Origin: Pristiophorus japonicus
Lineage: Eukaryota
Direction of reading: 5' to 3'
DNA: 64,000 nucleotides
NCBI RefSeq assembly: GCF_044704955.1
Contig: NC_091980.1
Location: 41,602,001-41,666,000, forward strand
Under the pieces are notes generated by a model. That model was not told the origin of the DNA and ran no database searches. It worked only from the letters and a program-made list of their open reading frames with translations. Both the position numbers and the translations under genes were made by a program. Positions 1 to 64,000 of the stretch are shown here, piece by piece; positions within the stretch are counted from its first letter, which is position 1, and the number at the start of each line of letters is the position of its first letter.

Positions 1-618
1 TAATGGGAGCGCATCAATAAAAATACTTCTTACTCTGACAACCCTGCAATGGTCATTCCACCTTTCCCTTCATTGCTTGTGGTCCCACCTTATCGAATCT
101 ACAGAGGAAATCTCCTCAGCCACACTCTTCCAGAGTCATCTTACAGCGGCTGGAGTATAGTTTAGATTGACCCTTCTGATTAATCTCCCCCCATCTGGTT
201 TCTATTGCAGTGATAAGGGCCTCATTGGCATCTGCAGTAAACTTCCTGGCCCTCTTCCTGCTGAATTCGCCTTGCATTTTCGATTCTCCTCTTTGTCTTT
301 GAAAACTGGCTGAAGCTGCACATGCGTGGGTGCATCCTGACAGCCGACCAGGATCGCGGGAAACAAAGCAGAAGAAAAAAATCGGGGAAAAAAAAAATTG
401 CGCATGCGCAGAGGGTCCATTTTACTTTATAATCGGTAGATTTGGCTCTGGTGCACAAATTCAGTTGTGCAACACTGGAATTTACCACTATCGCTATCGC
501 CATTCACCGTTTGGCGAATTTTAACGATAGCGTTGTTCCGCCGCTAAAAAATTTTAAAACGCCATCGCGATTAGCACCAAGAAAGCAGTCATAGCGCTAA
601 TTGTCGAATTTCTAGCCC
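1..618. mobile_element. Right end of a probable PIF/Harbinger-type element, truncated by the window edge
   Basis: Ends in gaatttctagccc (reverse complement GGGCTAGAAATTC), which resembles the GGG-initiated termini of the other Harbinger-like elements here. Subterminal region is CpG-rich. The partner TIR is not in the window. Confidence 0.35.
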
Positions 619-619
619 A

Positions 620-1127
620 TTAAGTTATATTATCTGAGTAGGCGGAGCTTAAGGAAACGGCACGAAACTTAACAAAAGATAGCATGACTTTCAGGGTAAA
701 CAAACCCATCGAAACTCACCAAACTAGCAGAACCATTAAAAGGCGTTAATAGGAAAATGATTAACTTGATCCAGAAATGGCAACAGCTTCTGCCGACCGC
801 CTCAGGGGTAAGGAAAGCCAATTAAAGAACTGCCATGAAACTAAGACCCAATGCTAAGAGACAATGAACTTAAAAAGTATAAAAAAGGAACCCAAAGCCT
901 GCTCGCTCTCTCTTGATGACCACGCAGCAAAGCAGAAAGCCTCCCTCTACAGACCAGACCAAGAAGCAAGGAAGAAGAACGTGAGATTTGCTTGACTCAG
1001 AGGGAAGCATAAGTTGTTTTCTCTGATAGGTTATGCACATGTGTGCGTGTTTAATAAACTCATTCTAAATTGTTTTAATAGAATTGATCTTGCTGTCAAT
1101 TTAATGCCAGAGAGAGAAAATCTTACA
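620..1127 (+). mobile_element. Possible LTR remnant
   Basis: TATA-like gtataaaaaa (~877), AATAAA (~1053) and a ...cttaCA end just before CR1 sequence begins. No paired LTR or TSD seen. Confidence 0.25.
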
Positions 1128-1226
1128 GTCATAGTGAAAGAGGAGGTAATTGAGATACTGACTGGAATAAAAATTGATAAACAGGAGCTACTAGAAAGGC
1201 TGGCTGTACTTACAGTAGCTAAGTCA

Positions 1227-1994
1227 GAATATTATCTGAATGGCGGCAGATTAGGAAAAGGGGAGGTGCGACGAGACCTGGGTGTCATGGTACATCAGTC
1301 ATTGAAAGTTGGCATGCAGGTACAGCAGGTGGTGAAGAAGGCAAATGGCATGTTGGCCTTCATAGCGAGAGGATTTGAGTATAGGAGCAGGGAGGTGTTA
1401 CTACAGTTGTACAGGGCCTTGGTGAGGCCTCACCTGGAATATTGTGTTCAGTTTTGGTCTCCTAATCTGAGGAAGGACTTTCTTGCTATTGAGGGAGTGC
1501 AGCGAAGGTTCACCAGACTGATTCCCGGGATGGCGGGGCTGACATATGAGGAGAGACTGGATCGACTGGGCCTGTATTCACTGGAGTTTACAAGAATGAG
1601 AGGGGATCTCATAGAAACATATAAAATTCTGGCGGGTTTGGACAGGTTAGAGGCAGGAAGAATGTTCCCGATACTGAGAAAGTCCAGAACCAGGGATCAC
1701 AGTCTAAGGATAAGGGGTAAGCCATTTAAGACCAAGATGAGGAGAAACTTTTTCACTCAGAGAATTGTGAACCTGTGGAATTCTCTACCACAGAAAGTTG
1801 TTGAGGCCAGTTCGTTAGATATATTCAAAAGGGAGTTAGATATGGCCCTTACAGCTAAAGAGATCAAGGAGTATGGAGAGAAAGCAGGAAAGGGGTACTG
1901 AAGTTGAATGATCAGCCATGATCCGGTGGTGCAGGCTTGAAGGGCTGAATGGCCTACTCCTGCACCTATTTTCTATGTTTCTATGTTTCTATGT
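1227..1994 (+). mobile_element. 5'-truncated young CR1 LINE (ORF2 C-terminus plus tail)
   Basis: RPHLEYCVQFWSP...RGDLIETYKI motif, (tttctatg)n tail, and 7-bp TSD TAAGTCA at 1220-1226 and 1995-2001. Confidence 0.92.
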
Positions 1995-2279
1995 TAAGTC
2001 ACCAAGAGTGGATGGGATGCATCCTAGGATGCTGAGGGAAGTAAAGGTGGAAATTGCGGAGATACTGGCCATAATCTTCGAATCCTCATTGGATGCCAGA
2101 GGACTGCAGAATTGAAAATTTACACCCTTGTTCAAATAAAGGGTGTAAGGATAAACCCAGTAAATACAGGCTAGTCAGTTTAACCTCGGTAGTGGGCAAG
2201 TTTTGAGAAACGATAATCCTGGATAAAATTGACATTGACTTGGACATGTGTGGATTAATTAAGGCAAATCATATTTAAC

Positions 2280-5200
2280 AGTCAGGAGCAGCAGGAAGTC
2301 GAGGATCGAGGCCTTTAAAAGGCCAGGAGTTTGGGCAGTTGGAGCAGCATCGGGAGCAGCGTGAGGTTGGGGATCAAGGCCGATAAAAGGCCAGGAGCAG
2401 CGGCAGTCGGGAGCAGCAGTCGGGCACAGGGGGAAGTCAAGGATCAAGGCCTATAGAAGGCCAAGAGTTTGGGCAGTCGGAGCAGCAATCGGGAGCAGCA
2501 GGAGGTCGAGGATCGAGGCCTATAAAAGGCCAGGAGTTTGGGCAGTCAGACCAGCAGTCGGGAGCAGCTAGCTGGGACAAGAGTAAACAAAGAAGTAATA
2601 AGAAATCGAAGTGTGATGTCACAGCCAAGCAGGTAAGTGATTGGCTGGTGGATTGGTGAGTATTTAATCTTTTTCGTTTTCTTTTTCTTTTCTTATCAGT
2701 AGGTAACCTTTGGCATTGTTGCCAAATTAGGTTAATTTAAAGGTTAAGTCATAGCAGGAGAGCCCAGACCTGTGCCATGCTCCTCCTGTGCTATGTACTA
2801 TGTGTGCAGGAAATTTGTCCGGCTGCAGCTCCTGACAGACCGCATTGCATCCGTGATGCTGAGGATGTCGTGAATAGCACATTTAGTGAGTTGGTCACAT
2901 CGCAGGTAAAGGTCAGATAGGCAAATAGGGAATGGGTGACCATCAGGCAGAGCAGTGGAATGAAGATAGTGCAGGGGTTCCCTGCGGTCATCTCCCTCCA
3001 AAACAGATACACCACCTTGGGTACTGTTGGGGGAGATGGCTCATCAGGGGAAGACAGAAGCAGCCAAGTCCATGGCACCAGCAGTGGCTCTGCTGCACAG
3101 GAGGGCAGGAAAATGAGTGGGAGAGCTATAGTGGTAGGGGATTCTATTGTAAGGGGAATAGATAAGTGCTTCTGCGGCCACAATCGAGACTCCAGGATGG
3201 TATGTTGCCTCCCTTGGGCAAGGGTCAAGGATGTCTCGGAGCGGCTGCAGGGCATTCTGGAGGGGGAAGGTGACCAGCCAGTTGTCGTGTTGCATATAGG
3301 TACCAACGATATAGGTAAAAAAATGGGATGAGGTCCTACAAGCTGAATTTAGGGAGCTAGGAGTTAAATTAAAAAGTAGAACCTCAAAGATAGTAATCTC
3401 AGGATTGCTATCAGTGCCACGTGCTAGTCAAAGTAGAAATAGCAGGATAGTTAAGATGAATACGTGGCTTGAGGAATGGTGCAAGAGGGAGGGATTCAAA
3501 TTCCTGGGACATTGGAACCGGTTCTGGGGGAGGTGGGACCAGTACAAACTGGACAGACTGCACCTGGGCAGGACCAGAACTGATGGTCCAGGGGGAGTGT
3601 TTGCTAGTGCTGTTGGGGAGGGTTTAAACTAATATGGCTGGGTGATGGGAATCTATGCAGGGAGACAGAGGGAAGTAAAATGGGGGCAGAAGCAAAAGGT
3701 AGAAAGGAGATTAGGAAAACTGGAGGGCAGAGAAATCAAGGGCAAAAATCAAAAAGGAGCACATTACAACATAATTCTAAAAGGACAAACAGTGCTAAAA
3801 AAAAACAAGCCTGAAGGCTCTGAGTCTCAATGCGAAGAGCATTCGTAATAGGGTGGATGAATTAACTGCGCAGATAGCTGTTAGCGGATATGATGTAATT
3901 GGAATTACGGAGACATGACTCCAGGGTGACCAAGGCTGGGAACTCAACATCCAGGGGTATTCAATATTGAGGAAGGATAGACAGAAAGGATAAGGAAGTG
4001 GGGTAACGTTGCTGGTTAAAGAGGAGATTAACGCAATAGTAAGGAAGGACATTAGTTGGATGATGTGGAATCTGTATGGGTAGAGCTGCAGAACACCAAA
4101 GGACAGAAAATTCTCGTTGGAGTTGTGTATAGACCACCAAACAGTAGTAGTGAGGTTGGGGATGGCATCAAACAGGAAATTAGGGATGTGTGCAATAAAG
4201 GTACAGCAGTTATCATGGGTGACTTTAATCTGCATATAGATTGGGCTAACCAAACTGGTAGCAATATGGTGGAGGAGGATTTCCTGGAGTGGTTAAGAGA
4301 TGGTGTTCTCGACCAATACATCGAGGAACCAACTAGAGAACTGGCCATCCTAGACAGGGTGTTGTGTAACGAGAGAGGATTAATTAACAATCTTGATGTG
4401 TGAGGCCCCTTGGGGAAGAGTGATCATAATATGATAGAATTCTTCATTAAGATGGAGAGTGACATAGTTAATTCAGAGACTAGAGTCCTGAACTTAAAGA
4501 AAGGTAACTTCAATGGTATGAGACGTGAATTGGCTAGGATAGACTGGCGAATGATACTTAAAGGGTTGACGGTGGATAAGCAATGGCAGACATTTAAAGG
4601 TCACATGGATGAACTTCAACAATCGTACATCCTGTGTGGCGTAAAAATAAAATGGGTAAGGTGGCTCAACCGTGGCTAACAAGGGAAATTAGGGATAGTA
4701 TTAAATCCAAGGAAGAGGCTTATACATTGGCCAGAAAAAGCAGCAAACCTGAGGACTGGGAGAAATTCAGAATTCAGCAGAGGAGGACACAGGGTTTAAT
4801 TAGGAGGGGGGAAATAGAGTATGAGAGTAAGTTTGCAGGAAACATAGAAACTGACTGCAAAAGCTTCTATAGATATGTGAAGAGAAAAAGATTAGTGAAG
4901 TCAAATGTAGGTCCCTTGCAGTCAGAATCAGGTGAATTTATAATGGGAACAAAGAAATGGCAGACCAACTGAACAAACACTTTGGTTCTGTCTTCACTAA
5001 GGAAGACACAAATAACCTTCCAGAAATACTAGGGGCCCGAGTGTCGAGCGAGAAGGAGGAGCTGAAGGATATCCTTATTACTCAGGAAATGGTATTAGGG
5101 AAATTGATGAGACTGAAGGCTGATAAATTCCCAGGATCCTGATAGTCTGCATCCCAGAGTATTTAAGGAAGTGGCCCTAGAAATAGTGGATGCATCGGTG

Positions 5201-6702
5201 GTCATTTTCCAACAGTCTACAGACTCTGGATCAGTTCCTATGGATTGGAGGGTAGCTAATGTAACCCCACTTTTTAAAAAAGGAGGGAGAGAGAAAACAG
5301 GGAATTATAGACCGGTTAGCCTGACATCAGTAGAGGGGAAAATGTTAGAATCAATTATTAAAGACATAATAGCAGCGCATTTGGAAAGCAGTGACAGGAT
5401 CGGTCCAAGTCAGCATGGATTTATGAAAGGGAAATCATGCTTGACAATTCTTCTGGAATTTTTTGAGGATGTAACTAGTGGAGTGGACAAGGGGGAGCCA
5501 GTGGATGTATTTAGACTTTCAAAAGACTTTTGACAAGGTCCCACACAAGAGATTAGTGTGCAAAATTAAAGCACATGGTATTGGGGGTAATGTATTGACA
5601 TGAATAGAGAACTGGTTGGCCGACAGGAAGCAAAGAGTAGGAATAAGTGGGTCCTTTTCAGAATGGCAGGCAGTGACTAGTGGGATGCCGCAAGGTTCAG
5701 TGCTTGGACCCCAGCTATTTACAATATATATCAATGATTTAGATGAAGGAATTGAATGTAATACCTCCAGGTTTGCAGATGACACTGAGCTGGGTGGCGA
5801 TGTGAGCTGTGAGGAGGATGCTAAGAGGCTGCAGGGTGACTTGGACAGGTTAGGTGTGTGGGCAAATGCATGGCAGATGCAGTATAATGTCGATAAATGT
5901 GAGGTTATCCACTTTGGTGGCAAAAATAGGGAGGCAGAACATTATCTGAATGGTGACAGATTAGGAAAAGGTGCAACAAGACCTCGGTATCATGGTACAT
6001 CAGTCATTGAAAGTTGGCATGCAGGTGCAGCAGGCGGTGAAGAAGACAAATGGCATGTTGGCTTTCATAGCGAGACGATTTGAGTATAGGAGCAGGGAGG
6101 TCTTACTGCAGTTGTACAGGGCCATGGTGAGGCTAGACCTTGAGTATTGTGTACAGTTTTGGTCTCCTAATCTGAGAATGGACATTCTTGCTATTGAGGG
6201 AGTGCAGCGATGGTTCATCAGACTGATTCCCAGGATGGCAGGACTGACATATGAAGAAAGACTGGATCGCCTAGGCTTATATTCACTGAAATTTAGAAGA
6301 ATGAGAGGGGATCTCATAGAAACATATAAAATTCTGGCGGGATTGGACAGGTTAGATGCAGGAAGAATCTTCCCGATTTTGAGGAAGTCCAGAATCAAGG
6401 GTCACAATCTAAGGGTAATGGGTAAGCCATTTAGGACCGAGATGAGGAGAAACTTCTTCACTCAGAGAATTGTGAACCTGTGGAATTCTCTACCACAGAA
6501 AGTTGTTGAAGCCAGTTCAGTAGATATATTCAAAAGGGAGTTAGATGTGGCCCTTACGGCTAAAGGAATCAAGGGGCATGGAGGGAAAGCAGGAATGGGG
6601 TAGTAAAGTTGCAAAAATGATCAGCCATGATCATCTTGAATGGTGGTGCAGGCTCGAAGGGCTGAATGGCCTACTCCTGCACCTATTTTCTATGTTTCTA
6701 TG
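2280..6702 (+). mobile_element. Near full-length CR1 LINE (ORF1 SGNH/GDSL esterase; ORF2 APE-RT), frameshifted
   Basis: 5' tandem array; ORF1 GDSIVRG...HIGTND; endonuclease VYRPP, MGDFN, SDH; RT NYRPVSLTS, PQGSVLGP, FADD; ctatgttt tail. Short flanking TAAC duplication. Confidence 0.95.
2281..2570 (+). repeat. Tandem monomer array in CR1 5' UTR
   Basis: About four imperfect units of gggagcagc...ggatc(g/a)aggcctataaaaggccaggagtttgggcagtc. Confidence 0.8.
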
Positions 6703-9214
6703 TAACTATCTTGATTAAGTTTTTTGATGAGGTAACAGAGAAGGTGGATGTGGCTTACATGGACTTCCAAAAGACGTTTGATAAAGTGCCACATAATAAG
6801 CTTGCCAGCAAAGTTGAAGCCCATGGAATAAAAGGCACAGTGATATCATGGATACAAAATTGTCTAACTTGTAGGAAACAGAGAGTAGTGGTGAATGATT
6901 GTTCTTCGGACTGGAGGAAGGTACACAGTGTTGTTCCCCAGGGACCACGACTGTTCTTGATATATATTAATGACTTGGACTTGGGTATAAAGGGCACAAT
7001 TACAAAATTTACAGATGACACAAACTTGGAAGTTTAGTGAACAGTGAGGAGGATAGTGATCGACTTCAAGAGGACATAGACAGACTGGTGGAATGGGCGA
7101 ACGCATGGCAGATGAAATTTAACACAGAAAAGTTCAAAGTGATATATTTTGTTAGGAAGAACAAGGAGAGGCAATATAAACTAAAGGGTACAATTCTAAA
7201 GGGAGTACATGAACAGTGACCTGTGGGTGGCAGGGCAGGTTGAGAAAGCAGTTGAAAAAGCATACAAGATCCTGGGCTTCATAAATAAAGGCAGTGAGTA
7301 CAAAAAAAAAGGAAGTAATAATGAATCTTTATAAAACACTGGTCCGACCTCAACTGGAGTATTGTGTCCAATTATGGGCAACACACTTTAGGAAGGATGT
7401 GAAGGCCTAGAGAGGGATCAGCAAAGATTTCCAAGAATGGTTCCAGGGATGAGGAACTTCAATTTTGTGGATAGACTGAAGAAGCTGGGGTTGTTCTCCT
7501 TAGAGCACATAGGGTTGAGAGGAGATTTGATAGAGGTGATCAAAATCATGAAGGATCTAGATAGAGTATGTAGTGAGAAACTGTTCCCATTGGCGGAAGA
7601 GTCGAGAACCAAAGGACACAGATTTAAGGTGATTGGCAGAAGAACCAAAGGCAACATGAGAAAAAAAATGTTTTCCCAGTGAGTGGTTAGGATCTGAAAT
7701 GCATTGTCTGTAAGGGTGGTGGAGGCAGATTCAATCGTGGCTTTCAATGGGAAATTGGATAAGTACCTGAAGGAAAAAAATAGCAGGTCTACGGGGAAAG
7801 GAAGGGGGAGTGGGACTAGCTGAAGTGCTCTTGCAGAGAGCCGGCATGGGCTCACAGGCCGAATGGCCTCCTTTTGTGCTGTAACCATTGTATGATTTTG
7901 AGTCCAGTGCCATGGTCTCAACTGCCCTTTTTGAAAACATGTTTCAGTTATTGATCAACCTCCATATAAAGAAGTACTTCCTGGTATCTGTCCTAAATTT
8001 GTCCTTCACAATCTTGTGTTTTGTTCTGCCAACTTGGTGTATCTAAAAGTATTGTTCTGTTTTTCCAAGTTAATTATTATGTACTTCCATTTATGGTCCC
8101 CTCTGTGACATCTCTCCAGAACTAAAGAGTTCTAACTTAACCAATTCTTTAACCTGGCTCAAAGATGTTGAGAATACCTCTGGATTGAAGGCCACCCTCA
8201 TCCAATCTGTCTAATTGGCTTTGGTGTACTAAGTTCAGGAACAAAACATGGGTCACAGCAATTCTAACTGTATCTATGTGTTTTTTTTGCAGAATCCCAA
8301 GCCACCTTGATACCAAGACTCTTTTCCTCATTAGCCTAATTACTAACCATCAGCTCATACTTGTCCAAGTGCTCAGTCTCTGATAGATTCCTGTAATTTC
8401 CCCACAATGTTTGTTCAATTGACAAGTCTGTAGTTTATTGATTTATCTCTTCTTCCCTTAAACAATGGCGTGACATTTCTCAATCCAAGGTCATAATTCA
8501 CAAATCTAGAGCGCTTTGGAAAATTATGACTTTATGCATCAACTATCTTGTGCTTTTATATCTCCCTACCTATTTCTCTTAATACCCTAGGGTGGAAACC
8601 ATCAGGTCCTGGAGATTGCTCAATCTTATGTCCCATTATTTCTCCATTACCATATTGTTTTACTTGTAGCTGCTAAGAAGTACTTCACTTAGTGTCACCT
8701 AGGGGTTTATGCTGAAGTCTCACCTTCTGATTCAGAGGTGTGAATGCTACCACTGTGCCACAACTAGCACATAAAAGGGTAATAAAAGATTGAAAATAAA
8801 TGATATCTAGTGTAAAGAGACTACAGTTACGATTGAAATACCTACTCATGATGGCTGTCAGTGTGACTCAAAATCAGTTCACAAAGTAATTTTAAAGGAT
8901 TACGATTACTTGGATTCCCACAGGGCATTCTTGAGCAGTGGTTTTCAGGAACCATGCCAGGTTAGCAGCTAAACTTTAGAACTGTGCTGCAAATGCATGA
9001 ACAGTGTCACAGGAGATCTGTTAGTATTCTAAATAAAGGTCAAATGAATAGTGGAACCCTATAGTAAAGTGAACTATAGCACTTGTTATAATCTGGTGGG
9101 TTCCTTATAAAAGCAGTAAGAAATCTCCCATAGGTATGTAATATAATGAGTATTAATTTATACTTTATCCTCATTCCATGGTTTCCTCTTGTACATTGTG
9201 GTGTAGTTGTCAAG

Positions 9215-9545
9215 TGTCAGACATGGCTCAGTGGGTAGCACTCTCGCCTATGAGTCAGAAGGTTGTAGGTTTAAGTCCCACTCCAGAGACTTGAGCACAT
9301 AATCCAGTGCAGTACTGAGTGTACTGTCAGAGGTCCCGTCTTTCAGATGAGACATTAGACTGAGGCCTGGTCTGCTCTCTCAAGTAGACGTAAAAGATCC
9401 CATGGCACTATTTCAAAGAGTAGGGGAGTTCTCCACGGTGTCCTGGCCAATATTTATCACTGAACCAATATCATTTAAAACAGATCATCTGGTTATTATC
9501 ACATTGCTGTTTATAGAACCTGGCTGGCGTGTTTCCTACATTACA
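9215..9545 (+). mobile_element. tRNA-headed DeuSINE (SacSINE1/AmnSINE1-like)
   Basis: A-box tggctcagtgg, B-box-like ggtttaagtccc, and Deu-domain gacgtaaaagatcccatggcactattt...ggggagttctcc.cggtgtcctggccaatatttatc. Confidence 0.8.
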
Positions 9546-10146
9546 GCCAACGTTCCCGCTAAGCTGCGTGGCTGCACAGTCGTCTGGAGGTCCCGCATTA
9601 CAACAGAACTTTAGTCAGCCTCACCTAAGTATCTACTGCAAAGGTAATGATTGATATTACTTTATGAAACAGTTTTTTCTTCCTCATTGATAACTTTATG
9701 TATTACACTGTACTGCCAATTTTCATAATTTTTTTTCCTTCTATTATACACCGTCACTATGCATTGATTAACTAGCCCCATGCAAACAGTCCCATTTTCC
9801 ATCAGAGATCAGTAGACGTGAATGAGAGGTTTCTTAATCATAGAAAAAAACAAGAACGTTTTTGGGTTTCAGCATATTTCGACCATGAGGATGATTTTTT
9901 TTTACAAAAGTGTTCCTAAAACTAAAGCACGTGAGCAAGAGAGAACAAATTATTACAGTGTAGAGTATGTAATAACTATTGAGTTCTAAGCACTGGGAAG
10001 GTTATTTTAAAAAACACTGTCACTCCTTCCTCTGTTCTTCTTGCAGACCGAAAGTATAAAATGAAATCTAGATATATGAACTATTGGGGAGTACGATGTA
10101 TCCTGGGGATTAATCTTGTTATATATGCAGACTATAGATATATTCT

Positions 10147-10450
10147 CTGTGTAGTCACTGTAAAGTTGCATAAGATGGAAACTTGTTACCTGATGTACCA
10201 TCAATAAGGTTCATACTATGCTGGCACCACTAGAGGGTGCAACTGGTGGAGACCGGGGTTTCCTGCCCCTGTGGCAGAGGCTGTCCACCAGAGGGTCGGA
10301 GACCTGAGGGTCACCTGCATAGGTGTGCAGGGCCCAGTATAAAAGGCTGCTCACCATGCTTGTGCCTCACTCTGGATTACGAATAAAGGACCAAGGTCAC
10401 TACAGTTTGAGTACAACACATTGCCTCGTGGAGTCATTACAGACATAATA
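10147..10450 (+). mobile_element. Solo LTR (Gypsy; related to the LTR of the element at 31618-35865)
   Basis: TATAAAA and AATAAA present; shares ccaccagaggg and cctcactct motifs with that LTR; flanked by ATTCT at 10142-10146 and 10451-10455. Termini are degenerate. Confidence 0.7.
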
Positions 10451-11159
10451 ATTCTAATACAAGCGACCATGTATCAAGGCATGTTTACACATCCCCACCT
10501 GTGTTTCCTTCTCTTTGCAGTCGGTAACTGGATAGCCTCCTTTATAATAACATTGCAAAAATCGAGGCATGTTTTCTGTAGAATTGTGGGGCAAAATCAC
10601 GTCTTGCTGCCCCATGACACAGTAGACTACCCCAGAGGGCTTTGGAGGTTCAGTCTTTGAGTATCTTCAAGACAGAGATCGATAGATTTTTTAATATTAA
10701 GGGAATCATGAGATATGGGGACAGTGCAGGAAAGTGGAGTTAAGGTAGAAATAGGCTGGAGGGGCTGAATGGCCTACTCCTGCTCCTAATTCTTATGTTC
10801 TTATATTAGAGTTTTGACCCCAATGCCAGCATTTATTTACACTTTCGAAAAAAGTTTTTCACCGTTTTATATATATATATATTATATATATATACATTAT
10901 ATATATGTGAAGAATCTTTTTTTTATAACTGGCTAGTGCTGAATGAAAAAGAAACAGAATATTAAGACTGAGGTTGGGACATGGCAATTTTACTTCTGCA
11001 GGAATGTAGCAAATTTAATGTACATATTTCTTCTAAATGCTGCTCTCACTTCATCTGCACACACTGGTGCATTTAGTGGGGGACTGAAAGATTTGGAATT
11101 TCTTCATTCAAAATGGTGCATCCTGATTAATTATAAATACTTTTTAATACAGAATTGAT

Positions 11160-11925
11160 AAAAACAGAAGAAGTTTCCAGCACAGAAGGAGGCCATTCAG
11201 CACCTTATGTCTGTGTGTGTTCTTTGCTCGAGCAATCTAAAACTAATCCCACTGCTTTGCCCTCGCCCTATAGCCCTGTACCTTCCTCTGCTTCAACTAT
11301 TGATCTAATGGTCTCTGTCTCAATTATTTTCTTTGGCAAAGCATTCCATATTCCAATCATACCTCTGAGTAAAAATATTTCTCCTAAATTATCTCAATCT
11401 CATAGGAATCATTTAAAATTGATAAGCAGCCCCCCAGCCCAGACATCATTGACTCCCCAATCAGAGAAAAAAATATTTCCTAATCACTGTCAAAACCCAT
11501 CAACATTTTTAAAACCTCCTATTAGCCTTCTCTGCTCCAGTGAAAATAGTCTCTTCTGTTTCTCTGTCTTAACTCTGTCCCTCCACAGATGCTGGCTGAC
11601 CTCCTGAGTGTTTCCAGCATTTTCTGATTTTATATAGTCTTGAGAACTATAAAAGAATTCATCAGTTTGTCTCATCTCCGACTTTTGTACATGCGGATAA
11701 AATGGGCACAGCACTAACCCTTGGGCTACAACGCTTCCAACCCTCCTCCAGTTCAAGTAGTGCCCATTTACCCAAGCATTGCTTCCTGTCTCAGCCAATT
11801 TTTGATCCATGTTACTACATTTCCTCTTACAACTAAATTTTTTAAATGAGCATCTGTGAGATATCTTATAGAATGCCCCCTGAAAATCTATATACGCTAC
11901 GTGTAGTGCATTTCCTTTATCCAAT
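11160..11925 (-). mobile_element. Highly decayed CR1 fragments
   Basis: MDKGN..YIDFQGAF, LFSLEQRRLIG remnants plus tail. Confidence 0.65.
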
Positions 11926-12134
11926 CAAGCATGACTTGTAATTTACAAATCCAAGCTACTGTCCTTGATTAAATACTGCATTTATATATGTTCACTAATT
12001 TTATCCTTGAATTATGGATTGTAAGAGATTGCTTTCTGTTTCTGTTTATCCAGATTCAAGGGACCAACTGCACTATTGAAAGTCACTTCCAAAGTCACTC
12101 TTTCCTTTCAGAGGTGCCAAATGAAGTCACCGTA

Positions 12135-12243
12135 ACCCAAAATCTAACCTTAAACCCAAATCTAACGACCCAAGCCAACCTTGAATCTAACCCAAGCCTA
12201 AACCTACCCCTATACTTAAATCCAACCGTAAAGTAAACTCTAA
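12135..12243 (+). repeat. Degenerate (TAACCC)-like hexamer tract
   Basis: aacccaaaatctaaccttaaacccaaatctaac...ctaacccaagcctaaacc. Confidence 0.5.
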
Positions 12244-14695
12244 ACATAGAAACATAGAAATATAGAAAATAGGTTCAGGAGTAGGCCATTCGGCCTTTTG
12301 AGCCTGCACCACCATTCAATATGATCAAGGCTGATCATGCAACTTCAGTACCCCATTCCTGCTTTCTCTCCATACCCCTTGATCCATTTAGCCGTAAGGG
12401 CCATATCTAATTCCCTTTTGAATATATCTAACGAACTGGTCTCAACAACTCTCTGTGGTAGAGAATTCCACAGGTTCACAATTCTCTGAGTGAAGAAGTT
12501 TCTCCTCATCTCGGTCCTAAATGACTTACCCCTTATCCTTAGACTGTGACCCCTGGTTCTGGACTTCACCAACATCGGGAACATTCTTCCTGCATCTAAC
12601 CTGTCCAATCCCGTCAGAATTTTATATGTTTCTATGAGATCCCCTCTCATTCTTCTAAATTCCAGTGAATATAAGCCTAGTCGATCCAGTCTTTCTTCAT
12701 ATGTCAGTCCTGCTACCCCGGGAATCAGTCTGGTGAACCTTCGCTGCACTCCCTCAATAGCAAGAATGTCCTTCCTCAGATTAAAGCCCAAAACTGCACA
12801 CAATACTCAAGGTGTGGTCTCACCAAGACCCTGTACAACTGCAGTAAGACCTCTCTGCTCCAAAGCTCAAATCCCCTAGCTATGAAGGCCAGCATGCCAT
12901 TTGCCTTCTTCACCGCCTGCTGTACCTGCATGCTTACTTTCAATGACTGATGTACCATGACACCCAGGTCTCGTTGCACCTCCCCTTTTACTAATCTGTT
13001 ACCATTCAGATTATAATCTGCCTTCCTGTTTTTGCCACCAAAGTGGATAACCTCACACTTATCCACATTATACAGCATTTGCCATGTATTTGACCATTCA
13101 TCTAATCTATCCAAATACCCCTACAGCCTCTTAGCATCCTCCTCGCAGCTCGCACTGCTACCCAGCTTAATGTCATCTGCAAACTTGGAGACATTACGTT
13201 CAACTCCTTCGTCTAAATCATTAATATATATTGTAAATAGCTGGGGTCCCAGCACTGAACCCTGCGGCACCCCACTAGTTACTGCCTGCCATTCTGAAAA
13301 GGACCTGTTTATTCCTACTCTTTGCTTCCTGTCTGCCAACCAGTTCTCTATCCACGTCAATACATTACCCCCAATACCATGTGCCTTAATTTTGCACACT
13401 AATCTCTTGTGTGGGATCTTATCAAAAGCTTTTTGAAAGTCCAAATACACCACATCCACTGGTTCTCCCTTATCCACTCTACTAGTTACATCCTCAAAAA
13501 ACTCTGGAAGATTTGTCAAGCATGATTTCCCTTTCATAAATCCATGCTGACTTGGACCGATCCTGTCACTGCTTTGCAAATGTGCTGCTATTACATCTTT
13601 AATAATTGATTCCAGCATTTTCCCCACCACCGATGTCAGGCTAACCAGTCTATAATTCCCTGTTTTCTCTCTCCCTCCTTTTTTAAAAAGTGGAGTTACA
13701 TTAGCTACCCTCCAGTCCATAGGAACTGAACCAGAGTCCATGGAATGTTGGAAATTGCCACCAATGCATCCACTATTTCTAGGGCCACTTCCTTAAGTAC
13801 TCTGGGATGCAGACTATCAGGCCCTGGGGATTTATCGGTCTTCAGTTCCTTCAATTTCCCTAACACCATTTCGTGACTAATAAGGATCTCCCTCAGTTCC
13901 CCCTTCTCGCTAGACCCTCGGTCCCCTAGTATTTTCGGGAAGTTATTCGTGTCTTCCTTAATGAAGACAGAACCAAAGTATTTGTTCAATTGGTCTGCCA
14001 TTTCCTTGTTCCCCATTATGAATTTGCCTGATGCTGACTGTAAGGGACCTACATTAGTCTTCACTAATCTTTTTCTCTTCACATATCTATAAAAGCTTTT
14101 GCAGTCAGTTTTTATGCAAACTTACTCTCATGCTCTATTTTCCCCCTCCTAACTAAATCCTTAGTCCTCCTCTGCTGAATTCTAAATTTCTCCCAGTCCT
14201 CAGGTTTGCTGCTTTTTCTGACCAATTTATATGCCTCCTCCTTGGATTTAACACTTACCCTAATTTCCCTCGTTAGCCACGGTTGAGCCACCTTCCCTTT
14301 TTTATTCTTATGCCACACAGGGATGTACAATTGTTGTAGTTCATCCATATGATATTTAAATGTCTGCCAGTGCCTATCCACCATCAACCCTTTAAGTATC
14401 ATTCTCCAGTCTATCCTAGCCAATTCACATCTCATACCGTCAAAGTTTCCTTTCTTTAAGTTCAGGACCCTAGTCTCTGAGTTAACTGTGTCACTCTCCA
14501 GCTTAATGAAGAATTCTACATTATTATGGTCACTCTTCCCCAAGGGGCCCCGCAAGACCAGATTGCTAATTAATCCTCTCTCATTACACAAGACCCAGTC
14601 TAAGATGGCCTGCTCTCTAGTTGGTTCCTCGAAATATTGGTCTCGAAAACCATCCCTTATACACTCCAGGAAATCCTCCTCCACAGTATTGCTAC

Positions 14696-17600
14696 TGTCA
14701 TGTATTTCACCATCTTACAATGGCAATAGTTATGTAACTGTAACTCATGCACACTGTACCAGTACCCTTGAAATGCACACCCTGATCATAAGGGGTGAAC
14801 TTGCGGGAGACACTCCTCACCTGGGTTTCCAGGTATAAAAGGGGAGGCCCCACCCAGGGTCAGTACTCCTTGGTCCTGGGAATAAAGTGAAGGTCACGGA
14901 ATGACCATGTCTGATATATACATGCCTCGTGTGAGTTTGTAAAAGGTGCAGAGACACTACATTTGGTGACGAGAAACGGGAATCACTGAACCACGGGGAT
15001 GGCCACCGGTGGCACAAAGGAACGCTACTCTGCGGGTGAGGACTGGGACGACTTTGCGGAAAGACTCCAGCAGAGTGGTCCACAGACGTATGCGCTGATG
15101 AAAGACCTGCTCGCATCACAAAAGTCAGTGGACAAGTCCTTCGAAGAGCTCAGCCAGCTGATCAGTGAGCATCTAAAGCCGGCAAGTAGCGTACACATGG
15201 CCCGGCACCGGTTCTTCTCTCACCGGCGTCGAGAGGGTCAAAACATCTCGGACTTTGTGGCGGAACTGCAGCGTTTGGCCAGTCTCTGTAAGTTCTCCGA
15301 TGCCTGCCGGGGGGAGATGTTAAGGGACTTTTTCATCGAGGGCATTAATCATGCCGGCATTTTCAGGAAGCTCATAAAGACTAAGGACTTGACTTTAGAA
15401 GGGGTGGCGTTGATAGCTCAGACCGTTATGGCAGGGGATGAGGAGACCAAGCTAATTTACGCAAGCAGCCCTGGTTTTAACATTGCGATGAACCAGGGAG
15501 TTAATGTTGTAAAAGTCATACAGAACCCCGCAGGCAGGCAAGGGCAATTCGACACCGCCCAGGCAGCAACAAGCTCCAGGGTGGGCCCGCAACAGGGACA
15601 ATGGAAAGGGGATTGGCAATTCATGCCATCACGAGGAACAATGCATCCCATGATGGGACCATTAACACCCTCCATCAGAGTGCTTAGAAACAGCCAAATG
15701 GGCCATCAGAGAGGAATGCCTGGGAATAGTCTTTTTGTTAACAGCACTCTCAGCTCATGCTGGAGGTGTGGGGGTAGACATACTGCTAAAATCTGCAGGT
15801 TCCAGCTTTATACCTGTAGGATTTGTAATGTCAGTGGACACTTGGCCAGGATGTGCAAAAAGTCAGTAGTGAGGCTAGTCTGCAAGACAGAGGAACCAGA
15901 CGAGAGGTCTGCAATGCAGGATGAGGCCTGGGGAACAACCATGGATGCTGAAGTTCAGAGAGTTCATGTGGCTGACGTCCACAGCTCATACACTAAAATG
16001 CCACCCATGATGATGAAAGTCTTACTGAATGGCATCCCGGTGCACATGGATACGGGAGCTAGCCAGTCACTCATGAGCGCCCAACAATTTGAGAGACTAT
16101 GGCCACACAGAGCTAGCAGGCCCAAACTGGAACACATTGAGACGCAGCTACGTACGTGCACCAAAGAGATAATCCCAGTGCTGGGCAGTGCAAACTTGGT
16201 GGTAACGCATAATTGATTAAAGAACCGGTTGCCACTCTGGATTGTTCCGGGAAATGGCCCCGTGCTTTTGGGGAGGAGTTGGCTAGCTGAGATGAATTGG
16301 AAATGGGGGGATGTGCACGCCATTTCATCCGTGGAGCGAAGTTCATGCTCGCAGGTATTGCAAAAATTCGAGTCACTCTTTTAATCCGGTGTCGAACGTT
16401 CAAAGGCACTAAAGTAGTGATACGCATCACTCCGAACGCCAGACCAGTGCACCACAAAGCCAGAGCGGTGCCGTACGTGATGCATGAAAAAATTGAAAGT
16501 GAACTGGACAGGCTGCTCAGAGAGGGCATAATTTCGGCCGTTGAATTCAGCGACTGGGCAATTCCCATCGTTCCCGTCCTCAAAGCAGATGGGTCGGTTA
16601 GGATTTGTGGCAACTACAAAGCCACCATCAACCGAGTGTCGCTGCAAGATCAATACCCGCTTCTGAGAGCGGAGGACCTTTTTACCACGCTGGCAGGCGG
16701 AAAGCTGTTCATGAATTTGGACCTCACTTCGGCCTACATGACTCAGGAACTGGCGGAAGACTCCAAGCTTCTGACCACCATCACGACGCACAGAGGATTA
16801 TTTGTCTACAACAGGTGCCCGTTTGGCATTCGTTCGGCAGCGGCTATCTTTCAACGAAACATGGAAAGCTTGCTCAAGTCCATCCCTGGAACGGTCGTAT
16901 TCCAAGACGACTTCCTTATAACGGGTCGAGACACCGAGGAACACCTCTGCAACCTGGAGGAGGTGCTACGCTGATTGGATCGGGTAGGCTTTCGGCTGAA
17001 AAAGGCCAAGTGCGTGTTTCTGGCCCCAGAGGTCGAGTTCCTGGGCAGGAAGGTTACCGCAGACGGGATCCGGCCCACTGAATCAAAAACTGAGGTGATT
17101 CGCCGGGCGCCCAGTCCCGGCAACACGTCGGAGTTGCGATCATTCCTGGGACTTTTGAACTATTTTGGGAACTTTCTGCCGAACTTAAGCACATTGTTGG
17201 AGCCGTTACACATGCTCCTCCGTAAAGGGTGTGAATGGCTTTGGGGGGATTGTCAAGAACGGCTTTCAATAAGGCGAGGAACCTGCTGTGTTCCAACAAA
17301 CTGTTAACTTTGTATGACCCCTCTAAAAAACTGGTTTTAACATGCGATGCGTCATCCTACGGGGTTGGGTGTGTGTTGCAGCAGGGTAACGATGACGGCC
17401 GACTCCAACCGGTGGCTTACACCTCCAGGTCGCTCTCCCAGGCAGAGCATGGATACGGCATGGTCAAGAAGGAGGCACTCGTGTGTGTGTACGATGTGAA
17501 AAAGATGCACCAGTACCTTTTCGATAGACAGTTCGAGCTAGAGACGGACTACAACCCGTTAACATCCCTGTTGTCCAACAGCAAGGCTGTCAACGCTAAC

Positions 17601-19376
17601 GCGTCAGCTCGCATACAGCGATGGGCCCTCACGCTGGCTGCGTATGACTACACCATACGGCACCGGCCAGGCACCGACAATTGCGCTGACGCACTCAGCA
17701 GGCTCCCACTGGCCACCACCGAAGGGGCGTCGGAGCAGAGCGCCGAGATGGTCATGGCCGTTGAGGCTTTTGACACTGCGGGCTCTCCCATCACAGCCCG
17801 ACAGATCAAACTCTGGACCAACAGGGACCGCCTCCTATCCATGATAAAGAAATGTGTCCTGACTGGGAATTGGGTGCCCGCACACTGGGCATGCCCCGAC
17901 GAAGTCAGGCCGTTTCAGAGATGGATGGATGAACTCTCTATCCAAGCCGACTGCCTGGGACAGCCGGGTAGTCATGCCCCAGAAAGGAAGGGAAGCGTTC
18001 ATCAGGGAACTCCACAGCGAGCACCCTGGCATCGTGTTAATGAAGGTCATTGCTCGGTCACATGTATGGTGGCCGGGGATTGACTCAGACCTGGAACACT
18101 GGGTTCGCAGGGGCATGACGTGTGCCCAGCTGGGCAATGCCCCCAGGGAGGCCCCATTCAGCCCGTGGCCCTAGCCCACCAGGCTATGGTCATGCATTCA
18201 CGTAGACGATGCGGGCCCGTTCATGGGGAAAACGTTCCTGATCATTGTCGGTGAATACTCGAAGTGGATCGAGTGCATCATATTGAGCTCGTGCACGACA
18301 TCCATCACTGTGGAGAGTCTGCGGATGGTTTTCGTGACCCACGGCTTGCCGGACATCCTGGTGAGCGACAGTGGCCTGTGTTTTACCAGCCATGAATTCC
18401 AGGAATTTATGTCGGGCAATGGGATCAAGCACGTCCGGACAGCGCCGTTCAAGCCGGCTTCCAATGGCCAGGCGGAACGGGCGGTCCAAGTCATAAAGCA
18501 AGGCATGCTACGCATTCAAGGACCCTCCCTTCAGTACCTCCTATTGCGCCTCCTGCTGGCCTACAGGTCCCGGCCGCACTCGCTCACGGGAGTCCCGCCA
18601 GCGGAACTCCTCATGAAACGCACGCTCAAGACGCGGCTGTCCCTCATTCATCTAGACCTGGCAGACATTGTTGAGGGCAAGCGCCAATCCCAAACCGAGC
18701 TCCATGATCAAGGCTCAAGGGGGAGGTGTATAGAAATAGATGACCCGGTATATGTTCTTAACCATGCTTTGGGACCCAAATGGCTTGAGGGCACCGTAAT
18801 TGGCAAAGAAGGAAACAGGGTCATAGTGGTCAGACTAAACAATGGGCAGATATGCCTCAAACACTTGGACCAAGTAAAGACAAGGTTCAGCATAGACACG
18901 GAGGAACCGGGAGAAGAGCATGATGAGATGGCACCCACACCACTGCCAGCGTACGAGCAACAAAGACAGCCCTCAGCATGCACAGTCCCGGCGGTCAGCC
19001 CGGACAGGCCGGAATCACCTCAAGTGACAGAAACGTGTGCTGAGGCTCAGACACAAGAGCCACAACTGCGGCGCTCCACGAGAGAGCGTCGACCACCCGA
19101 TAGACTTAACCTCTGAAACTAAAAGACTTAAGGGGGGAGGTGATGTCATGTATTTCATCATCTTGCAATGACAATAGTTATGTAACTGTAACTCATGCAC
19201 ACTGTACCTGTACCCTTGAAATGCACACCCTGACGATAGGGGATGAGCTTGCGGGAGATACTCCTCACCTGGGTTTCCAGGTATAAAAGGGGAGGTCCCA
19301 CCCAGGGTCAGCACTCCTTGGTCCTGGGAATAAAGTGAAGGTCACAGAGTTTGTAACAGGGTGCAGAGACACTACA
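14696..19376 (+). mobile_element. Full-length Ty3/Gypsy LTR retrotransposon A (Mag-like; gag-PR-RT-RH-IN, several frameshifts and stops)
   Basis: LTRs 14696-14961 and 19144-19376 (TG...CA); 5-bp TSD GCTAC; PBS tggtgacgag; PPT aggggggagg; tandem Zn knuckles CWRCGG../CRICNVSGH; DTGA protease; FQDD RT; TCDAS RNase H; integrase SNGQAER. Confidence 0.97.
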
Positions 19377-21249
19377 GCTACCAGTTTGGTTCGCCCAATC
19401 AATATGCAGATTAAAGTCACCCATGATAACTGCTGTACCTTTATTGCACGCATCGCTAATTTCCTGTTTGATGCCATCTCCAAACTCCCTACTACTGTTT
19501 GGTGGTCTGTACACAACTCCCTCTAATGTTTTCTGTCCTTTGGTGTTTCGCAGCTCTACCCATATAGATTCCATGTCATCCACGCTAATGTCCTTTCTTA
19601 CTATTGCATTAATCTCCTCTTTAACCAGTAACGCTACCCCACCTTCTTTTCCTTCCTGTCTGTCCTTCCTGAATATTGAATACCCCTGGATGTTGAGTTC
19701 CCAGCCTTGGTTACCTTGGAGCCATGTCTATGTAATCCCAATTACAACATATCCGTTAACAGCTATCTGCGCAGTCAGTTCATCCACCTTATTGCGAATG
19801 CTCCTTGCATTGAGACTCAGAACCTTCAGGCTTGTTTTTTTAACACTCTTTGTCCTTTTAGAATTATGTTGTAATGTGGCCCTTTTTGATTTTTTCCCTT
19901 GATTTCTCTGCCCTCCGCTCTTGCTTTTCTCCTTCCTACCTTTTGCTTCTGCCCCCTTTTTACTTCCCTCTGCCTCCCTGCATAGATTCCCATCCCCCTG
20001 CCATATTAGTTTAAACCCTCCCCAACAGCACTAGCAAACACCCCGACTAGGGCATCGGTTCCGGTCCTGCCCAGGTGCAGACCGTCCGTTTGTACTGGTC
20101 TCACCTCCCCCAGAACTGGTTCCAATGTCCCAGGAATTTGAATTCCTCCCTCTTGCACCATTCCTCAAGTCACGTATTGACCTGAGCTATCCTGCAATTC
20201 CTACCAGCACGTGGCGCTCGTAGCAATCCTGAGATTACTACCTTTGAGGTTCTACTTTTTAATTTAACTCCTAGCTCCCTAAATTCAGCTTGTAGGACCT
20301 CATCCCATTTTTTTACCTATATTTTTGGTACCTATATGTACCACGACAGCTGGCTGTTCACCCTCCCCCTCCAGAATGCGCTGCACCCGCTCTGAGACAT
20401 CCTTGACCCTTGCACCAGGGAGGCAACATACCATCCTGGAGTCTCGTTTGCGGCCACAGAAACGTCTATCTATTCCCCTTACAATTGAATCTCCTATCAC
20501 TATAGCTCTCCCACTCTTTTTCCTGCCCTCCTGTGCAGCAGAGCCACCCCTGGTGCCATGGACTTGGCTGCTGCTGCCTTCCCCTGATGTGTCATCTCCC
20601 CCAACAGTACCTAAGGTGGTGTATCTGTTTTGGTGGGAGATGACCGCAGGGGACCCCTGCACTACCTTCCTTCCACTGCTCTGCCTGATGGTCACGCATT
20701 CCCTATCTGGCTGTGTAACCTTTACCTGCGGTGTGACCAACTCACTAAACATACTATTCACGACATCCTCAGCAGCGCGGATGCTTCAGAGTGAATCCAT
20801 GCGCAGCTCCAGTGCCGCAATGCTCCTGCACATGTAGTTGTTAGGGACACTGGAAGCATACCTGACTTCCCACATAGTACAGGAGGAGCATGACATAGGT
20901 CTGGGCTCTCCTGTCATGGCTTAAATTAACCTAATTGATAACAATACCAAAGATTTCTTACTGATCAGAAAAGAAAAAGAAAAAGATTAAATACTCACCA
21001 ATCCACCAGCCAATCACTCTTGGCTATGATGTCACACTTCGATTTCTTTTTACTTCTTTGTTTATCTTCTGCCCCTGTCCCTGCACTAGCTGGCCTCCTC
21101 CGACTGCTGGGCCCCTTTTTATGGGCCTCGCTGCTCACGACCTGCTCCGCTCTTACCTCCTCCGACTCTTCAGCTCCCGCTCTTTTTAAACTGCCCGCTC
21201 CTTCGACTCTCCGATCCTTGTCAGAAGTGAATTCCTCGCCTACCTCCGG

Positions 21250-21540
21250 CCCGCCTGCTCCTCGGACTCCTGGCCTCCCAAACTCACGGACTTCCGCTTT
21301 CGGACTCTCCCGAACTTGGACTCTCCCGAACTCTCGGATTCTCCCAAACTCACGTACCTCCGAACTCTCTGGCTTCCCGAACTCACGGACTCCTGACCTC
21401 CCGAACTCACAGGCTCCTGGCTTCCCGAACTTCTCTTAATCCTGGCCTCCCGAACTCATGGACCTCCCCAACTCTCTGGCCTCACGAACTCACGGGCTCC
21501 TGGCTTCCTGAACTCTCGGACTCCTAGCCTCCCGAACTCA
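21250..21540 (-). repeat. Tandem array at the 5' end of the second CR1
   Basis: Many ctcccgaactc(a/t)cggact(cctggc) units of ~17-24 bp. Confidence 0.8.
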
Positions 21541-22034
21541 TGTGAAACTGTACTCATGTTTCTATTAACAGAATTAATGGATGGCTGATGCCGAAACTGA
21601 AGGAAAAAGCCTGCTTAAAGAATGTATGCTTGTGACAAAAAGTCACTTCAAAATTCACTCTGTACCTTCAGAGATGTTCCCTTTCACAGAGAAATTGTTG
21701 CCTTCTAATCTGCTCCTCTCAATTTACAGAGGCACACATTCCCTAAAACGCACCCTCTCCAAATTTACAAAGGGACTATTCTCCTCCAACATCCAGTTCA
21801 CCCATTCCTCCTCCCAAATTCATTCTACCTTCTCCGTATGCTCCTCATTGCAATTCCTACCTAATGCTGATTGGTTTTTGGTTCCAGTTTTAGTCTCTAT
21901 GGACAGAAATTTTGTTCGAGAGAATTTTCACTTGCAGGAGAGTCCAATCCAGAGCAAAACCACAGCATACAGTGCAAATAAAATGGGTACATGGTGCTGA
22001 AGCCACCCTTCCCTCCTGCATTCCAAAAATAACC

Positions 22035-22619
22035 TCGATCCACATGGTGCCAGCGGCCTCCTTCCTGACCATAAAGTAGTGTGCGGCGGCCTGGCCAGGA
22101 AATCGGCGTGGTCCCGGCCTGCAAGACTATCAGCAGGCCGGGGCCATCAGAGGGAGCAGCGTGCGGCGGCGTACCACTGCAGGAGGGCGATGGCTGGGAA
22201 GTGCGGGCAGGCACAGCAGGAGGGGCGAAGGAGCAGCAAGAGTTTGTAGAAGGAAGTGACTGGGGCCCAGGAGAGGCGTGAATCTGGGGCCCAGAAGAGG
22301 CGAGGGCCCAGGGGCAGCAAGGGCCAACTGACACTGCGATATGTGTGTGCGCTCGGTCCATGCAGCAGAGCTGGTCTCCAGTCGTCTTGGGTAATCCTTG
22401 CCACTGGACCAAGACCTAGCTCTGTCAAGCCCGTGTGGTGGCTGGTGTGCAACAGCCACCACACGTTAAAAAAATCCAAGCACGGGCATTTTCCACATTC
22501 TAAGATATAGTTCAGGATCTGGAATATTAGGTCCTTCATGGAAACACCTGTGAACTCATTCCTTTTTGGTCTGGAAACAAGTCATCCTCGCTTCGAGGGA
22601 CTGCCTATGATGATGAAAG
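22035..22619 (+). mobile_element. Non-coding retroposon with RTE-type 3' tail, copy 1
   Basis: Ends caagtcatcctcgcttcgagggactgcctatgatgatga; candidate TSD AAAATAACC (22026-22034 and 22620-22628); homologous to three other copies in the window. Confidence 0.75.
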
Positions 22620-24037
22620 AAAATAACCCATGGCTCCCACTGGCATAAAATGAAAGGCTGAAATTGATGGTATCCTTATATGAAATGAGTTTTAACAGTT
22701 TTCCAATAATATTAGGCTGGTGACTTGCCCTGTCCTACTGAAGTCATTTATCAAGAAAGAAAGGAAAAAAGAAAGACTTGTATTCATATAGCGTTTTTCA
22801 CAACCACCGGATGTCTCAAAGCGCTTTACAGCCAATTAACTACTTTTGGAGTGTAGTCACTGTTGTAATGTGGAAAAATTGCAGTCATGTACTGCATTTT
22901 GGAGCTGCTTGCTGCTCCACATTCGTAAGCCCTGAGGTATTACTGTGTTCCTAACACAGATGAGGCTGCACACAGGGAGGTTAAAGTAACAGTGACCTCA
23001 GTCTTTAATAAGACACTCCAGAGTGAGGAACAGGCCTTAGGGGCTGGCTTATATACAGTGCTCCCAAGGGATGCTGGGATCCCGTTGGACTTCAGGGGAT
23101 GAGCTCCTTGGTGGGAGTGCATGCTTTACAGATACACAACATCAACCCCCCCACAAAGTCAAAGTGAAAACTATTCACAAGGTGAGGCGGTCGGGAGCCT
23201 TTCTTTCACTGGTGGACCGCCTCGGTAGAAATGTCTGATCTGGTGTGTTGGCTGTGCCCTCGCTGGGCTGGTGTGTTGTTGGCCCTGCAGGGCTACTAGG
23301 TGAGCCTGGCCTTGCTGGGCTGTTGGGCGTGATGGATTTGATTTCCTGGTCCGGCGTGGTGTCGTTGATCCTTTGGGTGTGTGTTGTTGGCTCGAAAAAG
23401 GTGGTGTCTGCTGTGGGTTGTTCAGGGCAGTCTGGGAACTGCAGCCTCGTTTGGTCCAGGTGCTTTCTGCAAATTTGTCCATTATCTAGTTTGACTACAA
23501 ACACCCTACTCCCTTCTTTAGCTATCACCGTGCCCGTGATCCACTTGGGACCACATCCATTGTTTAGCACATACACAGGGTCATTCAGATCAATTTTCCG
23601 TGACAGTGGCGTGACCATTGTTTACATTTTGTTGCTGCCGCCTGCTCTCTACCTGATCTTGCAGGTTGGGGTGAACCAGCGAGAGTCTGGTTTTAAGTGT
23701 CCTTTTCATGAGTAGCTCAGCCGGGGGCACCCCTGTGAGTGAGTGGGGTCTCGTGCGGTAGCTGAGCAGTACTCGGGACAGGCGGGTTTGGAGTGAGCCT
23801 TCTGTGTCTCGTTTAAGACTCTGTTTGATGGTTTGTACTGCCCGCTCTGCCTGCCTATTGGAGGCTGGTTTAAACGGGGCCGAGGCGACATGTTTGATCC
23901 CATTGCGGGTCATGAATTCTTTAAATTCGGCACTGGTGAAACATGGCCCATTGTCACTGACCAGTATGTCATGCAGGCTGTGGGTGGCAAATATGGCCCT
24001 CAGGCTTTCAATGCTGGCGGTGGTGGTGCTTCGCGAC

Positions 24038-24284
24038 TGTCATGTTTGTAACTACAATGTAACACTACTGTATTACTGTATACAATCAACTTAGATGCAC
24101 ACCTTGACCACAGGAGGTGAACTTGTGGGAGACACTCCTTACCTGATCACATAGGTATATAAAGGGAGTTCCCACGCAGGGTCATCACTTCTGGACTCGT
24201 GTAATAAAGAACTAAGGTCACAGAGTGGCCTTGTCCCTGGAATGTGCCTCGTGTGGTTTCATGGTGTAGAGTAAGGACTTTACA
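24038..24284 (+). mobile_element. Solo LTR C inserted in the integrase of B
   Basis: TG...CA, perfect TSD GCGAC, TATA and AATAAA; related to the LTR of element A (ggtgaacttg.gggagacactcct.acctg). Confidence 0.93.
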
Positions 24285-24654
24285 GCGACATTATTTCACA
24301 TTCAATCCATTTTGAAAAAGCATCCACCACCACCAGGAACACTTTACCGAGAAATGGGCCCGCATAGTCGAAATGGATCCTCGACCATGGTGGTGCCTCT
24401 CTGGGCACGTTGCTCAACTGAGCACATACGCTGCATTGCCGTATACAGGACTCTAAGTCAGAGTCGATACCGGGCCACCACACATGGGATCTGACTATCA
24501 CTTTCATCATTACTATACCCGGGTGTGTGCTTGCTGTGGAGATCCGAAATGAACGTCTCCCTGCCCTTTTGGGGTAGCACTATGCGGTTACCACACAACA
24601 GGCCTGCATGCCTGCATGGCTCTTGCATTCCAATGGGGATGCTGGCCCAGCTCC

Positions 24655-27640
24655 TGATACGTCCTTACTACACAGTATAAATGCACACGAGGCCCATGCT
24701 TGAGAGAAGGTCAGTCTGTGGCCTGTCCTTTATTCCTTAGCACTCAAGTGATGAAGGTGGGTGGAGCTTCCCCTTTTATACCTGAAGGTCCAGGTTAGGA
24801 GTGTCTCCCACCTAGTGGTCAGTGTTCTCACGGTGTACAACTTAGGTCAGTTTATACATGTGTTACAATGCTGGTTGAATACATGACATCACCTCCCCCC
24901 CTAAAGTCTTATTGGGATCACAGGTTGAGTCTCTCTGGTGGTTTACGCTCCCTTGTAGAGCGCCTGAGTTGGGGCTCCGGTTGTTGGGTGCTGGCCTGAG
25001 TGTCTGCTGTTTGCAGTGCCTCAGGCCTGTCCGGACTGCCCACAATGACTGGGCTCTGCTCCCTTTGGTTCCGGTGTTTGGTCACCTGTGGTGGAGTGAA
25101 CTCTATATCGTGTTCTTCCTCTGCTTCTTCTATGGGGTTGCTGAACCTCCTTTTTGTTTGATCCACATGTTTACGGCAGATTTGTCCATTGGTAAGTTTA
25201 ACTTCCAGAATCCTATTTCCCTCTTTGGCAACCACAGTGCCTGCGAGCCATTTGGGCCCTGCAGCGTAGTTGAGGACAAAAACAGGATCATTTACATCAA
25301 TACATCGTGCCCTCGCATTCCTGTCATGGTAGTGATATTGTGACTGGCGCCTGCTCTCGACAATTTCTTTCATGGTGGGGTGTATAAGGGATAATCGGGT
25401 TTTGAGCGTCCTTTTCATTAGTAGCTCTGCGGGTGGAACCCCTGTGAGCGAGTGTGGTCGGGATCTATAGGCCAACAGGAGGCATGATAAGCGGGTTTGT
25501 AGGGAACCCCCTTGGAATCTGAGCATCCCCTGTTTGATTATCTGCACTGCTCGTTCTGCCTGGCCGTTTGAGGCCGGCTTGAACAGTGCCGTTCTAACAT
25601 GGTTAATTCCATTGCCTGTCATGGAATTCAGTGCTTGTGAAGCACGGGCCATTGTCGCTGACCAAGATGTCCGGTAGACCGTGGGTGGCGAACATTGCCC
25701 GTAGACTTTCTACCGTGGCAGAGGATGTGCTTGAATTTAAAATGTCACACATCGATCCATTTGGAGTAGGCGTCTACTACAACCAAAAACATTTTCCCCA
25801 TGAAAGGACCTGCGTAGTCCACATGGATGTGTGACCAAGGCTTGGTGGGCCATGGCCAGGGTCTAAGGGGGGCTTCCCTGGGCGCATGGCCCAGCTGGGC
25901 ACATGTGTTGCACCTGCGAACACAAAGTTCCAGATCTGCGTCTATCCCTGGCCACCAAACGTGTGACCTGGCAATTGCCTTCATCTTGACAATGCCCGAG
26001 TGCCCATTGTGGAGTTCTCTGATGAACACCTCTCTGCCCATCTGGGGCATGACTACGCGGTTTCCCCACAGTAGGCAATCGGCCTGAATCGAGAGTTCAT
26101 CCTTGCGCCTGTGAAATGGTTTAAATTTCTCAGGGCATGCCCTGTACGTGGCTGCCCAGTCCCCATTCAGGACACATTTCTTGACTAGAGACAATAGCGG
26201 GTCTCTATTTGTCCAGACTTTAATCTGACGGGCTGTCACGGGTGAGCCTTCGCTTCCGAAAGCTTCAACAGCCATGAGCATCTCAGCAGTATGCTCGGTA
26301 GCCCCCTCAGTGGTGGCTAGTGGGAGCCTGCTGAGTGCATCGGTGCAGTTTTCGGTGCCCGGTCTGTGCCGAATTGTGTAGTCATAGGCAGCTAACGTGA
26401 GTGCCCACCTCTGTATGCGGGCCGATGCGTTTGCATTTATGGCCTTGTTGTCGGCCAAAAGGGACGTTAGGGGTTTGTGATCTGTCTCCAGCTCAAATTT
26501 CCTGCCAAACAGGTACTGGTGCATTTTCTTTACCGCGTATACACATGCGAGCACCTCCTTTTCTACCATCCCGTAGCCCCTTTCTGCCTGGGACAGACTC
26601 CTGGAGGCATAAGCTACCGGCTGTAACTGACCCTTGGCATTGACATGCTGCAACACACACCCGACACCATAGGACGACGCATCGCACGTTAACACAAGTT
26701 TCTTACATGGGTCATATAGCGTTAACAGATTGTTGGAACATAACAAATTGCGTGCTCTATTAAAAGCCCTTTCCTGGCTGTCCCCCCAGACCCATTCACG
26801 ACCTTTGCGTAGGAGCATGTGTAGCAGCGTGCTCAATTTGGGAAGGAAGTTACCAAAATAGTTCAGGAGCCCCAGGAACGAACGCAGCTCCGTCGTGTTA
26901 CGGGGTCTGGGTGCTCTCTGGATCGCTTCCGTCTTGGATGCAGTAGGGCTGATCCCGTCTGCTGCTACCCTCATCCCCAGGAATTCTACCTCTGGAGCTT
27001 GGAAGACGCACTTCGCCTTTTTCAGTCGCAGACCTACCCGGTCCAGTCTGCATAGTACCTCCTCCAGGTTGTGGAGGTGTTCTTCAGTATCGTAACCCGT
27101 AAGGAGGATGTAGTCCTGAAAAACCACCGTCCCTGGAATCGACTTGAGGAGGCTTTCCATATTTCGTTGGAAGATCACGGCGGCCGAGCGAATCCCGAAC
27201 GGACATCTGTTGTACTCAAACAACCCCTTGTGTGTCGTGATGGTGGTCAGCTTCTTCGACTCACTCGCCAGCTCCTGGGTCATGTAAGCTGAGGTCAGGT
27301 CCAATTTTGAAAAAAGTTTGCCACCGGATAGCGTCGCAAAGAGGTCCTCCGTTCTCGGTAGCGGGTACTGGTCTTGGAGTGACACCCGATTGATGGTGGC
27401 CTTGTAATCGCCACATATCCTGACCGACCCATCCGCCTTGAGCACCGGCACAATCGGGCTCGCCCAGTCACTGAATTCGACTGGCGAGATGATGCCTTCC
27501 CTCAACAGGCGGTCCAATTCGCCTTCTATCTTTTCCCGCATCGCGTACGGCACCGCTCTGGCCTTGTGGTGTACTGGTCTGGCGTCCGGATTTATGTGAA
27601 TCACTACCTTGGCCCCCATGAAATTGCCAATGCCGGGCTG
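24655..27640 (-). mobile_element. Gypsy element D, 3' half only (RT-RH-IN plus 3' LTR), nested in B
   Basis: 3' LTR 24655-24888 (TG...CA) with PPT; 636-codon RT-RH-IN frame (catalytic FQDD changed to FQDY); integrase C-terminus 24918-25620; 5' half missing. Confidence 0.92.
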
Positions 27641-30600
27641 ATAGTGCGAGTGCACACCTATGTATGTGGGCTGAGGCGTTAGTATTTATCCCCTTGTTTT
27701 CAGCGAAAAGGGATGTGAGGAGCTTGTGATTGGTTTCCAGCTCAAATTTGAGGCCAAACAGGTACTGATGCATTTTCTTTATCCCAAACACACACGCTAA
27801 TGCCTCTTTCTTAATCATGCTGTAGGCCCTCTTGGCCTTAGACAAGCTCCTGGAAACATAGGCGACAGGTTGCAACTTCCCCGCAGCGTTAGCTTTTTGT
27901 AATACACACCCGACTCCGTACGACGATGCATCACATGCCAGCACAAGTCTTTTCACGGGTTGTACAATACAAGCAGCTTGTTGGAGCATAAAATGTTTCT
28001 GGCGTTCTCAAAAGCAATTACTTGATTTTTTCCCCATACCTAGTTCTCACCTTTGCGCAATAACTCATGTCGGGGCTCTAAAAGGGTGCTTAACCCCAGT
28101 AGGAAGTTACCAAAATAGTTGAGGAGGCCCAGGAACAACCGCAGCTCCATGACGTTCTGTGGCCTGGGCGTGTTCCTGATAGCCTCTGTCTTGGCGTCTG
28201 TGGGCCGAATGCCGTCCGCCGTGATCTTTCTCCCAAAAAACCTCCACTTTTGTGACGCATTTCGACCTCTTCAGCTGCAGCCCTATGCGATCCAGTCGCT
28301 AGAGGACCTCCTCCAGGTTTTGTAGGTGCTTGGCGGTGTCCCGACCCATGACCAATATGTCGTCCTGAAAGACCACCGTGTGTGGTACCGACTTGAGTAG
28401 GCTCTTCATGTTTCTCTGGAAGATCGCTGCAGCCGACCGAATTTCAAACGGGCATCTGTTGTAGAGGAACAATCCCTTTTGCGTATTGATGCAGGGGAGG
28501 CCCTTCGAAGACTCCTCCAGCTCCTGCGTCATGTAGGCCAAAATCAGGTCGAGCTTGGTGAATGTCTTGCCTCCTGCCAGCATCGCAAATAGGTCATCTG
28601 CCTTAGGTAGCGGGTATTGGTCCTGTAGCGAGAAACGATTAATAGTTACTTTATAATCGCCGCAAATCTTGACCATGCCATCACTTTTGAGTACTGAAAC
28701 AATCGGGCTGGCCCACTCGCTGAATTCCACTGGGGAGATGATGCCCTCGTGTTGCAGCCTGTCCAGCTCGATTTCCACTCTCTCCCTCATCATGTGAGGT
28801 ACCGCTCGCGTCTTGTGGTGAATGGGTTGTGCCTCTGGGACCAAGTGGATCCGCACCTTTGCCCCAGAAAAGTTTCCAATGCCTGGCTCAACAAGGGAAG
28901 GAAATTTGTTGAGAACCTGGGTACATAAGGCCTCATCGACATGTGATAGCGCTCGGATGTCATCCCAGTTCCAGCGGATTTTGCCCAGCTAGCTCCTTTC
29001 AAGCAGTGTGGGGCCATCACCCAGAACAATCCAGAGTGGCAGTTCGTGCACCGTGCTCTCATAGGTGACCTTGACCATGGCGCTGCCCAGGACAGTGATA
29101 AGCTCTTTGGTGTACGTTCTCAGTTTCGTGTGAATGGGGCTCAGGGCTGGTCTGAATGACTTGTTGCACCACAGTCTCTCAAACATCTTTTTACTCATGA
29201 TGGATTGGCTCACGTCAGTGTCCAGTTCCATGGCTACGAGTAAGCCATTCAATTTTACCTTTAGCATTATAGGTGGACATTTCGTCAAAAATGTGTGCAC
29301 CCCGTGTACTTCAGCATCTGCCTCCTCTCTCTGAGGCTCGAAATTGCTTTGATCCTCCATGGACCGATCTTCCTCTACCACGTAGTGGTTAGCAGGTTTT
29401 GCAGAGTTTGCAGTTCGTTTGCAAGCTTGTTGGAGGTGCCCCATTGTTCCACAGCTCTTACAAACATACCCTTTGAAGCAGCACGAATAGGCTAAATGGA
29501 AGCCTCCACAACGCCAACAAGGTGTGAATTGCCTTGCATTCATCCTTTGTTGGGGACTCTAAGTCATCTGGGTCACCTGAGGCCTGCTGGCAGTTGCAGA
29601 CTCGTGGGTTCTGCCCTGTACATTTCTGCTCGTAAACACAGTTCCAGTTAATTTATGAACATTGCTAGCACTTGTGTGCTGAGAGATTTGTTTGGTGTTA
29701 TCACTGGTGGACATAAACGTCTGTGCTATCACAATGGCCTTACTGAGGGTCGGTGTCTCTAGTCAAAAGTTTTCATAGGATGGTCTCGTGGCCAATGCCC
29801 AGTACAAAAAAGTCTCTGAGCATTTGCTCCAGGTAGCCATCAAACTCACATTGTCCTGCAAGTCGCCTTAGCTCTGCGACGTAGCTCGCCACTTCCTGAT
29901 CTTCAGATTGCTGGCACGTGTAGAACCGATACCTCGCCATCAGCACGCCCTCCCTCGGGTTAAGATGCTCCCAAACCAGTGTACACAGTTCCTCATACGG
30001 CTTATCTGTGGGTTTCACTGGAGCCAGAAGATTCTTCATGAGGCTGTAGGTCGGTGCCCCGCAGACTGTGAGGAGAACCGCTCTCCTTTTTGCAGGACTT
30101 CCTTCTCCATCCAGCTTGTTGGCTACAAAGTACTGGTCTAGCTGTTCGACATAGGCTTCCCAGTCCTCACCCTCTGAGAACTTCTGCAGGATGCCCACAG
30201 TTTGCTGCATCTTTGCGTTGGATTCATATTCTCGTCGCCAGTTATTGTGTTCCTAACACAGATGAGGCTGCACACAGGGAGGTTAAAGTAGCAGTGACCT
30301 CAATCTTTAATAAGACACTCCAGAATGAGGAACAGGCCTTAGGGGCTGGCCTACATACAGTGCTCCCAAGGGATGCTGGGATCCCTTAGGACTTCAGGGG
30401 ATGAACTCCCTGGTGGTGGAACATGGGAGTGCATGCTTTACAGATACACAACAGGTACGTGATCATTTCTTCTTTTTTCTCTCTCTCAACACAGTCACTT
30501 ATAGAGGCTAAGCTGCCTTTGGGTGAATTGCACAGATTTAGGCATGAGTTGTGCTGAATTTTTGGAAGCATTCATGCAAGACGTCAATCAATTCTGCACC

Positions 30601-32534
30601 TGTGCATGCTGCGTGGAAATATAGCGTAATCTGTACTAAATGCCAGTCACATTTTAAATCCCTTCATATTTGGCTTATTTTCTGTGTGCATCCATGATAC
30701 ACATGGCTTTTGAATGCGAGAGTTGTAGATCTGATATTAGTTATCTTTTTGCTGAATTACATTCTCTCCTGTCTAAGCTCTCCTATAATCCCTCCCTTCT
30801 CACTCCCTTCCCATTCATTACGCTACTTCCTTCTTTTGCCTCACCCCTTTATCCGATAAGAACACCCCTCCCATAAGAACATAAGAAATAGGAGCAGGAG
30901 TAGGCAATTTGGCCCCTTGAGCCTGCTCCGCCATTCAATGAGATCATGGCTGATCTGATCTTGACCTCAACCCCACTTCCATGACTGCTCCCCATACCCT
31001 TGACACCCTTTTCATTCAAAAATCTGTCTATCTCCACCTTAAATATATTCAAAGAACCAGCTCTCTGGGGTATAGAATTCTAAAGATTCATGACCCTTTG
31101 AGAGAAGAAATGCCTCCTGATCTCCGTTTTAAATGGGCGACTCCTTATTCTGAAACTACATCCCAGAGCAATCAGGGGGGTGATTTTCACTTTGATTTTC
31201 ACACCAATTCTTCCCCTCACATTTTGCACTCTACCATCATAGTTCCGTTGCAATTTTTTGTTTAAAATAGATTGAAATCTCCGACACATCTCTGTGTTGA
31301 TGTATGGGAGGTTAATGCAAAAGACTTGGGGGGCGTCATAACCCATGGACTATAAGGAACTTGAAGGCACATGTTTTTCTAAGTTTTCATGGTGCATAAC
31401 TCCATTAAATTTAAATAACGTTTACTGAAAGAAGCATTAACCCACTGCCCTTCGGAGTGCTTCATTGGTGGTTTTCTCCAACAGTTCCTCATGTGGAGAA
31501 TTTCCTGATTTCAACTGAACCATGAATTGTCAACCAGGCACTTTCCAGGGGTGAGGAGAAGCAATGACCACAGGCTAATCTCTCAACTGTCATAGTGAGA
31601 GGACACTACACCAAAATTGATATGTCTTTAATACATATATAAAGACTCCATAAAGGCTCTGTATTGTGCTTAAACTGGTGTGGCCTTAGCCCATTTATTT
31701 CAACTCTAGAGTGAGGCCACAGCATGGTGGGCACCCTTTTATTTGGCCCTTCACACCTGGGCAGGTAACCCCTGGGGCCTCCAACAGTAGCGCCCTCTGG
31801 TGGTACATCATGTCTGTTTACATAGTTAATACATAAAGTATACATACATAACATCATTCCCCCCAAAGCCTTTGATGCGAGTAACTGTCTGATTGGACTT
31901 TTGGGAATGGTGGGATGATCCTTGTGTTTGGTCGTGAGGTCCGTTGTAGATTTGGTGTGTGCTGGTGGGTCGCTGGAGACCAGGTCCTTTCACAGTAGTT
32001 CCTGGTTATCTGTAGTTCGCAGTTTGGTCTGGTCCAAATGCTTTCTACATTTGCCTATTACATGATTTCACAACAAACACTCCATTTTCATCACAAACAT
32101 TCCATTCCCCTCTTTGGCTAATACAGTGCTAGCAGCCCATCTAGGGCCATGATCATGGTCTACATCATTTATTCTGATGTCGCGTGGAGGAGCCGTGCGA
32201 TCATGGTACATTCTCTGCTGATAGCATACGAAAGGTTCGGTTCTGAGTGATTCTGTCTGGTGACTGCGTAGCACCCGGGATAACCGGGTCTGTGGGGAGC
32301 CTACCGTGACACGTGTGGTGCTTGGCTTTATCATTTGGGCTGTCCGCTCCGGAGTATTGTTGCTGACCCTAAGGTCTGGCAAGCCAAGGGAGGCTGCATG
32401 GTCCCCGTTGATCCTGGGGCATGGTATGGAGGCCCAGGACCACCGACTGTGTGTAGCCTTCCTGCCTTTCTTTGTAACGTTGCAGGGTTGCCCCATAGGG
32501 GGCAATCTGATGGGATGAGCATTTCGTCTTTGCG

Positions 32535-33276
32535 ACAGATTAGGAAAAGGGGAGGTGCAACGAGACCTGGGTGTCATGGTACATCAGTCATTGAAGGTTG
32601 GCATGCAGGTACAGCAGGCGGTTAAGAAAGCAAATGGCATGTTGGCCTTCATAGCGAGGGGATTTGAGGTGTTACTACAGTTGTACAGGGCCTTGGTGAG
32701 GCCACACCTGGAGTATTGTGCACAGTTTTGGTCTCCTAACTTGAGGAAGGACATTCTTGCTATTAAGGGAGTGCAGCGAAGGTTCACCAGACTGATTCCT
32801 GGGATGGTGGGACTGACATATCAAGAAAGACTGGATCAACTGGGCTTGTATTCACTGGAGTTCAGAAGAATGAGAGGGGATCTAATAGAAACGTTTAAAA
32901 TTCTGACGGGTTCAGACAGGTTAGATGCAGGAAGAATGTTCCCAATGTTGGGGAAGTCCAGAACCAGGGGTCACAGTCTAAGGATAAGGGGTAAACCATT
33001 TAGGACCGAGATGAGGAGAAACTTCTTCACCCAGAGAGTGGTGAACCTATGGAATTTTCTACCACAGGAAGTCGTTGAGGCAAATTCACTAAATATATTC
33101 AAAAAGGAGTTAGGTATCATCCTTACTACTCGGGGGATCAAGGGGTATGGTGAGAAAGCAGGAATAGGGTACTGAAGTTGAATGTTCAGCCATTAACTCA
33201 TTGAATGGCGGTGCAGGCTCGAAGGGCCGAATGGCCTACTCCTGCACCTAGTTTCTATGTTTCTATGTTTCTATGT
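32535..33276 (+). mobile_element. 5'-truncated CR1 inserted in element E
   Basis: 206-aa ORF2 C-terminus and (tttctatg)3 tail. Confidence 0.92.
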
Positions 33277-34002
33277 CTAGTGGTTCGCCGTTAGCAGGCG
33301 GTAACGTGGGATCCTGGCTGGTCCAGGTCCTAAACTAGGGAGCCGTTATGGTTGACTCCTCGCTCTCTAGCACTTCCATAACAACGAGCAGGTCTGCAGG
33401 CTGCGCCATTTCCACCCCGGTAGTGGGCAACGATAGCCAACTGAGGCCATCCACGCTGTTCTCAGTGCCTGGCCCGTGGCGGATCATGTTACAGTGCACA
33501 GACTGTGTTAGACATATTCGAAACAAAGCATTGATAACAGTGCCTCTGCTCTCCAAAACTATGAGATAGGCAGCTTGTCTGACTCGAGCAAATATTGGGA
33601 CACATTTTGGTAAGTCTCTTTTGTCACGTGAACGCAGGCTACTGCCTCGGTTAACTTATTGGATACATATACAACCAGTTGGGGTTCGCCCGCTCATTTG
33701 GCTTGCTGTACCACATGCCCGACCCCGTGTGATAACACATCACTTGCTACAAGTACTTTGTTAGATACATATACAACCGGTTGGTGTTCGCCTGCTACTT
33801 TGGCTTGTTGTAAGGTGCCCTCGACCCCATATGATAATACATCATTAGCCGCGAAAGGGCACTCACATGGGTTACACAGTGCAAACAACTTATTGGAACG
33901 TAGTGGGTTCCTGGCCTTCTCAGAGGCCGCCCCTTTACATTTGCCCCAAGCCCAGTCGTCTTCCTTGCTGGGCAACACATGCCTCTGTTTCGTTGCGGCG
34001 AC

Positions 34003-34100
34003 ATCCCTTGGTCTGGAAGCACTTACGTCCCGTGGTCTGGACGCACTCTTGTCCTGTGGTCTGGATGCTCTTCCGTTCCGTGGTCTGGATGCACTCTCGT
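34003..34100. repeat. 24-bp tandem repeat x4 inside element E
   Basis: gtcccgtggtctggacgcactctt-like units. Confidence 0.85.
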
Positions 34101-36309
34101 CCGTGTCCGTGATGCTGACTGCCGCGATCTTCCTCCCTAGGGATTCTGACTCTGGCATCGGGAAGGCGCATTCAGATTGTTTCGGTTGGAGTCTCACTCT
34201 GCTTGGTCAACCTTGAGCCTCTTCCATCATCGCGAAGAGGTTGTCAGCTTCGGGTGGTGGGTACCGCGCCTGTACCGCTGCTCGGTTGATCTTTACCTCC
34301 TCGTGGTCATTATGAACGGCCTGTGCCTTGGGGAACTGCAAATGGATCTGCAAATGAATCTGCAGTTCCATCAAATCTTCCCCATCCATCTTCTACCAAG
34401 CAGCATTGGCCCATCACCTGAAACAAACCACAGTGGTAAATCATGGGATACTCTTATATCCGCACTACCAATAACTGGTATCAGTCCCTTGGTGTAGGTG
34501 CGCAGCTTTGCCTGAATCGGGATCAGTTTGGGTCGTTGTGCTCTGTCGCCCTAGAGCATCTTTAATGCCTTCTGGCTCATAATTGACTGACTCGCCCCCA
34601 TGTCCAACTCCATGGAGACTGGAATGCCGTTTAACTCAACTTTCATCAACCTGGGAGGACTTTCTGTAGTGAAGGTGTGTACCCTATACACTGCTTCCTT
34701 GGGCTGAGTTGCCTCTCTCGCTAATTCTCCATAGTCCTCACCGGACTGAAACTCTTCTGCTGACTCCTCTGCCACGTGGTGAGTCACAGTACGTTTGCAC
34801 ATTCGCTGGAGATGGCCCATTGTTCTGCAGCTTTTGCACTCACAGCCTTTAAATCGACATTGATGGCTCCTACGATTACCTCCGCGACACCAGCAATTTG
34901 TTAATGGATTCACATTTACACCCCTTGGTGGACTCTGAGTCATGCTTGGCCTAGCAAAAGCAGGCATGTAAGTTCTGTCATGTACAGTCCTTGTTTGTTC
35001 AACAGTTCTGCCTGAAAACGGCATTATTTTATGCACGGTACTTTCCAGTAAGCTTTGATTCCGCGAATAGATCATCTGTTTGGTATTGCAACTTGAGGAC
35101 ATGAATGCCTAGCCTATGGTGATGGCCCTCTTCAAGTCAACAATGGTTTCGGCAGCCAGTAGCTTGCAAAGGCTAGCCTCGTGACTTATACCAATCACAA
35201 AAACGTCCCGCAACACGTCTTTCAGGAACTCGGCAAATTCGCACGGTCCTGCAAGTCATCTTAGGTCGGCGATGTAGTTCGCTACATCCTGGCCCTCCGG
35301 GCGGCGGTGTGTATACCTGGCCATTAGGATGCTCTCCTTTGGTTTGAGGTGTTCCCGAATCAGCGTGTGCAGCTCTGCGTATGACTTCTCCGTTGGTTTC
35401 ACTGGCACAAGCAGATCCCTGATGAGGCCATAGACCGTGGACCTGTAGCTGGTCAAGAGAATCGCCCTGCTCTTTCCCTCCAGCTTCTCAGCGTCCAGAT
35501 CGTTGGCCATGAAGTACTGGTCTAGCCGTTCAATAAAGGCTTCCCAATCTTCACCCTCTGCAAACTCCTCTAAGATACCAACAGCAGCCATGATTGTGTG
35601 AAAGTTCTTGATCCGTTGCTCGTCGCCAATTGTTATGTCTTTAATACATATATAAAGACTCCACAAGGCTCTGTTCTGTGCTTAAACTGGTGTGGGCTTA
35701 GCCTATTTATTTCAACTCCAGAGTGAGGCCGCAGCATGGTGGGCACTCTTTTATACAACCCTGCACACCTGGGCAGGTAACCCCTGAGGCCTCCAACAGT
35801 AGAGCCCTCTGGTGGTACATCATGCCTGTTTACATAGTTAATACATAAAGTATACATACATAACAAAAATAATATATATACTAGTGAGTGGTTATTCAAG
35901 GAAAATGGTCTGATTCTAACTCTTTGTTGTAACAGACCGAGAGAGGTTGCAACGCACCTCTGGAGCAAGTAAAAACAACAGGTGTTAGTTACAGCATTGC
36001 TCATTAATTACAATGAACTAAAATATGGTGCTACCAATTCTAGGATTTTAATATATTATAAATGAAAGCCATTATTCTTCACACATTTGTATGTTTTATT
36101 CAAGCATAATGTCATATATACATATAAATATATTAAATAAATAACATACAATCAACACTGTACACAATTCATTTACAGGAGTGCATTGATCAGAAATTAA
36201 TTTACACAAGGGCATTGATCAGAAGTTCATTTACACAAGTACAGTGGTCAGGAGTTCATTTACATGACTATATTTGACTGTGACTCCATACAAAAACTTT
36301 CCGTGAAAC

Positions 36310-36346
36310 TCAGTCTCGATGAACAGTCAAGGAACAGCGACTCTTT
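36310..36346 (-). CDS. LEAP2: Liver-expressed antimicrobial peptide 2, exon 3
   Basis: Acceptor tttttgcag; encodes (R)KSRCSLTVHRD*; phase matches exon 2; candidate AATAAA at 36095-36100. Confidence 0.93.
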
Positions 36347-37062
36347 CTGCAAAAACAAGATCATCTCTAGATTAGAATACAGCTTTGCTATTGTTTAATG
36401 CAACAGACTAAAATAGAAAATGTTTGCATGACAATCCAATTGAGTACCTAATTATTTAAAGGACTTTAAGGGGCATGTATCCCTATCACCATTAATATTA
36501 TAAAAGGGAAGTAGCTTTACACTTGCTGGTATTTGAATTTTCTTTTGTTTCTTTACGTTTTATGTTTTACTGATTTATCATATTTACAATGTAGCTGGTG
36601 TTTGACTCTGTGATGCAAACAGTTCCATTTCCTAAATATGGTACCCTGTATCTAAAAAGCTAAATTCATGATTTTGGAGAAGACTTTATTTTTCTCTTTC
36701 AATTCCTTTTAATTAAACCGATTGTATTATGCAGATTCCAGGGATGGGCACTTTGGAATAAAACAATAACACACACAAGTTAAAAAATATTAGCTATGTT
36801 GAGTGAGGCAATGTGCTAGACATCGATTAGTAATGATTTATTTTTGCTTAAGTTCATGTGCCCTTTCATAAGAAATAGGAGCAGGAATAGGTCATTTGAC
36901 CCCTCGAGCCTGCTCCGCCATTTAATAAGATCATGGCTGACCTGATCATGGACTCAGCTCCACTTCCCTGCCCTTTCCCATTTAGACCACAGTTAAAATA
37001 CTGGTCATGATATTTTTTGTCTCAGTAAGTTTTAATCTTTCCTCAAGATTTTCCTTGCTTAC

Positions 37063-37202
37063 CTGCAGTATTTTGAGCCACACTCAACATTGTCCCTGCA
37101 AGAGGATCCAAGGGGTTTGTAAGTGATCCATCTCCAGAGAGGAGTCATTCTTCGGACTCTCTGCAGCACAGTTTCTACTGGACCTATAGCAGCGCAGTCG
37201 GC
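37063..37202 (-). CDS. LEAP2: LEAP2 exon 2
   Basis: 140 nt between cttctcttag and gtaagc: ADCAAIGPVETVLQRVRR/MTPLWRWITYKPLGSSCRDNVECGSKYC. Furin site RVRR followed by the LEAP2 mature N-terminus and Cys pattern. Confidence 0.96.
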
Positions 37203-38222
37203 CTAAGAGAAGAGCGCAGAATGACATTATTAATAATGGCACTGAAATCATCCAGTTGCTCAGATAGCACAATAATACTTTTTACGAAGTCACAAATCAA
37301 TTACTGCTAAAAGTTTCTTTTTACCTTTCTCTCTTTCCTCATTTTGACTTTTCCCCGTTTAAGTTTCCATAGCGCACACATTCCCTGCCGCAGGTGAGCA
37401 GAAACCAGCTCCCAAGCCTCTGCCAGTGGCACTCTGCATTCCACCAAGAAGGTATAATGAAGAGTGTCACTGCACAGGGCTGAGATCTGGAACCCGCTAT
37501 GGTTTGGAGCACCAGTCTACTTTGTTACCCTGCATAGCAGCTGATACTGGGCTATGGGGGAGAACTGTGCAGTGAGCGTAGATTTGGAGTGCTCTAGCAA
37601 ATAGAGGCCATTGGCTGAATAGTCTCTTTTAGTGCTGAAAACTTCAGTAGCTTAATAGACTTTAATAATGTTTAAATATATATTTTATCTCTGATTAAAA
37701 CTGCCATTAAAATACCATTTGCCATGATTCAAAAGCTACTGTTGTCCTTACCTACATATGCATGCAGACACACATTCAGATAAATGTGGTACAGATAAAA
37801 AGAGGAAAAAAGGTGGAAATGTGGTTACCATAAAAGATTAAAACGCAGAAGATTAGTTAATCCATTATCTCCTTAATAGTGGAATCCAAAACTAATGCCA
37901 CTCTACTTTAAAAAAATAAACCACTTTTGACAACACAAAAAGCTCGCATTGGAGAAATACACCGTGTACTATTGTCCAGCTGACACATAGGAAGGTAACT
38001 TGCTCCCAGGCTTCACCTGTTGCAATTCTTTCACCAACTGCCACCAGTTGCATGAGGAGGTAACTCCAGAATGATCAGCCCTCCATTTTGCCATCCTTCC
38101 TGTGTGAAGCACCTGGCTTGGTGTCTCCCCAGTGATGGTCAGGATCTTGCTATGTAAAATCTCAGGCATGAACCCATGTTCAGCCACTGTTACAAAAGCA
38201 ATATATTGTGGATGCTGAAAAT

Positions 38223-38332
38223 CTGAAATAAAAACAGAAAATGCTGGAAATACTCAAATTAACTCTGTTTCTCTCTCCACAGATGCTGCCTGGCCTGCTG
38301 AGCATTTCCAGCATTTTCTGTTTTTATTTCAG
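38223..38332. repeat. Inverted-repeat (hairpin) interspersed repeat in LEAP2 intron 1
   Basis: ctgaaataaaaacagaaaatgctggaaatactca pairs with tgagcatttccagcattttctgtttttatttcag; related half-copies at ~11580-11632 and ~63300-63388. Confidence 0.75.
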
Positions 38333-38436
38333 CCACTGTTTCTTTTGATAAAATATTGAAACACAAAGTGTTATACATTTCATTACATAACCTCGTTACA
38401 TGGTTTCATGAAATATTGTAATTTGGATGTACATAC

Positions 38437-38502
38437 CTGGCTGCTCAAAAGAGTTGAAGCAATGCAAACAATTGTAAAGAGTTTCATAAGCTGAGTGTTC
38501 AT
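38437..38502 (-). CDS. LEAP2: LEAP2 exon 1 (signal peptide)
   Basis: MNTQLMKLFTIVCIASTLLSSQ, then donor gtatgt; phase 0 joins exon 2; total 80 aa. Confidence 0.88.
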
Positions 38503-38582
38503 TGTAGAAGAACAGTCTGTAATAGTTGTGCACACACAAATGTAGAACAGACAAATTGTGTCCTGCAATCTTTGGCACCTTG

Positions 38583-38589
38583 TTTTATA
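38583..38589 (-). promoter_or_regulatory. Candidate LEAP2 TATA box
   Basis: TATAAAA ~80 nt upstream of the ATG. Confidence 0.55.
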
Positions 38590-38697
38590 GGCAATTGTAT
38601 GGCATAAACGCACACTCTTCATACGGTATAGGTGACGTTGCTGGCTCATGAAGCAAAGGTCAACTCTAATATTCATAATCTAGCAGATGCAGAATAA

Positions 38698-39660
38698 GCA
38701 ACTATTTACAATCTATATTAACGACTTGGATGAAAGGACCAAATGTAACGTAGCCAAGTTTGCCAAGATGGAAGGAAAAGCAATGTGTGAAGAGGGCACA
38801 AAAAACCTGCAAAAGGAGTGGGAAAAAATTTGGCAGATAGCGTATAATGTTGGAAAGTGTGAGGTTATGCACTTTGGCAGAAAAAAATCAAAGAGCAAGT
38901 TATTATTTAAATGGAGAAAAATTGCAAAGTGCTGCAGTACAGTGGGACCTGGGGGTACTTGTGCATGAAACACAAAAGGTTAGTATGCGGATACAGCAAG
39001 TGAATAGGAAGGCCAATGGAATCTTGGCCTTTATTGCAAAGGGGATGGAGTATAATAGCAGGGAAGTCTTTCTACAGTTATACAGGGTATTAGTGAGGTC
39101 ACACCTAGAATACTGCGTACAGTTTTCGTTTTCATATTTAAGAAAGGATATACTTGCTTTGGAGGCAGTTCAGGGAAGGTTCATTAGGTTGATTCTGGAG
39201 ATGAGGGGGTTGACTTATGAGGAAAGGTTGAGTAGGTTGGGCCTCTACTCATTGGAATTCAGAAGAATGAGAGGTGATCTTATCAAAATGCATAAGATTA
39301 TGAGGGGGCTTGACAAGGTGGATGCAAAGAGGATCTTTCCACTAATAGGAGAGACTAGAACTAGTGGGCATAATCTTAGAATAAGGGGCCGACCATTTAA
39401 AACTGAGATGAGCAGGAATTTCTTCTCTGAGGGTTGTAAATATGTGGGATTCTCTGCCTCAGAAAGCTGTGGAAGCTGGGTCATTGAATACATTTAAGAC
39501 AGAGATAGATAGTTTCTTAACCGATAAGGAAATAATGGGTTATGGAGAACGGGCAGGGAAGTGGACCTGAGTCCATGATTGGATCAGTCATGATTGTATT
39601 AAATGGTGGAGCAGGCTCGAGGGGCCGTATGGCCGACTCCTGCTCCTATTTCTATGTTCT
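38698..39660 (+). mobile_element. 5'-truncated CR1
   Basis: [11 protein letters not shown]...RSHLEYCVQF...RGDLI and tail. Confidence 0.9.
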
Positions 39661-39824
39661 GAGCAAAAAGATAACAAGGACTCAGTTTATAGAAAATAGA
39701 AAAAAAAACATAGAAAATAGGTGCAGGAGTAGAAGGAAACACCCTGATTCCTCCTGATTCCACATCTTTTAATAACATATAAAGGTGTAATGCCATTGGC
39801 CCACTCTACAAGGCAGTGAGCAAC

Positions 39825-39970
39825 NNNNNNNNNNNNNNNNNNNNNNNNNNNNNNNNNNNNNNNNNNNNNNNNNNNNNNNNNNNNNNNNNNNNNNNNNNNN
39901 NNNNNNNNNNNNNNNNNNNNNNNNNNNNNNNNNNNNNNNNNNNNNNNNNNNNNNNNNNNNNNNNNNNNNN
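39825..39970. other. Assembly gap
   Basis: Run of N. Confidence 1.
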
Positions 39971-41124
39971 ATACTTGGAAAAGTAGGCTAAAGTATAGAA
40001 CAAAGACTGGCCATTCTTTAATCTGCTCCTTCCAACATTCCAATAGACCTTGCACTATCGAGAACTCTACCAACTTTAATTAACTATTAGAGTACCAGCG
40101 GGTCTAGAAGGTTCTGTGCTACCTGGGCTGACGAGTTCTTAAAGAATTTAGTTCACACTGTGACACTGTAAATTGTCTTAGTATTACTATAGGAATAGTT
40201 GTAAGAGAAGCTTTATCACTGTAATATTAATGTTATAATAACCAAAATGTAACATTTTGAACAAACTTAAGTAAAAGCTAAACATTATTTGAATCTTACT
40301 TTTGTGCTCATCTCTGTTCCTTCATTTTATCATCCATAATTACTATTTGAATTTTTATTCAATATATTTTATTTATTTAAAATAAATAAATAAAGAACTT
40401 GCATTTATACAACACATTTCATAACCTCAGGTTGTCCCAAAGCGCTTTACAGAAAATGAAATACTTTTGAAGTGTAGTTACTGTTGCACTGCAGGAAGTG
40501 TAAATAATACTAGCATTTGTGTGCTTCCATCACCTAATATTTGTGCTCAACCGTTGATCCTGAATGTGTGTTAGTTTATTAGCCAAATACAACATTTAGC
40601 AGCCTGAAGTGACCCAAGTACCCAGTGAATTAACTTGGTGAAAGCCTAGGGAGTTAGATACTGTTGAAATAAGTCAGCAGCATTCAAAATATTAAGCCCC
40701 TTCAGTTGATGTAGAACTATAGGTAAACCTGAGAAAACTAACATTTCTTCTTGACCCCTGAAGGTTGTAATTGACTGAAAACTTTATAATCTGCATTATT
40801 CAACCCTCAGAAGTTGCAATTCATAGGTGACATTCCTTTGGTCCATCAAAAGGATGCTGACAGTAAATTTATATTTATATACACTTCTTCCAAATAGTGT
40901 TTACAATTATTTTGGCTAAATAATTAGTGGTTAATTTCACTGTTAGCAGATATTTTCACTATAACAGGACTTTTATTGCATTAATTTTCTAGGCAAGTTC
41001 ATTTGGACAGAAGAATTTTTTGCTATAAATAAAAATTTCACTGTCTGAGTACAATATAAGCAGATGTCCCTGTCGTGCATGCATGAGCTGGCAGTGTTAC
41101 CTTTCTGTATTTTGACAAGACTCC

Positions 41125-41520
41125 AAATGGGGTAAAGAAGCAAAGGGATCTCGGGATACAGGTCTACAAATCACTAAAAGTAGTGACACAGGTTAATAAG
41201 GCCATAAAAAAGCAAACAAAGCACTGGGGTTTATTTTTAGACAGATGGCATTGAAAAGCAGAGAAGTCATGTTAAACTTGAACCTTGGTTTATCCAGAGA
41301 GTGGTTGTTGTTGTTTAAAATATGGAACTCCCTACCACATGAAATAGTTGAGGCGAATAGCAAAGATGCATTTAAGGGAAAGCTAGATAAACACATGAGG
41401 GAGAAAGGAATGGAATGCTATGCTGATAGGGTTAGATGAAGCGGGGAGGGAGGGAGGAGACTCGTGTGGAGCATAAGCAACGGATCAGTTGGACCAAAAG
41501 GCCTGTTTCTTTGCTGTACT
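41125..41520 (+). mobile_element. Old CR1 3' fragment
   Basis: KSREVMLNL...IWNSLP..FKGKLD remnants. Confidence 0.7.
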
Positions 41521-43048
41521 ACCACACCAAACTCGCTCCAGCCCCATTGAATTTTGTGGTGAATAGTGATCTGTGACATGTGACCTAGGGATGACTCTGG
41601 GCCACATTACCTTGTCAGAAAGTGCCCAGCCTTCACTGGGCACATTACCTTTTTCACCTGTTATGGCGCTCACCCTGTAGACAATAATGGGTGAGAGCCA
41701 CGTCTTGGAGTTCCAACGTGTAGTACCATTGTATCACCTTCATAATCTCCCAGGTTGCCACGTGGTGTTACCAACATTTGTTTGAGTAGTGGACTTTAAT
41801 ATATTCCATTACCTTTGCCTGATCACCTGTGCATTATTATTTTATATTAATCACACTAAATCTTATCCAGAAACATCACTTGAGGACTTTTGTCCTCCAA
41901 AAGCCACAGTTTAGACCTTTGATTTTATAACACCGCTGTGTTGTTTTGTGTGTGCTGATCTGTTTAATAGTATATTTACACTTTGCCCTTTTTCTCTTAT
42001 ATATTCCACCTTTCCTGTTCTTGTATTATTGGTTTTGTTTTCTTTTAATTCATCACTTTCTTTAGTTACTTTATTTTCCTTTATTTAGATTCTTCCTTCC
42101 GTGTGCCAATCTCCAGCCAAGTGCACGTAGGCTGCTCTGTGACTTTTATCAATCCAGTGTCATACAGCTAGGAGATCAAGGTACAAACTCCATTCTTGAT
42201 GTGCAACAGCTGAATCATTACATCTTTATCCGCTCAACACCATTGAAAGGGAGTATTGGAAATCGAATCCCCTTTAATTTTTCAGTTCTCTCAAGTCCAA
42301 CCAGCAGCTATTATCGCTTAACCTTTATGCTGCCATTCTTCGCTGTCTTCATCCATTTGCATTCTTGGCTTCACTAAATACTTTATCCTTAATTTGGACT
42401 CTCTTCCAGTACGTGCAAAATAATAATGGCCAAGTTTTGTCTCTGTGCAAGGAAATACTGAGCCTCAGTCCACAATGTTATAGCCAAGGTTGTTAAGTCA
42501 TGTGAAATCGTGGACCTCCCCAGTCTAATGGCTCACTGATGCTTCACTATTTGGTGCATTTACCCAGCAAGTCAACAGAGGGCTCAAAGCCATATTATTA
42601 ATTCCACTGTTAACAACCCAAATTATACGAGCCACACAAATGCAAAGTGTTTGCTCGAATTGGTCAATAGGAAGAGACACCAAAGCTCAATTCATAATTT
42701 GCACATTAGAAAGTCAGCCACAGACCTGAATCCAGAAGTGGCAAAAAGCCAAAGGTATCACATATGTTGGAAGTCAGCAAGAGCAATTGGCAAATAATTA
42801 AAGAGCTACAGTCACTTTCTGCAGCCAGTGCAGGCTCTTGAATTGGAGTACAACACACACTCAGTTTATTTCACATTTGAAACACGAGAATGGGTGTGGG
42901 ACAAACTGAGTATCTCAGTTCTGGAATAGAATCCATGCACAATCTTTGCATTTTAAGCCAGCAGAGAGATAGGTCTGCTTCTGAAGCAATCAAAAAAGTT
43001 TTTTTAATTAAAAAAAGTAGTTTTACCTACACTAAAGCAGGAGATACC

Positions 43049-46000
43049 GAGGGAGAAATTTGGTCGGGTGCTAACTTCTTACATTTTGGAAGTTTAGCAC
43101 CAGGCGCAAAGGATTCTGAAGTTTTTCTAAATTGGGCTTTAGCACCCCAGGTAGGGGGCAGTAAATCAAACATTAATGACCTCATTGGGGCACTACAACC
43201 AGAGCATGACCAAATTTCAGGTGACTTGCATTCAGCAATCATCCTTAAATCCTTCACACTGGTTCATTCCAGCTCGTAAAATGGAGGTTCTATCAATCTG
43301 CAGCTGCTTATTTTCACCATTCCTGCAACTGAAGTTGACCTGATACCAACTGAAAGACTTTATGGCTTTGGCTGCTCCCAATCCAAATCAAAGAGAGAGC
43401 TCGTCAGTTCAATGACACCTCATTGGTGGCGGCAGTGGAACAAAGGAGGGAAGTGCTGTTCCTGGCAAGTGGAAAGAGGCCATTGTCCCAGGTCTTCAGG
43501 GCAACGTGGAGGGAAGTGGGACAGGAGGTCTTGGTCAGTAGTGTCGTGGAACCAGCCTGACACAGTGTCGTAAAAAGTTCAATGACCTCAATCAGGTGGT
43601 CAAGATGAGTACATGCTTCAACAGGTCCTACATACCAGCATCTGAACCTATGTCTGCACATTGTGCAAAGCACCATTCCCCCACCACACATCTGCAACTA
43701 CTTAAACTCCATTGATATCTCACACCTTGCCTGCATTCACAGCTATTCAATGACGGCAGGCATATCTCCCGGCCACGTAGGTAGACTCTGACTCTCAAAC
43801 ATTCCTTTCTTTTGCAGGCCAAGATGGTCCACAATTGGAGGGAGCAGCAGAGGACAGGTGTGGTGAACCTCAAGCTGCAGCAGCTCAGACCTGGAGGAGC
43901 GCGTGCTATGGCACATTGGGCAGCAGGTGATGGGCACCACGGCCGTCAGCGACATCGACCCCGCTAGGGGCAACAACGGTATCTTCATCCCCTCTCCACT
44001 TATCATCCCACAAGCCTTTATCACTTTCCAGCTCATGATACTGTCTGTATTCCATTCCTGTCTCCCTGCCCTCACCTCAACGCGAGTCTTGTGCCCTTAT
44101 ACTTTCAGATAATCAGCCAGCAGATGATCAGCCTGTCCCTGAGCCCTCCAATGAGTGATGAAGGAGAAGAGGAGAACCCAAACACCGCGTCACTATATAT
44201 CGCACCCGGAGGCACCACCTCAGAGACTGGCACTAAGGATTCGTTAGCAGTAAGCTGAGTAGAGGGATCTGCACTGGGTGATGCACCAGGCTGCAGCAAG
44301 GCCAAGGGGAAAGATAGCTTGGGGGTCAGCTCTCCAGAGGTAGAGTTCACGTGCGAGTTCTGTTGCACATGACTCAGATGAGGACCTCGTTGGGGAGGCG
44401 TTCACAACAAGGGTGATGGCCATCCACTCCGAGATGATAGGTGCAATGGCAAGGGTGCCCGAGAACCTCTCAGCAATGGTAAGGAGTGTCGAGGAGTCCG
44501 CCTCCAACATTGCAGAGAGCTCTGTGCATACCATGGAGCCCATCATTTTCAGTCTGCAGACAATGATGGACTCCCAGAGAGCGTGGGGACCAATAACCTC
44601 ATGTCATGTTTCGCAGCTTCCATTGCAGCACAGGTTGAAGCAACACAACATCTTAGTGCAAAAATGCAGAGAATGGTTGCTGGCATCGAAGCTCAGACTG
44701 CTCTCATGTAGTCTCAACTGGATGCCACACGAGCTCTGACTGCTGCCATTGTCGCTGGGTCCACCACAGTTGACCATGGATCTCACAGTGTTGCAGCAGG
44801 GCACCAAACTGTGCTCCAGCAGTTTGGGAGAGATGCTGCACCAGGACAGTGGCAGTGAAACAGTGGAGCAGGACCACGCTGTCCTCTCTCAGGATGATCC
44901 CACCACTGCCACTCTGCCATTGCACTGGTCGTTGCCAGTCATTCAGCCAGCCCAAACTGCCGCCGTCCAGCCCGAGGTGGTGTAGTCTACAGCCAGTCTC
45001 TGGCCCTGACACTCAGCAGCCTTCCACCAGCTGTGCTGCAGCCATTGGGGAGACACTACGTAGGAGCAGTAGTATAGGTAAAGGCAGTGTTAGGAGGAGA
45101 TAAGGGTTTTGCACAAGGGTGAATAAAAAATTTAGTATATGGTTAATGTTTTCTGATAAAAATGTAATTGGAATGTTGCATATTTGGTGCTGTCTTCCAT
45201 TTCAGTTTTGGGGCTCTGTTATAGAATGAGAAATTAATGTAATGATGGGGATGTACAGACCAACCTGGAATTGGCATGGAGTTCAATGGAGCCGAAGTCT
45301 GATGAGGTGCATGCAGACCACCCTTGCAGAAGATCGAATGTGTACCTGGCTTCGCTGTCGCTGCTACTGCTCCTGTACCACCTCCTCCTGAGGTGGTGGA
45401 GTTCAACATCATCGGCGGTCCCTCGAACAAGGATGACTTGCTTCCACAGGAGTTCACAGATGTTTCAATGAAGGACCCGATATTCCAGTCTTGAACTCGA
45501 ATTGAGGGGGTGGAAAATGCCTGTGTGTGTTTTTTTTTAAAAAACGTGTGGTGACTGTTGTGCACCAGCCACCACACAGGCTTGACAAAGCTAGGCCTTT
45601 ATCCAGTGGCAAGGGTTAACCAGGACGACTGGAGACCTGCTCTGCTGCACGGATCTAGTGCGCACATATATCACAGTTAGCTTATAGTTTAATAATAAAC
45701 TCCGATGGTCTGCTCATTGATGTTCCTGGTGACAGCATGGTTCTCATTATACAAGTGCTGGGCAGGAGTGTTGGGGTTGCAGAGGGGAGTCATGAGCCAG
45801 GAGGAGAGCTTATAGCCCTGGTCTCCGAGCAGCCAGCCGTGAGCTGGAAGAGAGCTGGCACATCGTGGCTGCTGTCAGGATAGCGGGCACTGATGGCGAG
45901 AATTCGCTGTGTGTGGTTGCACACCAACTGCACATTGAGTGGTAGCCTTTGCAGTTATAGAATACCTCAGGATTGTATTGCAGTGCTCGCAAAGCAGGCC

Positions 46001-46863
46001 CTGCACCATGGGGAGCCCGCTATCCTGACATAGCCAGATGCACGCTCATGATGCTTCTGTCTGGCGATGGGGAAGGAAATGTAGTCCCTCCTCCTTCTGT
46101 AGAGAACGTAAGTGACCTCGCGGATGCAAATTGGGAAATGTCTCTTCTTGGCACACTGGACGGATCCACTGGTGTAGAAATTGAGCGTGATGGTGACCTT
46201 GACTGCCACTGAGCCATCCACACCCTGGTCTGAGGCTCGAGGTCTGGTTGCAGGAGGTGGTAGACTCTGACCACATCCTTGCTGAAGTGCAGCCTTCAAA
46301 CACACTGTTCCTCAGTGAAATTGATGCAGAACCGCTGCCGGAATAGCCTGGGGACGGTAAGGCCTCCTATTGAGAGCCATGTAGGGCTTCCTCCCTCTGG
46401 CCACATTTTGCTGTCTTTCTCTGTGCCTCAGTTGCCTCCGACAGTGATGCTGAAGCGCGAGGTTCAGTACCAGCACAGCCCCCATGAAACGAGATGTTTC
46501 AAATCTGTCTTCAATGAAAGTCATGAATCTTTAAGAGCCACAACTATCCTTCAACTGCAAATCGCTCAAAACACCCGTTTGCCTATTTGAAACTAAGAAA
46601 ACATTATTGGCCGACTAAAACTTCACCAGATGCTCGTACCTTTAAATAGCGCTCCTCCAACCGAAACCTGAGTGCTGAAGCTGTCGCTGTCAGCGCGAGG
46701 GCCAATTTTTGTTCCGGGGTGCTATGCACGGTGATGACGTCAGCATCACCTGCGCAGCAAAGCGGGGCGCTTCGTGTTACTGCTGCCACAAAACCCTCAC
46801 TTAATTCAGTGGGAGGTGCTGTTCTTGCCATGCCCGGTCGCAAAGTAGACCAATTTCTCCCCC
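43049..46863. mobile_element. Decayed PIF/Harbinger DNA transposon (Myb/SANT gene on +, HARBI1-like transposase on -, convergent)
   Basis: Imperfect TIRs g.gggagaaatt(t)ggtc / gaccaatttctccccc. Plus strand ~43430-43600 reads VEQRREVLF..WREV..QCRKKFNDL. Minus strand 45720-46490 reads VAVKVTITLNFYTSGS..CIREVT..ISFP..NCKGYHS with frameshifts. Confidence 0.85.
45408..45676 (-). mobile_element. RTE-tailed retroposon, copy 2 (inside the Harbinger element)
   Basis: catcatcggcggtccctcgaacaaggatgacttgcttccac...; body homologous to 22330-22616. Confidence 0.75.
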
Positions 46864-47222
46864 ATCTATTTTTACCATCTACCCGTGGTCAAGTGGACCC
46901 AAGTGAGACAATTGGCAAGCCACCAGTTTCCAGGCATCTGCCAGAGCCACTCAAATTGGACTTCAGGGCATAAACATGAGCAGGTCTGAGTCTCAAGTTC
47001 AATTTCTTGCCCATACTTCAACAAAGTACTTCAGCTCACAATCTTTTACTGTTAGTTGTAGAATAGTATCGTTTAGCGAAGAAAACTCACAGCAGGTAGT
47101 ACACAATACATACTTTATTTTTCATTAGACAGGGACAATTTTTTCAGTAAAATTGAGCTGTTGGGAACGCTGATCAGGAATACCCTTTGTATGTCAGTAT
47201 GATCCTCTCCATATACCACCAT

Positions 47223-47317
47223 TCATTTATCATTGGCAAAGTCAGCCGGGTTCTTTCTCAGTGACAATTCATGATCATGGTTGGCCCAGGTATAAATAAG
47301 GTATGCAACCACAAATG
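47223..47317 (-). CDS. UQCRQ: Ubiquinol-cytochrome c reductase subunit Q (QCR8), last exon
   Basis: Acceptor tctctttccag; (P)[30 protein letters not shown]; AATAAA at 47114-47119. Confidence 0.96.
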
Positions 47318-48073
47318 CTGGAAAGAGAAAATACAAAAATACAATTAACTTCTAAAATCAGACAATAATACTTATTTTCATCAAGCTTAAAAATAATGCA
47401 ATGCACCTACTGTCAACATGAAACAATTCTTGGTCAGATCTAGCACACAACGTGAAACACTACTTTATTTGGGGTAGTCCCAAAAATGAAAGGTCGTCAT
47501 TCTAATCCACTGCAACATTCTGTCCCTACACTATCATAATTAATGCTTGCAATCTATCCTTGCCCAAATCAAAGTATAAATGACATATCAGATTCCTACA
47601 TTACATGGAGTTTGTGATCTCAATACCCATAGTCGCATGGCATATGCACGTGTACTTTAAGCTTTTTTGTGCCTTTATTGGTAAAATGGTAAAATGAAAA
47701 GCAGAGCGTGCAAGTGTTTTTTCATCTTAGTAAATGCTTTACTGAATGGTGGTAAATGTTTGTTAAGTAAATACATGTGAACTACATTTACCTGAACTGT
47801 GAGAGTGTATGCAAGGCATTTGACTATAAATACGGCTAATATTGTAGCGGCATATGCACACCAATGCATCGTACCTTTAATTCTATGCATGTTTTTATTC
47901 AAATATAACAGGATCAAGCCAGACCCATATAAATAAAAGTTTTGAGAGGTTAGCAGAAAGTAACCTACACTTCACCTCTCAGAAGGAACCTGTAAAGCAG
48001 AACCCAAAATTATAAACTTCAATTTCAGTACAGAAAATGTCCGTACTACTAATGGAAACACTGCTATACTTAC

Positions 48074-48227
48074 GTGGAGCAACTCGGAACACCTGGCTCT
48101 TGAATCTCCTCCATGTATTGGGAATGCCTTTGGACAAATGATTTGCAAATGCCTTTTGTTCAAAGGGAGAGATGGTGTAGGTGATGATGTGCCGCAACCT
48201 GATCAAGTTTCCAAAGTGGCGACCCAT
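48074..48227 (-). CDS. UQCRQ: UQCRQ first coding exon
   Basis: MGRHFGNLIRLRHIITYTISPFEQKAF...QVFRVAP; 154 nt then donor gtaagt; spliced total is 82 aa. Confidence 0.97.
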
Positions 48228-48585
48228 TTTGTAGCAACTAAATCCAAAGTTCTATGGAAAAGAGATGGACAAAAATATTATGGATCATTCAGGCATGTAA
48301 CCTACAATTACAAATACCACACAACCAAACAATATTCGAATCTACAACGGTTACCGTATTTTCTACACAAGTCAAAGTGTTTGTTAGCCTGTTGTCACTA
48401 AATCTCCCAGTGATCAATAATGAAGGGTTCCATCCAAAGAAATCATTAACATATCGATCCCTTCGAAATACAGGTGCTTAGAAAAATGTCTCAAGAGTGC
48501 TTTGCTGGGGACTTGAAAGACTGAAAATATTGGGAGGGTGGGGGGGGGAAATCAAGTGCAGGGCGAGAGATAAGCTTTTAAGATA

Positions 48586-49219
48586 CAGGTTGAACTTCCC
48601 TTATCCGGCACCCTCGGGACCTGGCCTGAGCCGGATAAGGGATTTTGCCACACGAGGGGAGGTTGATCGTCTTTTACAACTGCCAGCCCCTGCCAGCCAG
48701 CCCCAATACAGATATGCCCAACCCCGCGATCCACCGACACCGACACCCCCACCCCCCACCCCACGATCTCCAAGACTCATTGAAAGTAATGAAGAAGTAT
48801 TTTCTTTTTGTTTGGCAGAGCGTCAAGGGCAGCGGCCCTACCTCGGAGGGAGCGCAGATGGCAGCTGGGAGCGGAGGGGAGAAGCGGCCAGCCCGAGTGT
48901 ACAGCCCGTCGGCCTAACCCCGGAGGGAATGCGGACAGCAGCAGGGAATAAAATAACTTATAATTTAAATCAAAATATAATTATTAGTAGAATAGGTTGA
49001 ACCTCTCTTCGCCTCCCCCCACCCCCGCGCCCCCAATACCCACCCTCAAGACCACTTAGGCGATCAGTGTCTTCAGAATCGGACCGAGGAAGGAGTGTCC
49101 GTTTTCAGGAAAAGCAGAGAATATTGGAGAGTGCGGAAACATTTTATTTGCACATGCGCCACCCGGCGGTTGGGAATGGGGCCAGACGAGAGTGTCCCGG
49201 ATAAGAGAGGTTCAATCTG
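48586..49219. mobile_element. Tc1/mariner (pogo/Tigger-like) MITE
   Basis: TIRs caggttgaacttcccttatccgg / ccggataagagaggttcaatctg, flanked by TA on both sides; no transposase. Confidence 0.82.
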
Positions 49220-49476
49220 TACTTTTGAAAGTGAGAGACAGCAAGGTGAATTTGTTTTAGGAAGGAGCTCCATGAAGAAAGGGCATAATGATTGAACGAT
49301 CAGCACCTATAGTAGAGTGCGAGGATTGAGTTGTTGCCCAGTCAGAAGAGTGAAAAGTGTGGACTGCTACATACAGCTGAAGGCAAGACCAAATTTGACA
49401 CTTGGATTATTGAAGTTGATGCACTATTAGGGAGACAGTGGAATTATGCAAGGAAAGGGTGATAGGTAGAAACATA

Positions 49477-50474
49477 GGGCCCAAGTTTCCACACGAAAAA
49501 AAACGGGTGCCCCTCCGAGCTGGGCGCCCGTTTTTCACGCCTAAAACGGCGCCTAAAAAAAACCGCGCTATTCTCGAGCGCCCTGCAGCTCCTTGTCTGC
49601 TTGGCGCGGCGTACAGGGGGGCGGAGCCTACACTCGCGCCAATTTTGTAAGTGGGAGGGGGCGGGTACTATTTAAATTAGTTTTTTCCTGCCGGCAATGC
49701 TGCGCGTGCGCGTTGGAGCGTTCGCGCATGCTCAGTGTGAAGGAAACATTGGCACTCGCCCATTTTTGTAGTTCTTTGTAGCTGTTTAATTTTTGAACAT
49801 TTTTTAATAAAAGCACATTGCCATCAGCACATCAGCACTGAGGCTTCCTGCAGCAGTGAGAAAGCCTCAGAAAGTTGAGGCAGCCGTTTCCCTCCCCACC
49901 CCCGCCCGCCATTGGGAACGCACTGAACGGCTTTCCCCCCCTCTCCCGCCCCGGTGGGGACGCACGAAACGGCTCCCGCCCCCACGGGAACGAACGATGG
50001 CTGAAGCACTTTCACGCAGGTAGGAAGATGGTTTATTTAATCTTTTCTTTGCTTATAAATGTTTATTCAGGTTGGATTTATTTGTATAATATTTGTAGAA
50101 GTATAAATAAGAATTTGTTGTAGAATTTAATGACTTCCCTCCCCCCCCCCCCCCCACTTCGTTCTGGACGCCTAATTTGTAACCTGCGCCTGATTTTTTA
50201 ATGTGTAGAACAGGTTTTTTCAGTTCTACAAAAATCTTCACTTGCTCCATTCTACTTTAGTTTGGAGTACGTTTTCACTGTGGAAACTTTGAAATCAGGT
50301 GTCAGTGGCCGGACACGCCCCCTTTTGAAGAAAAAATTCTGTTCCAAAGTAGAACTGTTCTACCTGACTAGAACTGCAGAAAAAAAAATGTGGAGAATTG
50401 CGATTTCTAAGATAGTTCGTTCTCCACCAGTTGCTCCTAAAAATCAGGCGCAAATCATGTGGAAACTTGGGCCC
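49477..50474. mobile_element. Young non-autonomous Harbinger-type MITE
   Basis: 20-bp TIR gggcccaagtttccaca(c/t)ga; 3-bp TSD ATA; inserted into a CR1 tail; CpGs largely intact. Confidence 0.9.
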
Positions 50475-51240
50475 ATAGAAACAGGAGTAGACCCGTTCAG
50501 CCCCGCGAGCCCGTTCCGCCATTCACTTAGATCAGGGATAATCAGTTTCTTAACTCCACCTACCCGCTTCGGTTCGATAACCCTCATTACTCTTGCCTAG
50601 CAAAAATCTAACAATCTCGGTTTTGAAATTTTCAATTGACCTAGCCTCAATAGCTCTTTTTGGGGTGGGCGGGGAGGGGGAAGAGTGTTCCAGATTTCCA
50701 CTACCCTTCGTGCGAAGAAGTGCATTCTGTTCCCAAAAGTTTAGAAGATTGAGATGTGATCTCATTAAAACATATAAAATTCTTAAGGGGCTTGACAGGG
50801 TAGAAATTGGGAGGATGTTTCTTCTGGCTGGGGGGTCTAGAGCTAGGGGTTAGTCTCAGAATAAGGAGTTTGCCATTTAGGACTGAGATGAGGAGGGTTG
50901 TGATTCTTTGGAATTCTCTATCTCAGAGGTTTGTGGATGCTTAGTCGCTGAGTATATTCAAGACAGAGATCAATAGATTTGTGGATACTCAGAGAATCAA
51001 GGGATAGTGCAGGAAACTGTTGAGGTAGAAGGTCAGCCATGATCTTATTAAATGACGGAGCAGGCACAAGGAGCCGAATGGCTGACTCCTGCGCCTCCTA
51101 CTTATGTTCTGACATCACCCCTGAACAGCAAAACTCTAATTTTAAGGTTATGCCCTCTTGTTCTGGACTCTCCCACCAGAGGAAGTGGTAGTTTCTATCT
51201 AAGCTATCAAATCATTTAATCATCTCAATTAGATTGCCAC
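50475..51240. mobile_element. Nested CR1 3' fragments in opposite orientations
   Basis: Minus-strand tail at 50475-50730 and 51110-51240, interrupted by a plus-strand fragment FRRLRCDLIKTYKILKG with tail. Confidence 0.7.
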
Positions 51241-52511
51241 TTAATGTGAGTGCGGGGTCTTTAAGTGGAAGAACGAGTCAGAGCTCTGGTTTAGCTGCAG
51301 TTTGTGGAGTGGACACTGGTAAGGAAAACATTTCAGAAATTAATTCTTGAGGTAATGAAACTGTGGCTTCAGGTTTTGCCACCATAAGAAAGAGTCAGTG
51401 ATACAAGCAGGTAATATTAGGAAGTGGAATTGTTAATTCTTGCAAATCAATGATTCCAATCTCTTGCCATTTGACTTAATAATTAATTTTTAAAAAATGA
51501 CGACAAACGTTAATGAAGTGACTCTCTTCCCTTCCCTTCCCGCACCCCCCACCCCCAACCCAACCAAGAATTTCTCAAAACAATTATAAGATATGTACAA
51601 CCCAGAGTGATTGCAAGGCCATAAATTAATTTTCGGACTCAGACAAGTTAAGTACTCTCAAATCAGCTAAACTCGCTGATCCCAACCCTGCATTAACTGC
51701 CAGGTACTATTTTTTGTATAAATTGTTCTTGCTATTTTGTGAAAATGTTGTTCAATCGATGGCCCTTAATGTAATAAACCTTCAGGACCAATACTTCCCT
51801 GATGGATTAGTAGCTGAATACACCACTTGATCTAATGGCCTTAAATGTGTAACAATGGAGGATCACAGGTTTAAGCATCAGTTTGTGCTAATCAGCTCCA
51901 ATAGGAACTTTACAAAAAAAAACATTAATTTAATATTTTATTTTAGTTGCTTAACTTCCTTTGCGCTTCCATTTTGATGTTGTGCAAGCTTTAGAAATCA
52001 GTACTAAGCCAGGTCACAATTATTTTTGCTATTTTAAGAAATATAGTTCCATTAAGATATCACTTGCAACAGATTTTTTGAAGAGTGATAAGCATCAAAA
52101 TTGTTCATGTTTAAACCGACCATCTCATTCCTATTGTGAAACAGTAGGCAGGTCTTTAACCAATATTAAAAACGTGATGCTAGAAACTATTGGCAACACA
52201 CATTTGGACATTTTCAATTCCCTGTCCCACTACCAATACAAACATTGCAACCTGTACAAGGTCTGACCTCTAGGGGAAGAAGCAAATTACAACAATTTAA
52301 GAAATGCCTTAATCATATAGCCAACAATTCAAAACCCTCCCCAAGGATAAACCAAAGCCAGATGGGAAATATTCCAAATATGGAGGGAAGGTCAGAGATT
52401 AGATTTAGGATCACAAGTTGCAAATGCATTTTAAAATATAGAGTCACTTTGAAAGATGGAACTGAAACCCAGCGCTCCTTGGAGAGGATCACACAATTTT
52501 TTGCAACCATG

Positions 52512-52670
52512 TGTCAGCTGTGGTTAGTTGGTAGCACCCTTGCCTCCGAGTTAGAAGGTTGTGGGGGTTCAATTCCCACTCAAGAGACTGGAGCACAAAA
52601 ATCTAGGCTGAAACTCCAGTGCAGTACTGAGGGAGTGCTGCACTGTTGGAGGTGCTGTCTTTCGGATCAA
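52512..52670 (+). mobile_element. DeuSINE 5' part
   Basis: tRNA-like head and tgcagtactgagggagtgctgcactgttggaggtgctgtctttcggat. Confidence 0.7.
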
Positions 52671-52674
52671 TGTT

Positions 52675-55545
52675 ACATAGGATTCCATAGGACATACTGC
52701 ACAGGAACAGGCCATTCGGCCCAACCAGTCCATGTCAGGGCATTTATGCTCCACTCAAGCTTCCTCCAGTCTTTCCTCATCTAAATCTATCAGCATAACC
52801 CTCTATTCCCTTCTCCCTCATATGCTTGTCTAGCATCACTTAAATGCAACTATACTATTCGCTTCAACCACTCCCTGTCACTCTTCGGGTAAAGAGGTTT
52901 CTTCTGAATTCCCTATTGGGTTTCTTGGTGACTATCTTATATTAATGGCCTCTAGTTATGCTCTTCCCCACAAGTGGAAACATTCACTCTGTATCCACTC
53001 TATCAAAACATTTTATAATTTTAAAGACCTCTATTAAGTCACCACTCAGCCTTTTTTTTTTAAATAAAGAAAAAATAAACCCTTTCCTGATATGTATACC
53101 CTCACATTTCTGGTATCATCTTTGTAAATCTTCTCGCAGCCACTACAGTGCCTCTATATCATAATAGGGAGACCAGAATTGTTTGCAGCATTCCACGTGC
53201 GGTCTAAACATGGTTTGGCATAACTTCCCTACTTCTATAAATAAACCCTATTGCTTGGTTTGTTTTTTTAAAATGGCCTTGCTTACATGTGTCACAACTT
53301 TTAGTGATTTGTGTATTTCTACTCCAAGATCCCCTTTTCCTGTACCCCACCTACCATCCAAGTAATAAGTGACCTCCCGACCAAAATGTAATACCTAACA
53401 TTTATCTGTTTGAACTTCATTTGCCAATTATATGCCCATTCTGCAAGGTTATTAATGTCCTCCTGTAATTTGTTGCAGTCCTCCTCAGTATTGACTATCC
53501 CCCCAATTTGGTGTCATCTGCAAATTTAGAAATTGTGTTTTTGATTCCAAAGTCTAAATCGTTAATGTAAATTGTGAAAATAATAGGAGCAGGAGTGGGC
53601 CATTTGGCCCCTCGAGCCTGCTCCGCCATTTAATAAGATCATGGCTGATCTGATCTTGGACTCACTTCCCTGCCCGCTCCCCATTACCCTTTACTCCCTT
53701 ATCGTTTAAAAATCTGTCCATCTCCACCTTAAATTTATTCAATGACCCAGCTTCCACTGCTCTCTGGGGTAGCAAATCCCATAGATTTATGACCCTGAGA
53801 GAAGAAATTTCTCCTCATCTCAGTTCTAAATGCATCATAGATTTCCCTAAGTGGAAACATCCTCTCTGCAGCTATCTTGTTGAGCCCCCTCAGTATCTTA
53901 CATGTTTCATTAAGTTCAAATCTCATTCTTCTAAACTCCAATGAGTATAGGCCCAACCTGCTCAACCTTTCTTCGTAAGTTAACCCCTTCATCTCAGAAA
54001 TCAACCTAATGAACCTTCTGCTGCTATGCCCTGAATGGTCAAATATCCTCCTGACACTGTCTAGGCCTATACTTGAATTAGCCACTTAGGTGAGGTACTG
54101 GAGGATAATCAGCATTCATGACCTGTTGCCCAGCAAGGAGTCAGTGCCTCCAGGAGAGGCAGGGACAAAATTGACAAGAATTATTTTCCAGATTAAATTT
54201 CGATAGAAACCTTGAACACTTGAATGGAGGAGACACCAGTCAGTCACAGTGAATTGCTGCAATTGCCGTGGTGATGGTGAGCTAGTGAGTAGGCCCAGAA
54301 GAAGCAAGTGCCCAGGGGCAGCACGGGCCAGCCCACATTGCAATATGTGCGCGCACAGGTTCCGTGCAGCAGAGCTGGTCGCCAGTCGTCCTGGTTAACC
54401 CTCGCCATTGAACCAAGACCTGGCTCTGTCAAGCTCGCGTGGTGGCTGATGTGCAACGGCCACGTCTTAAAAAAATCCTCACACAGGCATCTTCCACCTT
54501 TTAGGATGCAGTTCGGGACCTGGAATATTAGGTCCTTCATTGAAACACCTGTGAACTCATCCCTTTTTGGCATAGAACCAAGTCATCCTCGTTACGAGGA
54601 ACCACCTATGATGATCCCTCCTTAAATAAGGATATCAAAATTGTACACAGTACTCCAGGTGTGGTCTTACCAATACCCTGTACAATTGTAGCAGGACTTC
54701 CCTGATTTTATTCTCCATCCCCCTTGCAATGAAGGCCAACATTCCATTTGCCTTCCTGATTGCTAGCTGTACCTGCATACTAACCTTGTGTTTTATGCAC
54801 AAGGACCCCCAAGTCCCTCTGTACTGCAGCATTTTGTAATCTCTCTCCATTTGAATAATAATTTGCTTTTATTTTTCCTGCCAAAGTGAATAACCTCATA
54901 CTTTTCCACATTATACTCCAAATGTTTGCCCACTCATTTAGCCTGTCTATGTCCCTTTGCAGATTCATTGTGTCCTCCTCACAACTTGCTTTCTCACCCA
55001 TCTTTGCATCATCTGCAGACTTGGCTACATTACACTTGGTCCCTTCATTCAAATCTTAATATAGATTGTAAATAGTTGAACAGCAGTGGCCCCAGCACTG
55101 ATCCTTATGGGACACCATTACCCACTTCTGCCCAGTGAATAGCTGTCCTTTACTCCAACTCGCTGCTTTCTGTCTTGAAGGAAGCAAGCTAGCAATCCAT
55201 TCTGCTACTTGCCCCCGACTCTGCATTGGCCTTGTTCATCAGTCTATTATGGAGTACCTTATCTAGATTTTCAAAAGGCCTTTGATAAATTACATCCATT
55301 GCATTACCATTGTCTACTCTCTCTGTTACCTCTTGAAAAAATTCAATGAGGTTGGTCAAGCAAGAATTTCTCATTTGAAATCCATGTTGACGATTCATTA
55401 TTATATTTTTGGTTTCTGGGTGTTCTTCTATTTTCACCTTTAGTGGGGACTTCATTATTTCTTCTACCACCGATGTTAAGCTGACTGGTCTATAATTCCC
55501 TGAACACGTTCTATCCCTTTTTTTAAATTATTACATTAGCTAGTC
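52675..55545 (-). mobile_element. Cluster of nested CR1 fragments
   Basis: RT remnants (QHGF..SCLTNLIEFF, ADDAK, RPHLEYCVQF) with tails at ~52680 and ~53585. Confidence 0.85.
54290..54614 (+). mobile_element. RTE-tailed retroposon, copy 3
   Basis: Ends caagtcatcctcgttacgaggaaccacctatgatgat; interrupts a CR1 (the insertion may extend left to ~54021). Confidence 0.75.
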
Positions 55546-55560
55546 CTCTGGCACGACACC

Positions 55561-55848
55561 TAAACCGAGACTGTGTCTGCTCTCTCAGGTGAACGTAAAA
55601 GATCCCCTGGCATCGTTTTGAAGAGTAGAGGAGTTATAATGACCAATAATTGTCCCCCAAATCAACATTGCTAAAACAGATCATGTGGTCATTATCACAG
55701 TGCTGTTTGTGGGAGCTGGCTGTGCACAATTTGGCTGCTGCGCTTCCCAAATTACAACAGTGACTACACCTCAATAAGTACTTAATTGGCTGTAAAGCAC
55801 TCTGCGACGCCCCGAGGTGGTGAAAGGCGCTACAGAAATGCAAGTCTG
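55561..55848 (+). mobile_element. DeuSINE 3' part with L2-like tail
   Basis: taaaccgag...gtaaaagatccc...ttggctgtaaagcac...gaaaggcgctacagaaatgcaagtct. Confidence 0.75.
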
Positions 55849-55859
55849 TCGTTTTCTCG

Positions 55860-56210
55860 GCAGTGTTCCGCACTCGGGGCCTTGGCCCTTTAGGTGGTGA
55901 AACCTGAAGATAAGGTATCAGCAGCACCTCAGCCGCCCTGTCCCGGTCACCCCGGCTGTGAGGGCGGCCCTTCCCCGGGCCGTAGCTCCCCGTCTTTCCC
56001 CAACAAGCTCTCGGTGCGCCGCCGCTCACTGCTCCACACTCCGCCAGGGCTGGCCCCAAACTCCGGCTCTCTGTCTGCCTGCCCCACTCCTGCTCTCACC
56101 TTCCCGTCTCCTTGGTTCCGACTCGAATGGCGGCGGGACGCAAGGTTCTACGTCATACGCACGCCACACTTGACGCATCCTCATCAGCGCGCGCAGAATG
56201 GTGACGTGTA
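55860..56210 (-). promoter_or_regulatory. CpG-rich promoter and probable non-coding exon 1 of UQCRQ
   Basis: Non-repeat CpG-rich island upstream of UQCRQ; YY1-type CCGCCATT (56126-56133), CRE-like TGACGT, GCGCGCGC; donor AAG|gtgaga with exon end at 56100. Acceptors exist just upstream of the ATG at ~48240-48253. Confidence 0.65.
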
Positions 56211-56435
56211 ACTTGTACCAGTCAGTGACAAAAAACACGGACACGTACTGTTGCAGATGTGGAACCAGAACTGCACAATGCTGCAAACAGCGGGTCGCTG
56301 TTTTTCATATGCATGCAGGTGTGTGGGAGATTGCAGCTCAGTTTCATTGTTTGAGGGGACTGCTCAATTTTGGGGGTAGATATTTACCCCTTACTCTCCT
56401 GCTCTTTGGTTACTGGATCTATTACAACAGAAAAA

Positions 56436-56858
56436 GGCTTGCATTTATGTAGCCCCTTTCATGATGTCTCAAAGCACTCTATAGCCAATGAAATACTTAT
56501 TGAAGTGTAGACATTGTTGTAATGTAGGAAACGCAGCAGCCAATTTTGCGCATAGCAAGCTCCCACAAACAGCAATGTGACAATGACCAATCTTTTAGTG
56601 ATGTTGATTGAGGGACTAATATTGGCCAGGACACCGGGGATAACTCCATTGAAATAGTACCATGGGATGTTTTACATCCACCTGAGAGAGCGGGGGGGCG
56701 CGTAGGGTGCATAACGTCTTATCTGAAAGGTGGCACCCCCGACAATGCCTTCCTACTGCACTGGAGTGTCATCCTAGATACTTGTGCTCAATCTCTGGAG
56801 TGGGACTCGAACTCACAACCTTTTGACTCAGTGGCGAGTGCACTACCATGGCTGACAC
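56436..56858 (-). mobile_element. Full-length DeuSINE
   Basis: tRNA head (ggtagtgcactcgcc...gagttcgagtccc), Deu-domain and L2-like tail. Confidence 0.8.
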
Positions 56859-57024
56859 TAATTGGCATTGTTCTTCATAGTCACTAGCAGAGGACAGTTT
56901 ATGTTGAGAGTGCTTCCAAGATTAAGCCGCAGACTACTTGATATTTTCTCACTTCCAAGAAAAGGAGGCTGCACTCATAGATTATGATGTGACTCAGCCA
57001 CATACTTGCAACCAGTAGCAAGAG

Positions 57025-57380
57025 TTTAAAATTCTTATTCTTATTTTCCAATCCCTCCATGCCCTTGCCCCTCCCAGTCTCCGTAACCTCCTCCAGCCCT
57101 ACAACCCTCAGATATCTGCAATCCTCCAATTCCGCCCCTTTGAGTAACCACAATTTTAACCACTCCACCATTGGTGACAATGATTTCAGCTGCCGAAACC
57201 CTAAGCTCCGAATTCCCCTTTAACCTTTCCCCTTTAAGGTGAGCCTTAGAACCTCTTCTTCTTAGGTTCCTCGACTCCGAGGGACTGCATATCTCTTTGA
57301 CCAAGCTTTTGATCATCTGTCCTAATATCTCATGTGACTCTGTGTCAAATTTTGTTTGATAATGTGGGGAAGCCTTGGCA
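57025..57380 (+). mobile_element. Old L2-like LINE 3' fragment
   Basis: tttaaaattctt...ccctccatg...ctctttgaccaagctttt.atc motif; reverse-homologous to 59640-60330. Confidence 0.55.
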
Positions 57381-57447
57381 TATTTTCTCTTAGGTGGTCC
57401 CTCGTATTGAGGATGACTTGCTTCCACACCAAAAAGGGATGAGTTGA

Positions 57448-58008
57448 CATCATCATCATCATCATCATAGGCAGTCCCTCAAATCGAGGATAACTTGCTT
57501 CCAACAAAAAGTTCACAAGTGTTTCAATGAAGGACTTAAAATTCCAGGTCCCAAACTACATGTTGAAGGGTGGAAGATGCTGTGCGTGGATTTTTTTAAC
57601 GTGTGGTGACCGTTGCATACCAGCCAACACACAGGCTTGACAGAGCTAGGTCTTGGTCCAGTGGCAAGGATTAACCAAGATGGCTGGACACCAGCTCTGC
57701 TGCATGGACCTAATGCGCACACATATCGCATAATGCTGCCCCAGGTCCCTCACCTCAGCTGGGCCCTGAACTCACGCCTCTCCTGGGCACCGATCATGTC
57801 ACTCTGCAATTTCTTGCCGCTCTTGCTGTACCTGCCCACGCTCCAATCAGCGACCTGGGTTATGATGACGTCCAATCCAGTCGTCTTCCTCCAAGACGTC
57901 GCTCTCCTGCACTACCTCGCGCTGCTCCCAGAAGTGGTATGCTCCTTTTATGGTCCAGACCTGCGGCTGGTGTTCTCACTTAGGACGGGGCCGCCACACT
58001 GGTTCTAG
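57448..58008 (-). mobile_element. RTE-tailed retroposon, copy 4
   Basis: (cat)7 aggcagtccctcaaatcgaggataacttgcttcca tail; body homologous to copy 1. Confidence 0.78.
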
Positions 58009-58182
58009 CATCGCACATTTTACTACATTAAAGTCATAATATAATTGCAAGTTGTTTGTTGTAAGGATCCACGACTCTCCAGTGTGAAACTTGAACAAGC
58101 ATTGAGCTGGGCCCTTTGGAATAGCAAGATCAGTCATGATTCTTGTGGTCTCCCTGGTTGTTGAATAGTTAAAGTGGGAGTG

Positions 58183-59128
58183 TCATCATCCTCATTATCA
58201 TAGGCAGGTCCTCAGAATCGAGGAAGACATGCTTCCACTCCTGAAGTGAGATCTTTGGTGGCTGAACAGTCCAACATGAGAGCCACAGACCCCGTCACGG
58301 GTGGGACTAGTTCGCCGCAAGCTCCCTCCGCCACCCGCGCTTGACCCCTACATGCTCTCGCCATTGAGACTCGAGGCGCCCAGCACCCCCCCGATGCACC
58401 TCCCCCACTCAGAGCGGTCCTGGGTCAGGGACACCTGTCAGTGGGGATGTCGCACCCCATCAGGGAGGCTCTGAGAGTGTCCCTGTAGCCTTTCTGCTGC
58501 CCACCTTTGGCTCATTTGCCGTGAAGGAGCTCCGAGTAGGGCACTTGCTTTGGGAGTCTCATGTCTGGCGTGCAAACTATGTGGCCTGCCCAGTGAAGCT
58601 GATCGAGTGTGGCCAGTGCTTCAATGCTGTGGATGTTAGCCTGAATGAGGACGCTGATGTTGGTGCGCCTGTCCTCCCAGGGGATTTGTAGGATCTTGCG
58701 GAGACATCGTTGGTGATATTTTTCCAGCAACTTGAGGTGTCTGCTGTACATGGTCCATGTCTCTGAGCCAGGAATTACTACAGCCCTGTAGACCATGAGC
58801 TTGGTGGCAGTTTTGAGGGCCTGGTCTTCAAACACTCTTTTCCTCAGGCGGCCGAAGGCTGCACTGGCGCACTGGAGGCGGTGTTGGATCTCATCGTCGA
58901 TGCCTGCTCTTGTTGATAGGAGGCACACGAGATATGGGAAGTGGTCCACATTGTCCAGGGCCGCGCCATGGATCTTGATGACTGGGGCCGGGGGCAGTGC
59001 TATGCGGTGAGGACAGGCAGGTGGAGGACCTTTGTCTTACGGATGTTTAGCGTAAAGCCTATGCTTTCGTATGCCTCAGTAAATAAGTCGACTATGTCCT
59101 GGAGTTCAGCCTCTGCACGTGCGCACGT
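58183..59128 (-). mobile_element. 5'-truncated RTE-clade LINE
   Basis: DHFPYL..IDDEIQHRLQCASAAFGRLRKRVF..TKLMVYRAVV..SETWT..CLRKILQIPWEDRRTN..WAGH; (tga)n tail. Confidence 0.9.
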
Positions 59129-59639
59129 CTAGATTGAGAAAGTAGCTGATGGACCCATTGTATTCTTCAGGGAGGTATTCTGACTGCATTGCAGTGACAA
59201 TGGGAGTGGGAGCGTACCCTGCTCGTCCCAGCCCCTCCCAGTTTTTTGGTGTTGAAGGATCAGTTGACCTTCATATATTTTGGAAGTGTCAATATTGTAG
59301 ATCTGTGTCCATGCTTCTCACCAATTAATCCATCCTCAATTGGTTTGTTTGCAGACTGCTCAGATGTACCAGGCACTGAAAATGCCCAAGGTGAGTCTTT
59401 GAGAGCTCACTATTGTGCTAGATTGAGAAGGAGCTGATAGAGCCATTGTATTCTTCAGGGAAGCATACTGACTGCATTGCAGTGACAATAGGATGTTTCT
59501 GGCTCTTCATTGATCTTTTGAGTATGTATGAATGGTAAGTTTTGCAGGGCGTTAGTAACCAGTCTCAACCTTAAGTTTTGCCATGAGACCAGGGACTAGA
59601 AACCAGCCTGCCCAAATGTCCCAAGATACTTGTGTTACC

Positions 59640-60330
59640 ATGCAAAATTTGACACCAAACCGCATGGAAATATTGGGACAGGTGACCAAAAGCTTGGTCA
59701 AAGACATGGGTTCTAAGGAGTGCCTTAAAAGCAAAGGTTTAGAGAGGGAATTCCAGAACTTATGTCCTAGGCAACTGAAGACACAGCTGGAAATAGGAGA
59801 TGTACAAGAGGCCAGATATCAAGAGTTGTAGGGCTGGAGGAAGTTGAGATAGGGAAAGGTGAGGCAAGACTATGGAGGGATTTGAATACAAGGATGAGAA
59901 TTTTAAAGGGAGGTGTTGTCAGATCCAGGGCCAATGTAGATTGCCCAGGGTTGATGGGTGAACAGGATTTTTTGCAAGCTGAAATTTATGGAGGGAGAGA
60001 GGCCAGCCAGACCATTCAAATAGTCACATCTGGAGGTGATAAAGCCATGGTGATGGCATCAGCAGCCAATGGGCTAAGACAGGGATAGATATGCAATATT
60101 ATGGAGGTGAAAAATAGGTCTTTGTGATGGAGGATATAGGGTCAGAAGCTCAGGTCAAATAGATGCTGAGGTTGCAAAGAGTCTGGTTTAGCTTCAGTAT
60201 GGCCAGGAATGGAATAGATAGCTAGGAAACTGTGGCATGGACCAAGACAATGGCTTTGTTCTTCCAATATTTAGTTGGAGGAAATTTCTACTCATCCAAC
60301 ACTGGATGGCAGACAAGCAGTGTGTCAAAT
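59640..60330 (-). mobile_element. Old L2-like LINE fragment
   Basis: Reverse complement of the 57025-57380 type 3' end, extending into degenerate ORF2 (WMSRNFLQLNI.KNK). Confidence 0.55.
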
Positions 60331-61593
60331 CAGAGACCAGGCAGGTTGGGGGGGGGGGGGGGGCAAATCAAACAAGCTGGAGGTAGAGCTGGGTGTCTCA
60401 GCATGTGGAAATAGCTGAAACAGGAAGCTTTTCTCTCTTGACTCGAAGGCAGGGGGGGGGGGGGGGGGTAGGGGCAGCACAGATCGTTAGTAACTGGATA
60501 TAGAACCACATTGAGTGTTGATGGATGCAAAGTTGCACTCTTGGCTGAAGATGTAGAGTTTGAAAAAGTAATCAAGAAATACTTAAGTCAGTCTCATGAA
60601 ACTTCACCAAAATGGGTATACAACAGTATACTAATTTCCCACAAAGCAAAGAGGCACAAAAATCTGAGACTCAAATCATTTGCAATTGTTATTTATTTCT
60701 TTGCCCGCCAAGCAGGGTGTGTGTTCATTTGTTCAAAGATTTCATACACTAAAGTATAAACTTCACCAGATACCACCAGGGTCTTGTACCACACATCTCA
60801 GAATGGTGCAGGAAAGTTTCATTCACACTCAATGTGTCCTTAAAAACATGGTTTTTAAAAAGTTCATCTTTTTAGTTTAAACAACCATCAGCAGTAATGC
60901 AAGAATTTCCCCCACCTGTGGAGCAGTCAAGTACCTCCACATTCTCAGGTGATTGGAGTCTCAGCCCAAGTGTGGGAACATCTCAGTTCACTGCTGGCTA
61001 TGGTGCAGTTTGTGAAAACTTTACAATAAAGACACTTGGTTCATTACTAGGATATATGTTTCAAGAGTTATGCTGAATAAATATTGGCAGCCCACCAAAA
61101 TAAAACTAGCTACCTACATCACCAAACATTTGTATAAAAGTTACTTAATTTGGGGAGGGGATAGGGACAGGTGAAGGTAGCATTCGTGGTCCCGGTGTAC
61201 AAAACTCTCTGCCTGTACAGCCAAGAAAAACATCATTTAGGACAGTTATTGCCTCTACATTTAAACACAGCTTCAAATACAACTTGAAAACATTAAAAAC
61301 AAGATCCATTACTCAGACAGAACTACAGAGAGCACATTTAGCAAAACAAAACCTGTGCTTGATAAATCCAAATATACATTCACACGTGTAGCCAGTCAAA
61401 CACTCTCCTGGGCATTTAGAAGTAGAATTTTCAACGATTAAATAGCACAGAAAATAAATAAAAAATAAAACAGTCCATATATAGTACACATGGCGATTTT
61501 CTTGGCTTTTCAAGCAATGACATTTCCCATTCCGACTGATCCGTCACACAAATTGCAGATGTTTAGAAACCTCAGGACTCACATCCTCCTCCA

Positions 61594-62543
61594 CTAGCGG
61601 CAGGTACATGTTGTGGCGATCATATCATTGTACTCCTTGTAAACGATGGAGCCATCGTTTTCCAGAGTGAGCACGCTCAAGGGATTATACTGCGAAGGGA
61701 CGCAGGAAGGGCGAGGGATCGACGAGTCCACCTTCTCGTACAGGATATTCTGGATCAAGGTGTGGACGGGGGAACCGTAGCGATGGCTCAGCGCCCGGGG
61801 GCAGCTGCCCTTGCAGTAGCGAGGATTGTAGTTGTGGGGAGCGATGATCCAGTGGTCCCAGAGCAGCTGGCTGAAAGACAAACGGAAATCGTGAAGCTGG
61901 CACTCATGATCAGGGTACTGGAACCAGGGGAGGCGGTGAGCTTTCGGCAAGTCCAGGGGCGAGGTGCCCAGCTCGTCACTTTTCGGACCGCGACGCCGGC
62001 GGCCGGACCTTGTGCCCGCTCTCTCGCCGTCGACGAGACTTTTTCTCGGTCTCGCTGCTCGGCCCAGCCTGGACTGGGTGCCGAGCTGAGCCGGGAGCCA
62101 GCTGTGAGGAACCTGTTCACGCGTGTCGTTGAGGAACAAGAGCAGGGAGGGCACCGCCACTGTCACTTTCAGCATGCCCTCTGAAATTCCCCGGCTGGCC
62201 GTGCGGTTTGCGCCTGGTTGGCCCGGTCGGGCGCACGTGTAGCGGAACACCATGTGCAGCTCCCCCCGGCGAGGCCCGACAAACGGCTGGAGGAAAGAGG
62301 CCAGGTCCACCTCTACCCACTTGCGCCTCTTCCTGCGCTCGAAGCGCACACGGATGTGCTGTGACCGCAAGTCGTTGGAGCACATCTGGTCCGACAGCGG
62401 ATCGAGGTCTTGGACCGTGAGATTGCAGTGGCACAGCATCGGAAAGTACGCCGATTTATCGACAGGGTACAGGAGTACAGATCGCAGTAATTGCTCGTGA
62501 GAAGTGACAGGACCCAAGCCGTAGAAAACATCTTGCTCAAATG
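61594..62543 (-). CDS. GDF9: Growth differentiation factor 9, exon 2
   Basis: Acceptor ttttttttag; RRRR furin site; mature TGF-beta domain CQLHDFRLSFSQL.WD.WIIAPH.YNPRYCKG.CPR..HRYGSPVH...RPSCVP...MIATTCTCR; Ser in place of the dimer Cys, as in GDF9/BMP15. Confidence 0.97.
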
Positions 62544-62602
62544 CTAAAAAAAAGATTAAATGTTACCAGGTGTAACTGATTTGCAAGAATCAATGCATAC
62601 AT

Positions 62603-62839
62603 TTTTTTTTTAATTCGTAGCCAATCGTTCCAATTCTTTGTCAAATCACAAACGCCAGAGGTCACCTTGCACACGCCAAGGATCACTCTGCGCCAATGCT
62701 CTTAGCCAAAAGGCCTAGAGCCACTGCACCGTTCCTGGAAGTACTGCAATACCAGGTTCGTGCCATGGAGGTGGATGGGTCAGGTCCCCCACACACCTCC
62801 GTGGAGGTGGATGGGTCAAGCCACCCCACCCACCTCCTG
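62603..62839 (-). mobile_element. Poly(A)-tailed retroposon built from rearranged U2 snRNA segments
   Basis: 13-bp TSD TCAATGCATACAT (62590-62602 and 62840-62852); A10 tail; contains acctggtattgcagtacttccaggaacggtgca and ggccttttggctaaga. Confidence 0.85.
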
Positions 62840-63590
62840 TCAATGCATACATGTTATAGTGAGTTAGGTACTAAAGCTGTCAAATTAAGGCGATTGGCAA
62901 AAGAACCAAAACTGGCAAAAGAACCAAACTTTAAAAAAAACTTTACGCAGCGAATGATCGGAAATGCAGTGCCCGAAAGGGTGGCGGAGGCAGATTCGAT
63001 TACTGCTTTCTAAGGAGTTAGATAAGTACATGGCGAAACATTTGCAGGGCTACGGGGAAAGGATTAGCCGAAGTTCTCTTGCAGAGCTGGATCAGAGGGA
63101 GGCTTTAAATTGAATATCTTAATGACCTCGCATCCAACGCGAAATCCGTTTGGTACAGTTGACAACTCCTGTACCATCACTGCGACAATAAATATCATCC
63201 TGTGCCCCGCTCCAGAAATCTACAAAGTCACAGCATAGAAAAATGGCAATTGGAACAGGAAATACGTCGGCCAGGCAGCATTGGCCTGAAACGTTAACTT
63301 TCTCTGCCCACAGATGCTGCCGAATCTGCTGAGTATTTCAAGCAGTCTCCCTTCCATTTCAGATTGCCAGCAACCGCAGTATTTTGCATTGGATAGAAAA
63401 ATGGCAAACATAAAACTCGGTGACACGCGATATATCGCAAGCGATCCGCGACAGCAACTTTAAAAACACGGGCAATATATTTGCTAAAGTCATTTAAAAA
63501 ACCAGCACCTTGTAAACAAGGCGACTTTGGAAGATTGATTCTTCTAATATGTCGTTTGAAACATGAGGCTACACTGAAATCGGACCTTAC

Positions 63591-63930
63591 CCTCCGTATC
63601 GCGGGATTCGGCTCGTGGCGTTAATAACCTCACGGTATTATACCGGTGATCAGTCGGTCTTTTGGGAACTCCGTCCTGCGTTGCGGACATAGTGTAGAAT
63701 CTTTTCATATACTTCAGATACTTTGCATCGGGTTTTGTCGGAACCCGGTAGTCCCAGCCATTCTTGTCCATTAACAATTTTAACAGAGGAACCAGATTAT
63801 AATCCTCAGGATTTTGGATTACCTCCAGGCTGCTGGAGCTGGTTGGAGTGGTGGGAGAGGTGGAACTGCTCAACAACGCTAGCCAAATACTGCAGCGAAG
63901 ACACAAAAGGACACCTTTCACAACACACAT
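63591..63930 (-). CDS. GDF9: GDF9 exon 1
   Basis: Signal peptide, LVPLLKLL, LKYMKRFY..ATQDGVPK..YNTVRLLTP prodomain motifs; donor G|gtaagg, phase 1 matches exon 2; 429 aa total. Confidence 0.95.
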
Positions 63931-64000
63931 AGTTCTTCAAACAGCGACTAGCCCAACACACTCAACAAAAGATACTCAGCTCAATAGAATTAAAGTCACT

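Follow-up and report, generated by a model that had tools for sequence, protein, structure and literature searches.

The insert in an intron of a TGF-beta-family gene is a 5′-truncated copy of a SINE family derived from the U2 and U1 snRNA genes, which inserts at the U2 site used by Keno elements and is likely to be transcribed from the U2 promoter. This reading is drawn from comparison of genomic sequences. The window is the whole stretch of 64,000 nucleotides in which the insert lies. The family very probably belongs to the SINEU type. Its members have a U1/U2 head, are short and non-coding, end in poly(A) and are flanked by target-site duplications (TSDs); they were amplified from masters with recurrent 5′ addition and share their target with a Tx1 element.

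The insert and its host intron

The insert is 237 bp long (62603–62839, minus strand) and corresponds to nt 119–355 of a 355-nt element. Comparison with other genomic copies placed it in the young A subfamily, with one difference from the full-length copy L026. Its TSD is a perfect 13-bp repeat, located at 62840–62852 on the 5′ side and 62590–62602 on the 3′ side (minus strand). The poly(A) tail (62603–62611, minus strand) consists of A9 plus one A common to the TSD. Both the duplication and the A tail had been described in an earlier note on this DNA. The host intron spans 62544–63590 (minus strand), the SINE is in sense orientation to the host gene, and its end is 59 nt from the intron acceptor. 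The intron placement made in the earlier note holds, and a TGF-beta domain was found in the gene. We take the gene to be GDF9, as it was named there. The intron copy is probably a neutral, recent insertion. The same intron contains a perfect 16-nt direct repeat with 18-nt spacing (62895–62928), and positions 39825–39970 of the window are a run of 146 N.

On the minus strand, the insert begins with hairpin 1 (62803–62837), whose origin from U2 stem-loop III was recognised by folding and U2 comparison. Hairpin 2 (62767–62800) is its tandem duplicate, and certain family members have one hairpin. These are followed by U2 stem-loop IV (62726–62762), an internal U2 head comprising stem-loop I (U2 7–29; 62697–62719), which is the remnant of an older head that reached U2 nt 38, a family-specific tail hairpin (62655–62692), which is a larger version of the hairpin in the older D relatives, and a 3′ tail (62612–62654) unlike the Keno 3′ UTR. 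The predicted folding energy was −98.9 kcal/mol (z −4.4), and none of 200 shuffles was equally stable. The fold comprised the two tandem hairpins, stem-loop IV and stem-loop I, as originally claimed, together with the tail hairpin.

The likeness of these blocks to U2 was borne out against the U2 genes of the same genome. Stem-loop IV was identical to U2 153–186 at 32 of 34 nt, the stem-loop I block to U2 7–29 at 21 of 23 nt, and the first hairpin region to U2 100–146 at 36 of 47 aligned nt. For hairpin 1 alone, an equal or higher score against U2 was obtained in 1 of 2000 shuffles. The Rfam U2 search proposed in the earlier note gave a weak match for the window copy alone (17.8 bits, E 1.2; cut-off 46 bits) and a score above the cut-off for a full-length copy (60.4 bits). 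Rfam matches to Prion_pknot, PVT1_4 and pRNA were under their cut-offs and were discarded.

Composition of the full-length element

The full element is 355 nt long, and the window copy covers its 3′ two-thirds. Many copies reach 118 nt further 5′ than the window copy and start at the first U2 base; one of them, L026, spans all 355 nt and has a TSD of 14 bp. Mapped onto the U2 and U1 genes of the same genome, the element runs through U2 1–29, U1 3–57, U2 100–147, the stem-loop III duplicate, U2 153–186, U2 7–29, an 85-nt tail and poly(A). The head matches U2 1–29 exactly and U2 1–35 with two changes. The U1 piece scored 60, against a maximum of 36 in 2000 shuffles.

The branch-point pairing region is altered in subfamilies A and B. 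In the A subfamily the base before the U tract is C, not A, and B has a canonical Sm site. The absence of an Sm site reported in the earlier note is true of the truncated window copy and does not extend to the family. No LINE-derived part was found in the element. The tail gave scores against the Keno 3′ end that were equalled or exceeded in 68 and 139 of 200 shuffles, and the whole element against Keno was matched by at best 9 of 200 shuffles. A U2 processed pseudogene would be an independent, colinear copy of U2 only; the element is composite, high in copy number and divided into subfamilies, in agreement with the initial view that it is a retroposon family.

Family size, subfamilies and 5′ ends

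An internal 22-mer had 4,201 exact matches in the same genome, which is a lower bound on family size, and the insert is not a single-copy chimera. In a search of this 5.92-Gb genome, 40 of 1,509 candidates were scored and all 40 were near-identical to the window copy.

The 5′ ends were read in a set of 100 matches, the first in order along the genome, all of which lie on contig C1. Sixty copies started at nt 1–26 (59 of them at nt 1–16), and 40 were truncated. Among the truncated copies, 28 ended at nt 114–128, the class to which the window copy belongs. The heads of the 60 were A-type in 36, B-type (U2 1–28) in 14, U2 1–38 in 9 (9 of the 100 copies) and other in 1. It had been suggested that the long copies be followed upstream; they led into the snRNA head, beginning at U2 nucleotide 1, and no LINE body (Tx1/L1 ORF2) and no common upstream extension was present in the 100 copies. 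TSDs of at least 7 nt were detected automatically in 47 of them.

The B head had 391 exact matches, and 11 of the 30 loci read were of full B type. A neighbouring copy lay within 700 bp in 23 of the 100 copies against 0.08 expected, indicating that tandem insertion is common. In mixed tandem pairs, subfamily B was upstream in nine and downstream in none. The upstream copy was read as the newer one because neighbours of different subfamilies often have an identical 5′ start, and B is accordingly read as the youngest subfamily. The subfamilies and the fixed junctions common to the copies indicate that the family arose by amplification from masters and not as a collection of chimeras formed one by one. 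The 5′ addition of U1 and U2 pieces was recurrent: heads of U2 1–28, 1–29 and 1–38 were found, an older head is internal, and the forms occur as a series in tandem trains. A 3′-truncated copy with only the first ~60 nt of the SINE lies within an LTR element (L102:1504–1565).

Older D relatives

An older family, D, had 561 matches and consists of U2 1–190, then U2 7–38 or a shortened form of it, then a simpler version of the same tail. Thirty D loci were read; 23 were near full length, 6 were truncated and 1 was interrupted at nt 38. All six truncated copies ended at U2 103–134. Many D copies are without the stem-loop II region. In the tandem trains L015, L163 and L254, D and later forms are adjacent with the oldest downstream, from which we infer that modules were stacked at the 5′ end. 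Since the oldest relatives run through U2 7–38 and the trains show this order, the trailing stem-loop I is best read as a former U2 head that ends at the Keno site in the oldest relatives. At L390:1737–1787 (minus strand), about 50 nt of the U3 snoRNA 5′ end (Rfam E 6.6e-06, 33.4 bits, just below the cut-off of 34 bits) immediately precede a full copy of D type; this piece probably arose by a template jump.

The partner LINE

The main U2 array holds an intact LINE with an ORF1 of 581 aa and an ORF2 of 1147 aa that contains AP endonuclease and reverse transcriptase (RT) domains. It is inserted at U2 38/39, with its poly(A) joined to U2 nt 38, and its best match among solved structures was L1 ORF2. 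In the available sections of PMC4640811, Keno and Utopia insert at the same U2 site and Keno has the AP enzyme; the array LINE has this enzyme and RT at this site, as Keno does. The 3′ junction of the SINE in U2 is that of the array LINE, a shared target that points to mobilisation by a Tx1-type element. An L1/Tx1-type enzyme had been named as the mover from the outset, and the common junction supports it.

In a dispersed Keno copy (L361), U2 sequence from downstream and a further A-tail are present, which shows that elements in U2 genes can be transcribed through and copied out. Dispersed Keno relatives gave 2,134 matches to a 16-mer, part of them in a satellite. The 30 relatives read were 79–94% identical to the array LINE, and none of the 30 was at the U2 site. 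A tandem array with a 2.33-kb period and a Keno 3′-UTR word in each unit was found at G000:C1:476182559–476267292. At L055:5900–6004 (minus strand), the Keno 5′ end opens with a head like U2 1–38, followed by a copied target-like motif and a word resembling the octamer, and Keno copies there insert in tandem into Keno's own U2-like head. At L355:1150–1200, Keno is inserted in a SINE-B head at a U1-derived motif similar to the U2 site.

SINE copies in the U2 genes

The main U2 array has units of ~765 bp, and 239 intact U2 heads were counted in five stretches. Seventeen subfamily-B copies start at U2 +1 right behind the upstream flank of this array and are 89% identical to L026. In these copies U2 29–37 is replaced and the poly(A) is joined to nt 38. 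They may be few insertions multiplied by recombination. An eighteenth B copy (L332) stands behind the unrelated flank of the second U2 cluster, on contig C9. In the array copies the poly(A) tract is 20–110 nt long, and U2 is broken at the site that the LINE uses.

Exact junctions of poly(A) with U2 nt 38 numbered 59 genome-wide, 32 of Keno type and 27 of the SINE lineage; the latter were B in 20, D-type in 6 and older A-type in 1. Over 302 nt, L332 and L355 each had the same sequence as 4 of the 11 dispersed full B copies, an identity that is silent on the direction of copying. In this assembly, the A subfamily of the window was behind a U2 flank in none of the 17 pattern matches and none of the 59 junctions, and L331, the sole A-type copy at the U2 site, is not preceded by a U2 flank. 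The U2 arrays may be collapsed in the assembly, or the masters may have been lost. No dispersed SINE had downstream U2 sequence (0 of 59).

The flank of the main array had no octamer and matched the U1 promoter element in register at only 6 and 7 of 22 positions. The C9 flank matched it at 11 and 10 of 22, a weak score for a region picked after inspection. A promoter role is ascribed to the main-array flank because 239 intact U2 heads occur in its homogenised units.

Dispersed insertion sites

A single site in the pol gene of an LTR element accounted for 110 junctions. The 30 read were SINE family in 24, D-type in 2, a Keno-like 3′ end in 1 and short inserts in 3. One site in a DDE_Tnp_4 transposase gene held 5 of the 100 copies. 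The Keno-like site preference was weak: of 82 dispersed sites, 11 open in a manner similar to the U2 site, and one recurrent transposase site accounts for five of these. Since most such sites are unlike the U2 site, the enzyme acting there is assigned from the Keno relatives.

Structural constraint and the truncation hotspot

Recurrent variants among 220 copies, scored at non-CpG positions of nt 158–303, affected 5 of 81 paired sites against 14 of 58 unpaired ones (p 0.003); these counts stem from few masters and are not independent. The 13-nt loop of stem-loop IV had no recurrent variant (p 0.016 against other unpaired positions). In U2, this loop is the binding loop of U2B″/U2A′. The possible snRNP mimicry raised in the earlier note is indirectly favoured by these patterns.

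The truncation hotspot (nt 114–128) is located just 3′ of the Sm-like U tract. The D copies stop in the same zone though they are without the U1 piece, so the truncation barrier follows the junction of the Sm site and stem-loop III. A bound Sm ring is the cause we prefer, with confidence a little short of even; the alternatives are a linker sensitive to nuclease and pausing at the U run. A block by the Sm ring predicts more truncation in B, which has the canonical site, but only 1 of 7 B-tailed copies (a small sample) was truncated there, which does not support the prediction.

Proposed mechanism and alternatives

A retrocopy of an snRNA leaves its promoter behind, since the promoters of snRNA genes precede the transcribed RNA. 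Insertion directed by Keno would supply master copies with an external U2 promoter. The putative cycle starts from the arrays, where the LINE with AP endonuclease and RT occupies U2 nt 38/39 and the SINE has the same 3′ junction. In the array copies, the U2 head of the SINE seamlessly takes the place of the 5′ end of the target gene and starts at +1 behind the flank, a replacement that homology between cDNA and target would yield. RNA polymerase II would then start at +1, read through the encoded A-tract into U2 38–191 and terminate at the 3′ box of U2. Priming in the A-tract by Keno, or by relatives of it that are dispersed, would place copies back into U2 genes and elsewhere. Truncated inserts could acquire a fresh U2 head from the gene they enter, other pieces could come from snRNAs by template jumps, and modules would thus stack at the 5′ end. 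Array turnover would swap the masters and produce successive subfamilies.

A more complete model is a parasitic snRNA gene. The SINE would be a minority unit of the U2 array, driven by the U2 promoter and protected by an Sm ring and U2A′/U2B″, whose binding would leave the truncation footprint; Keno would copy it, and array turnover would drive waves of subfamilies. We hold this model tentatively, with the balance leaning somewhat against all of it being right. The U2-resident copies might instead be a sink, with the true masters scattered through the genome and transcribed from neighbouring promoters of other kinds, for example within an LTR retrotransposon or host gene. Masters of this kind are proposed for crocodile SINEU-2B in the available sections of PMC4494074, where comparable 5′ extensions are described. 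The lack of a window-subfamily master in the assembled U2 loci and the many SINE-family junctions at the pol site would fit them too. However, read-through from foreign promoters should leave common 5′ extensions, which the 100 copies did not show. The 5′ ends cluster at U2 nt 1–16, the youngest subfamily is the one behind U2 flanks, and heads that end at U2 nt 38 require insertion in a U2 gene. We consider dispersed masters unlikely.

A variant snRNA gene of use to the host, residing in the U2 array and giving rise to the dispersed copies as retro-pseudogenes, is a very unlikely source. The conserved paired positions and stem-loop IV loop and the homogenised array copies are as such a gene would have them, whereas the long poly(A) tracts that break U2 at the LINE site, the altered branch-point pairing region of A and B, the stem-loop II region missing in many D copies and the rapid replacement among subfamilies are not. 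An internal RNA polymerase III promoter, as in ordinary SINEs, is less probable still. It would account for the sharp 5′ start and the thousands of copies, but stretches of T, four to six long (nt 15–18, 108–113 and 247–250), would terminate polymerase III, and no Rfam match to tRNA, 5S or 7SL was found in six loci; the head and internal promoter of a classical polymerase III SINE are thus lacking. Almost no weight is left for a permuted array of U2 modules or the 3′ UTR of a Tx1/L1 LINE, both raised in the earlier note. Taken by itself, the window copy, which is 5′-truncated, shows the order III, III, IV, I; the full element follows U2 colinearly, starting at nucleotide 1 of U2, and its trailing stem-loop I is the older head. 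Of the two identities then offered, SINE is upheld; a LINE 3′ UTR does not agree with full copies that end at U2 +1 with no ORF upstream, or with a tail unlike the Keno 3′ end.

Comparison with known elements

SINEU and Keno, the comparisons suggested at the start, proved to be the right ones. In the available sections of PMC4494074, SINEU-1, -2 and -3 are reported from crocodilians only and are mobilised by a Keno-related Tx1-Mar; their transcription is called an open question, and internal T runs are said to argue against polymerase III. As far as that description goes, the shark family shares with them the U1/U2 heads, pieces added repeatedly at the 5′ end, partly duplicated segments, poly(A), a length below 500 bp and internal T runs, as well as tandem copies around the target duplication, a preference for transposon targets and a Keno-related Tx1 partner. 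SINEU targets Mariner-N4 and, in those sections, is not reported inside U2 genes, whereas the shark family is found at U2 +1 in arrays. The shark family is also very young; the comparison was by published description.

Keno and Utopia, as described in the part of PMC4640811 available, use the same U2 insertion site, and the AP endonuclease that marks Keno is present in the array LINE. They are autonomous, whereas the shark SINE encodes nothing and, assembled from snRNA pieces, travels as a passenger. The Drosophila R2 SIDEs, in the available part of PMC3414825, are the closest working analogy. They are likewise non-autonomous, sit at a LINE site in a tandem RNA-gene array, rely on co-transcription and gained snRNA pieces by template jumps. 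In contrast, R2 SIDEs are deleted LINEs with a ribozyme and reside in rDNA; the shark SINE, in which no LINE-derived part was found, spreads genome-wide and, starting at +1, would have no need of 5′ cleavage. U2 processed pseudogenes and snRNA-LINE chimeras also have U2 sequence, poly(A) and a target duplication, but they arise singly according to the available text of PMC4494074, whereas the SINE has thousands of copies with the same fixed junctions and diagnostic variants.

In the open literature, including the available parts of PMC5381603, PMC5499810 and PMC4758252, no shark snRNA-headed SINE and no Keno-site SINE was found; subscription journals, Repbase and Dfam were outside the scope of this search. 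The new family is of SINEU type and very young, the genomic evidence points to promoter capture in U2 genes, and within the literature searched the family extends snRNA-headed SINEs beyond crocodilians. The genome offers candidate masters behind U2 flanks, an intact same-site partner LINE and an ordered series of subfamilies, and the question of SINEU transcription is thus directly testable in the shark. The family suggests a general path by which a site-specific LINE may give rise to a polymerase II SINE. If true, the trick of the parasitic snRNA gene would explain the heads and the transcription of crocodilian SINEUs.

Further observations on the U2 arrays

Two classes of U2 genes, 96% identical, have unrelated flanks (L035 versus L057/L332). 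Class 1 forms the array of 765-bp units with more than 200 copies and has no recognisable promoter element in its flank; class 2 forms the cluster on C9 with a period of 18–21 kb, and a promoter element is present in its flank. At the array edge G000:C19:69625000–69725000 (L137–L145, L055), 17 upstream flanks were followed by Keno in 11 cases, the SINE in 5 and an intact U2 in 1. This nearly full invasion differs from the array stretch on C4309, which is more than 95% intact. An orphan piece of the U2 array with Keno fragments lies on another chromosome (L353; G000:C14:76771749–76774780). In this piece, behind the array flank, a Keno head is interrupted by an older, truncated SINE copy.
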